Shown here: positions 1 to 64,000 of the stretch, piece after piece | How positions within the stretch are numbered: position 1 is the stretch's first letter | Layout of the letters: each line of letters starts with the position of its first letter | Source: a virus | Length of the DNA: 64,000 bases | Direction: 5' to 3' (one strand) | Virus record (IMG/VR): IMGVR_UViG_3300030107_002332 | The notes under the pieces: generated by a model | The model's input: only the letters and a program-made list of their open reading frames with translations | Database searches by the model: none | Told to the model about the DNA's origin: nothing | Translations under genes and position numbers: made by a program

Positions 1-2
1 GT

Positions 3-701
3 CTTCATATAGAAATGACCCATCCAACTACCACATGCTTTACCCCATCCGTTAGTTCCTGGTGAATTACTCCATGTTGACCATGACTCATTTGCCCATG
101 TCATATATTGAGCAGTACCACCTGTCTTCATGTATCCTCTTAATCTTCCTTGTGTCCCTGCTGTATAGTCACCACCACTACCAAATCCATTAGTAGTAGC
201 ATTAGAATCATTCTTCATATTAGTTCTATCAGTGGTGCTATTACCACCTCCACTAATATAGATATGAGCACCCATGTAATGATAATCAATCATACATCCC
301 ATGTCATTCCTACTAACATTCATTCCAGATTGATTACCTCTGTTTGATTCATTGCTCATTTGCATTGACCAAACTCTGTTAGACCATCCAGAGAATGAAT
401 TATCAGTACCATAGCAATACATGTGAAGATCACTAAATGCACCATCAATATATGATCCAGCATCATTCATCTTGTCACCAAGATTAGTTGATGTATCATT
501 ACTATGTTGTGTCCTATTTACATTTCTCCAAGGAGCAGCATTTTTATATCCTCCAGCAACGAACCCATGCGTACATATCCTTGATCTCTCCCAAGGTGTA
601 GCAGTAGGTCCATGTTCACTACCTTGTGATCTACTATGCTTTGCTCTACCAGAGGTTACAAATGGTCCTTGTGCAGTAGCACTTGCCGTTAGTCCTGACA
701 T
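3..701 (-). CDS. Beta-propeller (kelch-like) fibre-associated protein, 3' truncated by window edge
   Basis: Hand translation from ATG 701 (MSGLTASATAQGPF...) is open to the edge; motif RICTHGFVAGGYKNAAPWRNVNRT matches RIWTHGYVAGGYKNSSAWRTVNRT in ORF 6118-7509. Absent from ORF track. Confidence 0.8.
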   Translation of the reverse strand, partial: MSGLTASATAQGPFVTSGRAKHSRSQGSEHGPTATPWERSRICTHGFVAGGYKNAAPWRNVNRTQHSNDTSTNLGDKMNDAGSYIDGAFSDLHMYCYGTDNSFSGWSNRVWSMQMSNESNRGNQSGMNVSRNDMGCMIDYHYMGAHIYISGGGNSTTDRTNMKNDSNATTNGFGSGGDYTAGTQGRLRGYMKTGGTAQYMTWANESWSTWSNSPGTNGWGKACGSWMGHFYMK

Positions 702-714
702 TCAAGTTCCCTCC

Positions 715-1251
715 TTATGTGTAGAAGTTCTGGTTAGCATAAATTCGGAAGTCATTATTACCGATCTTCATTATAGTATATGTGTATACATCAACAGAGT
801 TAGTATGTCCTGAGTTAGGAGTACCAAATCCACCTAACCATTTTGGTGTCTTACCACTACCATCTATTTGCCATCCATTATTATAATATGCTGTACTACC
901 TTGCTGAACATATAGTACAAATGTAAGAGACTGATCTGTACTCATTTCACTATTCAATGTAACTGAAGAACTACCTCTAAAGTTCACTGTCCAGTTACCA
1001 CCAGCATTACCAGTATAATGATATATTTGTGCAGTCTGAAAATCTAAATTAATAGTTCCTGATAAAGCACTACTTGAGTTTACTATTGTCTCTTTACCTC
1101 CACCACCTCCTGCTGGTGCTGCCCACGCTAAAACTCCAGCACCATTTGTGGTAAGCACATCATTGGCATTACCTTGTACATTTGGATAGGTATTAGTTCC
1201 TGCAATGAGACTGGTGCTTACTGTTGCAGTACCTACTGTAAGTGCTGACAT
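715..1251 (-). CDS. Tail-fibre-associated small structural protein
   Basis: 178 aa, G/T/N-rich, VLTTNGAGVLAW linker and beta-rich C-terminal domain of the kind seen in marine phage fibres; late promoter upstream. Confidence 0.55.
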   Translation of the reverse strand: MSALTVGTATVSTSLIAGTNTYPNVQGNANDVLTTNGAGVLAWAAPAGGGGGKETIVNSSSALSGTINLDFQTAQIYHYTGNAGGNWTVNFRGSSSVTLNSEMSTDQSLTFVLYVQQGSTAYYNNGWQIDGSGKTPKWLGGFGTPNSGHTNSVDVYTYTIMKIGNNDFRIYANQNFYT

Positions 1252-1275
1252 TTATTCTATACTATTTCTCTCAGT

Positions 1276-1283
1276 TATTTATA
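1276..1283 (-). promoter_or_regulatory. T4-type late promoter TATAAATA
   Basis: Exact consensus upstream of 715-1251. Confidence 0.7.
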
Positions 1284-2304
1284 TAATCAATGTGAAGAAC
1301 CCATACGTTATTAAACATGCACACAATCCTCCTAATACTTTATAATATTTCTTGATAGGTGTACCAAAATACTGTTGACCAATCATTAAACACTTATGTG
1401 CTGGTGATAATAGATAACCAGAATACTCTGTAGTTAAGAACCATACAAGATATTGTGGTCCAAATATAGCAACTAACGCTGAAGTCATACCAGCATACTT
1501 ACCACTACTACCCATAATATATGCTGCTACTGCTGCTACAATACTAACAGGTATAATCATAGTAGTATCTGCACTCTTAAGATACTCCATCACTGGTGCA
1601 TGTATCTGTTTAACTACACCACCTAATGCCAATACTACTGTTGCAATGATAGCAAACTTACCATCCAAATATTTACCCCACTTCCAATCTTTACATATAA
1701 TACTATAATAACATGCCATAGCAGCAAACCAAGGGAAGAAGAATATAGCACCTGCTTTACCTACACATAATAAGAACCATAGTGTAGCAATAAATGGTGC
1801 CCATCCTCTTAATGCTCTCTTCCAATTAAAATCACTAATATTACTCATGTCAGGAACAACACTTTGAGGATCTACCTTAGTAAAAATATACCACCATGTA
1901 TATGCTAAACATATACACAATGGTACAATAGTATATCCTAAAAATGTAGTATAACTTATACCCATGACTGCCATAGGTAGTGCCACAGTCTTTTCAAGTG
2001 GACTCCACCAATAGTAATGATGAGTAGAAAGATAATCAATTATACCAAACTCACTTCTCTTTCTCTTATTTTCTGGTGCTATAGCATCTAATAATGGTGC
2101 TGATAGTGCTACTCTACCAGGTATAGGTAGGACTCCACCAAATATAGATGTAATGATTATCATCACACGATTATCTTTTACATATCTCTTTGCTAATGAA
2201 TATACATCATCCAATACATGATATTGACGAATAAATCCACCCAATATCATAATACCGAAAATGTAACCCATGTAGAGTTCATTCTTAAGGATCGCTGATA
2301 ACAT
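1279..2304 (-). CDS. Multi-pass membrane permease, ion-transporter (IT) superfamily, DUF401-like
   Basis: 341 aa, many hydrophobic segments; GGVLPIPG, HHYYWWSPL and LLSPAHKCL motifs recall DUF401/ArsB-NhaD-type permeases. Confidence 0.65.
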   Translation of the reverse strand: MLSAILKNELYMGYIFGIMILGGFIRQYHVLDDVYSLAKRYVKDNRVMIIITSIFGGVLPIPGRVALSAPLLDAIAPENKRKRSEFGIIDYLSTHHYYWWSPLEKTVALPMAVMGISYTTFLGYTIVPLCICLAYTWWYIFTKVDPQSVVPDMSNISDFNWKRALRGWAPFIATLWFLLCVGKAGAIFFFPWFAAMACYYSIICKDWKWGKYLDGKFAIIATVVLALGGVVKQIHAPVMEYLKSADTTMIIPVSIVAAVAAYIMGSSGKYAGMTSALVAIFGPQYLVWFLTTEYSGYLLSPAHKCLMIGQQYFGTPIKKYYKVLGGLCACLITYGFFTLII

Positions 2305-2803
2305 AGTTTAAATTTAATACCATTCTATATGTCTGATCGCTGCATGATACAGACGTATGCTTTATATAGTTTGGAAATGTGACCAATCTATTTGCAACAC
2401 TGTGTATTTTAACACCATCCTCAAATTCTGTCCACCCATTATTAGTATTCATATAAAATATGGACACCATAACTGATGGATTTGTAGTGTTTGTTATGTC
2501 AACATGTAGATTATGTTTTAATTGAGTATCATGTTGTAGAGTAATATTTCCTTTAATTCTCAACACAGCAAGAGGATCTATCTTCTTGACTAAAGGAAAT
2601 AATATATTACACCCATCCATTGCCATATTATTTTCATAAAAGTAATGAACGAATTGCATATTACGCAACTTATTACCTTCATGCTCTTCTGCATCAATAC
2701 TTGATGGATACCAAGGGAATGATGGCATGAGTAACTCATTAGATAATGTATTAAATGTACCAGTATCTAAAAAGTTATCAGTAATTTTATAATAGTCTTG
2801 CAC
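2285..2803 (-). CDS. 2OG-Fe(II) oxygenase-like protein
   Basis: HxD (LHVD), distal H (KHTSVS), RxxLNxN C-terminal strand. Confidence 0.75.
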   Translation of the reverse strand: MQDYYKITDNFLDTGTFNTLSNELLMPSFPWYPSSIDAEEHEGNKLRNMQFVHYFYENNMAMDGCNILFPLVKKIDPLAVLRIKGNITLQHDTQLKHNLHVDITNTTNPSVMVSIFYMNTNNGWTEFEDGVKIHSVANRLVTFPNYIKHTSVSCSDQTYRMVLNLNYVISDP

Positions 2804-4556
2804 CTGCTCCCTCTTGAGTCTTATCTACAACAACTATATACATACCATTCCACCAATCATTAGCATCTTCTAATTCTTTTGTTAATAACTTCCTTTCAAA
2901 TACTACAGTCTTATCTTTTAAAAACTTCTCAGTAGTTTCAATCACACCTTCAAAGTTAGCATCATCAACAATTAAAACATAACTATCTGCTGCTTGACTA
3001 TGAATCTTCTCTAAGTTAGTGACCATCCTTGAGTCTTGATTATCAGCATCATAGAATACTACATTAGGTGGGAACTGAGGATTATACTCTACTTCATGTA
3101 TAGGTCTAACTGATAATCCAACTGAATTATCCTCACTCATCCATTTCTCTGTATTATCAACAAATGTTTGTATAGGATTCTCTACCTCAAACTGTGAATG
3201 TAAATCTTTACGTCTTGGTTTAACTACACCTGCTGAGTAATCATCAATAGCATATGCTCTGACATCTTTATTACCCATTAGTGCTGCAAACAATGTGCTA
3301 CCCATGTAACATCCAGCATCAACATATACTGTACCAGGTACACTACACATATTATTAAGGAAGTGTCTAACTTTAGATGATGATAACCCTAAGACATCAT
3401 ACCCTTCAGGTTTGAAATTAGAATTATTATCAACAGCACCATCTATTGCCTTGATAACTCTGTCTATAAGTGGATTCAAAACTCTCTTCTCCTTCTTCAT
3501 GGATGATTCTACCACAGACTCACAGTAATTGCAATCCCAACAATCGAACTTGCATGTCTTGATTTTGTCTCGCCATATATTTATAGGTGCATCCTTAAGA
3601 TGTAAATCCTTAAAGAATGGATCAAAATCATTATATAATAATTCCTCATCTGCATCCCACTTAGCAATAATATCCATTGATTCTTTCATTCTTATGGCAT
3701 TATCTCTACCATGAAATTTGAATACATCAATACCTAAGTCAAAGAACTCTTCCCAATCTGCTTTCCAAGGTGGTAAGTTAGATCCCTTAAGTGCACTAGC
3801 AGGATCATATACATCCCAACGACTACATGATACTCTACTAATTTCACTATAAAAGAACTGAGGATCTCTTCCTTCTCTTGTTGCATTAATATGATAATGC
3901 TCTGGCATAATAGGACAACCACCCCAACATCCCTCATTAACTAATAATGAGATCTTAATTGGTTTACCTTTATCTGCACAATATTCCTTTGCTTTTTTAA
4001 TACGCAACAATAGTTCTTTGTCACGCATTAGATCACGATCTAAATTGACATAATGAAACCCAGACGTAGCAAGAGATACTATCTCATTAGGTCTTGCAAC
4101 CTCTCTAAGTATAGTATTCTTAATGTACAGTTCTGGGAACTCTTTTTGTATTTGTCCTGTAGATACCCATGAAGTATGAGGTAACGTAACAGTCTTTACA
4201 CCAATATTATATAATGGTGTAAAATTCTCAATCCAAATATCTAAATTCTTCTGGTCAGGTCTTACCCATAGACTATTAAATGTTGCTGACAATGGTATGC
4301 CAGTCTCTTGCATTATATAAAATGAATTCTTAGCAGCATCCTTCGCATCACTTTCTGTACGAAAGGTGTCACCCATTGCATCATTCATAAATGGTGGCAT
4401 ACGACAAGTAAAATACAAGTCGTATATTAAATGCTTATGCTTTTTTAGAAATGGAATCAGTGATTCTTCTATCAACTCTGGAGGAAGTTTCGGGTTGATC
4501 GGAAGACTGAAGATTCCTTTCTTTTCTATCTGCGAGGTTACTGGTTGCATAATCAC
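2787..4556 (-). CDS. U32-family-like (putative Fe-S) domain fused to class I SAM methyltransferase
   Basis: VNEGCWGGC, GIDVFKFHGR (cf. U32 GVDSLKIEGR), CKFDCWDCNYC; C-terminal VDAGCYMGST, VFYDAD, LIVDD methyltransferase motifs. Confidence 0.7.
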   Translation of the reverse strand: MIMQPVTSQIEKKGIFSLPINPKLPPELIEESLIPFLKKHKHLIYDLYFTCRMPPFMNDAMGDTFRTESDAKDAAKNSFYIMQETGIPLSATFNSLWVRPDQKNLDIWIENFTPLYNIGVKTVTLPHTSWVSTGQIQKEFPELYIKNTILREVARPNEIVSLATSGFHYVNLDRDLMRDKELLLRIKKAKEYCADKGKPIKISLLVNEGCWGGCPIMPEHYHINATREGRDPQFFYSEISRVSCSRWDVYDPASALKGSNLPPWKADWEEFFDLGIDVFKFHGRDNAIRMKESMDIIAKWDADEELLYNDFDPFFKDLHLKDAPINIWRDKIKTCKFDCWDCNYCESVVESSMKKEKRVLNPLIDRVIKAIDGAVDNNSNFKPEGYDVLGLSSSKVRHFLNNMCSVPGTVYVDAGCYMGSTLFAALMGNKDVRAYAIDDYSAGVVKPRRKDLHSQFEVENPIQTFVDNTEKWMSEDNSVGLSVRPIHEVEYNPQFPPNVVFYDADNQDSRMVTNLEKIHSQAADSYVLIVDDANFEGVIETTEKFLKDKTVVFERKLLTKELEDANDWWNGMYIVVVDKTQEGAGARLL

Positions 4557-5379
4557 TTAAAACACCTGCGGTGTCAAACATTTGTGGTGGTTGATCTTTC
4601 AACATTCTATCAACTTTATCTTCTGCTGCTTCTTTAATTTTACCAACAGATTTATTCATTGCTGTAGAATATGTCATAGCGAGATCAGTCACTGCTGCTT
4701 GATCTTCGGGATTCATCATCAACATACTATCTAGGTTACCTGCCTGAATACGTCCTGTAGTAAGAAGATCCGTTGCGGATTGTTTTGCCATACGAGCAAT
4801 CCAATACTTATGCTCTTCTTCTTCCTGAAGATTTTTATCAGAAAGATACTTAGTAACCTCACTTGCAGGTAGATCACCTACCTTTTCTTTGATGATACTT
4901 AATATACCTGATAGTTCTGATTGACATTGACGTATTTTATTCTTCCAACTCTGTAAGTCAAGATATAATAGTTCTAATTCATATTTCTTATCTTCTTTCC
5001 AATACTCATCCTTCTCTTCATTCATTTCTGCTTCTACACGTTTGCAATCATTAATAGATCTTTTATACTGTATAATTACTCGTTGTAATGATTGATAACG
5101 TGACTGTACTTCCATACATGCCTGTCTAATCTGACGGTATGGTGTGACTTGTGAATTAACTACGAACCATCTATTCTGAAACTCAGTCTGTTCAAAGAAA
5201 GCAGTATCAGTCCAGTCTATTATACCTCTATCAAAATCATCAACACCTTTCCAATCCAATGATGGATCAGAAAAGGAGTCGAGATCCTCCATAATATTAT
5301 CGATTGTATATCTAGGATCCTTAGAAACGTATTCCGTACTTAAATGGTTTTTCTCGTTCGACGAGTCCTGTTTCTTCAT
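4435..5379 (-). CDS. Coiled-coil hypothetical protein
   Basis: 314 aa, charged helical; overlaps both neighbours. Confidence 0.7.
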   Translation of the reverse strand: MKKQDSSNEKNHLSTEYVSKDPRYTIDNIMEDLDSFSDPSLDWKGVDDFDRGIIDWTDTAFFEQTEFQNRWFVVNSQVTPYRQIRQACMEVQSRYQSLQRVIIQYKRSINDCKRVEAEMNEEKDEYWKEDKKYELELLYLDLQSWKNKIRQCQSELSGILSIIKEKVGDLPASEVTKYLSDKNLQEEEEHKYWIARMAKQSATDLLTTGRIQAGNLDSMLMMNPEDQAAVTDLAMTYSTAMNKSVGKIKEAAEDKVDRMLKDQPPQMFDTAGVLSDYATSNLADRKERNLQSSDQPETSSRVDRRITDSISKKA

Positions 5380-6115
5380 TACGAATTCCTCTTCCTGTAT
5401 CTAATGTTTGTTGGTCAGTCATTTGCTCACCATAGTAATCTTCAAGGAATATATTAATCTCTGCAACTGTAGTACATGCTTTAAGTGCACGAATTACTTT
5501 TTGTTCAGCAACAGCAAGATCATATAATTTTTCTTTCCAACTAACGTGGGATGTTACTATTTTAGTAGCAAACTCCTCTGTTGTCAATCCCCTCAGTTCT
5601 GCAAGTCGATTAATCAACTTAGGTTCAAACTTATCATCATCTAAAACTGCTTTAGATTCTGCAAGTTGATCTGGGAAGACTGCCTGTTCAAGGTAAGAGT
5701 ATTTAGTCTTTAATACGTTGAGTCTTTTCTCAAAAATTTCTTGTGTCTTTAGGGTTATTACGTCCTGCATAAATGGTACGACATACTTACCAAATATACT
5801 TTTATCTTCTATCTCTACCTTTTCTTTTAAAGTAGTTCCTTCATCATTAACACCATATTCAGATCTCTTAAATCTTGTCTCACCCCAATACCTTGCCCCA
5901 AAATCTGCTTCCTTATAGGTATAACGAAGATGTGTAATATCATTAGGAATATAGTCCCAGAACTCATCATCCAGCACATAATATTCTATCCCCATGTTGC
6001 CACCAAGAAGAGTACCCCATGTGTCTACTTGAGGAAATTTCTCTACATCCAAGACTATCACATCAGAATATCCTGGATTCTCTCTGGTATTAGGACTTGT
6101 TAAAACGCTAGACAT
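5321..6115 (-). CDS. Tail-fibre assembly chaperone-like protein
   Basis: EQAVFPDQLAES...LINRLAELRGLTTEEFATKI resembles phage fibre-assembly proteins; directly downstream of a fibre gene. Confidence 0.5.
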   Translation of the reverse strand: MSSVLTSPNTRENPGYSDVIVLDVEKFPQVDTWGTLLGGNMGIEYYVLDDEFWDYIPNDITHLRYTYKEADFGARYWGETRFKRSEYGVNDEGTTLKEKVEIEDKSIFGKYVVPFMQDVITLKTQEIFEKRLNVLKTKYSYLEQAVFPDQLAESKAVLDDDKFEPKLINRLAELRGLTTEEFATKIVTSHVSWKEKLYDLAVAEQKVIRALKACTTVAEINIFLEDYYGEQMTDQQTLDTGRGIRNEETGLVEREKPFKYGIRF

Positions 6116-6117
6116 TA

Positions 6118-7509
6118 TTAGTAGTTCGGAATGTTAGTACCATAATCATATGATGCTGCCTGTGATGTTACAGAACTTGCAGATGCACAGTGAGCAGATG
6201 ACATACCACCATGACCTTTCGGTTCAGTAGTTCCACCCAAGTTATTGTATTGGTCAGTATTATAGTTCACCTTGTAAGTGTTATTGTTCTGTGAACCATT
6301 ATAGTTACCTAACATATAACCTTTTCTCATACCCATCTGATAATTCTCCTCTCCAGTCCTACCAAAGTCAAGACCTCTTGTTGAAATACCAGTAGTATCA
6401 TCATTTTTCTGCATACCGTTCTGGTTGTTATTACCAGTACCAACATACATGTGACCTATCATAGTAGACATGATCTTCTTCCAACCATCTCCACCAGGAG
6501 CATGTGCCCAAGAACACCAAGTCTCTGTATTCCACCAGAAACCTTGTCTTGACCATGTATCTCCTCTCTTCTTCCATCCTTTCAATCTACCATGACCACC
6601 CCAAGTTGGGTCATCACCACCATCATAGTGATCGGGTGGGAATCCTGAAGTTCTCATAACCTCAGTCTTCAGGTTCATAACATCAGTTCTTGAGTTACCA
6701 CCACCATATAGATATGAATTACCACCAGCAAATACATGGTCTTGGAATGAACCCATAGAGTTCCTATTCACTGTCATATCCCATGAACCTTGGTGTGTTC
6801 TACCAGATTCAGTTGCCATATTATAGGCAGAAGTATAGTTAGATGATGCTCTGAAACTGTTGTCGAATGAATGACAGAAGTGTGTAATATCATTCCATGA
6901 TCCAGAGAAATATCCTCCAGATCTATCAATGATATCACCAATATTTGTTGTTACGTCAGTAGAGTGAACAGTTCTGTTTACAGTTCTCCATGCAGAAGAG
7001 TTCTTATATCCTCCAGCAACATAACCATGTGTCCAGATTCTTGCACTTGACCAATCATTATCACCAGCATCAAATGCCCAATATGTATTAGTACCATCTG
7101 ATTTTAGTGTAGCACCAACAGAATAATCTGTGCTATATCTATCAGCAGACTGGTCTGGAAATCCTCCTCCACCTGAACCTGCAATCGGTCCCCATTCAAC
7201 TACGTTTGTACTTGCATTAAGTGAGTAACCTTCAAAGGTTCTATCTGTACTATTGTATCTGAATAGACCTTCTACTGCGGTTGCTGGTCTTTGGGCGGTT
7301 GTACCTACAGGTACTTTGACTGCATCAGTAGCATTAATATCTAAACCATAAGACGGAGATGAATCGTTAATACCTATACGATTGTTACCTGCATCAATAT
7401 AAAGTGTTCCAGAGTCAAAACTAAAGTTGCCACTAGATTCCAAGTCAATTCGAGCAGTTCCACCACCACCTGCTAGAGATACAATTTTATCGACATTTAA
7501 CTGTGACAT
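6118..7509 (-). CDS. Tail-fibre-like protein: GTTAQRP adaptor plus beta-propeller (kelch-like) domain
   Basis: VPVGTTAQRP...FRYNSTDRTFEGY module, then G-rich repeated blades (GYVAGG, SYLYGG, GYMLG). Confidence 0.7.
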   Translation of the reverse strand: MSQLNVDKIVSLAGGGGTARIDLESSGNFSFDSGTLYIDAGNNRIGINDSSPSYGLDINATDAVKVPVGTTAQRPATAVEGLFRYNSTDRTFEGYSLNASTNVVEWGPIAGSGGGGFPDQSADRYSTDYSVGATLKSDGTNTYWAFDAGDNDWSSARIWTHGYVAGGYKNSSAWRTVNRTVHSTDVTTNIGDIIDRSGGYFSGSWNDITHFCHSFDNSFRASSNYTSAYNMATESGRTHQGSWDMTVNRNSMGSFQDHVFAGGNSYLYGGGNSRTDVMNLKTEVMRTSGFPPDHYDGGDDPTWGGHGRLKGWKKRGDTWSRQGFWWNTETWCSWAHAPGGDGWKKIMSTMIGHMYVGTGNNNQNGMQKNDDTTGISTRGLDFGRTGEENYQMGMRKGYMLGNYNGSQNNNTYKVNYNTDQYNNLGGTTEPKGHGGMSSAHCASASSVTSQAASYDYGTNIPNY

Positions 7510-7531
7510 GTTTTAATTCTATCCTTCGTAT

Positions 7532-7539
7532 TATTTATA
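7532..7539 (-). promoter_or_regulatory. Late promoter TATAAATA
   Basis: Exact consensus 23 nt upstream of ATG 7509. Confidence 0.75.
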
Positions 7540-7542
7540 GTC

Positions 7543-8526
7543 TTACCTAACCCAGATTTCTGCTCTGATAGTTCTATTCACACCTGTAGTGTTTTGACAA
7601 CACCAAATGTGGTCACCAGCAGAGGAATTTGCCCTATCAACGGCAATACCACCAGAAACGTCGTTAGATCCTTGGTCACCTTCATTGTTCCAACCAAATC
7701 CCCAACGTACTCGGTTACTACCATTACCAGTATAGTTAAAACCATACCATTGGTATCCACCCTGAGATGAGAATCCAGATCCTTGGAACATACTTTCTCC
7801 ACGAGGATTACCAGATAATTGTCCATTACTCTGGAATCTACTAAGACAAGTAGAACTTTGTCCTGTTACATACCAACTCCATCCATTACCATATCCTCCT
7901 GCTTGTCCTCCATTATTGAGGTCAGGGAAGATTGCCATGAAATTTTCTGCTTCAAAGTAATTGAATACATCATACTTTGCATCAGCATCATTTCTTGACA
8001 TATCAGTCTCATTATATGTATTAGTTGATGTCCAATAATTTGTATCATAATCAAATCTACTACCACGTGTACACTTCCATGCTAACATCCATCCACCACC
8101 TTGGAAACCTGGATCTAATGCACAGTAAGTTTGTTTAACACCAATAGAGGGTAAGTTAATATAATATGCACCATTAGTAGTATTACCAGAGTCACGTAGT
8201 TGTTTTGCTGAAGTAGCAGGATTTGCTTCTGATCCTAATGGTTGTGTATTTTGTCCAAATCCTGCAGGTTTACTAAAACCTTCAAGAATATTAATCCATC
8301 CTGAACCATTATAACATTCTAAGTAGTTAGTTTCAATATTTACCCTTATCATTCCTGCTTGAGGACTTGACGGGCGTTGTGCTGTTGTCCCGTATGGTAC
8401 AGAAAATGCAGATTGATTATGCATATCATAAGTACCAGCAACAATTATATTGTTACTCGAATCCATCTCAACTGTAAAGTTGTTATCAGATCCTGCTTCT
8501 ATTTGATTGACGACAAGTTTACTCAT
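7543..8526 (-). CDS. Tail-fibre-like protein with fibrinogen-like C-terminal domain
   Basis: GTTAQRP module; NPATSA...NGAYYI...TYC...GGGWML fibrinogen-type signature; start moved to MSKLVV (8526) by analogy with paralogues. Confidence 0.7.
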   Translation of the reverse strand: MSKLVVNQIEAGSDNNFTVEMDSSNNIIVAGTYDMHNQSAFSVPYGTTAQRPSSPQAGMIRVNIETNYLECYNGSGWINILEGFSKPAGFGQNTQPLGSEANPATSAKQLRDSGNTTNGAYYINLPSIGVKQTYCALDPGFQGGGWMLAWKCTRGSRFDYDTNYWTSTNTYNETDMSRNDADAKYDVFNYFEAENFMAIFPDLNNGGQAGGYGNGWSWYVTGQSSTCLSRFQSNGQLSGNPRGESMFQGSGFSSQGGYQWYGFNYTGNGSNRVRWGFGWNNEGDQGSNDVSGGIAVDRANSSAGDHIWCCQNTTGVNRTIRAEIWVR

Positions 8527-8528
8527 AG

Positions 8529-9563
8529 TTAGTGATAGAAAAACAACCAATACATGTGATTTTGACCACCAGGATTATTAATACCCCATGATCCAGACCA
8601 GTTTGGTTCTGGGAAATTTTGTTCAGAGTAGTTATTATTAGTATTACCTACCCAAGCATGGTGCTCAACGTTACATCCATTAGATGAACATCCAAGAGCA
8701 TTAATCATACTGAAAGTATAGTTTTCACAATTAGCGGGTGATAAATGCCAGACATTATTAGGATCTAACTCACCACGAGAAGATGGTCTATATCTATTGT
8801 CTGAGGCACTTGCACTTCCTTTTAAGAAGGTCATGCCACCTATTTCAGTACCACCAATATTACCATGATTTGCTAAACTAATATGAGATTCAAACATGTT
8901 TTTCATGTTACCACCTCTATTAGTAAAGCACCCATTTATGTATGCTACTTCAGTAGATTGATCGTATGGTGTACCAGAAGTAGACCACCCTTGCATAATC
9001 AATACATCATTAGCACCATTCCATGCATGATAGTGTCTGGACTTCCAATCAGTTTGCATCCAACTGTTTATTGATCCAAATGTAGTTGTATTAGACCAGT
9101 TACCATACCAACTATCACTACCACCAGTATAAGTTCCGTGATTAGTATCATCTGCTATTGATGCTACTCCTACCCAATACTTACTATTAGTATCCTTGAA
9201 AACATATGCCTGTTCTGCTCCTCCACCATCTAAATTAATATAAAATATTCCATTACCTGGGTTTGCAGATGCAATATTCGCCATTGTTGTAAATGGAGAT
9301 CCTGCTGATCCATCTTCAGATCCAAATTCTTTCCAAGTACTACCTGTATATACTTCTACCGAAAGAGTACTAGTGTTCCACCTCATGTATCCTGCTTGAG
9401 GACTACCTGGACGTTGACCTGTTGTTCCTGATGGTAGTCTAACAGCACCATACCCATCATGGTAAACATTGCCGTTAACCTGGAGTGTATGACCAGAATT
9501 AACAGTTACTTGTCCAATTGTTTGAGCAATCCCACCAAGACCACTTACGACAATTTTACTCAT
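8529..9563 (-). CDS. Tail-fibre-like protein with fibrinogen-like/lectin domain
   Basis: LPSGTTGQRP...MRWNT module; G.FYI...YW.V motif. Confidence 0.65.
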   Translation of the reverse strand: MSKIVVSGLGGIAQTIGQVTVNSGHTLQVNGNVYHDGYGAVRLPSGTTGQRPGSPQAGYMRWNTSTLSVEVYTGSTWKEFGSEDGSAGSPFTTMANIASANPGNGIFYINLDGGGAEQAYVFKDTNSKYWVGVASIADDTNHGTYTGGSDSWYGNWSNTTTFGSINSWMQTDWKSRHYHAWNGANDVLIMQGWSTSGTPYDQSTEVAYINGCFTNRGGNMKNMFESHISLANHGNIGGTEIGGMTFLKGSASASDNRYRPSSRGELDPNNVWHLSPANCENYTFSMINALGCSSNGCNVEHHAWVGNTNNNYSEQNFPEPNWSGSWGINNPGGQNHMYWLFFYH

Positions 9564-9585
9564 GAGATGAATACTTTTCTTTTAT

Positions 9586-10488
9586 TTATTTAACCCAGAG
9601 ATATCCGTTAGAAGCACCTAAACTATCTTCACGGAAACCGCAGTTATTACCTGACTCTGGATGCCGACCCCAAGCAAAATATGTACCACCTGAAGTATGG
9701 TGGTCACCAAATCCTCTCGTACCAGTGTTCGGACCTCTATCGCTGATACCACCTTCATAAGTAAGTGTTATCCTTGTTCTTTCATTCTGATTAGATGCAC
9801 TACTTAGTAGGTCAACAGTAGCATTACTATCAATAAATACATTCTTATTAAATCCTGTTGCTTCCATCCAGTATCGTGTAGATCCAGTATAAGTTGATTC
9901 ACCAACTAAAGCATTAATCCAACTATCTGACATTTTAGTAGTTGAACTATTAGTAAGTGTTGGACCTTGAGTACCAGTGATACGGACACCTCCTTGATTC
10001 ATATGATCTTGACATGTTGCAGTACGAACTGTTGCAACAAGAACCCATCCACCACTATTTCTTGAATTATCAACATACATTTGATATGCACCAGAATTTC
10101 CTGGACTAATCCAGTAAGTACCAGATGGTTGTCCAGATTCTAATATTTCCATACCAGACTTAGCAGCAGCACCCTGACTGGCACCAGGTAATGTTCCTGT
10201 AGGATATCCAGTTCCATCCTGCCAAACACCATTATATACCATCTCCAGTTTATCTGTAGATGTATTAAATCTTAACTGTCCAATCTGAGGTTGTCTTCTC
10301 TTACCGTAACTTATCTCTCTATTTCTAAAATCTAATGGTGCACCATTTGGTAATGGAAGATAACTTTGTCCTGTAATTACAAGACTACTATCACCTTTAA
10401 ACGCAAGATCAGTATCTTCTGGTACTGTTACAGTAAAATTAGGTGATAAACCTTCAATAAGTCCAACGTTAATCTTACCTGCTGCCAT
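9586..10488 (-). CDS. Tail-fibre-like protein with fibrinogen-like domain
   Basis: GQLRFNT module; SGTYWI...MYVD...GGWVLV. Confidence 0.65.
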   Translation of the reverse strand: MAAGKINVGLIEGLSPNFTVTVPEDTDLAFKGDSSLVITGQSYLPLPNGAPLDFRNREISYGKRRQPQIGQLRFNTSTDKLEMVYNGVWQDGTGYPTGTLPGASQGAAAKSGMEILESGQPSGTYWISPGNSGAYQMYVDNSRNSGGWVLVATVRTATCQDHMNQGGVRITGTQGPTLTNSSTTKMSDSWINALVGESTYTGSTRYWMEATGFNKNVFIDSNATVDLLSSASNQNERTRITLTYEGGISDRGPNTGTRGFGDHHTSGGTYFAWGRHPESGNNCGFREDSLGASNGYLWVK

Positions 10489-10910
10489 TATCTAATACTC
10501 CATGATGCTCCGTTTTCTATCGTCACAGTAAAACCATTATTAATAGATACGGGACCAGCAGTCATTCCGTTGGTATACTTAGCATCTCCATTAGCAGTTG
10601 GTCCTATCGTAATATTTTCTACAATCGTTGGTGCATTAGTTCTTATAATACTATCAGTTCCTACAGCAGGTCCACCACCAGATATTGCTGCCCATCCAGC
10701 ACTACCAGTACCATCATCTGCCTTGTATATCTCAGCAGCATCAGTATCACTGTTAAATCTTATCGTTCCTACACTAACACCAGTTGGTCTTTGTGCTGTA
10801 GTACCTGCTGGTACTCTCATAACACTATTAGTGTTTAAGAAACTTAGAGTTGTTATAATTGCTTCTGTTGCAGTGGAAATCTGATTTCCACTAATTCTTG
10901 AAATTGCCAT
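10488..10910 (-). CDS. Small fibre-associated structural protein
   Basis: VPAGTTAQRP...IRFNSDT module plus AGPVSINNGFTVTIENGASW tail. Confidence 0.65.
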   Translation of the reverse strand: MAISRISGNQISTATEAIITTLSFLNTNSVMRVPAGTTAQRPTGVSVGTIRFNSDTDAAEIYKADDGTGSAGWAAISGGGPAVGTDSIIRTNAPTIVENITIGPTANGDAKYTNGMTAGPVSINNGFTVTIENGASWSIR

Positions 10911-10914
10911 GAGA

Positions 10915-13900
10915 TTAGATAGGTAGTTCTAAGATGTGAACAGTATCAGATGATAGTGGTGCATCTCCAGAAGAGAATACAACGTTAGCACCGTTTGCAT
11001 CAACTGTATAATTAGTTCCTGCTATTTGTGCTACACCATTTAAGAATACTAAGAGTGAATCATCAGAGTGTTTGATACCTCCACTATATGTAGTAACAGC
11101 AAACGTTAATTGAGTACCATTACCAGTGTAGGACTTAGTGATATATTTGTCTGAACCTACAACACCTCGACCAGTACCAACAAGGTCACCATCTATTCTT
11201 ACAGAACCAAGTATATTAACTTTATAAGAAGAGTTAGGTGCAGTACCTAAACCAATATGTTGATTACCACTAAAGGTTTCAATATTAATTTGTCCAGTAT
11301 CAGTTAAACCAAACTCTTTCCATACTTGGTTATAGTATATCCAACCAAGTGATTTACCTGGAGTCCAGTTGATATTATAAACTAAGTCACCATCAGCAGG
11401 TGTTGTATACCAAGGTATATTAGAGAAGTCTGGTAATCCAGTTGCTAACTCTGGTGCAAGTAATGTCTGCTTAATTACAGTACCATCTTGGTTGAAGTAA
11501 GATATTCTCTTAGATTGTAATTGACCTGTAAAGGTAGTTAATCCTTGGAATGTAACTGGACCTGCAAAGATTGATTCTAACTGGTTAGATGCACCACCAA
11601 TTACGGTTAGTTTATCTGTTAGTACCAATTCAGAGAAGGTTTCAATCGTAGTATTTTCTTCACCAACAACGTTTAACTGTGCAACGTCTTCACTTGTGAT
11701 CTGACCTGTAACTGGGTTAATAACCTGGTTACCAATGTATAGATCACCTTGAGAGTTAAGTCCTGAGTAGAACGCAACTCCTGCTTCTTCTTTAATAGAC
11801 TGAGAATATCTAACTTGGTTTGCAGATAGTGTCTCAACCTGAGTCTGAGGGAACGCTGTACTGTAGTTACCTGGTCCAAAACCAAGATATTCAAACGTAT
11901 GGTTACCTGATCTTAGAATTGAGTGTCGTCTAAACTCTACGTTAATCGGTGCTACAGTACCATCATTATTAGATCTAATTTGTATCTTTCTTGTCTCTTC
12001 ATCACCTGCTCTTGCAGTTAATTCTACGTTAGATAGTCTCTTATTAACTGAGTCATAGTTTGGTGTTGTACCTGGTTGACTCCAACCTGTATCTTCTAAT
12101 AAGAATTCAATTGCTTCCTTAGTAATAGATCTCTTAGGATCTAAATTAGGAGTTGGAGATGCACCATCTGTTGAATTTACCAATCCAATAGTTTGGTTAT
12201 CTGCTACTGACTGAGCAGAAAGAGGGTCAGCAATAGGATTATCTCTGTCAAACGTTGGATAGACTTCATTAACGTTCTGTGAGAAGAATCTGTCATTGAA
12301 GTTAGAAGTTGAAGGTGCTATAGATGCACATAAGAAGGTAATATAATAGATACCATCCTTGACACCTCTTTCAAATGGTTGAACAACTTCAATATTATAG
12401 ATGTAATAACACTTACCTAACTTATATGCAGTAGTATCAGTGTTCAATGGTTGTAATACATAACCAGAGATAGGATCTCTTGGTAATGGATTAGTCTTAT
12501 CCTTATCAATTACATACCTTACACGATAAGTTCTGTCATCCAAGTCTCTTGGGTCAGGTATTCTATTAAGGAATGTAGTTGGTGTAAAGTTAACTGTATT
12601 GTAGGTAGTATTAGTAGATAGAGTAGTATATATTGTGTTATTTGTAGCATTAACAGATAGATACCAACCACCTACTGAGTTTGGTGCACCATTAATTGTA
12701 TATGTTGCAGCATCATACTGAATAGGAGAACCAGCAGCACCAGCATCTAATCCAGATACACTTGGACCATAAGGTGATATACTTGCATAATGAACACTTG
12801 CAGCAGTTGCACCTTGAGCAACTAATAGACAGTTAATCTTATCTGCTATAGCAGATGAACCAGTACCATCTTGTCTTGCACCGATTGTATAACCCTGTAC
12901 TCTTGTTGTTGGTGGTGATGCTTGAGTTGTATAACCATATAAGTACAATCTTGTTCCAGGAGTACCACCCTGACCTGCTAATGCAGCGTTAATTGTTTTA
13001 GTTCTTGATATATCAATGTTAACCCAGTTAACAGAAGTTTCTTCACCAAATATTACATTACCATTAATAGTTGCAGTGTTAGTACCTGTCAGAGTAACAA
13101 CTCTTGTATTAGTATTAACTGAACCAACTGTTGCTCCTGTAGCAATACCTGTACCATAAACTGCTACACCTTCAATAACACCGTTGATAGATCCATCATT
13201 AGTAAGTGTAATTGTTGATGATCCATTAACACCTGTAGCAGTAGTTGAAATAACATTAAGTGCTTTAGGTGGAACGATATGAGTTATAGCACCTGCCTTA
13301 TCTTTAGAGAATGCTTTTGCTTTAAATCCAGCAGATCTAAGTGCGATACTACCAAAGTTACTATTACTGTTAGTAATAGACATGTCAGCACCTCTGAATG
13401 CAGAGAAGTGTGCAAAGTATCCAACAGCGAACACAGAAACTGCCTGAATGAAAGCATCATCCGATGCTCTAATGTGCATGTGTCCCCAACCTTTACGGTA
13501 TTCAGCGAAACCGTCTAAGTGAGCACCATCACCAGCAGTTGCTACATCATAGTTACCAGTTGATGCGTTATATCTAACGAATGCTCTGTCATCTTTTTGT
13601 AGTGATAGTCCAGTAAACTGTGCCACAACCATTGATTTGAAACCAGTTGCTTTAGCACCGTTTGCATGCATACCATTCATACCCCACACACTTCTTAGTG
13701 ATAGGTTGAATGCGTATGGTGATGCTGAGTCAACAGTATCAATCTCAGTCTTAACAGTTATGTTTGTACCTACAGCATTTCCTGTAGGTTCACTTGCCAT
13801 CTGATAAGTAAAGACGTTACCTGATGCTGAAGTGACGGTGAAAGATCCGTTATACACTGTCGCATCAACTTCGGATTGTGGTCCCGTTGACCCTGTAACA

Positions 13901-14877
13901 CCAGATATATTAATGTTAACGCCAACAGAGAAACCGTGATCTCTTGGGTTGTCGAATTCGTCAACAGTAACTGCTGTCGCAGTTTGACCATTTCTTGTGA
14001 TTTGTAAGACTCTGTATTCATCAGAAATAGGACCAACGATTCTGTTTTCTTCTACTCTTGCCTGTAATTGGTCTGTTGAAGGATCACCAGATGTATCAGG
14101 TATAGTAGCGAATGCTTTAGATACCTTCTGATAATATATGTCTAAGTCTGTTCTTGTTAGAATATTAGGAACAGCAGAATAATCTGCATTAGGTACAGTT
14201 CCTTGAGATATTAGTGTTGATAAGGGATTTAGACCGTCTGCAAACTCAAAGCAGGTCAATCTATGGTGAGAAAATTTTGGAGGTATCGTTTCAACTGAAT
14301 CGGGTTTAAAGTAGACCCCCTCTTCAATACCATCAAAGAATGAGAACTGCCAGAAATAAGTACCACCAGTTACCTTGAAGATTGCAGTAGTAGGAGGAAC
14401 TTGTGCTTCAGTGTTAATACCTTTTGCAGCATATGTTGTAGGATAAGGTATATACATTGGTCGTATCTTTGTACGACGTAAGTCTAATCCAACAACAGAA
14501 CAACCTCTGGGAACGATAACGCCTCCTTCGGTTGAGTTATACTTATATAATACGTTATTTGCAGATGTTAAATCTAAGTTTGAGTTAGAGTCAATAGGTG
14601 GAACATTGGTATATAAAACTTCACCAGGTCTATTGTCTATCTGATATTCAGCAGGATATAACATGATGCTGAATGCATCAAATTCGTCATTACTTAAACC
14701 AACTCTATATGAAAATCTTGCTACTTCTAAAAAGGCACGTTGCAACGTCTTAAATGGACGCAAAGCAGAGTTACCTCTGTTGTCAATCGCATCAGAAGCA
14801 TCAAAGTCGTCTGGGTTGACGTAGATAATACGTCCCGTACGGGACGTAATAATATTCTTTAACCTAGTTAGTGACAT
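10915..14877 (-). CDS. Large virion structural protein (cyanomyovirus fibre/baseplate-associated)
   Basis: 1320 aa; YVNPDDFDASD...GNSALRPFKT N-terminus recognised from cyanophage structural proteins; T/G/S-rich. Confidence 0.7.
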   Translation of the reverse strand: MSLTRLKNIITSRTGRIIYVNPDDFDASDAIDNRGNSALRPFKTLQRAFLEVARFSYRVGLSNDEFDAFSIMLYPAEYQIDNRPGEVLYTNVPPIDSNSNLDLTSANNVLYKYNSTEGGVIVPRGCSVVGLDLRRTKIRPMYIPYPTTYAAKGINTEAQVPPTTAIFKVTGGTYFWQFSFFDGIEEGVYFKPDSVETIPPKFSHHRLTCFEFADGLNPLSTLISQGTVPNADYSAVPNILTRTDLDIYYQKVSKAFATIPDTSGDPSTDQLQARVEENRIVGPISDEYRVLQITRNGQTATAVTVDEFDNPRDHGFSVGVNINISGVTGSTGPQSEVDATVYNGSFTVTSASGNVFTYQMASEPTGNAVGTNITVKTEIDTVDSASPYAFNLSLRSVWGMNGMHANGAKATGFKSMVVAQFTGLSLQKDDRAFVRYNASTGNYDVATAGDGAHLDGFAEYRKGWGHMHIRASDDAFIQAVSVFAVGYFAHFSAFRGADMSITNSNSNFGSIALRSAGFKAKAFSKDKAGAITHIVPPKALNVISTTATGVNGSSTITLTNDGSINGVIEGVAVYGTGIATGATVGSVNTNTRVVTLTGTNTATINGNVIFGEETSVNWVNIDISRTKTINAALAGQGGTPGTRLYLYGYTTQASPPTTRVQGYTIGARQDGTGSSAIADKINCLLVAQGATAASVHYASISPYGPSVSGLDAGAAGSPIQYDAATYTINGAPNSVGGWYLSVNATNNTIYTTLSTNTTYNTVNFTPTTFLNRIPDPRDLDDRTYRVRYVIDKDKTNPLPRDPISGYVLQPLNTDTTAYKLGKCYYIYNIEVVQPFERGVKDGIYYITFLCASIAPSTSNFNDRFFSQNVNEVYPTFDRDNPIADPLSAQSVADNQTIGLVNSTDGASPTPNLDPKRSITKEAIEFLLEDTGWSQPGTTPNYDSVNKRLSNVELTARAGDEETRKIQIRSNNDGTVAPINVEFRRHSILRSGNHTFEYLGFGPGNYSTAFPQTQVETLSANQVRYSQSIKEEAGVAFYSGLNSQGDLYIGNQVINPVTGQITSEDVAQLNVVGEENTTIETFSELVLTDKLTVIGGASNQLESIFAGPVTFQGLTTFTGQLQSKRISYFNQDGTVIKQTLLAPELATGLPDFSNIPWYTTPADGDLVYNINWTPGKSLGWIYYNQVWKEFGLTDTGQINIETFSGNQHIGLGTAPNSSYKVNILGSVRIDGDLVGTGRGVVGSDKYITKSYTGNGTQLTFAVTTYSGGIKHSDDSLLVFLNGVAQIAGTNYTVDANGANVVFSSGDAPLSSDTVHILELPI

Positions 14878-14915
14878 TACCTATTTACGTGCTTTTAGTT
14901 ATTTATTGATGGAAT

Positions 14916-16403
14916 CTAACCTGAACCACCGCCACCAACTGTAGCAGCAGGATCGAAGACTCTTGTAGTAAAGGATGCAGCAGTATCCTCAAAACCAATC
15001 AAACTAAAGATATTGTTTTGTGAATTACTTTCTACAACCAATCGCTCACCAGGTCCAATTACCAGAGAGGTAATCTTAATTACATTATTTGCAGCATTAT
15101 CATTATTAATATAGAGATAGTTTGATGCCTCTACAGCAGCAGTTGCAACACCAACACTACTTACAGTTACCGTATTCCTTGTAGTAGAACCAACTTTCGG
15201 ATTATCCCTGAAAGTATTAGTACCTGCAAAATCAGCAGAGTTAGTACCCTTGACAACATATGCAGTTGTACCGCTATAACTACGGATGTATCCATAAGGA
15301 CCAGCAGTTACAGAAGATACTGTATATGTTGTACCACTATGAGTGAACTGATCTGAACCACCTGACCAATCTCCCTCAATGTCATAAACATATAATGAAT
15401 CATATGAATATTCAGTTGAAGTTGTTAGTAGACGATCTGATCCACCATAGTTAGCATTAGCAGCAGTACCAGTACCACCATCATAGAAGTAATAACTTGA
15501 TGATAAAGTGGAATTCGCTGAAAGATCATATTGAACATACGCACCACTGGATCCAGCAGTACCATTGGTCGTTTTACCAGTAGTATATTCAGTACCATCA
15601 TCAGAGTTACCAAATGTACCATCAGGACCCCACTCACCATTAACAGTAGTAGATATATGGAAATCTCTACCACTCATTGAAGCATCAGCAACGTTGAAGC
15701 GATATGCTCTGTCACCAAATACTGTGAACGTAGTACCTAAGTAAAGGTCATATGTACCACCAGCAGTTGTAGTTGAGAAAGCAAATTCATTATTTGCTGT
15801 ACCAACACCACCAGATGCAATAGTACCAGTAGCACCACCAGATGCAGTTACAGAATCACCTGCAACAAATTCTGCTCCAGATCCAGCAAGTGTTGTAGGT
15901 CCGATATAAACATTAGTTGTACCAGATCCTACTGCTGCTGCATATATTGTTGCTGTTGCTGTATTACCACCACTTCCCTTAACTATAGTCTCTCCAACTG
16001 CGGGAGTACCACTAACTGATTCTAATGTTATCTGACGAATAGCAAATGTTTTTACGAATATTTCTGTATATGGTGCAATGTAATACGATTCAAACTTAAA
16101 CGACTTTTCTCCAGTCGTTGATGTTAATAATGTACTACCTGCTAATGTTGCAGCAGCAGGTACAGGAGTGTTAAGATTTACCCTATATCCTGAAACTATA
16201 TCACCTTTATGTAATGCATAAGTTGATGCATCTAAAGTTAATTTTTGATCATAATCTTTAAGAGCGAGATCCCATTGGGATGCCGATCCATCGTTTGCAA
16301 TATTTAATATAGCACTTGCGGAAGCGTCAATAGGTGCAGCATACAGGACTGTGTTCGTCGTACCTGCAGGTTTCGCTTGTGCTAAGAGTCCTTGATCTGC
16401 CAT
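14916..16403 (-). CDS. Virion structural protein
   Basis: 495 aa T/G/S/A-rich, within late structural cluster. Confidence 0.6.
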   Translation of the reverse strand: MADQGLLAQAKPAGTTNTVLYAAPIDASASAILNIANDGSASQWDLALKDYDQKLTLDASTYALHKGDIVSGYRVNLNTPVPAAATLAGSTLLTSTTGEKSFKFESYYIAPYTEIFVKTFAIRQITLESVSGTPAVGETIVKGSGGNTATATIYAAAVGSGTTNVYIGPTTLAGSGAEFVAGDSVTASGGATGTIASGGVGTANNEFAFSTTTAGGTYDLYLGTTFTVFGDRAYRFNVADASMSGRDFHISTTVNGEWGPDGTFGNSDDGTEYTTGKTTNGTAGSSGAYVQYDLSANSTLSSSYYFYDGGTGTAANANYGGSDRLLTTSTEYSYDSLYVYDIEGDWSGGSDQFTHSGTTYTVSSVTAGPYGYIRSYSGTTAYVVKGTNSADFAGTNTFRDNPKVGSTTRNTVTVSSVGVATAAVEASNYLYINNDNAANNVIKITSLVIGPGERLVVESNSQNNIFSLIGFEDTAASFTTRVFDPAATVGGGGSG

Positions 16404-16409
16404 TGTTAA

Positions 16410-17732
16410 TTAGAATCCAGCGTAAAAGAATTGTTGTTGTCTTGTTAACCCAGTAAGGTTGTTTGCTCCAATACCAGCACCAAATGTAACATCTTCAAGA
16501 GTTACGTTTTCAGTAGACAATAGTGTAGCATCAGCATCTGGGAACTTAATAGTTCGAGGACCAGTGATCCCTTCAGCAGAAAGAACAACTGATGCAGCGA
16601 CATTAGTTGAATCTTTCAACGACATGTTATACATTGATTTATAGTATAACCCTTGGTCGCCTCTTTCAGTAACTATTACGTTATGGTTACCAGATCTATT
16701 TAGGTTATTGGTTGGAGGAACCTGAAAACTCTCATTAGATAATGTGTTCTGATTACTTACATCAAATGTAATCTTTTTAGTTACATCAGTTGTATCTGCA
16801 AGTTGCAATGCCTTGATACTTTTGTTACTCATAATCTGAGTAGTATCTTCCATTACAACAGTACCACTCTGATCAGGCATTGTTATAATCCTGTTAGAGG
16901 TTACTGCATCAGTATTCCACTGAACAGATGCTGTTGCAGACTCTGCGTTAGCAGCAAGTTTCAAATTAACGAAAGTCTTGCTTAATGCAGTTTGTTCTGC
17001 CTTAGTATCAAGTAAAGTAGATGATGTAGCAGTTGGTTCAGAAGTTGTAGTTACTGATCCAGCATCAGGTAAGAAATAAGAACGACGAGCACCTGAAGTA
17101 GTTGCCCAGTTAATCTGGAAAATTGCTTCTTCAGTCCCGTCAACGATAACAAAGTTATTCTCATTAATAAGAATAGTTTTGTTAGTCAATGTTTGTTGTG
17201 TATCAGCACCAACAAGTGTAGTACCGTTACCAGAGGTAATAGCAGGTAATGTCATGATTCTGGTATTAGTACCAGTACCAACATTACTTACTTCAAATCT
17301 TGCTTTTGGTCCTTGTGCATCTTCCAATATGAAAGATCCATCTTCCATCAAGAATTGTCCCGTTACTTTAACAGCACCCGTACCTTTCGGTGCGAGAACA
17401 ATATCAGTATTGGTTGCAACGTCATCTTGTGCAGTAATGTATAATGATGTGCTACTGTTACCGTTATCAATACGAGAACAATAGAAACCACCATCACCAA
17501 ATGCGATACCCAATTGATCGTATGCTGTTTGATAGAAACCAGTGTCTCTGTCCAAATCAAAAGCTATACCTGGTGCTGCTTTTGTACCTTGCGATACTCC
17601 TCTAAACAACTGATTAACTTTTGCTTTTCTATTAGGAATCAATGGGTCAGACACCACAACAGGAAGAATCGCTTCTCCCGACAGGTTAGCGTCCGAAATC
17701 GTTTCCAGTTGTGAAATCTTCTTAGTTGCCAC
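16410..17732 (-). CDS. Tail-fibre-like structural protein
   Basis: KKISQL start, APGIAFDLDRDTGFY motif, repeated ITLPD/QTLTNKT motifs. Confidence 0.65.
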   Translation of the reverse strand: MATKKISQLETISDANLSGEAILPVVVSDPLIPNRKAKVNQLFRGVSQGTKAAPGIAFDLDRDTGFYQTAYDQLGIAFGDGGFYCSRIDNGNSSTSLYITAQDDVATNTDIVLAPKGTGAVKVTGQFLMEDGSFILEDAQGPKARFEVSNVGTGTNTRIMTLPAITSGNGTTLVGADTQQTLTNKTILINENNFVIVDGTEEAIFQINWATTSGARRSYFLPDAGSVTTTSEPTATSSTLLDTKAEQTALSKTFVNLKLAANAESATASVQWNTDAVTSNRIITMPDQSGTVVMEDTTQIMSNKSIKALQLADTTDVTKKITFDVSNQNTLSNESFQVPPTNNLNRSGNHNVIVTERGDQGLYYKSMYNMSLKDSTNVAASVVLSAEGITGPRTIKFPDADATLLSTENVTLEDVTFGAGIGANNLTGLTRQQQFFYAGF

Positions 17733-17759
17733 GAATCATCATACGTTTTCCTACAGATC

Positions 17760-17767
17760 TATTTATA
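17760..17767 (-). promoter_or_regulatory. Late promoter TATAAATA
   Basis: Exact consensus overlapping the nifU-like stop, upstream of structural cluster. Confidence 0.75.
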
Positions 17768-18002
17768 CTGATACTACCTGTGTTACTTCAGGAAATCTTT
17801 CTTTAACTAAACGTTCGATACCCATAGTCATAGTCTGAGCACTCATAGAACATCCTGCACATGCACCCAACAATCTCACCATTACAATTGGTCCCTCTTT
17901 AAGGTAATCTATTGCAACATATTCAAGGTATCCTCCATCTGCTTCAATGAAAGGACGTATCTCGTTAAGTACGTTGTTAACGTTTAAATCATTTAGTTCC
18001 AT
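17763..18002 (-). CDS. NifU/NfuA C-terminal domain Fe-S carrier protein
   Basis: IRPFIEADGG and LLGACAGC (CxxC) signatures. Confidence 0.85.
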   Translation of the reverse strand: MELNDLNVNNVLNEIRPFIEADGGYLEYVAIDYLKEGPIVMVRLLGACAGCSMSAQTMTMGIERLVKERFPEVTQVVSV

Positions 18003-18154
18003 AATCTTTTTAATTGTCTTACATCAGTAACACCAAACTGTGCCTTACATACATTCTCTGCATCTTCTCTAAGATTAGATACAGACAAAAATTCTACCTT
18101 CTGTAACCTATTAGAAGGTAATAAAATGTATGCTTCCCATCTAATAGGTTTCAT
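17993..18154 (-). CDS. Small hypothetical protein (53 aa)
   Basis: Hand translation MKPIRWEAYILL...QLKRLWN; ATGA overlap with pcyA stop. Confidence 0.65.
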   Translation of the reverse strand: MKPIRWEAYILLPSNRLQKVEFLSVSNLREDAENVCKAQFGVTDVRQLKRLWN

Positions 18155-18816
18155 GGAGTACAGAATAGTATGTTGTTTATATAATTATTTGCCCAGTCTT
18201 TATCAAACCAATTAGAAAGAACTGCTAATGTCTTAGGATTCTTTCTCTGTTGTACAGAGTATCTAATTTGGTCTGCCATCCTTTGTGCTGTTGTTAATGG
18301 TGATCCTTGTTGTGCAACCTTAACAGCATCACAGTATATAATAAGGTATTCCATTAAAACATCAAGGAATTTTCTTTGTTCCTCAACCTGTCTTATACGT
18401 TGAAATTTCATATAAGGTGAAAATATATCACCCCATTCTGGTAAAGGACGAGGTTCATTAAAATTAAATACATCACAAATAGGTTTTACCCTTTCATAGA
18501 TGTAATTTGATCCACTAATAGGAGATATATCAACTATTGCAGCAGTAACCATTGACGGTGTAGCAATAATATCACATCCAAATATAGGAAGAACGTACTT
18601 AGGATCTGGAAAGTATACACAATGTAATACATCCAGTTTTCCTGCCTTAGCAACTTCTAAATGAATCTTGCGAAGACCAGTACATTTCCTCATCTCATTA
18701 GAAATGTAAAGATCCTCCTTAGTTAACTCAGGGAAGTCATTATCTAAACATTCTATATCAGGTAAGTCATTCCAAGAGGTGCGAATTACCTTTGCCAAAT
18801 CATCAACAATAGTCAC
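18151..18816 (-). CDS. pcyA: Phycocyanobilin:ferredoxin oxidoreductase
   Basis: LRKIHLEVAK, LHCVYFPDP, LPIFGCDI, KNPKT motifs; GTG start at 18816 coupled to upstream TAG. Confidence 0.88.
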   Translation of the reverse strand: MTIVDDLAKVIRTSWNDLPDIECLDNDFPELTKEDLYISNEMRKCTGLRKIHLEVAKAGKLDVLHCVYFPDPKYVLPIFGCDIIATPSMVTAAIVDISPISGSNYIYERVKPICDVFNFNEPRPLPEWGDIFSPYMKFQRIRQVEEQRKFLDVLMEYLIIYCDAVKVAQQGSPLTTAQRMADQIRYSVQQRKNPKTLAVLSNWFDKDWANNYINNILFCTP

Positions 18817-18965
18817 TATAGTATTATTGCTCCAATAACGAATCCTTTTGCAAATGCAAGACAAAGCATTTGATAGTCTGTGAGTGAAAATTTATCTTGG
18901 ATTTTTTTTGCGACTTTTTTGTCCCACTCTTTAACATTATATACTGCTTGTTTAATTTTTTTCAT
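18816..18965 (-). CDS. Small protein with C-terminal hydrophobic segment (49 aa)
   Basis: Hand translation MKKIKQAVYNVKEWDKK...AFAKGFVIGAIIL; start and stop overlap neighbours. Confidence 0.7.
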   Translation of the reverse strand: MKKIKQAVYNVKEWDKKVAKKIQDKFSLTDYQMLCLAFAKGFVIGAIIL

Positions 18966-19153
18966 TTTGTCTCCTTATGTTTTATATCATATTCGATAAT
19001 AATTTTTTTAGAAGACCTACCAATACTATTGAGTGTATTGGTTCTTTCGCAGGTACCACCAAGTAGGGATGCAATTTGCAAACACTCGGATACTAATTCA
19101 CCCTCATCCATGAGAGTGAATCTATCTTCTTCACTGGTCACCTTTCGCCTCAC
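18962..19153 (-). CDS. Hypothetical protein
   Basis: ORF in packed string; true start may be downstream. Confidence 0.55.
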   Translation of the reverse strand: MRRKVTSEEDRFTLMDEGELVSECLQIASLLGGTCERTNTLNSIGRSSKKIIIEYDIKHKETK

Positions 19154-19265
19154 GCATACTCTGATGTAATCTATCTAGTGCTTTTCGCACTTCATCAGTC
19201 TCTTCCCATTCCCAAGTTTCTTCACGCCCCTTCTTGTCTATCTTCTTGAATTGTTTCTTCGTCAT
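19131..19265 (-). CDS. Small hypothetical protein (44 aa)
   Basis: Hand translation MTKKQFKKIDKKGREETWEWEET... Confidence 0.55.
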   Translation of the reverse strand: MTKKQFKKIDKKGREETWEWEETDEVRKALDRLHQSMREAKGDQ

Positions 19266-19392
19266 GGAGTTTCTTCTCCTGCTTGATACGTCTCTTAATC
19301 ATCTTAGCATACTTAACATCATCTGTCGAGTACCATTCTGGATGTTCTTTAGCCCTCTTGATAATTAACTTCGCTGCCTTCTTGTCCTTCAT
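19222..19392 (-). CDS. Small basic hypothetical protein (56 aa)
   Basis: Hand translation MKDKKAAKLIIKRAKEHPEWYS... Confidence 0.6.
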   Translation of the reverse strand: MKDKKAAKLIIKRAKEHPEWYSTDDVKYAKMIKRRIKQEKKLHDEETIQEDRQEGA

Positions 19393-19615
19393 TAAGGTTT
19401 TGTACCTTTTCTTTACTTCTGAAGTAAGTATTTATAACATCAATTTGATCCTGATACTTAGCGATCATATTAATCTCTTCTTCAATTGCTTCAACTATAT
19501 TAGAATGTTCACCAATACCTACAGGGTTAGCAAGATAAACTTCTACATTTGCTCTATGCTTTGCAATGTCACCTTGAGCATGTGCTAATAATGCATTAAT
19601 TAATTGTTTTCTCAT
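19349..19615 (-). CDS. Cyanophage hypothetical protein
   Basis: ANVEVYLANPVGIGEH motif; abuts petF. Confidence 0.7.
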   Translation of the reverse strand: MRKQLINALLAHAQGDIAKHRANVEVYLANPVGIGEHSNIVEAIEEEINMIAKYQDQIDVINTYFRSKEKVQNLNEGQEGSEVNYQEG

Positions 19616-19905
19616 TAGTATAAATTCTCCTCTTGTTCAGTTAATAATGTAACATCTGAAGTAGGTTGTGCTACACATGTTAACACATATCCTTCTTCTA
19701 ATTGATCGTCATCCAAAAAGGATTGCTCTTCTTGATCTACTGTTCCTTCTACAATCTTCATAGCACATGATGAACATGCACCAGCACGACAAGATGAAGG
19801 ATGATCTAAACCTGCTTCTTCTAATGCTTCTAAAATAAAAGTATCTTCATCACATTCAAATGTTTCCTTAGATCCGTCAGGGGATTGAAGAGTAATCGTT
19901 GCCAT
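19615..19905 (-). CDS. petF: Plant-type [2Fe-2S] ferredoxin
   Basis: [10 protein letters not shown]...LTC motif. Confidence 0.95.
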
Positions 19906-19925
19906 AGTAGTAAATTCCCAACCGT

Positions 19926-19980
19926 ATTATATATCACACTTATTGCGAATAAATGATACACTATTGAGAATGGATCTCAT
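19926..19980 (-). promoter_or_regulatory. petF promoter: -10 TATAAT with paired upstream repeats
   Basis: TATAAT at 19931-19926; TATTG(C/A)GAAT at 19941 and 19962. Confidence 0.5.
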
Positions 19981-20139
19981 CTACTCTTGCAACAAACTTC
20001 CAGTTCGAGTTCTTGCTGCAACAAACATATTCTCTATCTCAAGAACATAGTTGCTATTAATAAGGACACGCTTTGTTTCCGTTACTTCTTCCGAATAAAA
20101 TTTCGGAGGTTGAGGGTCATGTAAGTTATCTCCAGACAT
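19981..20139 (-). CDS. Small hypothetical protein
   Basis: MSGDNLHDPQPPKFY...; internal ATG preferred over TTG 20190. Confidence 0.55.
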   Translation of the reverse strand: MSGDNLHDPQPPKFYSEEVTETKRVLINSNYVLEIENMFVAARTRTGSLLQE

Positions 20140-20219
20140 CTTTGTATTGTTTTGAATTCTACATAGTATTTTATATGGAAATCCTAACAAATGACGTTTA
20201 TTTTATAATATCTTTCGTT

Positions 20220-20351
20220 TTATGCAACGTTGCGTAATTTCTTTAAAAATCTCTTATTACGCTTCTTAATTTGACGCAAACGAGCAGACGCAAGACGAGA
20301 TTTAATATTTCGTCCCTGCTTCCTAGGAGTTTCATGGCGTTTAAGACGCAT
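20220..20351 (-). CDS. Highly basic 43-aa peptide
   Basis: Hand translation MRLKRHETPRKQGRNIKSRLASARLRQIKKRNKRFLKKLRNVA; CATAAATA late-like promoter upstream. Confidence 0.6.
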   Translation of the reverse strand: MRLKRHETPRKQGRNIKSRLASARLRQIKKRNKRFLKKLRNVA

Positions 20352-20386
20352 CGGTCTGCCTGTTTACTATGGTGAGTATAGGATAT

Positions 20387-20632
20387 TTATGCTACTTTGT
20401 CAACTTTTGCTTCTTCTGGAGTAGACTCCATAAATTCTTTCTTAAACTCTTCCACCTGTGAAATTACCTCTTGATCTATTGGAGGTCCATGTTGTAAAAG
20501 AGGTGATAATAGTACTGTACATCCATCTGGACGCTTAATTCTCCATACAGTACGATTCCTTTCACACATGGTAATGAGAAAGGGTAAGTTACTTTGTGCT
20601 TCTTCTTCGGTTATATCTTGTATATCGGTCAT
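20387..20632 (-). CDS. Hypothetical protein
   Basis: 81-aa ORF, coupled to upstream gene. Confidence 0.65.
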   Translation of the reverse strand: MTDIQDITEEEAQSNLPFLITMCERNRTVWRIKRPDGCTVLLSPLLQHGPPIDQEVISQVEEFKKEFMESTPEEAKVDKVA

Positions 20633-20871
20633 TGGATAACTGCCTCCTCGACAATATAGGTAACCTCCACACCGTAAGGAAGTACCTGCTTGATTAAATC
20701 TACTGTCTCAGCAAATCCCTGAGATCCTTCATCATCCCATTTCCATTTAATTATCTTATTGTCACCTTCATCCGAGATCAGAGTAATCTGTCTCTTAGAG
20801 AAATTAACAATGACTTCTTCAAGAGCTTCGTCATCCATAGGAACCTCGTTTATATACTCATCATACCACAA
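20629..20871 (-). CDS. Hypothetical protein
   Basis: 80-aa acidic ORF downstream of gp5. Confidence 0.6.
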   Translation of the reverse strand: MWYDEYINEVPMDDEALEEVIVNFSKRQITLISDEGDNKIIKWKWDDEGSQGFAETVDLIKQVLPYGVEVTYIVEEAVIQ

Positions 20872-20889
20872 GTCGATCAGGATGTCAAC

Positions 20890-23451
20890 CTAATTCAAGA
20901 AGATAGTTGCAGCAGTCAGTTTCATAACTGCCCCTGCAGTTAGATTCATAGCAGCACCCGCTTTTATAGACGCTGCTGCAGATGCTTGCATGTAAATTAA
21001 TCCAGCAGCAACATTAACGTTATATGCACCTGTAAGTACATTCATATTATATCCAGTAACACCACATGTAGCAGAAATTGGTCCAGAAGGATTCCTTATA
21101 ACATGCCTTGGAATAGCATCAGTTGCAGATCCAGCAGGAAGCATTGTTGTAACATCAGATCCTCCAATAAATCTTCTAATACCAGATACAGCAGCAGGTC
21201 CCATTGGAGGGAAGTTAATCATCTCATAAAGACTAGTTGCAAACAATTCAATAGAGTTGTCACCAGCAATCAATATTTCTCCACCAGCATATTTCTGTAC
21301 TGTTGAGGAACATTCCATTGAACTACCAGTGATCTTAGTAGACTGTGAACCAATATCAAGTTCTGCTCCTTGGAAGGTTATCTTAGCACCTGCGGAAGCA
21401 ATATCTACATCAGAACCAAAGTTGATTGTATGCTTTTGAATCTTAGTATTCTTCTTATCACCTTTTCTATCAACTGACTTAGGTGCACCCTGAGCATTCA
21501 TAAAGAAACCACCACCAACATCCAAATGACAATCACCAGTAACTTTAAGGAAATAGTCACCATGAACTGTTTCTACCTTATCCTTCTCAATGTTTATACA
21601 ATCATCACCTTTAACATCCTGTGTACGATTACCTGCCCAAGTAATATGGTCAGCAACTAAGTTACCTCTATCACCTGAATTAGTCTTACCATTAGTTTTA
21701 GTATATGCTTCTTTAGTTTTCTTAATTAATGAATTTCTTACAGCAGTAGTCAGTCTTTCACCTATCTTCTCCTCTTCCTCTCTAATCTTTTTCTTTGCTG
21801 CTGCTTCTGCTCTCTTACTGTTATTACTATTAACAGAGAAGTGAGTTGAACCACTAGCTAGTCTCTTCTGAGTAATCTGACCACCTGGATTACCTATGTG
21901 TAAATCATAAGCACCATCTAAGAAAGTTTTTGCAGCAGTTAGATAAGGATCTGCCTCTTTTATAAGAGTATCAAAAAGACTACCACTCTCTTTAGCTTTA
22001 CCACCACTACATGATGGTCTACCACCACCTTTTATATTATCAATATTTGCTAATTCTTCTGGTGTACAATGTGTTACACCTAATAATGGATACCAACCAA
22101 CAGTATCATTACCACCATCAGGTTTTCTTCCACAATCACTTGCAAGGAATCCAATAATCATTGAAATGATTCCTGTTATACTTGCTTTACCATTCTTAAT
22201 AAGGTCAAACCCTTCAGCAAATATTTCAGAACCTTTTTGCCATGTATCAATAATCTCCTTTGCTTTACCTACACTATCAACAATACCCTTAACCTTATTA
22301 ACAACACTAAGAATGCTATCGATCATTGACTGAACGTTACATACAATACTATCAATAGTATCTTGAACGCTTTGTACAACAAATGCTACCTTATCAATTA
22401 CACCCTGAAGCATAGAATTCAACTTCTCTTGAATCATTGCCATAGGATCTGCTATCCAAGACAAGATATTAGAGTCAAGCATACACAAAGCTTTTAGTAT
22501 CATTTGTACTGCTGTCTTAATGATACCGAATATCACCATCGGTGCACCAGTCTTCGACCCAAGAATACTCACAAGTTTTAGTTGATCTGCCAGATTAGCT
22601 AATGCCTGACGCATTGCAGATACAACTTGAGCAAATATAGCACCCAAGAAATTCTGAATCTTAACTGTAAGTTCCTTTGCTTGTACTAATTTACCACTAA
22701 CAACATCAATAAAATCACCATCCTCACCCTTAATTAAAGTACCAGCACTATCAGCAAGATCTTCTACAAGATAATTTAACTGATACTCCATCGTCTTCCA
22801 AGGTCCACCTACACCATTAGCAGCAGGTCTTGGTTGTGATGATAATTTTGGTGCTATGTTACCCAGACCTTTATTGGATATATTGTTAGGACTCGCAGGA
22901 CCATTAGGTTCCGCTTCATTAAAATCAATATTGACACTACTATTACTATCACCCTTATGATAACCTTCTGCTTCAGTTTCTGCTAAGGACTCGTTTGGAT
23001 ATAATGGATGTGTTGCAGCAGGAGTAGGTGCAATTCCTGGTTCCATCCTCTTACCAGTAAAGGCAAATTTCTTATCTGTCTTAGTCTTATCAGACTTCTG
23101 AACTCTTAATACACCAATGACAATAGGCATTTGAGCACTATCACCATCCATAAAAAATCCCATGACAATAGCACCTGGTTGTAATTGACCAGATGATTCA
23201 CCTTGCTTATCATTACCCGCTTGTGCGGTATGTTGCATTACAGTAGCCCAAGGAAGATACTTAGTAGGAAGATCTGCTGTAGTACCACCTCGTACGTTGG
23301 TATAATATCCCAACACACGACACTTAACCCTACCTAACTTCATAGGATCTTCGTGGTCTTCTACTTCACCAACCCACCAGTAAAATCCGTCCTTTCCAAC
23401 GAAATTAATCGACGGTTCTGAGGTTATGCCATCAATGGTGTCAATTGCCAT
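20890..23451 (-). CDS. gp5: Baseplate hub/tail spike protein, T4 gp5-like (no lysozyme domain evident)
   Basis: WWVGEVED..DP..LGRVKCRVLG and VMGFFMDG..QMP OB-fold; beta-helix-like C-terminus. Confidence 0.88.
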   Translation of the reverse strand: MAIDTIDGITSEPSINFVGKDGFYWWVGEVEDHEDPMKLGRVKCRVLGYYTNVRGGTTADLPTKYLPWATVMQHTAQAGNDKQGESSGQLQPGAIVMGFFMDGDSAQMPIVIGVLRVQKSDKTKTDKKFAFTGKRMEPGIAPTPAATHPLYPNESLAETEAEGYHKGDSNSSVNIDFNEAEPNGPASPNNISNKGLGNIAPKLSSQPRPAANGVGGPWKTMEYQLNYLVEDLADSAGTLIKGEDGDFIDVVSGKLVQAKELTVKIQNFLGAIFAQVVSAMRQALANLADQLKLVSILGSKTGAPMVIFGIIKTAVQMILKALCMLDSNILSWIADPMAMIQEKLNSMLQGVIDKVAFVVQSVQDTIDSIVCNVQSMIDSILSVVNKVKGIVDSVGKAKEIIDTWQKGSEIFAEGFDLIKNGKASITGIISMIIGFLASDCGRKPDGGNDTVGWYPLLGVTHCTPEELANIDNIKGGGRPSCSGGKAKESGSLFDTLIKEADPYLTAAKTFLDGAYDLHIGNPGGQITQKRLASGSTHFSVNSNNSKRAEAAAKKKIREEEEKIGERLTTAVRNSLIKKTKEAYTKTNGKTNSGDRGNLVADHITWAGNRTQDVKGDDCINIEKDKVETVHGDYFLKVTGDCHLDVGGGFFMNAQGAPKSVDRKGDKKNTKIQKHTINFGSDVDIASAGAKITFQGAELDIGSQSTKITGSSMECSSTVQKYAGGEILIAGDNSIELFATSLYEMINFPPMGPAAVSGIRRFIGGSDVTTMLPAGSATDAIPRHVIRNPSGPISATCGVTGYNMNVLTGAYNVNVAAGLIYMQASAAASIKAGAAMNLTAGAVMKLTAATIFLN

Positions 23452-23476
23452 ATTATTATTGTACCTTATGTTTTAT

Positions 23477-23947
23477 TTATGTGACACGAACAAACTTGTA
23501 TGTTCCATCATCACCCCAAAGGACATTGCCCTCAGAATCTGTTGACTTATCCTTAGTGAATAGTTTATTACCATAAAGATGTAATTCAGCATGAACATTA
23601 GTTTCTTCTCCATCCTGATCTATTTTACTATCAAATGATCCAGTCCACTTAGTACCATCCCACCCCAGTCTCATATCACAATTATCAAGTCTTTTCCAAT
23701 TAGTATATGTTCCACCGTGATGTTCAAGAACTACTTCTACGTCAGATACTATTACTAGTTTCTTCTGTACCTCAAGATAAGGATCAGGTTCATCTCTATA
23801 ATGATACGCAGCATGATATAATCCCAATCCTCTACCAGGTTTCCTTGTCCAATGTAAAGTTACCTGTCTAAACCCAGTAGGATTTGACTGTGCCTGAGAT
23901 TTATTACTCCAAGTGCCCAGAAGAAATGCTTGAAAATATTCACTCAT
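23477..23947 (-). CDS. cpeT: CpeT/CpcT-like bilin lyase
   Basis: GTWSNKSQAQSNP, PYLEV, WG...G.YKFVR motifs. Confidence 0.75.
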   Translation of the reverse strand: MSEYFQAFLLGTWSNKSQAQSNPTGFRQVTLHWTRKPGRGLGLYHAAYHYRDEPDPYLEVQKKLVIVSDVEVVLEHHGGTYTNWKRLDNCDMRLGWDGTKWTGSFDSKIDQDGEETNVHAELHLYGNKLFTKDKSTDSEGNVLWGDDGTYKFVRVT

Positions 23948-24600
23948 ACCATTTTACTCACTCTCTGATCAAAATCATACATTATGTTGATTGACATTAT
24001 ATATCTATCTTCATCAGAATGATTGGTCTCTGTCTTATGCTTTAACCAACCAGGAAATAATAACACATCATTAGTCTCTACATCAACAGTATGCCACTTT
24101 AATCCAAGACTATCATAGTTACCATGCATAGGTTCAGCACACTTGTATATCTGCATTGGATTTTCTATCAATAAATTTCCACCTTTAGGTGGTACATTTA
24201 GATAGCATGATACAGCAACAATAGCTCTATTGTGCATGTGTTCTGCAGTCCATCCTCCTTTGGGATGTACATTAACCCATGACTCTGAAATATAATTCTT
24301 TACTCTTGGTTCAAGTCTCCAAGTTTCCCATATCTCTCCAATACGAGACGGCAACCACCCCTGCACAAAATCTCGGAACTCTGTCCAAGTGTGAGGAGGA
24401 TGGTATTGAGTACCCATAAGAACAACACTAGTCTCCGCACCATCTCTCATAAGAGGTTGCGGGACATTATATTGTGTTGTAATATCCTTTGCTATCTTAA
24501 GATTATCGACTATCTTCTGCTTATTCTTTTGAAATTCAAAATCATACTTCCCTTTAAAGATATAGGGAGCAGGATTAACATAATCTAACATAAACTTCAA
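23944..24600 (-). CDS. 2OG-Fe(II) oxygenase-like protein
   Basis: SWVN, EHMH, LLFPGWLKH, RYIMSIN. Confidence 0.8.
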   Translation of the reverse strand: MKFMLDYVNPAPYIFKGKYDFEFQKNKQKIVDNLKIAKDITTQYNVPQPLMRDGAETSVVLMGTQYHPPHTWTEFRDFVQGWLPSRIGEIWETWRLEPRVKNYISESWVNVHPKGGWTAEHMHNRAIVAVSCYLNVPPKGGNLLIENPMQIYKCAEPMHGNYDSLGLKWHTVDVETNDVLLFPGWLKHKTETNHSDEDRYIMSINIMYDFDQRVSKMV

Positions 24601-24836
24601 TCATCATAAACTAAACATTCTGGTTCGTCTGGATTCTGGTCGCAGAATAGTTCTAAGCAGTTAGGATCATGATGATCTCCTGCTACGATCTCGTCATGAT
24701 GATGCTCTTCATACTCAATAAGATCATGTAATTCTTCTTTTATATGCCTACGTGCTGCAGGATTGAGTTGAGGATCATCAAGGAGCTCTTTATCGTGCTC
24801 AATATGTTGTTCGATTGTTGTCATAGTTTTCTCCAA
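24597..24836 (-). CDS. cp12: CP12-like Calvin cycle inhibitor
   Basis: C-terminal FCDQNPDEPECLVYDD. Confidence 0.85.
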   Translation of the reverse strand: MEKTMTTIEQHIEHDKELLDDPQLNPAARRHIKEELHDLIEYEEHHHDEIVAGDHHDPNCLELFCDQNPDEPECLVYDD

Positions 24837-24855
24837 CTATACCATAATATTTAGG

Positions 24856-26340
24856 TCAATCAACTACTGAATCAGGTTTTCCATATATTGTATCCTTAAC
24901 AAGGAGCATTTTAGTGACGTACCGTAGATTCATGTCTTGTGACTCATGTGCTAATGAAGCTATAATATAGCGTCCGCTATACTTTTTGTCAACCGCAATA
25001 GTATCACCAACTTTACCTGTTGCAGGAATAGTAACATAAACACCATAACCTACATATAGATCCAGATTACCAGGTACAGTAATCTCTAATCTAATATTCT
25101 TCAAAGATTCAATACGCATCCATTGATATGCTTGCAACTCAACGAGTTGTTCATAATTCTTTTGAGGATTCTTCTTAAACTTAGGATCAAATATCTGATT
25201 AGGTAATGCAGTATACCGTATTCTCTTAGGATAGTCAAGCAAATTCCGAATACCTTTATCCATTAGAATCATTGGATTCTTATCTTTAGTAGTTCCAAGG
25301 TGAGACATCTTTGGCCATATCTCTTTATTACTATACCTATAGGTATCAGCAGATATATCCTGACTAACATCAGTTCCTACCTTAGAGTTACCAAGTGTAG
25401 TTGGATCAAAACCTATACTATATCCAGACCAAGTACCATGCCTTAATCCCATAAGATAACTTCTTTCATCAGGAAAAACAACAGATTTAATTTTCCATTG
25501 ATCTTGATCACCATCATCTATACTCTTAGGAACATATTCATAAACATGTAGTTGTGCATCACCAGTAGAAAAATTAGTCTCTGCCTCTGCAGATTGATCG
25601 TTAACCTTCTCAATCATACCATCTATAGACTTAAAATGATATCCCAAGGCATTTTCAAAGAACGCATATGCATTCTGCAATGTCCCACCTTTCTTTGCCT
25701 TACGAATAGTACGCTGACCTATCCAATAGATAAGATCAAATGGTCTCCAGTTTGATGCTATAAATTGATGATTATTAATAGACTCATTTTCATCAGTAAA
25801 TACTTTCTTCTTTGAGTAAATATAATCTTTACCTGTCAATAACTTTTTAACAATAGCCTCTGCCTTAGTACCAGTTTGTGTAGCTAAGTATGCTGTCTTT
25901 TTACTTAAATCCTTTCTCTTACCAAAAATTACTTCACTATGACCAAATATATTAACAGTCTCATTCTTTAAAAATTCATCAGTAGTAGCCTGAACTATAA
26001 AGATATCAGACAATTGGTTAGATCGTGAACGATCTTGTATATCATAAGTTCTAAAGAAATAACTCCTATCTAACATTTGACTTCTAATATCCAACCTCCA
26101 CATCTCAGATCCTGTCAAAACAGCTTGAAGACCTAATGAATCTCTAATAGCAAAACTTGCTTGAATAGCACCATGAGTAATACTTGTATATACTTCCCAA
26201 CCACCTAAAAATTCATTAAAATTCCAATTACCATCAACTTCAACACGCTTACCATCCCTATAAATTGAGAGGGCAAGTTCAACTTCACCTACCTGATTAG
26301 GTTTAAGAGACCCTCTTCTATTTTGAACAGCACTACTCAT
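24856..26340 (-). CDS. Baseplate hub protein (gp27-like by position)
   Basis: 494 aa; YAFFEN..GYHFKSID and ITVPGNL..VG motifs of hub proteins; synteny. Confidence 0.6.
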   Translation of the reverse strand: MSSAVQNRRGSLKPNQVGEVELALSIYRDGKRVEVDGNWNFNEFLGGWEVYTSITHGAIQASFAIRDSLGLQAVLTGSEMWRLDIRSQMLDRSYFFRTYDIQDRSRSNQLSDIFIVQATTDEFLKNETVNIFGHSEVIFGKRKDLSKKTAYLATQTGTKAEAIVKKLLTGKDYIYSKKKVFTDENESINNHQFIASNWRPFDLIYWIGQRTIRKAKKGGTLQNAYAFFENALGYHFKSIDGMIEKVNDQSAEAETNFSTGDAQLHVYEYVPKSIDDGDQDQWKIKSVVFPDERSYLMGLRHGTWSGYSIGFDPTTLGNSKVGTDVSQDISADTYRYSNKEIWPKMSHLGTTKDKNPMILMDKGIRNLLDYPKRIRYTALPNQIFDPKFKKNPQKNYEQLVELQAYQWMRIESLKNIRLEITVPGNLDLYVGYGVYVTIPATGKVGDTIAVDKKYSGRYIIASLAHESQDMNLRYVTKMLLVKDTIYGKPDSVVD

Positions 26341-29336
26341 GAGAATAAACCTTTCAAAGGATTACTAAAAGAATTTAGCATACTAACTGCTGTGCCCCAT
26401 ATACCACGATTACCAGCACTTCCACCTCCTCTTGATCTTCCACCACCACCTCCACCAACTATTCTTGGTTGATTTGCACTAGCAAGAACTGTCTGAGCCT
26501 GAGCATTAGCTTGTTGTGCCCAACTACGACTCTGTGAATTTTGTTTTTCAACTGCTGCTAATGCTTCTTGGACAATTGCTAATGTCCTCTTATTCATTTG
26601 CATCCTTGCTTTATTTCTTTCTTCTGATGCTTTCTTAATTCCTCTAGCATCAGATGTTCTATTAATAGTAACACTTGGTTGACCTGTTTTTCCCCTTGGT
26701 AAATTAGGAACAGTATTATTATTCATTGAGTCAATTTGTCCATCATTTTCCCTTCCACTAATGTTAGCAGGATTATAAGTAGCACCTGGAGAAGAAGCAT
26801 ACCTTCTATTACTTGTTTCAGTTCCTATTAAATCTGTTGCAGATTTATTACCAGCAGTATTAAATACATGGTTACCAAACTTAGTCCTATTAACATTCTG
26901 GGATGGATCATCCTTAGCACTAACACCTCTAAACCCAGTAGAAGCAAGTAATTTATTGATTGTAGTATCATCATACCCTGCTGCTCTAAGTTGATTCCTA
27001 AACCTTTCTGTATTCAATGCTAAATCTATAGCTTTTTGTGCAGAAGCAAGTTGTCCAGCGGACCATTTGTTATTAATAGAACCATCTCTAGTTGGTTGAT
27101 ATTGATTATCTCCATAAATGATATCTGTAAGACTTTGCCCTGCTGACATAAACAAACCTGGATTACCACCCTGTCTAATAAGTGCTTGTCTCTGTAGAAC
27201 AGATCTTGCTACTAATGCCATTCCAGTCACACCCTCACCTCTTGCCTCAGCAAGTACTAAACTTCTAAGAAGATTCAATTCATTATTAGACATCATTCGT
27301 CCATGATATCCTTCTGCCTTTCTCTTTCCTGGATTCTGCATAAAATTACGCATCATCTGACGTAATCTATCACCACCAGACCCATCAGGATCATTTTTCT
27401 TTAACTTAAATAAATCCCAAACTTCACCAGTACCACCCCAAGCAACAGGACCACGAGCACCTGCAGCTTCTGCTTCTGTCATTACATTCTTACGTGTAAC
27501 ATCCTTTCCTTCCATTCCCCAACCCATACCAACTTTTGCTGCCTCTTGCATCATACCAATTAATTGAGAAGATGTAGGAGGAAATTCTTCCCAACCTTTA
27601 CCACCCATAGCAGCAATACCAAGAGCTATATTACTAGATCTACCTCGTTTCGCTACATCACCATAGTCTATATTCTGTGTCCTCTTACCACTACCTCCAA
27701 ATACCGTATGATACCTACCCTTAGTATTGGAATAGTCACCACCAGTCCAACCCAATGTTAATGTTTTATTACCATCCTTCTTATTATTAGCTAATAATCC
27801 ACCAGCATCACGTTCGAGTCCACCTAAATGGTAACCCATCCTCTTAGCTTCATCAAGACGATTCATCAAAAGATTAGGATTATTTCTTGTAGCCTTAGTA
27901 TCAAAAGGAACAATGTATGCTGAACCGTCACTCTTTCCTCTTGCTACGTACTCAGTACCATGTCCGATAAAATCGATATTGGATCCATCAAGACTAACAG
28001 GATATCCAGACTGAGGTCCACTTATCCATCCTCCTTGAGAGAAATTATTTAAAAATCTACCAAATGCTTTTTTCTGAGTTCTCTGATCTTCAGGAACTCC
28101 CATTTGGATTTCATGAATCTGCTTTTTAAGATTTAAAATTTCACGATTAGTCCTAAGATTATTAAGATTGAAGGTATTCCCTATTAATGACCATAAACTT
28201 TGATCCTTTACTGAATCTGAAAGTTCCTCAATTTTTTCATTTAACTTATTAACAGTCTCTAAATCTTTTTCACTAATCTGTCCTGTTTCTACTTTATAGT
28301 CAAATCCTTCTAAGTTTTTTTCATCAGCACCAGGTATCTTTCTACCTTTCCACTTACCTTCTCCTTTTAATCTGTCTATCTGATTATTAATTTCAGAGAT
28401 CTCATTATTGAGATCCATCCTTCTCCATAATTCATGCCAACCAAGTTTATCACGTTCCGCAATTTTCTTTGCTTTCTCCTCTTCCAGTTGCTTTATAGTA
28501 TTCATTAAACCAACTGCTTCCACATTTTCATCTACTTTATTGGTAGAACTAGACTTAGCCATCCAAGGGAATAACTCAGTTAACCAACCACCAGCAGTGA
28601 ATAATAGTCCAGCAGTAAATAAGAATCCAATAGGACTAGCTGCCAAGGCTGCAAAATCTTTTGCTGCAGCAACAAGACCAGTCTTAACAAACTTTCCTAT
28701 CGCTACTAACTCTGCCTTAGACTTTGCAATTCTAAAAGGATTCAACCACATCATTGGCACTGCCAACGTTGCCCATCCTATTAAAAATTGTGCAAGTCCA
28801 CCCAACCTTTCCATCCAAGTGGCATCATCTCGAAGCATATTATACAGACCATCAAGAGCATTAGTGACACCAAACTTAGCCCAACCAGCAATTGCTTTAA
28901 AGACATGTCCTAATGCTACAAGAAATGTTTCGACCTTTTTCTGATTATTAGGATCAGCAAGCCATTTCATTATCGGAAGGACAACAAAAAGTCCTAATAA
29001 ACCTCCAAGTAAATTAAGTAAAGACTCTAAGAATCCAGGTATCCTACCCTTCTTTATCTTGTTCAGAAAACTGAACATACTTTTCCTCTTTTTAGGAACA
29101 GTATAATCAGGTTTAAATTTTACTCTATTCTTTCTCTCTTGTTCTAACCTTGCAAGGTTAGTCTTCTTAATATCAACTACAACACCTGCAATAGAATTAA
29201 CCGTCTTACCAAGATTATTGACTGCAGCAACATTAGACACCATAGTCCTAACCATAGGATTAGACTTGGTTGAAGTAGCACCCGAAGGTACAAACTTATA
29301 CAGATCAATTTTAGAACTTTTCTTTACAGTTGCCAT
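26337..29336 (-). CDS. Tape-measure/hub-like protein with cell-wall hydrolase (SleB-like) and amidase-like domains
   Basis: Helical/hydrophobic N-half; LVLAEARGE...V...ADNQY-like DNQYQP...FGNHVF SleB-type motifs. Confidence 0.65.
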   Translation of the reverse strand: MATVKKSSKIDLYKFVPSGATSTKSNPMVRTMVSNVAAVNNLGKTVNSIAGVVVDIKKTNLARLEQERKNRVKFKPDYTVPKKRKSMFSFLNKIKKGRIPGFLESLLNLLGGLLGLFVVLPIMKWLADPNNQKKVETFLVALGHVFKAIAGWAKFGVTNALDGLYNMLRDDATWMERLGGLAQFLIGWATLAVPMMWLNPFRIAKSKAELVAIGKFVKTGLVAAAKDFAALAASPIGFLFTAGLLFTAGGWLTELFPWMAKSSSTNKVDENVEAVGLMNTIKQLEEEKAKKIAERDKLGWHELWRRMDLNNEISEINNQIDRLKGEGKWKGRKIPGADEKNLEGFDYKVETGQISEKDLETVNKLNEKIEELSDSVKDQSLWSLIGNTFNLNNLRTNREILNLKKQIHEIQMGVPEDQRTQKKAFGRFLNNFSQGGWISGPQSGYPVSLDGSNIDFIGHGTEYVARGKSDGSAYIVPFDTKATRNNPNLLMNRLDEAKRMGYHLGGLERDAGGLLANNKKDGNKTLTLGWTGGDYSNTKGRYHTVFGGSGKRTQNIDYGDVAKRGRSSNIALGIAAMGGKGWEEFPPTSSQLIGMMQEAAKVGMGWGMEGKDVTRKNVMTEAEAAGARGPVAWGGTGEVWDLFKLKKNDPDGSGGDRLRQMMRNFMQNPGKRKAEGYHGRMMSNNELNLLRSLVLAEARGEGVTGMALVARSVLQRQALIRQGGNPGLFMSAGQSLTDIIYGDNQYQPTRDGSINNKWSAGQLASAQKAIDLALNTERFRNQLRAAGYDDTTINKLLASTGFRGVSAKDDPSQNVNRTKFGNHVFNTAGNKSATDLIGTETSNRRYASSPGATYNPANISGRENDGQIDSMNNNTVPNLPRGKTGQPSVTINRTSDARGIKKASEERNKARMQMNKRTLAIVQEALAAVEKQNSQSRSWAQQANAQAQTVLASANQPRIVGGGGGGRSRGGGSAGNRGIWGTAVSMLNSFSNPLKGLFS

Positions 29337-29365
29337 TAATGATTACAGCTCCACAAGGTTATTTA

Positions 29366-32107
29366 TTATCGATTCATCAGACGTTGAGCAGCATCATATA
29401 CTATAACTGCCTTTTCCTTAACTTCAGGAGCAATAACAATTTGATCCTGTAATATTGGCATGATGATTGGCATAATTTCTATTGGTTCTTCAGATAGAGC
29501 AACAGATTTAGCTCGTTCATATAGACTCTTACCTTTATCAATTGCTCCAAGTGTTTCAGGACTAACTCCCAACTCACCTGCAAGTTCTTTCAATCCAGTA
29601 TATTGATCACCACCACCAAGTAATCCCATTGCAGACTTATATATTCCTCCCAATCCTTGTCTATCTGCAAGTTTACCTATTGCTTGAGTAGGAGAGAATT
29701 GACCTGAGAATATATCACTTATACCAGGAAGATTGGTAAATCCAGGTATACTTGCTGCAAAGTTTGACAGACCAGGGAACATATTACCAAGACCACCAAG
29801 ATGATGCTGTTGCATCCAATCACCAAACTGTGCCATACGACCACCTTCACCAAAGAATCCCCCTTCACCAAAGAGTCCTCCTGGTTTAGTCATACCAGTC
29901 ATATGACCAAGTTGACTTATAGTACCACCCCATCCTTGACCAGTCAGTCCACCATAAACACTCTTACCCAATTTACCAATATCCGTCTGCATGAAATTAT
30001 TAAATCCAGACGAGATACCACTAACCCAGTTAGAGACACCAGTATAAGCATTAGCAACTCCTTGACCAAAACTACTCATACGCAAGTTCATTAACCAATT
30101 TGGTGTGTTTACTACAGACTGAGCAGTAGAACCAATAGCAGCAAAGTTACCTAAACCACCTGCAATACCACTAACTGCTTGCATAATGTTGCCATTAGCA
30201 ATTCCCTGAACACCATTGATAATAGCCATTGGTATTTGCATACCAGGAATGAATGATAATGCCGTGTTTACTATAGGATTACTTGCTACCTTACCAACAG
30301 TTTCAACAACACCACTAACTGCCTTACTAACACCATTAAATACACCACTAGCAACTTTCTTTACACCTTTCCATATTCTACCAAAGATAAACCCTGGTAA
30401 CTTATGTAATCCACCTTTACCCCAAAGTTTCCACCAAGGTTTTTTCTTTGTTTCCTTCTTCTTCTCAACAACTTTTGTATCCTTCTTTTTAAAGAGGTTA
30501 CTAAACCAATTACCACTAGATTTCTTCTTAACAGGAGGTGGATCCTTCTTCTTCTCTTCTTTAGGTTTAAAGAGATTTGTAAACCAATTACCACTACTAC
30601 TATCGTGCTTCTTCTCCTTCTTCTCAATTATAGGAGGTACTTTTTTATTATCTAACTTACCCTTCTGTTTTATAGCATACTCAAGATCATGCTCAAGCAT
30701 TTCAAGTCTTCTATCATCCCGATAGTTCTTACTACCAGAAGTAAATCCTAAATGCCACCACGGAGGTTTTGATTTACCTAGTTCAAGTTCTACCTTCTTC
30801 CTACGATCATTGATAACAGCTTCAACACCATGTTTCTGTATCTGATCTCTAACTATCTTCTCACCAAGTCTATCAAAACCCCACTTAACACCAGCATCAA
30901 CAGTCATATCAGCGAGAATACCAATACCTAATGAAGCACCACCTTTTGCAACACCCTTACTAACAGAACTTGCTCTCTTCCAAGTCAATGGATTTTTAAG
31001 AACGTTCTTTCCTTTAGTTAAGGTAGACTTGAAAAGATTAGTTAAATTTGCTTTAGGTTTTGCTTTAAAAAGCTTTACCTGGTTTTTTGTTGTCTTCCAA
31101 AGTTTATCCCACTGTCTCTTCGCACCATCCTTTAACCATTTATTACCTTCTTGCCAGAATTTCCGTTTTGTTTTTATCTTAAGATTTGAACTACCTTCAA
31201 CACTTGGAGCTCTACCTCTTGTTGCCCCAAACTTACCATCTTTAAGTTTAAGATTTCTTGGTTTAATACCCTTTGAGGATTTCTGACTCTTTAACCTTTG
31301 CTTATTCGCACTTGTCTTCGACTTACTACTATCAGCACTAGAACCTGCACTAATTCCTTTTGCATTTGGTTTACTCTTAAGAATAGTAGTAACATTCTTA
31401 AGGAACCAACCAATAGATCCTGATATAAACGCTAAGGAAGATAATGGATTGAATATCATTTGCAGCACTGCTGCTGCTTGGACCAGATCCCATAATCCTG
31501 AGATTCTGTCTCCTATGGTACTTTCTTTCCCTAATAACTTAGCATAACCACCAATTATCTTCTTCCCTACTAACCAATTAAAGAAATCATAAAACTTCTT
31601 AGTAACAAAATGAAGTTTATGTAAAAATACCTCTAATTTCTTTTGATTCTCTTCATCAGCACACCACTCCAACATCTCCTTGATGATTGCAATGGATCCT
31701 AATTTTATGAAGAATTCAAAAATGGGCATCATTGCCTGTGCCCAAAGTGGAAGTGCACTCTTCAATGCATTTCCAACCTTAGACTTACCCAACATCTTCC
31801 GCATTCTTGACTTACTGACCTTCCCCTTATCGGCTTTACTAAGGTCGTTTATCTCTGCATCTTCTTCTGCCTGTTGGTCTCTCTCAAATTGTGCTCTTTT
31901 ACGTGCCTGTTTTGCTTGAAATTGATCTTCTTTAAGACGTGATATCTCAATATTTTCAATATCTTTAATGACATTACCCATACCAGTCAGGGTTTTGCCA
32001 AGACGATTATATCCTAAGACTAATTTTCTAGCTACAAGGGATCCATCACTGGCATTATCTTGTGCCATGCCAGGATTGATAAACTTGTATGCTTCGATCT
32101 TAGCCAT
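29366..32107 (-). CDS. Tape-measure-like protein (gp29-like by position)
   Basis: 913 aa, helical, G/A-rich repeats, N-terminus paralogous to 26337-29336, follows gp26/gp51. Confidence 0.6.
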   Translation of the reverse strand: MAKIEAYKFINPGMAQDNASDGSLVARKLVLGYNRLGKTLTGMGNVIKDIENIEISRLKEDQFQAKQARKRAQFERDQQAEEDAEINDLSKADKGKVSKSRMRKMLGKSKVGNALKSALPLWAQAMMPIFEFFIKLGSIAIIKEMLEWCADEENQKKLEVFLHKLHFVTKKFYDFFNWLVGKKIIGGYAKLLGKESTIGDRISGLWDLVQAAAVLQMIFNPLSSLAFISGSIGWFLKNVTTILKSKPNAKGISAGSSADSSKSKTSANKQRLKSQKSSKGIKPRNLKLKDGKFGATRGRAPSVEGSSNLKIKTKRKFWQEGNKWLKDGAKRQWDKLWKTTKNQVKLFKAKPKANLTNLFKSTLTKGKNVLKNPLTWKRASSVSKGVAKGGASLGIGILADMTVDAGVKWGFDRLGEKIVRDQIQKHGVEAVINDRRKKVELELGKSKPPWWHLGFTSGSKNYRDDRRLEMLEHDLEYAIKQKGKLDNKKVPPIIEKKEKKHDSSSGNWFTNLFKPKEEKKKDPPPVKKKSSGNWFSNLFKKKDTKVVEKKKETKKKPWWKLWGKGGLHKLPGFIFGRIWKGVKKVASGVFNGVSKAVSGVVETVGKVASNPIVNTALSFIPGMQIPMAIINGVQGIANGNIMQAVSGIAGGLGNFAAIGSTAQSVVNTPNWLMNLRMSSFGQGVANAYTGVSNWVSGISSGFNNFMQTDIGKLGKSVYGGLTGQGWGGTISQLGHMTGMTKPGGLFGEGGFFGEGGRMAQFGDWMQQHHLGGLGNMFPGLSNFAASIPGFTNLPGISDIFSGQFSPTQAIGKLADRQGLGGIYKSAMGLLGGGDQYTGLKELAGELGVSPETLGAIDKGKSLYERAKSVALSEEPIEIMPIIMPILQDQIVIAPEVKEKAVIVYDAAQRLMNR

Positions 32108-32297
32108 TTTGTCGTGCTTGTTGCTCTTTTGCTCTTCGCTCTTCCTCTTTGAGGAATTGCATCAACAAATTCACGTATATCTCCTTTTCAAAAGGAATCA
32201 TATTATCGACATAATCTAAGTGCCACTTATGATGATGCATTAAAGCGAAATTACCTTCATAATAAGCTTGTAAATTGGTATGAAGTAGAGCTATGCG
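32100..32297 (-). CDS. gp51: gp51-like baseplate assembly segment lacking its own start, probably reached by -1 frameshift from gp26
   Basis: Open frame RIALLHTNLQAYYEGNFALMHHHKWHLDYVDNMIPFEKEIYVNLL...; first ATG only at 32240; absent from ORF track. Confidence 0.7.
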   Translation of the reverse strand, partial: RIALLHTNLQAYYEGNFALMHHHKWHLDYVDNMIPFEKEIYVNLLMQFLKEEERRAKEQQARQNG

Positions 32298-33007
32298 AAA
32301 AAACTCGCTAGTCCCTCCAATGTTACATCACTTTCAACACCTGTTTTAGGGTTCTTAACCTTAACAGTATGTGATAGTTTAGGCATAGTTTCAAAGAAAT
32401 CTTGAACAGCCATAAACTGCTTACTACTTAAGTTTTCAAAGAATTCAATAATTTCAGACTTAGGCATATCAGTACAATCATATACCTGTTCTGGATCAGT
32501 GATAGTTTTTACACAATCTGCTGCCATTTCAAATACTTGATCAGCACCAAAGGAATCATCATCTCCAATGAAATTCATTTCAACGAAAGTTGCCATACTG
32601 GGATATTGCATCTCCATGACAATCTCATCAGATAATCTAACCTCTGTCTTATGCTTTTTATTCTTTTGAATTTTAATATCAGCCAAAGGTATCTTAACAG
32701 GAACTTGAGTCTCATTATCATCGGGACAAGTTAGACTGAGTTCAACACTCTCTCCAACAGATTTTCCACGAATTTGAAGAAACAAATATTCAATATCAAA
32801 AGTTGCCAAATCATCCACTGTTGTTAAATCAGTGCAATTTGTAATAATATCTTTAATAGCAGTAACCAAATCTGACTGTTCACCAGTTTCGGTTGCTAAA
32901 AGAAGCAACTTTTCTTCTTTTACAAGAAAAGGTCTATAATTTACTACCTGTCCAGTAGACGGTAGTTTCATTTTGTACTTCGGTACGTTTAATTTAGGTA
33001 ATGCCAT
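32291..33007 (-). CDS. gp26: Baseplate hub assembly protein
   Basis: RPFLVKEEKLLL, DIEYLFLQIRGKSVGE, TCP, GLASFF end. Confidence 0.9.
   Translation of the reverse strand: MALPKLNVPKYKMKLPSTGQVVNYRPFLVKEEKLLLLATETGEQSDLVTAIKDIITNCTDLTTVDDLATFDIEYLFLQIRGKSVGESVELSLTCPDDNETQVPVKIPLADIKIQKNKKHKTEVRLSDEIVMEMQYPSMATFVEMNFIGDDDSFGADQVFEMAADCVKTITDPEQVYDCTDMPKSEIIEFFENLSSKQFMAVQDFFETMPKLSHTVKVKNPKTGVESDVTLEGLASFFA
32297..32303 (-). other. Candidate -1 slippery heptamer T TTT TTC
   Basis: X XXY YYZ pattern in gp26 frame two codons before TAG; -1 frame continues into gp51. Confidence 0.65.
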
Positions 33008-33034
33008 AGGTATTCAATTCAGTATAATTATTTA

Positions 33035-33880
33035 TCAAGCCATATTAGAGGAATTTGTAAAGAAGTCACCAACATATACTGTTCCGTAATTATCAATAAA
33101 GTTATTAATACTTGCCGTACCAGCTCCATCCCAGTAACTACTATTGGGAATTTCAACCCATTGTCTAACATCGGGCTCCTCAAATCTAACTTCAGGATAG
33201 AATCTATATCGTTCATAATAGAATGATACACCAATAGTCATTAGAGATGAAGAAGAGTTATTTAACTGAGCACTACCAATATTATATGGATAACAATTTC
33301 TCAACTCCCACATGGCAGTAACCTTATTCATCCTTCCAAAATCATTAAAAAATTTCTTATCAATATCATCCTGATGTCCTGAACCAACTCCCCATGCACC
33401 AACCTTCTCACCACCACCTCTTTCATACTTGTAAATTCTTATATGAGGTGAAACATAATTATTATAAAATTCTGTATATTGATTAGCATCATTAGCTATT
33501 TTACTAACCCATCGTTCAAAGAACAACCTTGTTAGTTGTGATTCTGGCATTACGAAGTTAACTTGGAACTGACTAAATGCAGATCCTGTAGCATATTTAA
33601 CAGGAGATCCCACATTAATAGCCTGACCAGAAGTAACTTGCTTACTTGGAAGACTTACACTCGCTGCATAGAAATCCAAAAGTTTTTCTAAGTCACCAGT
33701 CTCTGCCTGTAAATCAGCACCTTGATGTGGTCCCATCCCTCTAGAGAAGATAGGAGGTGAAGCAAACCTAAGAGAAAATAAGTTAGTATAACTCGGAGTA
33801 TTATCTTCACCCCGCATGAAAGCCTGAAACTCCTGTAAGGAGTTATATCGTGCATATTGCCAATGAGGTGCTTGTGCCAT
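33035..33880 (-). CDS. Tail tube initiator-like protein (gp54/gp19 family)
   Basis: SVSLPSK, W...I, CYPYNIG...L, VSFYYE tube-fold motifs; synteny. Confidence 0.6.
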   Translation of the reverse strand: MAQAPHWQYARYNSLQEFQAFMRGEDNTPSYTNLFSLRFASPPIFSRGMGPHQGADLQAETGDLEKLLDFYAASVSLPSKQVTSGQAINVGSPVKYATGSAFSQFQVNFVMPESQLTRLFFERWVSKIANDANQYTEFYNNYVSPHIRIYKYERGGGEKVGAWGVGSGHQDDIDKKFFNDFGRMNKVTAMWELRNCYPYNIGSAQLNNSSSSLMTIGVSFYYERYRFYPEVRFEEPDVRQWVEIPNSSYWDGAGTASINNFIDNYGTVYVGDFFTNSSNMA

Positions 33881-34311
33881 TAGATCCTAAGTTCTTTTTC
33901 TGTAATTAACATAAATTCCATTCCATAATCTTTACAAAACTCAGTTGCTGCTTTCCACTTTGCTTGATTAACACCCCAAGTGAAAACTTCATTAATATAT
34001 GATTTAGTCATTCTTTTTTGAGTTTTGGGTTCTTTAGTTTGCCTAAAAGGTTTAACTTCAACGATATATTTCTTACCTCTCACCTTTACATAAAAATCAG
34101 GGTAATATCTATGTCGTTTACCATCAACAGGACTGATATAAGGAATAGCAATCTCTTCACTACCCCATTCCTCTACTACTGAGCGAGAATCACACCACTG
34201 CATAAATTTATACTCCCAAGACGACCTAAAAACTACATTGCGGGAATCCCCTTTGTACTTAGAGGGTAATCTAAGGCGATACTTACCTTGTAAATATCTT
34301 TTTTTTCGCAT
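33880..34311 (-). CDS. gp4: Head completion nuclease
   Basis: KYKGD...RSSWE, WGSEE, RYYPDF, EVKP, NQAKW. Confidence 0.9.
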   Translation of the reverse strand: MRKKRYLQGKYRLRLPSKYKGDSRNVVFRSSWEYKFMQWCDSRSVVEEWGSEEIAIPYISPVDGKRHRYYPDFYVKVRGKKYIVEVKPFRQTKEPKTQKRMTKSYINEVFTWGVNQAKWKAATEFCKDYGMEFMLITEKELRI

Positions 34312-34346
34312 AAATAAGTATAGGTCACATAGTATTTAGTTAAAAA

Positions 34347-35507
34347 GTGTCAGGTAACCCTATTTACAAGTATCCCTTAAAACCGCCCGTCACGATGACT
34401 AATGGTGATTGGGACAACAGAGATGCAACAAGTAGTAATATTAATGCTGAGGCACCTACTGAAGCTATAGACTATCTTGTATTAAAACGGTCAAGAGTAA
34501 GATATTCTAAGACCAAACACACAACACACCATTCTGTTGGTGTTGATTCTACAAATGCACCACTTCAAGGTCAAGTTGAAAAAGAACGTAAACCTGGATG
34601 TGTATACCTTGCTATGCCACCACAGTTATCAACAGCATACCAAGCATCTTATTCTCAACAGAATTTAGGTGTTGCTGGTATGGCAGTCACTGACATGATT
34701 GGTAGATCAGAGGATGGTTTTTCAGGTATTTCTCAAGCATTAAGTGATGCTGCAGGTGCCAGTTTACCAGAATTTACAGATGCTTTAGCAGCAGGTGTAT
34801 TTCAATCAATGGGTAACGCACTTGGTCTTCAAGGTACAGTTGACGCTAATACTATTGAACAAATGGCAGCAGGAAGGGTATTTAACCCCTTTAGTGAGCA
34901 GATATTTAAAAGTATGGCATTTAGAACCCATAGTTTTAACTTCAAAATGCTGGCAAGAAGTCAGCAAGAAGCAAGAGAGATTAAATCAATTATTCAATGG
35001 ATTAAAGAAGGTGCTACTCCAGAAATTCAAAAAGGAGATAAAAGTTCAATGGGTGCCTTATGGGACGCAACCGAAAACAAAGGTAAACATAAAGGTTCTT
35101 TAACAACAGGATCTGGTGACAGTAAGAAAGATGTAAAAAGTACTTCAGGACAAGTTACAGATAAAGCAAACGATGCAATATTCAGAGCAGGAGTGGCACA
35201 AAGATTCTTCAATATACCAGACCATTTTGACCTCAGATTCGTTAGAGTTAATCCAACTGCTAGTCCAAGTAACTGGTTTAACCCTATGAATGGTAATTTC
35301 CAAGACAATACTGGATATCAAACTATGCACTTCAAAATACACTCATCATTCTGTAATGGAGTTGGTGTAAATTATACTCCAGATGGGCAATATACATCAT
35401 TTAAAACATTTGATGGTAGTATGATTCAAGTACCAGCAATAAACTTAAGTCTTTCATTCATCGAAACAAGACTAGTCAGCAGACAAGACGTAGAGATAGG
35501 ATTCTAA
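34347..35507 (+). CDS. gp48: Baseplate tail-tube cap
   Basis: FNPFSEQIF..MAFRTHSFNFKM, EI..II; GTG start; divergent late promoters in the gap. Confidence 0.8.
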   Translation: MSGNPIYKYPLKPPVTMTNGDWDNRDATSSNINAEAPTEAIDYLVLKRSRVRYSKTKHTTHHSVGVDSTNAPLQGQVEKERKPGCVYLAMPPQLSTAYQASYSQQNLGVAGMAVTDMIGRSEDGFSGISQALSDAAGASLPEFTDALAAGVFQSMGNALGLQGTVDANTIEQMAAGRVFNPFSEQIFKSMAFRTHSFNFKMLARSQQEAREIKSIIQWIKEGATPEIQKGDKSSMGALWDATENKGKHKGSLTTGSGDSKKDVKSTSGQVTDKANDAIFRAGVAQRFFNIPDHFDLRFVRVNPTASPSNWFNPMNGNFQDNTGYQTMHFKIHSSFCNGVGVNYTPDGQYTSFKTFDGSMIQVPAINLSLSFIETRLVSRQDVEIGF

Positions 35508-35508
35508 A

Positions 35509-36288
35509 ATGTTTTTTCAATACTTACCAGATGTTTATATAGGTGAAGGAGTCAAAGATGACGAATCCTTTAAATACCGCCTTGTTAAAAATATCTTTAG
35601 AAGAGTTAAAGTAAGAGAAGATCTCGAAAAGCATATTGCTAGCTTTGAGACATATCAACTTCAAGATGATGAAACTCCAGCATCTTTATCATATAGACTA
35701 TATGGAGATGTTCAATATGACTGGGTTATTCTATTATGTAATAATATCACCGATTTCTATGAAGAATGGCCTAAAAAGCATTCAGACTTAATAGAATACT
35801 GTGAAAGTAAATACCAAAACCCAGACTTTATACATCATTATGAAACTAAAGAGGTTTTGTGGAACGATTTAGTTTTCATTAGAGAAGGTATTCAAGTTAA
35901 TGATTCATGGAGAACTGTACTACCAGATGGTATAACTAAAACAGCAGCAGAATCAAGAGATCCAATCACTAACTATGAACATGAATACTATCTAAATGAA
36001 ATGAAAAGAGGAATCAAGATTCCAGGATCAAAGATGTTCCAAATAATTACAGATGAATTTGAAAACTTAGTTGCTTACGAACCTCATTCAGAACTTGATG
36101 AATATGGCAATAAAAAAACGCCCCTAAATGTGGCGCAGAGATTCTTGGATGTTACTGGATATGTAACTGGAAGTATTAGTAGAGATGATCAAATAGGTAC
36201 AGTCACATCATATGACTACGGTCCAAGTGCAACACTTAATACCGCAGGAGTTGCTACTGTTACAACCAGTCAAACTGTAAACGTTTAG
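35509..36288 (+). CDS. gp53: Baseplate wedge protein
   Basis: DETP..LSYRLYGD..YDWVILL.NNI, HHYET. Confidence 0.88.
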   Translation: MFFQYLPDVYIGEGVKDDESFKYRLVKNIFRRVKVREDLEKHIASFETYQLQDDETPASLSYRLYGDVQYDWVILLCNNITDFYEEWPKKHSDLIEYCESKYQNPDFIHHYETKEVLWNDLVFIREGIQVNDSWRTVLPDGITKTAAESRDPITNYEHEYYLNEMKRGIKIPGSKMFQIITDEFENLVAYEPHSELDEYGNKKTPLNVAQRFLDVTGYVTGSISRDDQIGTVTSYDYGPSATLNTAGVATVTTSQTVNV

Positions 36289-36470
36289 TCGTCTTGAGGA
36301 AGACCGTGAGATTGATAGTCGAGCTGTTCCTCTAAAAAGGCAACTTGCTCTAGCAATTCCTTATTTTCTTTCTCTAATTCCTCAATATGATCCTGATATA
36401 CTGTTAGCATGGATTCGTATTTTTCATTTTGGAGTTCGAGTTCGTACCATGATTTAATTTCATTGTACAT
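36285..36470 (-). CDS. Small coiled-coil protein
   Basis: 61-aa heptad-rich ORF, convergent with gp53. Confidence 0.6.
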   Translation of the reverse strand: MYNEIKSWYELELQNEKYESMLTVYQDHIEELEKENKELLEQVAFLEEQLDYQSHGLPQDD

Positions 36471-36496
36471 TGCTACTTAGACATTTAAGGTTTTCT

Positions 36497-36883
36497 TTAT
36501 GTCCATCTGGTAACGACCAGTTCGACTGATTGGTCGCTATTATTGAGTTCTTGACTTTCTATCTCAAACCCTTCATCCTTTGCAGCAGCAGTTATTGCTT
36601 GAATTGCATATTCTTGTGATACTTGCTGCAAGAACCTTTCTACAGGAACAGGTTGATTCCAAGTTTGAAGATCTGTTACGAGTTCGTAACTTTGCGTAAT
36701 CTCATTCCAACGAAACCCAATATCCTTTCCTACAGCGATTTCAACATGAACTTCTTCATGTTCGTGATCTGTAGGATTTTTTAATTTCTCATCAACGAAC
36801 ACAGGATGCCCAATTAGCATAAGTGCCTGTAATAGCGATTTACGGTCTTTAAGTTTGGTTTTGATCGTGCTGAAGTGTGACAT
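36497..36883 (-). CDS. DUF1257/Ycf35-like protein
   Basis: MSHFSTIKT, YELVTDLQTW, QEYA motifs. Confidence 0.85.
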   Translation of the reverse strand: MSHFSTIKTKLKDRKSLLQALMLIGHPVFVDEKLKNPTDHEHEEVHVEIAVGKDIGFRWNEITQSYELVTDLQTWNQPVPVERFLQQVSQEYAIQAITAAAKDEGFEIESQELNNSDQSVELVVTRWT

Positions 36884-37052
36884 TTTCCTTTTTTTGATAA
36901 TATTCGGACGTATGGATTCTGCGGGTTAAATCGCCAAGTTTCGCTTCAAGGTCTTTAGTGAGATTTTCGCAAACATCACCTTTTACCCCATCTACTCGTT
37001 CTTCGACTATACCGTCTTGTCGGATTTTGAATGTAATTGACTGTTTGTCCAT
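36849..37052 (-). CDS. DUF2997-like protein
   Basis: ITFKIRQDG.VEERV.GV.G..C; usual partner of DUF1257. Confidence 0.8.
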   Translation of the reverse strand: MDKQSITFKIRQDGIVEERVDGVKGDVCENLTKDLEAKLGDLTRRIHTSEYYQKKENVTLQHDQNQT

Positions 37053-37066
37053 AAAAACCTTTTTTA

Positions 37067-37116
37067 GTGAAAAATTTGCCGAGTTTTTTTTGCGACTTAT
37101 TTGGAATTAAAAGTCG
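37067..37116. repeat. Intergenic A/T-tract repeat element, copy 1
   Basis: GTGAAAAATTTGCCGAGTTTTTTTTGCG nearly identical to 41548-41576; adjacent CGACTT..AAGTCG hairpin. Confidence 0.65.
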
Positions 37117-37125
37117 AATAATATA

Positions 37126-37389
37126 TCAGCCTTGCCAGATTAAATCAGGCATTGCCTGTTGACCTGGTCTGTTAACAAATAATAGTATAGCATACCCTAC
37201 AAACCAGATGATATTAAATAACCATGCTTGTCTCCAGAAATACTTTCTTATTGCCATAGACCTAAGCACTTGAGGTGCTTTGTCCTGTGCTCTGAAGATT
37301 TGTTCTATTATCAATGCAACAAAGAACCCTATCACTAATGGATAGAATACAAAGTTTGCAAATGACATGATTGAGATTAGAAAAATCAT
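37126..37389 (-). CDS. Small membrane protein
   Basis: Two hydrophobic segments. Confidence 0.7.
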   Translation of the reverse strand: MIFLISIMSFANFVFYPLVIGFFVALIIEQIFRAQDKAPQVLRSMAIRKYFWRQAWLFNIIWFVGYAILLFVNRPGQQAMPDLIWQG

Positions 37390-37460
37390 TTTTTAAATAC
37401 ACCTAATTTAGATAGTGCCCACATTGTAACTATTGTCCAACCTATAATATACCACATAAT

Positions 37461-37799
37461 TTATCTCCTTACTACAAGACCACCTTCATCATCATCTTCT
37501 TCCTGCCAAGGATCTTCGACTTGACCCTGACTAATACGATTCTTTAAAGATTCGTGTAAAGGATCTGCATCCTTTGTTTTAAAATCAACAACTAATAACT
37601 CATCACCTGGTTTGACCTCTGCCATCTCTGGATGCTGAACTTTAGTAACAGTCCTGTTTCTCACATTCATGTTAGTATAGTTTCTAGCCCTTTCACGTTG
37701 CTCTGCAGCGATAGTCCATCCCCTTGACATTTGCCGTATGGCAATTACAAATAGGACTATCCAAACAATAGAAAATAACATATCGGTAAACGGATTCAT
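37461..37799 (-). CDS. DUF2973-like membrane protein
   Basis: N-terminal TM, HPEM..V..GDELLVV motif; start moved to MNPF. Confidence 0.65.
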   Translation of the reverse strand: MNPFTDMLFSIVWIVLFVIAIRQMSRGWTIAAEQRERARNYTNMNVRNRTVTKVQHPEMAEVKPGDELLVVDFKTKDADPLHESLKNRISQGQVEDPWQEEDDDEGGLVVRR

Positions 37800-37890
37800 C
37801 GGTCTCTTAGGTGTTGGTTGAGTAAATAAAACCACACAACTCCCATCACTATAATAGCGAACATTCTAATAGAACTAGGAGAAGTATCAA

Positions 37891-38214
37891 TCATATCCGT
37901 GGTATATATTTAGCCCCCTGTTGTACTAATGGCATTACATCAGTCTCTACCTTCTCTACAATCTGATCTACTATACTTACATCTAATCCAGCAAAAGGTG
38001 GTATGATACCAAGTATTCTAAGGAGACCATCAACAAACAGTGCAAGACAAGTAAATCCTAATATCATACTAATGATAGTAGCATCACGATTGTGCTTACG
38101 CATGGATGCTTCATCAATCGCTCTCGCCTCTGCAAGAGCATCAGCAACCATCTTGTCCACCTCTACTTTAGTGTAAAAATCTCCTAAGATTGGTATATCA
38201 TGCTTGTCCATCAT
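37891..38214 (-). CDS. Cyanophage membrane protein
   Basis: HNRDATIISMILGF..LALFVDGLLRILGIIPPF. Confidence 0.7.
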   Translation of the reverse strand: MMDKHDIPILGDFYTKVEVDKMVADALAEARAIDEASMRKHNRDATIISMILGFTCLALFVDGLLRILGIIPPFAGLDVSIVDQIVEKVETDVMPLVQQGAKYIPRI

Positions 38215-38633
38215 CCTCCATCAATGTCACATCCTATGACACTGCCTGTAACTACTCCCAAAGGAATTGCCCACCAACGACCATCACCTTGAGATAGTGC
38301 TGCACCAGCACCTCCACCTAATATACCACCAAGGATTGCTCCTTCTTGACACTCGTTACCATCAGGTGATGGTACATGTTCACGTCTTATTACAGGTTCT
38401 CTGTAAGGAGGTCTTGATGGTCTTGGATGCCATTGATTTGAACGACATGGTACATCAATAGTTTCTTCCCAGTTTCTAACGTAACCTGGACTATTTCTTG
38501 TGCCAGGAACATACTCCTCTCTATACTCTGTACGAGTACATGTTCTGTTGTAGGAATAACCTGGTTGATAGTGATCTGCTAATGCTGGACTAACTGTACC
38601 AACAGCAAGAGCAGTCGCAAGTAATACTTTCAT
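38211..38633 (-). CDS. Secreted glycine-zipper protein
   Basis: Signal peptide; GAILGGILGGGAGAAL...GVVTGSVIG. Confidence 0.7.
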   Translation of the reverse strand: MKVLLATALAVGTVSPALADHYQPGYSYNRTCTRTEYREEYVPGTRNSPGYVRNWEETIDVPCRSNQWHPRPSRPPYREPVIRREHVPSPDGNECQEGAILGGILGGGAGAALSQGDGRWWAIPLGVVTGSVIGCDIDGG

Positions 38634-38668
38634 TGCAGTTCTTTTTATTATGTATTAATTATAGCATG

Positions 38669-38692
38669 AAAAAGGGGGTGTGTAACCCCCTT
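38669..38692 (-). terminator. Intrinsic terminator after gp32
   Basis: AAGGGGG/CCCCCTT stem plus U-tract; extended -10 TGCTATAAT just downstream. Confidence 0.8.
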
Positions 38693-38708
38693 ATGTGACA
38701 GTTTCCTA

Positions 38709-47051: not shown

Positions 47052-48832
47052 TAGATTGTATATAATTCATAACCTGTTGCCATCCTTGTATGCCATATTA
47101 AACCAGCATTGGATGCCTGATTCAGATCAGTTGACCTTAGTATAACATTTCCACTCGGATCTTTCAACTGGAAAGCAACACCAGCAGGGTTAGTTGTCCA
47201 TGATGTGTTACCAGTACCATTAAACACAGTAGCTACAAGACTATGAGGTCCAGCAGTTACACCAGTTATGTTAAAGGTAGTCAAAGAACTAAAGGAACTG
47301 TTAAAGGGTGATGTATTCTGTCCTATACTTCCAACAGAACTACCATCAAATGAAAATGCACCATAGTTATCTGCCATACATTCAAGAGTATAAGTTCCTG
47401 CAGTTGGTGCGTTAACATTATAAGTCTGACTATGATTAACACCTTCTAGTGTTTCATTATTAGATGGATAGACTGCATAATCATTCATAAATGCTGGCCA
47501 TGCAGGGTGAGGTCCAGATTGAACCCATGTACTTGTCTGTTCACCAGAACAAATTCCGTTCTGACATATCTTAATATACCATCCACCAGGATTTCTAATC
47601 CATGAATAAGCTAGTGAGTTAGGTGTTGGTTCTCCATCGGTAAGGAAACCAGCAGCAGAGTTAGTACAATTAACAGTCAACTTCAACGTACCAGCAGTCA
47701 AAGCTCTTGTTGCTGTGTATGGAGTAGCATATGAACCACCAAAAAAGATACCACCTTGAGCAGTCATGAACGGAGTGGTCTCATTGTTTAAGAACATCGT
47801 TGCATTATCATCACACCCAAATGTAAATCCATACGTAGCATTAGTAGGAATAGGTATCTGATATGTGACAGTCTGTTCCTGCAAAGGTAACGTACACTCC
47901 ATAGGGTTAACCCATACTGCATACTTGTTTGCTTCTTCACTCCAGTATCCACCAGTGTGACTGATTAATGTCTGAGCTCTGATCTCATGTACAGTAAAGT
48001 TACCATTACAATCTTGACCATGACCATCAAGTAAACATAATCTCTGTCCTGAATCTTCTACACGAATAGGATTGTTCGCTGGATTCAAATCTGTATATGT
48101 AATTGGATATGTTCCAGCACCATTCTGTTCCCATCCTTTAATCTCTTCTCCACCATATGCTCCACCAAAATTACCATCTCCTCTTGTAAAGACCTGTCCA
48201 TTGACAGTAATCTTATTGACTGATACACCAGCAGTACCAGGATTATCTCCCCATTGAAACTTTAATAATATATTTGCCTTACCTGTACCAGAGAAGACTA
48301 AGTTCTGTCCGTCAGCAGAGAATGAAGCAGTCAACGTACCTGAAGGTGTTGAAATCTCCTGAACTTCTGACCAAACAGGAAAGGTAACTGGGGAAGACTT
48401 CTGTCTTGAGTACTTAGTTACTGCCGTTCCAGTTGCAGTATAAAATGTCCTTGCTCTTATATTAATATCTGAATCTGCTCTAGTACACATGTCTGGTGTG
48501 AACTCAGGAATAAAAAATGTATCCTGAAAACCAGGTAAGGGTATAATAGGATCAGGTATTGGTATACCATCTCCATGATGGTTATCATGGCAATCATACC
48601 AATTACCATCTTCATCTACCTTACAAAAAGTACTCTTCCAAATTGGTAAACCTGGATCAATATAATCAAAACCATCATCAAAGTGAGTTGGATCATCACC
48701 AGTAAGAACTTCTTTCTCTTGATCTAAATCTTCTATTATAATAGCACGACGAGATCTATTAGCAATGTCCTCATCACTTACTGGTGAGTCACATACTGGA
48801 CCAAAATAACCTTCAGGATAATAAAAACCCAC
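47051..48832 (-). CDS. Protein with two PA14-like carbohydrate-binding repeats
   Basis: YGFTFGCDDNATMFLN and YTLECMADNYGAFSFDG repeats. Confidence 0.6.
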   Translation of the reverse strand: MGFYYPEGYFGPVCDSPVSDEDIANRSRRAIIIEDLDQEKEVLTGDDPTHFDDGFDYIDPGLPIWKSTFCKVDEDGNWYDCHDNHHGDGIPIPDPIIPLPGFQDTFFIPEFTPDMCTRADSDINIRARTFYTATGTAVTKYSRQKSSPVTFPVWSEVQEISTPSGTLTASFSADGQNLVFSGTGKANILLKFQWGDNPGTAGVSVNKITVNGQVFTRGDGNFGGAYGGEEIKGWEQNGAGTYPITYTDLNPANNPIRVEDSGQRLCLLDGHGQDCNGNFTVHEIRAQTLISHTGGYWSEEANKYAVWVNPMECTLPLQEQTVTYQIPIPTNATYGFTFGCDDNATMFLNNETTPFMTAQGGIFFGGSYATPYTATRALTAGTLKLTVNCTNSAAGFLTDGEPTPNSLAYSWIRNPGGWYIKICQNGICSGEQTSTWVQSGPHPAWPAFMNDYAVYPSNNETLEGVNHSQTYNVNAPTAGTYTLECMADNYGAFSFDGSSVGSIGQNTSPFNSSFSSLTTFNITGVTAGPHSLVATVFNGTGNTSWTTNPAGVAFQLKDPSGNVILRSTDLNQASNAGLIWHTRMATGYELYTI

Positions 48833-49521
48833 TACAACTGTCTAAGATTCTCTAAGATATATTTATATGCCGTTACTATATCTCCCTTTTCCTTACGGAA
48901 TAGGTCTTTGTCAAAACTTTCACCGTCTTTCCAGAGTCGCATTCCGTCAGGTGATAGTTCATCAGCCAAGAGTAAATTCTGTCCAGAATCATAACCAAAC
49001 TCCAATTTAAAATCAACAAGTGTAAGATCCATCCTACGAAAGATCCCCTTTAGTATAGCATTAATTTCTCTTGCGTGGTGTTTCAATGATGCTATATCCT
49101 CACCATATCCCATCAACTGTATACGATCTTCTGTAAGTAATGGATCATCTTTCTCATCATCCTTTAGATAGAACTCAACCAATGGCCAATTAATAATATG
49201 TCCTTCTTCTAATGTAGTCTGTCTTACTATAGAACCAGCAGCAACATTTCTTACTACAACTTCTATAGGAATGATCTCTACCTTCTTACATGACATAATA
49301 CTTACAGGATACCTATCGATGTAATGAGTCTTAATACCATGCTCCTCCATCTTCTTAAAAAGTATCTCAGATATCTCACAACAAACAGCACCCTTACCCT
49401 CAGGGAAATCTATCTTCCTACCATTACCAGCAGTAACCTTATCCTCATACTGTATTAAGACTACATCATCTTCAGCAGTAGGGAAAACAGTTTTAACCTT
49501 TCCTACCAACAATTCTTTCAT
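48832..49521 (-). CDS. purC: SAICAR synthetase
   Basis: IPIEVVVRN.AAGS, LVDFKLEFG, ADELSPD..RLW, DKD.FR. Confidence 0.95.
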   Translation of the reverse strand: MKELLVGKVKTVFPTAEDDVVLIQYEDKVTAGNGRKIDFPEGKGAVCCEISEILFKKMEEHGIKTHYIDRYPVSIMSCKKVEIIPIEVVVRNVAAGSIVRQTTLEEGHIINWPLVEFYLKDDEKDDPLLTEDRIQLMGYGEDIASLKHHAREINAILKGIFRRMDLTLVDFKLEFGYDSGQNLLLADELSPDGMRLWKDGESFDKDLFRKEKGDIVTAYKYILENLRQL

Positions 49522-49654
49522 AGATACCTCTTGCACTATTATTATGTTCTATAAGTTTGTTAACCCAGATGCGTTCAGTTAGGGTAACTTTACGTCCTAA
49601 TCTAACACGACACGCTATCTCTGACAAGCGGAGTCTGGAGTCTTTGCTTAACAT
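49493..49654 (-). CDS. Small hypothetical protein (53 aa) bridging purN and purC
   Basis: Hand translation MLSKDSRLRLSEIACRVRLGRKVTLTERIWVNKL...; alternate frame, overlaps both genes. Confidence 0.55.
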   Translation of the reverse strand: MLSKDSRLRLSEIACRVRLGRKVTLTERIWVNKLIEHNNSARGIYERIVGRKG

Positions 49655-50162
49655 GTTCTATCGCTACAGGTAATGCTGCATATTCTTTTCTTTGTATTGC
49701 TTTAGTTAATGTCTTGACATTATCATGAGGTAGAATATCAACCTCGGATTGTAATATTATTTCTCCACCATCTAACTCATCATTAACATAGTGAACAGTA
49801 CATCCAGTCTTCTTATCACCTGACTCTAATGCTTGCTCTACTGCATTTAATCCTTTGTACTTAGGAAGTAGTGATGGATGAACATTTATCATAGGAGCAG
49901 GAAACGCAGAAGGATTCTTAATCACTCTCATATATCCTGCAAGAACTATAAGTTCTACATTCCATACTTCAAATAACTTTATCATGTCCTCTTCTTTCTT
50001 GTGACTAATGTAACAATGAGGAACACCAAATTGTTGTGCTCTCTTAACAGCACCACACTTCTCTTTGTTGTGTATCATTAAAACAACTTCATCATTCCAA
50101 CAAGTTCTAAGTATGTTCTCGAAATTGGTTCCGTTACCAGAACACATGACTCCTAATTTCAT
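49602..50162 (-). CDS. purN: Phosphoribosylglycinamide formyltransferase
   Basis: SGNGTN, LAGYMR, NVHPSLLP, GCTVH. Confidence 0.95.
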   Translation of the reverse strand: MKLGVMCSGNGTNFENILRTCWNDEVVLMIHNKEKCGAVKRAQQFGVPHCYISHKKEEDMIKLFEVWNVELIVLAGYMRVIKNPSAFPAPMINVHPSLLPKYKGLNAVEQALESGDKKTGCTVHYVNDELDGGEIILQSEVDILPHDNVKTLTKAIQRKEYAALPVAIEHVKQRLQTPLVRDSVSC

Positions 50163-50914
50163 AGTAGTATTTTCGTAAGGTCGAGTGGTATGTTTTTTAT
50201 TCTATCCTTTGCAGTGTCACAATAAGCTCCACTGATATCTATGCCAATATACCTCCTGCCCATCTGATGTGCGACTAATGTCGTTGTACCAACACCATTA
50301 AAAGGATCAAGTACAAGATCATTTTTATACGAGAATAGTTTTAAGCATCTCTTTACTAATTCCTCAGGGAACATAGCAGGGTGATCGAACTCTTTCATCC
50401 TTGTCTCTGGTGCCATAGACCAGTGACCATTGACATACTTTATAAACTCATCCTTGGTTATATCTATGTCCTCTTTCTTACCTTCATGCTTAATTGTATC
50501 TTTACTAAACACTTCTATAAACTCAAAAGGATAACTTAAATAAGGAGATGAAGGTGACTTGTAACTACCCCATGCAGTTAACTTCTTAAGGTTATTCTTT
50601 AACCATATAATTTCACCTCTCCATATCATTCCAGCATCTATCAAACCAGTAGTAAGATAATGATGAGTTGGACAGTAACCTTTATAGTTGGGTTGAATGT
50701 TTATGATTAAACGTCCACCACTCTTAAGCACACGTTGACACTGCTTTAATATTCTCAGCAGAGTATCAACATATGTTTTTGTACTAGCCATATCCTTATG
50801 ACTATCATATGCCATACCAAAATTATAAGGTGGAGAAGTCAATACGATATCAACACTCTCATCATCCAAAGTCTTAAGGTATTCATAGGACTCAGCACAT
50901 ACTATCTCATTCAT
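50159..50914 (-). CDS. Beta-class N4-C/N6-A DNA methyltransferase
   Basis: TSPPY precedes HPAMFP and DPFNGVGTT. Confidence 0.92.
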   Translation of the reverse strand: MNEIVCAESYEYLKTLDDESVDIVLTSPPYNFGMAYDSHKDMASTKTYVDTLLRILKQCQRVLKSGGRLIINIQPNYKGYCPTHHYLTTGLIDAGMIWRGEIIWLKNNLKKLTAWGSYKSPSSPYLSYPFEFIEVFSKDTIKHEGKKEDIDITKDEFIKYVNGHWSMAPETRMKEFDHPAMFPEELVKRCLKLFSYKNDLVLDPFNGVGTTTLVAHQMGRRYIGIDISGAYCDTAKDRIKNIPLDLTKILL

Positions 50915-51435
50915 ACTAATCTAAAACCTTTGCTTAGTTTCTTGTAATAAATTATACGCACATCAATATTCTCTTGCTTAGAATTAATAGTCTGCTTATA
51001 AGTATCAGGTTTAATTGATACAAACTCACCATCAACTACTCCATCTATTCCTTTTGCTTCCTCTTCTGGAGTTGCTAACCTATACTCACCAGTCTTAGAT
51101 GATTGCTTAAGGATTTCTTCCTGCCAGAATAGACCATCAAAGGTCTTATCAATTACTAAATCTTCTGTCCAATTTCTAACATCTTCTTTGGTAAGAGACT
51201 GTAAATTTACTATCAGTTCCTGTATCCCTTCCCAAGTCTTATCGGTTGCAGTATCAATAGATCCTGACTGCTCACCTTCATAATAGTTTATCCATCCCTC
51301 TTTAGAGGGAGCAACAGTAGTATCTTTATACTCCTGTATCATATCACTCAACTGTCCAACGTTCTTAGGACGTGTTGACTGTTTAAATCCGTTTATATTA
51401 TTAATCACTGTGCCCACGTACTTTAAAATAGCCAT
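50911..51435 (-). CDS. MjaI-like type II restriction endonuclease
   Basis: RPKNVGQLSDMIQE, TFDG, EEEAKGIDG, VSIKP.TYK motifs; coupled to the methyltransferase. Confidence 0.7.
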   Translation of the reverse strand: MAILKYVGTVINNINGFKQSTRPKNVGQLSDMIQEYKDTTVAPSKEGWINYYEGEQSGSIDTATDKTWEGIQELIVNLQSLTKEDVRNWTEDLVIDKTFDGLFWQEEILKQSSKTGEYRLATPEEEAKGIDGVVDGEFVSIKPDTYKQTINSKQENIDVRIIYYKKLSKGFRLV

Positions 51436-51436
51436 G

Positions 51437-51460
51437 AAAAAAGGGGGTGTGATACCCCCT
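51437..51460 (-). terminator. psbA intrinsic terminator
   Basis: AGGGGG-TATCACA-CCCCCT plus U-tract. Confidence 0.82.
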
Positions 51461-51461
51461 T

Positions 51462-51490
51462 ATTATATCAGACTAACCTGTGTGTGTCAA
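51462..51490 (-). promoter_or_regulatory. Consensus sigma70-type early promoter
   Basis: TTGACA-17-TATAAT; -35 overlaps psbA stop codon. Confidence 0.82.
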
Positions 51491-52569
51491 CCAATTGAAG
51501 GTGCTACAAGAGCGACTTCAGAGGTCTCAGCAGCAGCAAGGTCAAGTGGGAAGTTGTGTGCATTTCTTTCATGCATAACTTCCATACCCAAGTTTGCTCT
51601 GTTAAGAACATCACCCCATGTAGGAACAACCTTACCACCAGCATCTACGATAGACTGGTTGAAGTTGAATCCATTCAGGTTGAATGCCATTGTACAGATA
51701 CCCATAGAGGTTAACCATACGCATACAACTGGGAATGTAGCAAGGAAGAAGTGAAGACTTCGACTGTTGTTAAACGATGCATACTGGAAGATTAATCTAC
51801 CGAAGTATCCATGAGCAGCAACGATGTTGTAGGTCTCTTCTTCTTGACCAAACTTGTAACCATAGTTCTGAGACTCATTTTCTGTAGTCTCACGGATAAG
51901 TGAAGATGTAACCAATGAACCGTGCATAGCACTGAACAAAGCACCACCGAACATACCCGCCACACCTGCCATGTGGAATGGATGCATGAGGATATTATGT
52001 TCCGCCTGGAAGACAAACATAAAGTTGAACGTACCCGAAATACCGAGAGGCATACCGTCAGAGAATGATCCTTGTCCGAAAGGATAGACCAAGAAGACAG
52101 CGAAGGCCGCTGATACTGGTGCGGAGTAAGCAACACAGATCCAAGGGCGCATACCCAAGCGATACGATAACTCCCACTGTCTGCCCATGTATGCAGATAT
52201 TCCTATAAGGAAGTGGAAGATAACCAACTGATATGGACCTCCATTATACAGCCACTCATCAAGAGTAGCAGCTTCCCAAATGGGATAGAAGTGTAATCCA
52301 ATTGCGTTGGAAGATGGAACTACAGCACCAGAGATGATGTTGTTACCATACATGAATGAACCTGCAACAGGTTCACGGATCCCATCGATATCGACAGGAG
52401 GAGCAGCGATGAATGCTATGATGAAGCACGTAGTTGCTGCGAGTAAGCATGGAATCATTAAGACTCCGAACCAACCGACATAGATTCTATTCTCGGTTGA
52501 AGTAACCCACTCACAGAACTGAGGCCATCCAGCTAATAGACCGCTATCTCTTTTTGAAAGAGTTGTCAT
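51487..52569 (-). CDS. psbA: Photosystem II D1 protein, uninterrupted
   Basis: Full D1 sequence ([26 protein letters not shown]). Confidence 0.99.
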
Positions 52570-52589
52570 TTAGATGATTGCGTTTTGAG

Positions 52590-52640
52590 AGAGGTATGAA
52601 AAGACATTGTAACCCCTTGGTCTTGGTTTGGGGGAGTAAA
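52590..52640 (-). ncRNA. PhotoRC-II-like structured leader of psbA
   Basis: CCCC/GGGG and AAGAC/GUCUU crossing pairings in the psbA 5' UTR; family named from recall. Confidence 0.6.
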
Positions 52641-52663
52641 GGATGAGGAAATCCTCATCGATC

Positions 52664-52697
52664 TATTTATCATAACAAAACTTCACAATTTTGTCAA
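52664..52697 (-). promoter_or_regulatory. Overlapping early (TTGACA-17-TATGAT) and late-like (GATAAATA) psbA promoters
   Basis: Direct reading. Confidence 0.75.
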
Positions 52698-53287
52698 GAG
52701 ACCCATGTAGATTTTGCTACCCATTCCTTCTCATTTGATTCTTTCTTCGTACAATGTGCTGTGATTTGATGGTCAGTCACTGCTTGTAGCATGATGTTAC
52801 CAGCAATGATTATTCTATTACCTTCAACATTAATAGGGTCAGCACCATGCATTACCCATGCTGGCCATACATTTATATCTCCACTGCTCTGATGCTCTGG
52901 ATATATCTTTGTACCTTTATCAGATTCAAAGTAAAAAGGATTCTGATCTACAGATTGTATTACATGACACCATGATAGTATCTCATCTCCAGAAAAATGA
53001 GCATGATTAGAATGACCTGGTGTTCTCTTAGTATATCCCTGCAACCATAGGTTAAATTGATATGCACATCTATCTTGCATACCCATCACCCTCATTATCT
53101 GTTCCATCTTACTTCTATAGTATGGTACTAACAGACCAAGTACCTCAGTCTCATCATCATCGTGAGGACGTGGACCATAGGTAGTGTATAACTCCAATGG
53201 ATTCTCATTGAGTTTCCTACTAACAACCTTCTTGAGTTTCCCCAATACATCATCAGGGAGATTCTCATTCTGACTCCATATAATCAT
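52694..53287 (-). CDS. 2OG-Fe(II) oxygenase-like protein
   Basis: HSNHAH, WPAWVMH, RIIIAGN. Confidence 0.75.
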   Translation of the reverse strand: MIIWSQNENLPDDVLGKLKKVVSRKLNENPLELYTTYGPRPHDDDETEVLGLLVPYYRSKMEQIMRVMGMQDRCAYQFNLWLQGYTKRTPGHSNHAHFSGDEILSWCHVIQSVDQNPFYFESDKGTKIYPEHQSSGDINVWPAWVMHGADPINVEGNRIIIAGNIMLQAVTDHQITAHCTKKESNEKEWVAKSTWVS

Positions 53288-53565
53288 CGTTTAATCCACC
53301 TTGGAAAATAAAATATTAAAAAAGAAGCACCCCAAAAGGTGCCTAACGCTGCTACATGCAGCAATCTATTAGAGTTAACTATTAACCCAAGTGTTACAAG
53401 TCCCATCCAAGCATAATCTAATGTGCCGTGGAATCTATACCATACATTAGCAGTATACTTTTCAATAAACTTATCTCTTTGCTTTGCAAACCACGGTGAC
53501 ACGTGTCGCATCATAACAAATCCTTCATTGAAGAACATAATAAAGAATCCAATCCAGAAAATCAT
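53284..53565 (-). CDS. Small membrane protein
   Basis: Three hydrophobic stretches. Confidence 0.7.
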   Translation of the reverse strand: MIFWIGFFIMFFNEGFVMMRHVSPWFAKQRDKFIEKYTANVWYRFHGTLDYAWMGLVTLGLIVNSNRLLHVAALGTFWGASFLIFYFPRWIKR

Positions 53566-53581
53566 AATAATTTAAGTAACG

Positions 53582-53803
53582 TTAATGTCTTTCCTGCCAA
53601 TTCTCAGATCCTCCACCTTTCCAAGGTGAATGTTTCTCTACTGCTAACCTATACATCTTCTCATGCATAGTAATATCTTCTGCTATCTCTTCTTCAGGTC
53701 TTGGATTTTCGTTAGGGTCTCTCGCTATTGGCATAATATCATGGGGGTGAGGTACATCATCAAACCACTCATCGAGTGGTAGTCTGTGTAACGGTTGTTT
53801 CAT
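53582..53803 (-). CDS. Hypothetical protein
   Basis: 73-aa ORF, coupled. Confidence 0.6.
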   Translation of the reverse strand: MKQPLHRLPLDEWFDDVPHPHDIMPIARDPNENPRPEEEIAEDITMHEKMYRLAVEKHSPWKGGGSENWQERH

Positions 53804-53994
53804 CCTTTGTATTTGCGTACGGTTCCTTTCAAACCTGCTTCTTTAAGATACTCTCTTGCTTCTTTCTGTGCATCAAAAACTTTTGCCCATGAAGGCTGCT
53901 CTGACCAACTGGTATGTGAAACAAGGTATTCAATCTCGCCATCAACTTTACGTGTTGCTACCCAACGAGATGTGTTATTAGGATCTCTAGCCAT
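53800..53994 (-). CDS. Hypothetical protein
   Basis: 64-aa ORF, coupled. Confidence 0.6.
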   Translation of the reverse strand: MARDPNNTSRWVATRKVDGEIEYLVSHTSWSEQPSWAKVFDAQKEAREYLKEAGLKGTVRKYKG

Positions 53995-54015
53995 GATAAA
54001 ATTTCTAAACTAAAT

Positions 54016-54171
54016 TTATTTATTAAAGTAAGTCTCGTAGTATTTTACCAAACCAAAGGTAACATTAAACTTACTAACCCACTCTTCAGCACATGCCTCT
54101 GCATTTTCCCCAGAGTAACCGAACTGATTTAATATTTTAAGTGCTTCTTCTTTTATCATTTCTATGACCAT
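54016..54171 (-). CDS. Small hypothetical protein (51 aa)
   Basis: Hand translation MVIEMIKEEALKILNQFGYS...YETYFNK fills the gap. Confidence 0.55.
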   Translation of the reverse strand: MVIEMIKEEALKILNQFGYSGENAEACAEEWVSKFNVTFGLVKYYETYFNK

Positions 54172-54385
54172 GTGCGATACCTAACTCATGCATCTTAGCA
54201 TGCTCGTCTATCTCATCTCTTAATCCTTTCTTACCTGAACCGAATGTCATGTAGATACCATAACCCATTAATCCTATAACAATTGCTCCAATAAAGATTG
54301 GTATAGCAAGACCTGCTTCAATGAATGGTTGTTTCTCCCATGTATTCGGTAATGTATATACAGATGGGTTTGATAAAAAAATCAT
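54137..54385 (-). CDS. Small membrane protein
   Basis: One TM; GLMGYGIYMTFG..K.LRD.IDEH. Confidence 0.7.
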   Translation of the reverse strand: MIFLSNPSVYTLPNTWEKQPFIEAGLAIPIFIGAIVIGLMGYGIYMTFGSGKKGLRDEIDEHAKMHELGIAHGHRNDKRRST

Positions 54386-54504
54386 ATTAATCCTATAGAA
54401 CCTGCTGTCAATCCCACGGCTATGAAGAATCCAAACTCTAACAGTCCGTGAGAACCTGCTGGAGTATTTATTAATATGTTATTGAAAAACGTACTGACCA
54501 ACAT
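54382..54504 (-). CDS. Small membrane peptide (40 aa)
   Basis: Hand translation MLVSTFF...GLLEFGFFIAVGLTAGSIGLI; ATGA overlap. Confidence 0.55.
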   Translation of the reverse strand: MLVSTFFNNILINTPAGSHGLLEFGFFIAVGLTAGSIGLI

Positions 54505-54553
54505 TTGAATAAGTGTATACTGCTAAAGTAACTAAGAAAAATACTTGATACAT
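54479..54553 (-). CDS. Hydrophobic micro-peptide (24 aa)
   Basis: MYQVFFLVTLAVYTYSNVGQYVFQ. Confidence 0.4.
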   Translation of the reverse strand: MYQVFFLVTLAVYTYSNVGQYVFQ

Positions 54554-54601
54554 GATGGGTAAAAATACTTACTGGTATTATATAGGTATTTTTACTCTAT
54601 G

Positions 54602-54793
54602 TCAAGTAGGTGATGGTGCATAGGCAGGTTGCATAATTCTTATGCCTTTACCTCCATCCTGATCATCATCGTCATCATTGTTAAATACTCTTAATAGTAA
54701 TTCAATCAACACTAAAGCAGCCATCGGGTAAAATACCCAAAGGACTGCTACTAGTGGTGAGATTGTATCTGAGGCGGCTACGAAGTCGCTCAT
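54602..54793 (-). CDS. Small membrane protein with acidic stretch
   Basis: TM then NDDDDDQDGG; late promoter at 54827-54834. Confidence 0.7.
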   Translation of the reverse strand: MSDFVAASDTISPLVAVLWVFYPMAALVLIELLLRVFNNDDDDDQDGGKGIRIMQPAYAPSPT

Positions 54794-54835
54794 TGGATTG
54801 TGTTGTTATGTTAACTTATGAGTAGTTATTTATAC

Positions 54836-54940
54836 TTAACTAAAGTACTGGAGTTTAGTATAGATTGCTATACCTGCCCAGAACAACATCATAGATGCTC
54901 TTCCATTTGCTCTCCAGAATAGATCTAAAGTACCATTCAT
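54836..54940 (-). CDS. Divergent HLIP-like peptide (34 aa)
   Basis: FWRANGRASM resembles AERLNGRLAM without the Glu. Confidence 0.55.
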   Translation of the reverse strand: MNGTLDLFWRANGRASMMLFWAGIAIYTKLQYFS

Positions 54941-55047
54941 TAGAATATACCTGGAATGATTTGACCTGTGGTGATGTAAGCACCTGTTGCTGCAACGAAT
55001 CCTATCATTGCCATCCAACCGTTAAACTTTTCTGCTTCTGGTGTCAT
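54940..55047 (-). CDS. hli: High-light-inducible protein (35 aa)
   Basis: MTPEAEKFNGWMAMIGF...TGQIIPGIF; AGGAG SD; absent from ORF track. Confidence 0.92.
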   Translation of the reverse strand: MTPEAEKFNGWMAMIGFVAATGAYITTGQIIPGIF

Positions 55048-55117
55048 TTGTTTTCTCCTTTTTAGATTTGAGGGTTAAAAGTGACTCGCTATGCGAGTGG
55101 TGTAAAGACCTTTAGTC

Positions 55118-55330
55118 TTAAAATATGCCAGGTATAACTGATCCAAAGAGGATATAGTTATGTACCAGTGCAAAGAATCCAATCATCGCTAGGCGACCAT
55201 TAGTAGACTCTGCTTCTTTCCAGTAGTCATGATCGTGATCTACTTGAATCTGAGGTTCATGAGCAAACATGTTCTGCTTGCCATACTCAGTAGTAGTATA
55301 ACGATTCATACTGTTTGATGAAGTTGTCAT
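55118..55330 (-). CDS. hli: High-light-inducible protein (70 aa)
   Basis: AESTNGRLAMIGF...IPGIF; start moved to MTTSS. Confidence 0.9.
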   Translation of the reverse strand: MTTSSNSMNRYTTTEYGKQNMFAHEPQIQVDHDHDYWKEAESTNGRLAMIGFFALVHNYILFGSVIPGIF

Positions 55331-55333
55331 TCG

Positions 55334-55383
55334 TTTGTTAAGAAACGTAACATAATTATATAGCAAATCTAAAATTCTGTCAA
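55334..55383 (-). promoter_or_regulatory. sigma70 promoter plus HLR1-like direct repeat
   Basis: TTGACA-17-TATAAT (55383-55355), then GTTACGTT-TC-TTAACAAA. Confidence 0.7.
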
Positions 55384-55400
55384 GGTACAAATACCTATTG

Positions 55401-55976
55401 TTAGGGCTTGACAGGTACACCAAACGGGTTGATCACTACGTTTCCTGAAACGGAAACCCGTACTCCATCATTTAATTTTGGATAAACTGTGTGCAATAAC
55501 TTGGATGGAAATATTAGGATATGCTGATTTGAATTCTCATTTATGTAAACTGGTGACACCTGTGCTTCATTAACAAACACAAAAGGTGCATCGTTCTCTA
55601 CAACATCAAGGTATACAGAGAATGAGTATAAAGAAAACGAATGTGTATGTAACTGATGCTGATCTCCTTTACGCATCTTGTTAGCCCACATCTTTACAAC
55701 TTGTAGTTTCGTTTCATCAATACCATACACTCCCATCTCTGCCTTGTGTAGCATGAAATTATTATGAATTGCCTGTCTAACATACTCATCAAACAATGGA
55801 GGTATGTCCATAGCATACTCTGCATTCTCACGATCAGTAGTGTTGATAGAATAATTTGGGTGATCTCCTAAAGGTCTACCCTTTTCAAAAGCAGCATCAG
55901 CGTACTCTTTTAATTGTTTAAAGGGTGCTTCATGTACCTTAGCACAAAGCATCTTCTGTTCAACTAACCATTCCAT
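55401..55976 (-). CDS. 2OG-Fe(II) oxygenase-like protein
   Basis: WAN, QLHTH, IFPSKLLHTVYP, RVSVSGN. Confidence 0.8.
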   Translation of the reverse strand: MEWLVEQKMLCAKVHEAPFKQLKEYADAAFEKGRPLGDHPNYSINTTDRENAEYAMDIPPLFDEYVRQAIHNNFMLHKAEMGVYGIDETKLQVVKMWANKMRKGDQHQLHTHSFSLYSFSVYLDVVENDAPFVFVNEAQVSPVYINENSNQHILIFPSKLLHTVYPKLNDGVRVSVSGNVVINPFGVPVKP

Positions 55977-56060
55977 AGTAGAAAGGGGTGCTCATGGCAC
56001 CCCTGATATTTGATTTCTGTCGGGCTTAAAGCCATGGAGTTTAGAGTCTATTGGTGAAGA

Positions 56061-56411
56061 CTATAGGACTATCTTAGCATCATCCTCAGAATCAGGTACA
56101 TTAAAAGTTATTGGTTGGGAAGAATCAAATGCCAGATTGTTAGTATCGAAACTAACATCACCAGTAGGTACTGTTATATTATAGTCTGGATCATAAGTTC
56201 CATCTGGGAACTGTATATTAATAGGATCTTCACCAAGGAAAGGTCTTCCATCTTTAGGTAATGCTTCCTTTATCTTCTTAAGTCCTTGATAATAAACAAA
56301 CAAAAGATTAAGATCATTATCATTTAAAGAATCTTTCGCATGTGCTGTATCAAATGCTTCTCTGGCAGCATTAACTGCTGCATCTAATTTTGTATGTAGT
56401 CCACAACTCAT
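56061..56411 (-). CDS. Hypothetical early protein
   Basis: 116-aa ORF behind a consensus promoter. Confidence 0.65.
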   Translation of the reverse strand: MSCGLHTKLDAAVNAAREAFDTAHAKDSLNDNDLNLLFVYYQGLKKIKEALPKDGRPFLGEDPINIQFPDGTYDPDYNITVPTGDVSFDTNNLAFDSSQPITFNVPDSEDDAKIVL

Positions 56412-56434
56412 TGGGGTTCCTCATCTATGGGTAA

Positions 56435-56463
56435 ATTATAGCACCAAGATGGCAGAGTGTCAA
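56435..56463 (-). promoter_or_regulatory. Consensus sigma70 promoter
   Basis: TTGACA-17-TATAAT. Confidence 0.82.
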
Positions 56464-56951
56464 TCCTGTGTACCAGTTCTAAAATAGTCCTTCCTCATAT
56501 ACCTGCCCAGTATATTACTATTGTAATACGCTGGAGTACCATCAGAGTTCTCTTCAGTCAGTACATTATGTATGAATAACTGTCGAGTCTCCTCATAGTT
56601 TACCTTACCTGCTGTCTTATGTAAACTTATTATTTCCCTACGGAAGGCTTGGTTCCCCAGAAGTTTCCTGTCTTCTGTAAGTTCCTTAGAACTTCCGTAG
56701 TATGCCTTCCAGTTACTTTCACTCGTCCGTTTGCGTCTGCTATTTCCAGACTTTCTACGTTGTGTGAAGTACTTCCTCCCGATATATTGTTTACCCGATT
56801 GGAGATTTGTAATCCTGTAGACAAAACCGAAGAACTCGCCAATATCAGCAGAAGTGAAAGTTGTACCTTCGTATGTCCAGGGGTTGTCATAATCTCTTGT
56901 ATTATCTTTTTCATTAGTCGCATTCTCCGTCTTCATCATTAATTTGGGCAT
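56460..56951 (-). CDS. GIY-YIG endonuclease (T4 EndoII-like)
   Basis: GFVYRIT...YIGRK, YYGSS, YEE, YYNSNI; start uncertain. Confidence 0.8.
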   Translation of the reverse strand: MPKLMMKTENATNEKDNTRDYDNPWTYEGTTFTSADIGEFFGFVYRITNLQSGKQYIGRKYFTQRRKSGNSRRKRTSESNWKAYYGSSKELTEDRKLLGNQAFRREIISLHKTAGKVNYEETRQLFIHNVLTEENSDGTPAYYNSNILGRYMRKDYFRTGTQD

Positions 56952-57075
56952 AGGATTTTATTCCATCACCACTATCTATACGATAAGCGTTAACATCAGA
57001 ATATACCTCAGCTTTTAACTCTGCTAATGCCCTTTCTATATCCGTTATTAATACTTTTAAATTTGTTTTACTCAT
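56914..57075 (-). CDS. Small hypothetical protein
   Basis: MSKTNLKVLITDIERALAELKAEVYSD. Confidence 0.6.
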   Translation of the reverse strand: MSKTNLKVLITDIERALAELKAEVYSDVNAYRIDSGDGIKSYAQINDEDGECD

Positions 57076-57236
57076 TGATAATATTCTTCTAGTATATCCA
57101 ACGATCTGTTTAGGTACTTGTCTGCACCTATGCATTCCCACTCACCCATTTCATTACGATCACATTTATCTTTAAGCTCAACCTTAAGCTTCATAAGTTT
57201 AGCAGTCATCTCTACTTTGGATAAGCGTCCGTTCAT
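57072..57236 (-). CDS. Small hypothetical protein
   Basis: MNGRLSKVEM...; ATGA-type overlap with talC. Confidence 0.6.
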   Translation of the reverse strand: MNGRLSKVEMTAKLMKLKVELKDKCDRNEMGEWECIGADKYLNRSLDILEEYYQ

Positions 57237-57892
57237 GGTAGCCTCTTTTGTAATTGTGTCCAATCATTATCGAATTTTTCAAGACCCGAATCAGTTAAGC
57301 AGTGGTCATACATTTTATTAAATATATCCCAAGGCAGAGTACAGATATCAGCCCCCACTCGAAAACACTTTGCGACTTGAATTGGGTCTCTAATTGAAGC
57401 AGCAAGTATTTCAGTCTCACGATTGTGTGTTGTAAATACATCAGAAATTTCCTCCACTACGTCAATACCATCCCAGTATTGATCGTTTAATCTACCTATA
57501 AAAGGTGACACATATTTTGCACCTGCCTTAGATGCAAGTATAGCTTGGTTAGCAGAGAATACTAATGTAACATTAACAGGTACATCATCCTCTGACAAAT
57601 CTTTACATGCTTTAAGACCTGTTCTTGTACAAGGTACTTTAATAGTAATGTTAGCACCTAACTCAAGATAAGTATCAGCCATGGCTAGCATGTCTTCTAC
57701 TGTTTCACCTACTACTTCTGCCGATATCGAAGCATGGAATGGAAATATATCTGATATTTCTTTTATAACTTCCAATGGGTTATGTCCATTCTTTAGCATC
57801 AACGAGGGGTTAGTTGTTACACCGTCGATTAACCCTGTAGAAAAAGATTGTTTTATTAGATCGACATCAGAGCAGTCTAAAAATATTTTCAT
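57233..57892 (-). CDS. talC: Transaldolase (TalC family)
   Basis: DGVTTNPSL, TIKVP, NVTL.FS, SPFIGR, ASIR. Confidence 0.95.
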   Translation of the reverse strand: MKIFLDCSDVDLIKQSFSTGLIDGVTTNPSLMLKNGHNPLEVIKEISDIFPFHASISAEVVGETVEDMLAMADTYLELGANITIKVPCTRTGLKACKDLSEDDVPVNVTLVFSANQAILASKAGAKYVSPFIGRLNDQYWDGIDVVEEISDVFTTHNRETEILAASIRDPIQVAKCFRVGADICTLPWDIFNKMYDHCLTDSGLEKFDNDWTQLQKRLP

Positions 57893-57933
57893 GACAGTCT
57901 CATTTTGTTATTCATTATTTATAATTATACCAT

Positions 57934-57960
57934 AAAAAAAGAGACCCTGCAATGGGTCTC
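57934..57960 (-). terminator. Intrinsic terminator followed by talC promoters
   Basis: GAGACCC/GGGTCTC plus U7; TGGTATAAT and TATAAATA (57916-57923) follow. Confidence 0.85.
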
Positions 57961-57989
57961 TTCGTAAGTTATGTCACGGTTTATGAACC

Positions 57990-58130
57990 TTATGCTCTAA
58001 CATACTTCTTGGTATAATTCATACCTCTGTACATTAGTTCATGGTTCCTTTCCTGTGCTGCTTCCTGCAGTACCTGCTTACGATACTCTTCAGTATCGTA
58101 CTTTGTTCCTCTATATGTGACTTGTGCCAT
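57990..58130 (-). CDS. DUF4278-like 'downstream peptide' (46 aa)
   Basis: MAQVTYRGTKY...LMYRG; AGGAG SD. Confidence 0.85.
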   Translation of the reverse strand: MAQVTYRGTKYDTEEYRKQVLQEAAQERNHELMYRGMNYTKKYVRA

Positions 58131-58162
58131 TGTTCTAACTCCTAAAGTAGTTGGATTTTTAG

Positions 58163-58337
58163 CCCGTTCCTTTAGTCGTTTGCGTCCCAACATTCCTTTG
58201 TCTCTTCCTTAATGACCTGAATCATTTCAGATCTAACATCTTCCTCAACATTATATGAATTCATCTTATCGATGAGAACATTAGCATCGGAACAAGTAAA
58301 AGAAGTGGCAATTAAAAATGGAATCATGGGATGAACG
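58163..58337 (-). ncRNA. Glutamine riboswitch (Downstream-peptide/glutamine-II type), split by an ORF
   Basis: 5' half CGUUCAUCCC and 3' half GGGACGCAAACGACUAAAGGAACGGG; CUAAAG pairs with CUUUAG at the DUF4278 SD. Confidence 0.7.
58172..58327 (-). CDS. 51-aa ORF nested in riboswitch loop
   Basis: MIPFLIATSFTCSDANVLIDK...KECWDAND; absent from ORF track. Confidence 0.6.
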   Translation of the reverse strand: MIPFLIATSFTCSDANVLIDKMNSYNVEEDVRSEMIQVIKEETKECWDAND

Positions 58338-58340
58338 TTC

Positions 58341-58378
58341 CGTTCCGCGACTTACTTGCAACCCCGAAGGGTCGAACG
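58341..58378 (-). ncRNA. Compact glutamine-riboswitch-like aptamer (upstream tandem copy)
   Basis: CGUUC-GA-CCC UUCG GGG-UUGCAAGUAAGUCGC-GGAACG. Confidence 0.6.
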
Positions 58379-58404
58379 TATTGGTAGCATGCTACCTTCG
58401 TTAC

Positions 58405-58412
58405 TATTTATA
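58405..58412 (-). promoter_or_regulatory. Late promoter TATAAATA
   Basis: Exact consensus upstream of the riboswitches. Confidence 0.7.
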
Positions 58413-58461
58413 TCACGAATCCCTCATAAAAGGGTTCATAATGTAACAATATGTGTGTGGT

Positions 58462-58645
58462 GTGGTGGGAGGTTGGATTTATGTGTACCAACAAGTAAGG
58501 GGCATTGCTACATGAGTAGATTTTTACCTTACTATCTGCGTCCCGTCTGGTATGATCGGTTCTGGTTCTAACCCCTCGGCAGGTCCAGCGGCCACCACGC
58601 CTGACGCATCACCTTAACTAGCCTTATGCCAGCAAGTTTATTCAG
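58462..58645 (-). ncRNA. manA-like structured RNA
   Basis: GC-richer non-coding stretch GAAUAAAC..GGCAU..GUUAAGGUGAUG..GGUGG..ACCAG..AAUGCC..UGUUGGUA..AUCCAACCUCCC; family named from recall. Confidence 0.6.
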
Positions 58646-58928
58646 TCACTCCCTGCTGAGAACCGTCGCTCTCAACATCTGTATTATAACCCTCCTGCAT
58701 CATCTTGTCAAGCTCTTTTGATTTTTTCTTTTCCATCTCCCAAACCGCAGCAGCAATCTGACCAGGTACTAAGTCTTGACCAGTACTAGCCAGCAACTCA
58801 TCCCACTGTTCTTCTGCTGATTTTTTTATAGCATTTTTCATATCTTCTAAGTCCCACTGTATCTCATCAGAGTTTGAATCCTGCGAATGATTTTTCTGTG
58901 ACATCTTGTTTGATTCCTCCAACGACAT
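58638..58928 (-). CDS. Acidic hypothetical protein
   Basis: 96-aa ORF downstream of nrdB. Confidence 0.55.
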   Translation of the reverse strand: MSLEESNKMSQKNHSQDSNSDEIQWDLEDMKNAIKKSAEEQWDELLASTGQDLVPGQIAAAVWEMEKKKSKELDKMMQEGYNTDVESDGSQQGVTE

Positions 58929-60027
58929 AGCTTTCGATCTCCGTTTCTTGTGGTGCGTTTTGTTGACCCTTACTATTGAGCCAGTGTTCTGTCCAAGGTA
59001 ATGGATTATTTCTAAGAGGTTGATCGTAGATAGGTTTGATACCTACTGCTTTCATCCTCCTATTAGCTATCCATTCCACATAGTTATGTAACAATCTGTC
59101 ATTAAGACCAATCATACTACCACCTTTGAACAGATAATTAGCCCACTCCTTCTCTTCATTAACAGTAGTTCTAAACATTTCTGTAACAGTTTCTTTCTCT
59201 TGCTCTACTATCTCTTGCATCTCAGGGTCATCACCATTAGCCCAGTTCTTTAATATCTGTTGTGTTATTACTAAGTGTTGCGATTCATCTCTCGCAATGA
59301 GCGATAAGATCTTTGCACTTCCCTCCATGAGTTTGTTTTCACCGAAGGCAAAAGAGCAAGCAAAGCTAACGTAAAAACGTATACCTTCGAGTATATTGAC
59401 ATTTGCGACAGCTCTGTAGAGAGATCGCTTGAGGTCTCTTCTTGTCCATTCTGCATTGATATGTTCCTTCCAATCTGGTTTCCAATTATTACTCTGTCCA
59501 TAATCCTGAGCATACTTAATGAAATCATCGTAAGATTTTGTAACACTCTCTGCTCTCTTAATTATATTATCATCCTCAAGGATGGTATCAAATACATCTG
59601 CAGGGTTAGAGTATACATTCTTAATAATATATGTGTATGATCTGGAGTGTATCATCTCCATGAACTGCCACACTGTCATACATGCTTCTAGTTCTGGTAG
59701 AGAACAGTAAGGTATGAATGCCATACCAGGTGCTCTACCTTGAACAGAATCCAACATGATCTGATACTTCAAGTTAGAAGTAAAGATATGTTTCTGTTGA
59801 TCTGTAAGTTGTGCATAGTCTGCACGATCTTTCTGGAGTGATACCTCTTCAGGTCTCCAGAAATATCCTAACTGTTGTTGTGTCAGTCGATCAAATGTAG
59901 GATAACGATACGAATCATAACGCTGAACACTTAATGGTGCACCAAAAAACATTGGTTGCTTAGTAGTATCAACTGCGTTAGTGTTGAATACTGTCATACC
60001 ATCAATATCAGACTGCACAACTGTCAC
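58867..60027 (-). CDS. nrdB: Ribonucleotide reductase class Ia beta subunit
   Basis: FWRPEEV, EMIHSRSY, EGIRFY, RDE..H, QETE. Confidence 0.97.
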   Translation of the reverse strand: MTVVQSDIDGMTVFNTNAVDTTKQPMFFGAPLSVQRYDSYRYPTFDRLTQQQLGYFWRPEEVSLQKDRADYAQLTDQQKHIFTSNLKYQIMLDSVQGRAPGMAFIPYCSLPELEACMTVWQFMEMIHSRSYTYIIKNVYSNPADVFDTILEDDNIIKRAESVTKSYDDFIKYAQDYGQSNNWKPDWKEHINAEWTRRDLKRSLYRAVANVNILEGIRFYVSFACSFAFGENKLMEGSAKILSLIARDESQHLVITQQILKNWANGDDPEMQEIVEQEKETVTEMFRTTVNEEKEWANYLFKGGSMIGLNDRLLHNYVEWIANRRMKAVGIKPIYDQPLRNNPLPWTEHWLNSKGQQNAPQETEIESYVVGGIKQDVTEKSFAGFKL

Positions 60028-62335
60028 AGACCTCCTCCTCAGTAGTAAGTATATTGTTAATTAATTCATCTACATCTTTTATATCATCTTTCCATCCTAT
60101 AGGATGTGCTGGTTCATCTATATCCTTCTTAGCATCATATGTATTCTGATAGTAAGAAGTCTTCCATCCATACTTGTAAGTTGTTAGAAGATCATTTGCC
60201 ATAACAGATACAGGTACTTCATTATCAGGATAGTTCTCTGGATTGTATGACCAGTTACCACTGATCGCTTGGTCAAAGAACTTCTGCATTACAGCAGTAA
60301 CTTTAATGTATCCTTCATTGGATTTCATATCCCAAAGAAGTGTGTAGTTATTTTTCAAAGACCCATAAGACGGAACCACCTGCTTAAGAGGCCCTTTCTT
60401 TGATTTCTTAATGGACAGGTAGTCTCTAGGAGGTTCGATTCCATTGGTAGCGTTTGACACAACGGAACTGCTCTCCGAAGGCATTTGTGCGGACAAAGTG
60501 CTGTGCCTGAGTCCATACTGTTTAATCCTCCCCCGTAAAAATTCCCAATCACATGATAGGTCATTCGGTACTATCTCATCCACATCCTTCTTATATGTAT
60601 CGATAGGAAGAATACCTTTAGCATACTTTGTATGACCAAAGTAACCGCAAGGACCCTTCTCCATTGATAATGAATTGGATGCACTAAGTAAAGCAAATTG
60701 GAATCTCTCAGTGAGTTTGTGAACTAAGTCGTAAGCCTCCTGACTATCATACTTAGCACCATGCCGAGCAAGATAATGTGCGAGTCCAATGTACCCAATA
60801 CCGAGAGAACGCCTGTTCTTAGTCGAACTCTCTGCTGCTTTGACTGGGTAATTTTGATAATCAATAAGAGCATCAAGACCCCTAACAGCAAGTTCACAAA
60901 GTTCATCTAACTCCTCCAACTTATTAATCTTACCTACGTTAATAGCAGAGAGAATACACAATGCTATCTCACCACCACCATCTATATGTTGAATAGGATC
61001 TGTAGGTAGTGTGATCTCTTGACATAGGTTACTCATGTTCACCTTATCATTAAAAGATGAATGAGTATTACAATGATCTATATTCATAATGTAAATACGA
61101 CCAGTCTCTGCTCTCTCCTTAAGGAGATCTAATATGAGTTCTTGTGCAGCAATAGTTTTTCTCGGAATATCTGCTTGCCCCTCGGCTCGTATGTAGAGTT
61201 CGTCGAACTCGTCAGTACCAAAAGCGTCATAGAGACCAGGAACATCGTGAGGAGAAAATAAACTGATATCTTCATTGGAAATAAATCTCTCATAAAATAG
61301 TTTGGATATCTGTATACTGTAATCTAACTTCCGAACTCTGTTGTCTTCTGTTCCTTTGTTGTTCTTGAGGACGAGGATGTCTTGGATTTCTTGGTGCCAT
61401 ATTGGGAAGTGTACTGTTGCACTGCCTCCCCTGATGCCATTTTGAGTACAGCATCGAACAGTTGACTCAAACTTTTTAAGGAACGGGACGACACCTGTGT
61501 GCTGAACTTCTCCGCCTCTGATTTTGCTGTTGATCCCCCTGATGCGACCCGCGTTAATACCGATACCTGCCCTTTGAGCGACATAGTAGCCAATAGCCAT
61601 ATCACTGCTAAAGATACTATCGATGGTGTCATCAACATCAACCAGAACACAACTTGCAAATTGGCGAATGGGGGTTCTAACTCCCGCCATGACTGGTGTT
61701 GGGATGTTGATTCTGTGTTTGGAGATTGCGTCATAATACTTTTTAATATAATCTAAACGATAAAACTTATCATCATCTTGAAAGAGTGTCGCTGCTATCA
61801 TGATATACATGAACTGAGGAGTCTCATAGATCTCTCCAGTACTTCTATCTTGTACAAGATACTTATCACATACCTGACGCATACCTGCATAGGTAAAAAG
61901 ATAGTCTCTGTCGTGATCGATGATACTATTTAACTTGTCCCATTCCTCGTCAGTAAATTTATTAAGAATGTCCTTATCATACACACCTTTTTCGCAACAT
62001 GTTTTAACATGTTCATGTAGTGGTGGATGCTTATCTGGATGACCGTTGTAAATTGCTTTCCTTAAACCAAATAATAATAGTCTTGCAGCAACAAACTGAT
62101 AGTTAGGATTGTCGAGAGTGATTAAATCATTAGCAGAACGAATTAAAATCTCTTGAATATCAGCAGTCTGTATACCATCATAGAACTGGAGACCTGAATT
62201 CATCTCCACTGCTGACTCAGACACACCTGCAAGACCTTCACAGGCATGCTCTACCATCTTATGAACCTTTTCAAGGTTAAGTTCTGTACTCTCTCCGTTT
62301 CTCTTTACTACTTTAGTAGTCATACTTTCTTCCAT
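60008..62335 (-). CDS. nrdA: Ribonucleotide reductase class Ia alpha subunit
   Basis: ATP cone, FASCVL, SNLCQEI, CILS, MPSESSS, C-terminal CDSC. Confidence 0.97.
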   Translation of the reverse strand: MEESMTTKVVKRNGESTELNLEKVHKMVEHACEGLAGVSESAVEMNSGLQFYDGIQTADIQEILIRSANDLITLDNPNYQFVAARLLLFGLRKAIYNGHPDKHPPLHEHVKTCCEKGVYDKDILNKFTDEEWDKLNSIIDHDRDYLFTYAGMRQVCDKYLVQDRSTGEIYETPQFMYIMIAATLFQDDDKFYRLDYIKKYYDAISKHRINIPTPVMAGVRTPIRQFASCVLVDVDDTIDSIFSSDMAIGYYVAQRAGIGINAGRIRGINSKIRGGEVQHTGVVPFLKKFESTVRCCTQNGIRGGSATVHFPIWHQEIQDILVLKNNKGTEDNRVRKLDYSIQISKLFYERFISNEDISLFSPHDVPGLYDAFGTDEFDELYIRAEGQADIPRKTIAAQELILDLLKERAETGRIYIMNIDHCNTHSSFNDKVNMSNLCQEITLPTDPIQHIDGGGEIALCILSAINVGKINKLEELDELCELAVRGLDALIDYQNYPVKAAESSTKNRRSLGIGYIGLAHYLARHGAKYDSQEAYDLVHKLTERFQFALLSASNSLSMEKGPCGYFGHTKYAKGILPIDTYKKDVDEIVPNDLSCDWEFLRGRIKQYGLRHSTLSAQMPSESSSVVSNATNGIEPPRDYLSIKKSKKGPLKQVVPSYGSLKNNYTLLWDMKSNEGYIKVTAVMQKFFDQAISGNWSYNPENYPDNEVPVSVMANDLLTTYKYGWKTSYYQNTYDAKKDIDEPAHPIGWKDDIKDVDELINNILTTEEEVCDSCAV

Positions 62336-63300
62336 TCGGTTAGTTTTACTTGTGCTTCAAGTCCCTGATAGATATTTGATTCTACCAGAGTTTGAACATC
62401 ATGTCCAGCGAGGTGCATATCATTTATGTCCTTTTCCTTAATATTGGATGGGAAGATCACTATCTTCTCTCCTCTATCGATGGACTTGGAGATTCTGTTG
62501 ACGATTTCTCTGTTACGAGGTTCGTTATCAAAAATCCAAATATAATTGCTCCAACCAAACGTCCGACTATCAACGTCAGACCCAGCCATCGCAATGGAAT
62601 TGCCCAAGAGCGTTGAGTCAAACGGTCCTTCAACGACGTAGATTGCTTTAGATGTATCAACTCTATCTAATCCATATACTTTAGGTTTATTCTCATCCAA
62701 CATGATAGTGATGTATCTCATCTTGTCTGTTGGATTTAAAGATCTTCCTTGAAAACCGAACCATTTATTATCCTTATCAATGAAAGGGATTATGATTCGA
62801 GGATGATCTATTTTGACATCTGTGAACGTTGGTTTCTGTGTGTTTACCCAAGTACAAAACTTATCCGTATAATAAAATAACGAAGGATCTAACCTTCGTT
62901 TTACGATGTACTTGTATGCTGGATGCGAAATATTTAGCTCCGAAACTTTCTTCAGATTTCCAGTCTTTTTAAATACTGGTTTCTTAAATTTTGGTTTCGG
63001 AACATAAGATCCTTTACCCGATGTTCCACTCTTATACCTCTCCATGATGTACTGATCATAGAGATCTGGTGCTTGATCCTTGAGGAAGTTTGGTAACGTC
63101 CTCCCAACGCCACAGTTATGGCATTTGTATACCATATCTGCCTTAACTCTGAAGAAATACCCTCGTGCCTTATTCTTGTGCTTCTGTGAGTCCCCACAGT
63201 AGGGACACCTGAAATTATACAGGTCTGCCTTCTTCCTTACAAACTTATCAAGTCTGCCAGATAGAAGCGTTACATAATGAGCATCAACAAATTCAGACAA
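62320..63300 (-). CDS. gp61: DNA primase
   Basis: CPYCGDS...CHNC zinc ribbon, VEGPFDS, DNEPRN, KDIND; TTG start at 63300 preferred. Confidence 0.93.
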   Translation of the reverse strand: MSEFVDAHYVTLLSGRLDKFVRKKADLYNFRCPYCGDSQKHKNKARGYFFRVKADMVYKCHNCGVGRTLPNFLKDQAPDLYDQYIMERYKSGTSGKGSYVPKPKFKKPVFKKTGNLKKVSELNISHPAYKYIVKRRLDPSLFYYTDKFCTWVNTQKPTFTDVKIDHPRIIIPFIDKDNKWFGFQGRSLNPTDKMRYITIMLDENKPKVYGLDRVDTSKAIYVVEGPFDSTLLGNSIAMAGSDVDSRTFGWSNYIWIFDNEPRNREIVNRISKSIDRGEKIVIFPSNIKEKDINDMHLAGHDVQTLVESNIYQGLEAQVKLTEWKKV

Positions 63301-63682
63301 CGAGATGGACTTCAGATACATCCATCATACTACGTGCATTTGTGTCTGTCAAGTTTCTGAGTGCCGATTGTCCGATTGGACTAACCAAGAAACTAATAAT
63401 AGCAAGACCACCAAAGATAGACCACATTTTCTTTTCCATGACTCGAAGACGGTCATCGACTTTTCTGATGTCTCTTTCACAACCTTTCTTTATCTCCTCT
63501 GCTCTACGGTTTACTTCACGGTGAACCGACTCCACCTTCTCAAACAATACAGCATCTATTCTATCCTGCTTATCCAACTTCTCATTATGGACAGCAAGAA
63601 GTTGACCCATCTTAACTGAGTTCTCCTGAAGAGTCTCCACCACCTTTTCCAGGCGTTCTAGAATAGCGGTGTTAACGTCCAT
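63293..63682 (-). CDS. Coiled-coil protein with C-terminal TM segment
   Basis: Heptads then WSIFGGLAIISFLV. Confidence 0.7.
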   Translation of the reverse strand: MDVNTAILERLEKVVETLQENSVKMGQLLAVHNEKLDKQDRIDAVLFEKVESVHREVNRRAEEIKKGCERDIRKVDDRLRVMEKKMWSIFGGLAIISFLVSPIGQSALRNLTDTNARSMMDVSEVHLVV

Positions 63683-63976
63683 TTACTTGTTATAATCTTG
63701 AGTATTACCACCAACACGACCTTTCGCTTTCAGTTGCTGTGTCTTCTTCTGCAACTGCTTACGAATGTTTTTAATTTTTAAAATTGCTTTCTTCTTTTCT
63801 AACTGATTCTTCTGAAGAGTCAGTTGTCTCTGCATCTGCTTCTCGTCAGTAGTCTCATAGACAACATCTTCTCTCTTATATGCAGGAACCTTTGCACCTT
63901 TAACACCTCTTCTTGCCTTGTGCTCTTCTCTACGCTTATCAATTAACTTACCTCTTTTATTCTCTGGATCAAACAT
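63683..63976 (-). CDS. Basic coiled-coil hypothetical protein
   Basis: 97-aa K/Q-rich ORF. Confidence 0.5.
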   Translation of the reverse strand: MFDPENKRGKLIDKRREEHKARRGVKGAKVPAYKREDVVYETTDEKQMQRQLTLQKNQLEKKKAILKIKNIRKQLQKKTQQLKAKGRVGGNTQDYNK

Positions 63977-64000
63977 TGCTGGTTCACCATGTCCAGGTCC

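Follow-up and report, generated by a model that had tools for sequence, protein, structure and literature searches.

A probable -1 frameshift joining gp26 and gp51 in a T4-like phage

The gp26-like tail/hub chaperone gene in the 64,000-nt stretch of DNA analysed here (the window), which comes from a marine, uncultured T4-like cyanophage, is very probably decoded in two ways, yielding a 238-aa product and a -1-frameshifted 302-aa product that ends in a gp51-like extension. The gene lies on the minus strand at 32291..33007 and belongs to the T4 gp26/gp51 family of baseplate-hub assembly chaperones. The proposed shift site is a slippery heptamer at its 3' end that is retained in nearly all of the relatives compared, and the predicted long form has the same domain order as T4 gp51.

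The gp26/gp51 junction and its conservation

In the window, gp26 ends in ...GLASFFA, spelled AGT TTT TTC GCA TAG. This end contains the heptamer T TTT TTC (32297..32303, minus strand), an X XXY YYZ motif in the gp26 frame whose six Ts occupy 32303-32298 and whose C is at 32297; the gp26 stop codon TAG (32291..32293, minus strand) follows one codon past it. The -1 frame opens at CGC (32297-32295) and reads RIALLHTNLQAYYEGNFALMHHHKW...QNG for 65 codons to a TAA at 32102-32100, and this gp51-like extension (32100..32297, minus strand, stop included) would form the C-terminal part of the long form. No ATG, GTG or TTG occurs in its codons 1-19; the first ATG, at codon 20 (32238..32240, minus strand), is the usual annotated start of "gp51" and is not conserved. 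The stop of the extension is overlapped by the ATG (32107-32105; ATGGCTAA) of the next gene. A preliminary description of this junction, which had reported the gp26 end, the heptamer, the 65 open codons, the start-free stretch of 19 codons and the stop overlap, proved correct in every detail, and its sizes of 238 aa for gp26 and 302 aa for the fusion were reproduced (237 + 65 residues).

The gene directly upstream of gp26 (33035..33880, minus strand; 281 aa) is tail-tube-like and of the gp54 tube initiator type. It matches phrog_45 "tail tube" (E 5e-52), with weak Pfam matches to Phage_TTP_2 and gp19, and the gene at the same position in PX29 and HTVC008M is annotated as gp54 or baseplate tail tube initiator. 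The downstream gene (29366..32107, minus strand; 913 aa) is only tape-measure-like: its length and location fit, and it has a weak match to phrog_58 "tail length tape measure protein" (E 1.1e-5). It also matches phrog_790 (E 5.8e-99) and falls in a different PHROG from T4 gp29 (phrog_1283). The gene order in the window is thus tube-like gene, chaperone gene and tape-measure-like gene, the last of these by its weak match.

TTTTTTC occurs 13 times in the window against 16.5 +/- 3.6 expected, which is chance level; the excess over chance lies in the conservation of the heptamer and its register across relatives, not in its occurrence in the window. Junctions were compared from 118 distinct relatives, which are not phylogenetically independent, with some counts made on 117 or 112 of them. 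The in-register heptamer is kept in 117 of the 118 distinct junctions, over gp26 identities from 100% down to about 26%. It is spelled TTTTTTC in 114 and TTTTTTT in 3, always in the X XXY YYZ register, and its entropy is 0 at all seven positions in 112 distinct junctions. The heptamer and the -1 register are conserved across the cyanomyoviruses and well beyond them: the heptamer is found in Kyanoviridae, pelagiphage HTVC008M, phiM19, Pootjesviridae, Menderavirus, OLIVR6 and RSP15, and also in the non-Tevenvirinae Straboviridae PX29, AS-szw and V05. In distant relatives the T run reaches T7-T8 (HTVC008M, C48C1, phiM19), and one lineage (L134-L141) has a T10 run and encodes the long form in the zero frame. 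The heptamer is absent from the Ackermannviridae-type relatives Det7, D532 and 207E48.1, which have one PF12322 gene, and a covalent fusion is therefore not universally required.

The codon preceding the heptamer is always NNT (AGT, TCT, GCT, GAT, AAT or GGT, coding for five amino acids), and the following one is variable in the 0 frame and mostly CGN in the -1 frame. The stop follows the heptamer after one codon in 113 of 117 junctions, directly in 3 and after two codons in 1. Third-position entropy tracks frame 0 upstream of the heptamer (0.54/0.33/1.33) and frame -1 downstream of it (0.78/0.53/1.29), the first 19 codons of the extension included, and the switch in codon periodicity from frame 0 to frame -1 falls exactly at the heptamer. 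A second, internal Phe-Phe that is invariant in the same genes served as a control for spelling and is written TTC TTT in 97 cases, TTT TTT in 48, TTC TTC in 5 and TTT TTC in 1. The TTT TTC spelling is therefore used in 1 of 151 internal sites versus 114 of 117 sites at the 3' end. The homologous Phe-Phe of T4 gp26, a further control, is spelled GAG TTC TTT and contains no heptamer.

Relation of the extension to T4 gp51

By profile search, gp26 of the window belongs to Pfam family PF12322 (T4_baseplate; E 1.6e-75, 254 bits against a cut-off of 24.5 bits, covering profile positions 2-219 of 219) and to phrog_150 (E 3.2e-86). The extension matches phrog_634 "baseplate hub assembly catalyst" (E 8.7e-28), beginning at its residue 2. 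In T4, gp26 (208 aa) and gp51 (249 aa) are both hub assembly chaperones (Leiman et al. 2010, PMC3004832, Table 2), and gp51 is reported to be required for assembly and absent from the particle (PMC3004832). T4 gp26 is in the same Pfam family as gp26 of the window. Residues 1-201 of T4 gp51 also match PF12322 (E 3.9e-52), while its last 49 residues match phrog_634 positions 57-103, next to positions 58-119 for the extension of the window. Using hhalign, extension residues 10-48 pair with T4 gp51 208-245 at E 4e-4 and a probability of only 35%. BLASTP of T4 gp51 against the extension returned a spurious N-terminal match only, and profile methods were needed for this comparison. T4 gp51 is thus a gp26-family body with a C-terminal tail homologous to the -1 reading frame, which makes it collinear with the predicted fusion; the alignment runs on past the Phe-Phe motif.

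Gene copy numbers are complementary to this arrangement, with two PF12322 genes in T4 and one each in PX29, Syn33, HTVC008M, phiM19, AS-szw and V05. T4 differs from the window in that its two forms are separate, divergently transcribed genes and in that the tape measure gene, 29, lies two genes after gene 51.

Production of the long form

We infer that the long form arises by slippage at the heptamer. Most ribosomes would read AGT TTT TTC GCA and terminate at TAG to give the 238-aa short form. In a minority, the tRNA-Phe molecules on UUU in the P site and UUC in the A site would slip one base back on U UUU UUC and re-pair with UUU UUU, and reading would go on in the -1 frame at CGC. The shift would add 65 residues (RIALLH...QNG) and give a 302-aa gp26-gp51 fusion of roughly 35 kDa, extending to the start of the tape-measure-like gene and carrying the junction peptide TGVESDVTLEGLASFFR. 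The heptamer belongs to the H_HH.U_UU.Y class, whose members rank with the most efficient motifs for -1 shifting in E. coli (PMC4066793).

A possible stimulator, put forward tentatively, is a Shine-Dalgarno-like GGAGGG hexamer (32313..32318, minus strand) located 9 nt upstream of the heptamer. At this position Glu is written GAG in 78 of 112 junctions (70%) versus 28% GAG at other gp26 Glu codons, an element that is enriched and not invariant among sequences that are not independent. A search for a conserved stem-loop or pseudoknot downstream was negative, with 0 pairs from RNAalifold over 36 sequences, and the RNA downstream of the heptamer in the window folds with z = -0.94. E. coli dnaX (tau/gamma) likewise has a heptamer that is preceded, about 10 nt upstream, by an SD-like element. 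It differs in needing a strong downstream hairpin, whereas none is conserved at the gp26 junction, and in that the dnaX shift truncates its product and the proposed shift in the window lengthens it. In the T10 lineage a slip would yield the short form, as in dnaX.

The main alternative to this frameshift is a separate small gp51, made after termination at TAG by reinitiation or by a de novo start, using either ATG 32240 or a non-canonical codon close to the stop. A fusion would then not be formed, and the T run would be kept only because Phe-Phe is required in both frames. In GenBank, gp51 has a CDS of its own, and the Ackermannviridae-type phages, which have no heptamer, seem to use a start of this kind. 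An ATG, GTG or TTG lies 2-7 codons past the heptamer in about 70 of 117 junctions, the ATG in many cases sharing bases with the stop (TGATG or TAATG), so that in those clades gp51 may also be initiated separately, alongside the slip. Over all 117 junctions, however, the first such codon downstream of the heptamer varies in position between codons 2 and 34, and no start is conserved across relatives. In the clade of the window it falls at codon 19-34 of a -1 reading frame of 60-65 codons that is conserved from codon 1, and Met20 (ATG 32240) is Ile (ATA) in P-SSM7 and S-CAM8. An ATA start overlapping the TAG was rejected, since the stop itself fixes the codon as xTA, and ATA, CTA, GTA and TTA all occur at this position in relatives. 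A -1-frame start upstream of the heptamer was also rejected; none of the 117 junctions has an ATG, GTG or TTG there, and in 9 of them a -1-frame stop abuts the T run. A gp51 that starts past the stop needs no Phe codons in the -1 frame, and dual coding therefore cannot explain the invariant NNT TTT TTC. Given in addition that T4 gp51 carries its extension fused to a gp26-like body, we regard production of gp51 solely as a separate protein as quite unlikely.

In a second alternative the slip would be transcriptional, RNA polymerase adding one U on the T6 run so that the edited mRNA encodes gp26-gp51. The homopolymer itself speaks for this, as do the longer runs in HTVC008M, C48C1, phiM19 and the T10 lineage, since T7-T8 and T10 runs are more prone to polymerase slippage (reviewed in PMC5009743). 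Six Ts, on the other hand, make a short run for bacterial RNA polymerase to slip on productively, and the X XXY YYZ heptamer is of a class that has been measured to be efficient in ribosomal -1 shifting. The sequence data do not tell the two mechanisms apart; on the considerations above we judge transcriptional slippage to be very unlikely and prefer the ribosomal shift. Finally, the heptamer could be a by-product of AT-rich codon usage at a conserved Phe-Phe, with the -1 reading frame translated by unrelated means or not at all. In favour of this, the window contains TTTTTTC no more often than chance predicts, 70% of Phe codons are TTT, and many codons end in T. The contrast in spelling between the internal and the 3' Phe-Phe and the protein-level conservation, codon periodicity and phrog_634 match of the extension, however, leave this reading with a negligible probability.

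Chaperone fold and two-form chaperones in T4-type phages

The AlphaFold model of gp26 has a mean pLDDT of 86.7, and its residues 1-89 resemble the HK97 tail assembly chaperone 2ob9 with Z 6.8. For two independent models of this N-domain, the best three of 48,161 PDB representatives were 2ob9, 3klu and 3fgx, all described as tail assembly chaperones (PMC9603447), with 83-84 residues aligned and Z scores of 6.8/6.1/6.2 and 7.0/6.2/5.8, middling values below the tool's confident range. Foldseek against the PDB gave no match at E <= 0.001, and sequence searches of solved structures returned nothing for gp26, T4 gp51 or a long form. In the predicted model of a related long form the extension consists of helices, and this extra helical tail presumably contacts another hub or tube component. 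The sequence folded, P0002, is an apparent in-frame fusion used as a proxy for folding only. Apparent in-frame fusions are present in ENA assemblies (P0002, P0003, P0004-P0006 and P0040), and some of them also continue across later stop codons or begin within gp26 and so may be indel errors.

Few recoding events in viruses are as conserved as the tail-chaperone frameshift, which is known from lambda gpG/gpGT and from other long-tailed phages (Levin et al. 1993; Xu, Hendrix and Duda 2004; summarised in PMC5009743). In systems of the lambda type the two products have a fixed ratio, tail assembly needs both of them and virions contain neither; the tape measure is bound by the short part and the tube protein by the extension. 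The window shares with lambda an X XXY YYZ heptamer close to the chaperone gene's 3' end, a downstream -1 reading frame without a conserved start, short and long forms with a common body, and a probable site between tube-type and tape-measure-type genes, the latter in the window by a weak match; on the modelled structures, the gp26 N-domain may also have the fold of solved tail assembly chaperones. It differs in that gp26 is a PF12322 protein of 238 aa with extra domains, compared with roughly 140 aa for gpG, in having an extension of only 65 aa, in a heptamer that reads U UUU UUC rather than G GGA AAG, and in a 0-frame stop one codon past the site. The P2 E/E' shift occurs in the chaperone gene of a contractile-tailed phage upstream of its tape measure (PMC5009743), in a family unrelated to gp26 at the sequence level. 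The G/GT-type reading offered in the preliminary description is supported by the sequence, conservation and fold comparisons, and the analogy is strengthened by the collinearity of T4 gp51 with the predicted fusion. The short and long forms would then correspond to gpG and gpGT in lambda and to gp26 and gp51 in T4.

Among the records inspected, no joined gp26-gp51 CDS is annotated, and "gp51" is mis-annotated as 31 aa in P-SSM7 and as 45 aa in Syn33 and S-RIM8 and is absent from S-CAM8 and AS-szw. With the junction present in hundreds of further cyanophage genomes, the same pattern is likely there too. According to the preliminary description, such a frameshift is not known from T4-like cyanophages, and our search of openly accessible full texts likewise found no published gp26/gp51 frameshift. 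A 2016 review gives the tail assembly chaperone -1 frameshift as conserved in long-tailed phages "except T4" (PMC5009743), a gap that the frameshift reading would fill. If the reading is right, T4 ceases to be an exception: T4-type phages would share the two-form chaperone logic, usually by frameshift and in T4 by gene duplication, and gp26 and gp51 would be given a specific role, open to testing, in the assembly of hub and tail length.

A broader reading, for which we see about even odds, is that, throughout the T4 superfamily, gp26 and gp51 are the long-missing pair of tail assembly chaperones. Different lineages would encode the required short and long forms by at least three interchangeable means: by a -1 frameshift on U UUU UUY in most lineages, including the globally abundant cyanomyoviruses; by a duplicated gene 51 with an in-frame extension in T4 and its close kin; and by a zero-frame long form with a slip on T10 to the short form in L134-L141. 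[quoted passage not shown] The T4 exception would then vanish, with T4-type phages using two-form chaperone logic, usually by frameshift and in T4 by gene duplication, and gp26 and gp51 would gain a concrete, testable role in hub and tail-length assembly.

The gp26 junction and the genes around it

The gp26-like ORF of the window (32291-33007, minus strand) encodes 238 aa and ends AGT TTT TTC GCA TAG. Six Ts at 32303-32298 and the C that follows at 32297 form the heptamer T TTT TTC (32303-32297, minus strand), which is in X XXY YYZ register relative to gp26. The -1 frame is open from CGC onward to the TAA at 32102-32100 (minus strand) and encodes a 65-residue extension (RIALLHTNLQAYYEGNFALMHHHKW...QNG). 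On reading of the sequence, its codons 1-19 hold no ATG, GTG or TTG, its first ATG is at 32240, and its stop is overlapped by the ATG, inside ATGGCTAA, of a 913-aa ORF (29366-32107, minus strand). The preliminary description had reported this arrangement, and all of its statements were correct on re-reading. The window contains 13 copies of TTTTTTC against 16.5 expected, and the heptamer alone is thus unremarkable.

A slip by -1 on the heptamer, with CGC read next, would add the 65 extension residues to gp26 and give a predicted fusion of 302 aa (237 + 65). The junction tryptic peptide of this predicted product is TGVESDVTLEGLASFFR, the 0-frame product ending instead in ...SFFA (GLASFFA); IALLHTNLQAYYEGNFALMHHHK is a predicted-fusion peptide encoded upstream of ATG 32240. 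Motifs of the class H_HH.U_UU.Y, to which U UUU UUC belongs, rank with the most efficient ones for -1 shifting in E. coli, and the A-site tRNA re-pairs cognately on them (PMC4066793). No downstream RNA structure was conserved among the relatives, which fits a low-level, largely motif-driven shift like that of lambda G-T (PMC5009743). The 0-frame stop follows one codon past the heptamer in 113/117 junctions, and an SD-like GGAGGG lies 9 nt upstream of the heptamer, with GAG at that site in 70% of junctions vs a 28% background; each may possibly help the shift.

By family match, the 238-aa protein belongs to Pfam PF12322 T4_baseplate (E 1.6e-75) and to phrog_150, "baseplate hub". For the extension the match is to the gp51 family, phrog_634 "baseplate hub assembly catalyst" (E 8.7e-28); it begins at extension residue 2, immediately past the T run and 19 codons ahead of the ATG. 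The upstream gene (281 aa) is tail-tube-like, of gp54 type in relatives. Size, position and one PHROG match (E 1.1e-5) weakly suggest that the 913-aa downstream gene is tape-measure-like; it and T4 gp29 fall in different PHROGs. Tandem large genes at 26337-29336 and 29366-32107 (both minus strand; 999 and 913 aa) encode proteins whose N-termini are clearly related and which match overlapping PHROGs (phrog_790, 1200 and 2588). The second of them also matches a cell-wall hydrolase family weakly (Pfam Hydrolase_2, E 0.012), RefSeq relatives of the pair carry the label "endolysin", and the two look like paralogous tape-measure/lysin-type proteins. The gp4-type "head closure" protein encoded at 33880-34311 (minus strand; 143 aa) gives a hit to an endonuclease-fold family, Pfam Tn7_TnsA-like_N (E 3.9e-21).

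Conservation of the heptamer and of the reading frames

Junctions were gathered from GenBank phages and two IMG/VR scans, yielding 118 distinct examples. The heptamer and the -1 register, whose conservation the preliminary description had proposed as a check, were retained in 117 of these: TTTTTTC was present in 114/118 and TTTTTTT in three (HTVC008M, C48C1 and phiM19), leaving only Salmonella phage Det7 with neither. Among eight more distant phages read by eye, RSP15, RHph_I1_9, AS-szw, V05, D491s and OLIVR6 have T TTT TTY or T TTT TTG, and two Ackermannviridae-type Vibrio phages have no such heptamer. The codon ahead of the T run is AGT, TCT, GCT, GAT, AAT or GGT, specifying five amino acids but ending in T in every case. 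Just past the run the 0 frame is free to vary, with 18 different codons, whereas the -1 codon is CGN in 104/117.

Entropy is zero at all seven heptamer positions (112 junctions) vs a mean of 1.3 bits at other synonymous third positions. Split by codon position, variability upstream of the heptamer is 0.54/0.33/1.33 in frame 0; downstream it is 0.78/0.53/1.29 in frame -1, with 0.87/0.60/1.31 for the 19 pre-ATG codons alone. Codon-position variability therefore indicates that purifying selection on the protein moves from frame 0 to frame -1 exactly at the heptamer. A Phe-Phe motif alone does not account for the heptamer, as shown by the spelling of control pairs: a second invariant Phe-Phe in the same gp26 genes (F204 F205) is written TTC TTT in 97, TTT TTT in 48, TTC TTC in 5 and TTT TTC in 1, and the homologous pair of T4 gp26, which does not need the shift, reads GAG TTC TTT. 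At the gp26 3' end, TTT TTC occurs in 114/117.

Translation starts of gp51 and comparison with T4

If gp51 were made solely by separate initiation, with no fusion product, a start of its own would serve the -1 ORF. An ATG does lie 2-7 codons past the heptamer, often as TGATG or TAATG, in several non-cyanophage groups and in clades with ~50% identity to the window, and separate initiation may operate there alongside the slip. However, in the window's clade the extension is conserved as protein over the 19 codons preceding the ATG, and we regard initiation alone as improbable. Upstream of the heptamer, the -1 frame contains no ATG, GTG or TTG in any of 117 junctions, and in 9/117 a -1-frame stop abuts the T run (TAG TTT TTT in S-RIM8, for example). 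The suspected lack of a conserved gp51 start was borne out: across the 117 junctions the first downstream start ranges from codon 2 to codon 34 (19 to 34 within the window's clade), and P-SSM7 and S-CAM8 have Ile (ATA) in place of the Met at extension codon 20. This variation explains the inconsistent gp51 annotation in GenBank, with 45 aa in Syn33 and S-RIM8, 31 aa in P-SSM7 and none in S-CAM8 or Aeromonas phage AS-szw. No joined or ribosomal-slippage CDS for gp26/gp51 was found among the GenBank records inspected. An ATA overlapping the window's TAG was rejected as a gp51 start, since xTA is forced by the stop and relatives have CTA, GTA or TTA.

Three Ackermannviridae-type relatives lack the heptamer: Det7 (L052:2290-2490), D532 (L148:1270-1480) and 207E48.1 (L149:1265-1475). 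Det7 and D532 carry a small gp51-like ORF, which in D532 and 207E48.1 opens with an ATG that shares bases with the gp26 stop (TAATG). Conserved gp51-like residues of Det7 already precede the annotated start, and no start codon is seen there. In this group, a free extension apparently works.

Genes 26 and 51 of T4 lie next to each other and are divergently oriented. Residues 1-201 of T4 gp51 (249 aa) match the gp26 family model (E 3.9e-52), and its C-terminal 49 residues align with phrog_634 positions 57-103, a region that the window's extension also matches (58-119). A profile of 59 extensions aligns with T4 gp51 residues 208-245 at E 4e-4, with a probability of only 35%. In a multiple alignment, T4 gp51 continues beyond the G-x-x-F-F motif, where every gp26 ends. 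Hence T4 gp51 corresponds collinearly to the predicted long form, the frameshift product, as T4 gp26 does to the 238-aa short form. T4 has two PF12322 genes, against one each in PX29, Syn33, HTVC008M, phiM19, AS-szw and V05; a single copy is also present in Det7 and D532 despite their lack of the heptamer, so this pattern is not general for heptamer-less relatives.

One IMG/VR lineage (L134:2167-2241 and the same place in L135-L141) encodes the long form, 295-299 aa, as a single zero-frame ORF. Its homologous junction is AAT TTT TTT TTT (T10), and the -1 frame meets a stop directly past the run in 7/8 loci, a mirror arrangement in which a slip would yield the short form, like dnaX. A 153.8-kb contig of this lineage has only one PF12322 gene. 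Apparent in-frame gp26-gp51 fusions also occur among ENA proteins (P0002, P0003, P0004-P0006 and P0040; e.g. ...GLASFFACFLLHTNL...); some of these run on through later stops as well or start within gp26, and either natural fusion or homopolymer indel errors may lie behind them.

Transcriptional slippage on the T6 run would produce the same fusion protein, but we consider this route less likely than a ribosomal shift. Taken together, conservation, spelling, missing starts and T4 collinearity support the programmed -1 frameshift proposed in the preliminary description, and a selected -1 shift fusing gp26 to the gp51-like extension is very probable.

Modelled fold of gp26 and possible relation to tail assembly chaperones

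AlphaFold models of the window gp26 (mean pLDDT 86.7) and of a related 308-aa long form (mean pLDDT 86.3; extension modelled as helices 232-299, pLDDT 62-88) were compared against 48,161 PDB representatives. For both, the top three matches were 2ob9, 3klu (YqbN) and 3fgx (Rbstp2171), the very three that PMC9603447 describes as the structurally solved tail assembly chaperones of phages. These align to residues 1-~89, with the HK97 chaperone 2ob9 at Z 6.8 and 7.0 (83 residues, rmsd 3.4-3.8), and the following matches fall to Z 4.8. The structural comparison proposed in the preliminary description thus ranked these chaperones first, but Z is modest throughout and a Foldseek search gave no match; the resemblance of the modelled N-terminal region to these chaperones is for these reasons supportive rather than conclusive.

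The gp26/gp51 system would belong to the tail assembly chaperone frameshift kind already known elsewhere, which a review describes as conserved in long-tailed phages "except T4" (PMC5009743), and full-text searches of literature outside paywalls gave no published description of a gp26/gp51 frameshift. The finding is of real interest because such a frameshift would take away the single textbook exception, T4, and would give T4 gp26 and gp51 a role.

Follow-up and report, generated by a model that had tools for sequence, protein, structure and literature searches.

Cyanobacterial glutamine riboswitches are translational ON switches that precede DUF4278/IF17 genes (PMC6212724; PMC6698751). One survey had counted no more than two glutamine aptamers among cyanophage genomes (PMC5473149). 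Aptamers are usually viewed as compact non-coding domains, and the covariance-model searches used to find them assume that they are. We analyzed a stretch of viral DNA of 64,000 nucleotides (IMG/VR record IMGVR_UViG_3300030107_002332, hereafter the window), whose source is a T4-like cyanophage of the family Kyanoviridae. An earlier note, made from the sequence without database searches, had read positions 58163-58378 as tandem glutamine riboswitches with a protein-coding ORF inside the second aptamer. The explanation toward which we lean is that this leader is a double glutamine aptamer with interleaved cores, in which the P2 helix of core 2 closes around a 51-codon gene, and that it is a predicted ON switch.

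The features of the locus are collected in Table 1. As part of the same explanation, and held with the same limited confidence, the leader and the DUF4278 gene behind it would form a cyanomyovirus transcription unit of ~470 nt ended by a terminator. The unit would run from a late-type TATAAATA box through a 5' hairpin and the glutamine-sensing leader to the DUF4278 gene and the terminator. Relatives show a similar AT-rich box at a fixed distance. We infer that the TATAAATA box is a promoter and, because it resembles the T4 late-promoter consensus, that its timing is late. The gene order around the leader is common to the phages ACG-2014b, P-RSM1, S-BM1, S-P4 and S-CAM8, and also to P-SSM4, P-SSM7, S-RIM14 and S-SSM2.

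Table 1. Features of the glutamine leader and its neighbors in the window, in the order of transcription. Numbers in parentheses after a strand name the core; MFE, minimum free energy.
Feature	Position	Strand	Remarks
Ribonucleotide reductase beta subunit	60027-58867	minus	
manA RNA (RF01745)	58673-58462	minus	Rfam, 147 bits
TATAAATA box, T4-late-promoter-like	58405..58412	minus	~25 nt 5' of first aptamer strand; sequence
5' hairpin GGUAGC-AU-GCUACC	58383..58396	minus	Immediately 5' of sensor; in MFE fold
CGUUC(1), P1 5' strand of core 1 (outer core)	58374..58378	minus	Sequence
Core 1 P2 hairpin GACCC-UUCG-GGGUU	58360..58373	minus	Sequence, MFE fold, covariation in relatives
GCAAGUA, J2/3 strand of core 1	58353..58359	minus	Rfam alignments (consensus CGGAAGUA)
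AGUCG, bridging-helix 5' strand	58348..58352	minus	P3 in type-I reading; X = G58348; covariation, Rfam P3
GGAACG(1)	58341..58346	minus	Tandem register: P1 3' strand; nested register: inner-hairpin 5' strand with CGUUC(2)
CGUUC(2), P1 strand of core 2	58333..58337	minus	
UCCCA, core 2 P2 5' strand	58327..58331	minus	Last A is the A of the nested AUG; in MFE fold
Nested gene, 51 codons + UAA	58172..58327	minus	phrog_504; T4-GC 430 in several annotated relatives
UGGGA, core 2 P2 3' strand	58185..58189	minus	Overlaps Trp-Asp codons
CGCAAA, J strand of core 2	58179..58184	minus	Overlaps Asp-Ala-Asn codons
CGACU, bridging-helix 3' strand	58174..58178	minus	Y = C58178
CUAAAG switch strand	58170..58175	minus	Contains nested stop UAA (58174-58172); aligns to glutamine-I J3/1 'GAAG'
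GAACG(2), P1 3' strand	58165..58169	minus	Outer P1 in nested reading
CUUUAG (58147-58142) overlapping Shine-Dalgarno AGGAG (58143-58139)	58139..58147	minus	Pairs with CUAAAG; MFE fold
DUF4278 gene, 46 aa, MAQVTYRG...	57990..58130	minus	Pfam PF14105, 25.5 bits (cut-off 25.3); phrog_5049
Intrinsic terminator	57934..57963	minus	10-bp stem then U run; ends unit
Transaldolase-like gene	57892-57233	minus	

The palindrome just before core 1 looks like a 5' RNA hairpin, which is retained in the relatives with many unrelated stem sequences (median of -6.6 kcal/mol). An NtcA box at this palindrome was considered and rejected: the sequence varies between phages with the pairing kept, and the position is too near the aptamer for a box centred near -41. 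Among the hairpins at the same place in loci L002-L035, some copies match the NtcA-like GTA-N8-TAC and most do not. Further upstream, a perfect sigma-70-type promoter (TTGACA, 17 nt, TATAAT; 12/12; 58683-58711, minus strand) lies just 5' of the manA RNA, so that host RNA polymerase could transcribe the manA RNA and read into the glutamine leader. A hairpin GAACCCU-UUUAUG-AGGGAUUC (58417-58437, minus strand) separates the manA RNA from the TATAAATA box; lacking a U run, it is no obvious terminator, and a comparable hairpin is seen in the same place in P-SSM4 (L006:128-148).

When the minus strand was re-read, every base-level statement of the earlier note proved correct. The compact glutamine aptamer core 1 (58378-58341) continues after its hairpin through GCAAGUAAGUCGC to GGAACG(1), and a GAA linker leads to the 5' half of core 2, CGUUCAUCCC (58337-58328). 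This half ends exactly at the start codon, as had been noticed: the AUG (58327-58325) follows directly. The 3' half of core 2, GGGACGCAAACGACUAAAGGAACGGG (58188-58163), consists of the end codons of the nested ORF, UGGGACGCAAACGACUAA, and the following AGGAACGGG, and these codons do encode the C-terminus W-D-A-N-D and the stop. The window has a single copy of the 24-nt 3' half, and 100 shuffles have none even with up to 3 mismatches allowed; since this half is unique, was not seen in shuffles and belongs to a layout that recurs, it is not a product of chance. A separate observation concerns the base of the core 1 P2, which is A.C in 113 loci and G.U in 4 (the window, at 58373/58360 on the minus strand, and three close relatives). 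G.U is an isosteric swap for A.C, which suggests that the A.C forms a wobble-type pair.

We compared the leader with the two glutamine families of Rfam, whose gathering cut-offs are 35 bits (Glutamine, RF01739) and 33 bits (Glutamine-II, RF01704). At these thresholds only the manA RNA was called in the whole window, and neither glutamine core was. A sensitive scan gave 17.7 bits on Glutamine for core 1 alone, no match for the split core 2 and 15.9 bits for the window on the Glutamine-II model. The low score of core 1 and its G.U in place of the conserved A.C speak against the double aptamer. Relatives that have the same strands and no ORF reach 38.1-43.6 bits on Glutamine, and their core 2 taken alone reaches 30.9-38.1 bits. 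On Glutamine-II, one compact relative (L091) scores 34.0 bits and the others 21-32 bits. The assignment to glutamine-II made in the earlier note needs correcting, in that the match to glutamine-I is at least as good. Both cores of the window have P1 CGUUC:GAACG, a P2 hairpin and the conserved ACG after P2. J2/3 CGGAAGUA, P3 and J3/1 are present only across both cores, as GCAAGUA of core 1, AGUCG:CGACU, and UAAAG-GAACG of core 2.

The comparison rests on 138 distinct related loci from GenBank phages and IMG/VR, collected by two routes, one using the nested protein and one a 3'-half pattern requiring no ORF; all locus counts are raw over related phages, with shared ancestry ignored. The earlier note had proposed that the same layout be sought in other cyanophages. 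It was found in 357 phage records and in more than 120 IMG/VR stretches, as well as in 10/10 annotated phages examined, which span at least 8 Kyanoviridae genera. Hundreds of records with this layout contrast with the two aptamers of the survey (PMC5473149). When 185,579 cellular genomes were searched with the 3'-half pattern, only 7 stretches matched, and several of these sit on ~190-kb phage-sized contigs in MAG or SAG bins, so that we treat the element as phage-borne. Three contigs of about 188-194 kb filed as cellular (L163, a Nonlabens contig, L162 and L167) bear the phage-type leader and resemble cyanophage genomes caught up in MAG, SAG or isolate assemblies.

The two cores can each be compact or split by an ORF, and all four combinations of core 1/core 2 states were observed: compact/split (87 loci), compact/compact (22), split/split (20) and split/compact (7). 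The 29 loci with an ORF-free core 2 have the same flanks around a small loop, e.g. CGUUCAUCCC-UUCG-GGGACGCAAACGACUAAAGGAACGG. In the 109 loci with a split core 2, positions 1-4 of P2 pair across the ~150-nt loop without exception (109/109), position 4 being C:G in 79 loci, with U:A and U:G in 15 each; at position 5 a pair forms in 101/109, of the Watson-Crick types A:U, U:A and C:G. The ORFs enclosed by this helix encode 49-68 aa and their lengths change by whole codons; the start codon lies 4-5 nt after CGUUCA in 103 of the 104 clean ORFs. In one locus (L084) the ORF ends ~20 nt before the 3' half, which indicates that an overlap of the ORF with the aptamer strand is not obligatory. Since the ORF-free forms with the same flanks score as Rfam Glutamine, we conclude from these alignments that the ORF occupies the P2 loop of a glutamine-aptamer core. 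The claim that 51 codons replace the usual small hairpin loop is therefore borne out, both by these ORF-free variants with identical flanks and by the covariation of P2. On one viral contig that bears a compact/compact glutamine leader we also observed a PhotoRC-II RNA (L057:1021-1116, 57.1 bits).

The nested protein matches the PHROG family phrog_504 over its full length (E = 6.1e-14). Cys12 and Cys46 are invariant in 102/102 unique sequences of the protein, and C12, E34, C46, D48 and D51 are invariant in 55 diverse members. In the body codon choice drifts freely, with all six Leu codons in use and Cys written TGT in 71 and TGC in 31, whereas the tail, where codons and RNA motif overlap, is frozen (Asp is GAC in 102/102, Ala is GCA in 97/97 and the final Asp is GAC in 64/64). 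Because of the invariant Cys pair, the free synonymous drift in the body and the frozen codons at the RNA overlap, the nested ORF is, judging from its sequence record, a real and conserved protein gene. For the body, dN/dS has a median of 0.56 and lies below 1 in 92% of pairs, a rough value because dS is near saturation. The earlier reading of the ORF as protein-coding thus agrees with its conservation, whole-codon length changes, phrog_504 match and dN/dS. An AlphaFold model built with 55 diverse relatives predicts a helical hairpin (pLDDT 78) whose two ends carry Cys12 and Cys46. A GGAG within GGAACGG plus the linker was found in 63/109 ORF-bearing loci versus 0/29 ORF-free loci and, where present in the linker, sits in the loop of the inner hairpin. 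The linker of the window has no GGAG, so that translation of its nested gene may be weak. The ORF interior gave no support for special structure (z = -1.48).

The 51-aa product had been called uncharacterised. Beyond its match to phrog_504 / T4-GC 430, neither fold nor family searches were informative: Pfam gave no family for it, a Foldseek search of the PDB with its model returned generic helical hairpins only (all E > 2), and ESM Atlas returned only clusters of viral hypothetical proteins. A search of 5.8 billion proteins added 37 marine metagenome relatives.

The P2 of core 1 is also split in P-SSM4, AG-341-P01 and 25 other loci, here by an ORF of 62-75 aa (T4-GC 429). The start and stop codons of these core 1 ORFs stand opposite each other in P2 (UCCUAUG:CAUAGGA, UCUUAUG:CAUAAGA, UCUCAU:AUGAGA), and the type of stop codon covaries with the three bases 5' of the AUG; other members end at the UAA of GCAAGUAAG. 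The ORF families of core 1 and core 2 are homologous over the Cys-to-Cys core (hhalign 89.9%, E = 1.7e-6), which suggests either that the aptamer-plus-ORF unit was duplicated or that a cassette moves between homologous flanks. Five loci (L045, L055, L107, L115 and L152) present a different, longer ORF type in the core 2 loop (e.g. MLSLALIFFSHVP...HW...C...), whose stop is either a UAG within P2 or the customary one after ..DAND; the site is thus used by more than one gene family.

The downstream genes of the relatives are all of the DUF4278 type, being either of the window type or of an 'MNTL' type that scores below the threshold on DUF4278 (21.6-22.6 bits). In the window, the 46-aa product matches Pfam DUF4278 just above the cut-off, in agreement with the claim that the riboswitch precedes a DUF4278 gene, and the AGGAG Shine-Dalgarno lies 8 nt before its AUG. 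The pairing of CUAAAG with CUUUAG at this Shine-Dalgarno had also been proposed. The two strands are complementary, the helix encloses GAACGG, and the pairing covaries with stop-codon type: in the relatives the nested stop lies in CURAAG, which pairs with CUUYAG at the DUF4278 Shine-Dalgarno, and a C opposite the middle base of the stop (UUC, followed by AGGA) is present in 0/51 loci with UAA and in ~36/87 with UGA. Since the same RAAG, in a type-I reading, is J3/1 of the bound aptamer, the sensor fold and the Shine-Dalgarno helix would be mutually exclusive. This agrees with the ON switching demonstrated for cyanobacterial glutamine riboswitches ahead of IF17/DUF4278 genes (PMC6212724; PMC6698751).

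By analogy with these cyanobacterial riboswitches, we infer how the leader would bind its ligand, which way it would switch and how its folding would compete with ribosomes. The sensor fold would combine an outer P1, CGUUC(1):GAACG(2), with an inner hairpin, GAACG(1):CGUUC(2), the two P2 hairpins and, where a type-I aptamer has its P3, the bridging helix AGUCG:CGACU. Without glutamine, CUAAAG would pair with CUUUAG and cover the DUF4278 Shine-Dalgarno, leaving DUF4278 off. When glutamine is present, CUAAAG would be taken up by the sensor fold (outer P1, bridging helix and J3/1), so that the Shine-Dalgarno is freed and DUF4278 is turned on. The nested start lies at the junction of the inner hairpin and P2, where the folded sensor should close it, and a ribosome on the nested gene would have to open P2. 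With the start inside P2 and the stop inside the switch strand, a translating ribosome and the folded sensor cannot coexist, and this geometry makes a competition between translation and folding very likely. The effect of the ribosome could go either way, because a ribosome terminating at the UAA should open the Shine-Dalgarno helix, which would couple DUF4278 translation to the nested gene and could bypass the requirement for glutamine. Glutamine and translation of the nested gene may be alternative routes to DUF4278, unlike the AND-type gate of the earlier note.

That gate belongs to a model of two independent tandem aptamers with their own P1s, CGUUC(1):GAACG(1) and CGUUC(2):GAACG(2), in which ribosomes crossing the nested ORF unfold aptamer 2 only and a two-tier output needs both glutamine and a translation pause. 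Each unit does have a P1 strand pair, a P2 hairpin and an ACGCAA strand, the compact core 2 alone reaches the 30.9-38.1 bits on Glutamine and the 34.0 bits on Glutamine-II given above, and tandem glnA RNAs are known (PMC2864571). However, the two cores are joined by a helix that is unexpected for independent units and would be possible there only as a pseudoknot. The base X before CGGAACGG in core 1 and the base Y after GCAAA in core 2 form a Watson-Crick pair in 137/137 loci (G:C 69, U:A 43, A:U 25; shared ancestry ignored), compared with at most 51% at slid positions, and 0/5000 shuffles reach the observed value; the helix extends as AGUCX:YGACU. Moreover, core 1 alone is without the J3/1 GAAG and core 2 alone is without the GUA of J2/3. 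The best Rfam matches in compact loci (38.4-43.6 bits) read both cores as one type-I aptamer, using CGUUC(1), P2(1), CGCAAGUA, a P3 'AGU...ACU' with an insert of 38-41 nt, and RAAGGAACG(2). RNAalifold likewise selected the nested register from 21 compact/compact leaders, with the outer P1 CGUUC(1):GAACG(2), the inner hairpin GAACG(1):CGUUC(2) and both P2 hairpins, which show compensatory changes. For the window RNA, the unconstrained MFE fold (-71.2 kcal/mol) combines the Shine-Dalgarno helix with the inner hairpin and the long-range P2; the nested sensor fold (-66.9 kcal/mol) lies 4.3 kcal/mol above it and the tandem fold (-62.2 kcal/mol) lies 9.0 above it, 4.7 worse than the nested one. As for the gate, a terminating ribosome would expose the Shine-Dalgarno rather than hide it. 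We prefer one core nested inside the other over the tandem register because of the bridging helix, the Rfam model scores, RNAalifold and the nearest-neighbor energies, none of which see tertiary contacts or pseudoknots, and we regard the tandem model as unlikely. The four P1 strands are invariant, so that covariation cannot decide between the nested and tandem registers or a glutamine-II-like pseudoknot, of which the bridging helix could be the P2. Because the inner element keeps the full consensus (CGUUCA, P2, ACGCAAA), we read it as a second core inside the first. What stands of the tandem riboswitches is thus the presence of two aptamer-like cores, but not their independence.

Two other explanations keep less of this architecture. 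The P2 loop could be a permissive parking site that saves genome space, with a nested gene that is independent of the sensor and has no cross-talk with it. The occurrence of all four presence/absence combinations with the same flanks, the tolerance of ORFs of 49-68 aa and of two families, the ORF of L084 and the ordinary structure of the ORF interior are all consistent with such a passenger gene. Nevertheless, we consider it improbable, as the start codon keeps its distance from CGUUCA in all but one of the clean ORFs, the stops lie inside P2 or the switch strand and covary with the opposite strand, and the linker GGAG is present only together with an ORF, in the inner-hairpin loop. Whatever selection intended, the physical overlap would exclude a ribosome and the folded sensor from being present together. 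It is far less probable still that no ligand is sensed at all and that the aptamer-like strands are relics kept as stability or processing hairpins and as a translational-coupling helix. The sub-threshold Rfam scores of the window's own cores would fit such relics, but the unpaired strands keep a near-invariant aptamer consensus (ACGCAA, GAAGGAACG) across 138 loci, synonymous sites are frozen in the overlapping codons, and compact relatives pass the Rfam thresholds. The association with DUF4278 also matches that of validated host riboswitches (PMC6212724).

Returning to the interleaved double aptamer, a more far-reaching and rather doubtful interpretation, which we offer tentatively, is that it is a riboswitch of a new kind, with a ligand-core helix closed by the start and stop of a gene and with glutamine and ribosome traffic integrated into two alternative outputs. 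The two-Cys nested protein would then be made when the sensor is unfolded, and the IF17-like DUF4278 protein would need either a folded sensor or a ribosome terminating within the switch strand. If this were true, the pair of small proteins would readjust host glutamine synthetase and the flow of nitrogen at a late stage of infection. The locus suggests that the phage encodes a glutamine-tuned module of small proteins, of which one is related to host glutamine-synthetase inactivating factors, and it bears on how cyanophages control host nitrogen metabolism in the ocean.

Glutamine riboswitches themselves are known; the novelty here would lie in the interleaving of the cores and in a helix that bears a gene. 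In our literature search, no paper described an ORF within a glutamine aptamer. Because the aptamer helix spans a whole gene, standard searches miss the phage leader. It provides a natural and testable case in which a metabolite sensor and an ORF share the same nucleotides, and the ORF-free and ORF-bearing leaders that coexist in nature constitute ready-made controls.

Several known systems couple translation and RNA folding, or place genes in structured RNA. In the Mg2+-sensing mgtA leader with its short ORF mgtL, and in leader-peptide attenuation, the position of the ribosome sets the RNA fold. These ORFs are short regulatory peptides located between alternative hairpins, whereas the phage leader has a conserved gene for a 50-70-aa protein, predicted to be folded, in the terminal loop of an aptamer helix. 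Group I and group II introns bear ORFs in peripheral loops, so that structured RNA tolerates a gene in a loop closed by a long-range helix, and in the RNA phage MS2 a helix hiding a start codon is melted when the cistron before it is translated, a case of long-range coupling. To our knowledge, neither of these is a metabolite sensor.

The closest described systems are the glutamine riboswitches. The glutamine-I class (glnA RNA, RF01739; Synechocystis gifB/IF17 leader, PMC6212724) is similar in P1 CGUUC:GAACG, P2, J2/3 CGCAAGUA, a P3-like helix, J3/1 RAAG and the position before a DUF4278 gene, and also in an inhibitory Shine-Dalgarno helix thought to be released by glutamine binding (PMC6212724). 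It differs in that the phage leader has a second core (CGUUC, P2, ACGCAAA) built into the P3 insertion, in that P2 of core 2 (and of core 1 as well in some phages) encloses a gene of 49-75 codons, and in that the elements of the window fall below the Rfam cut-off as single compact matches. The glutamine-II class (Downstream-peptide motif, RF01704), a translational ON switch of marine picocyanobacteria (PMC6698751; PMC2864571), shares CGUUCA, the hairpin, CGCA..CGA and, as predicted for the phage leader, a helix whose loop bears GGAACGG, and it precedes short DUF4278 ORFs. However, only compact phage relatives come near its cut-off (34.0 bits in L091), the phage helix after CGA is the Shine-Dalgarno helix itself, and the ORF of the phage leader lies inside the aptamer, an arrangement of which our search found no description for this class. 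Finally, tandem glnA RNAs (PMC2864571) also have two aptamer-like cores per leader, but the phage cores are linked by a covarying helix, can exchange their P1 partners and are interleaved rather than placed side by side.
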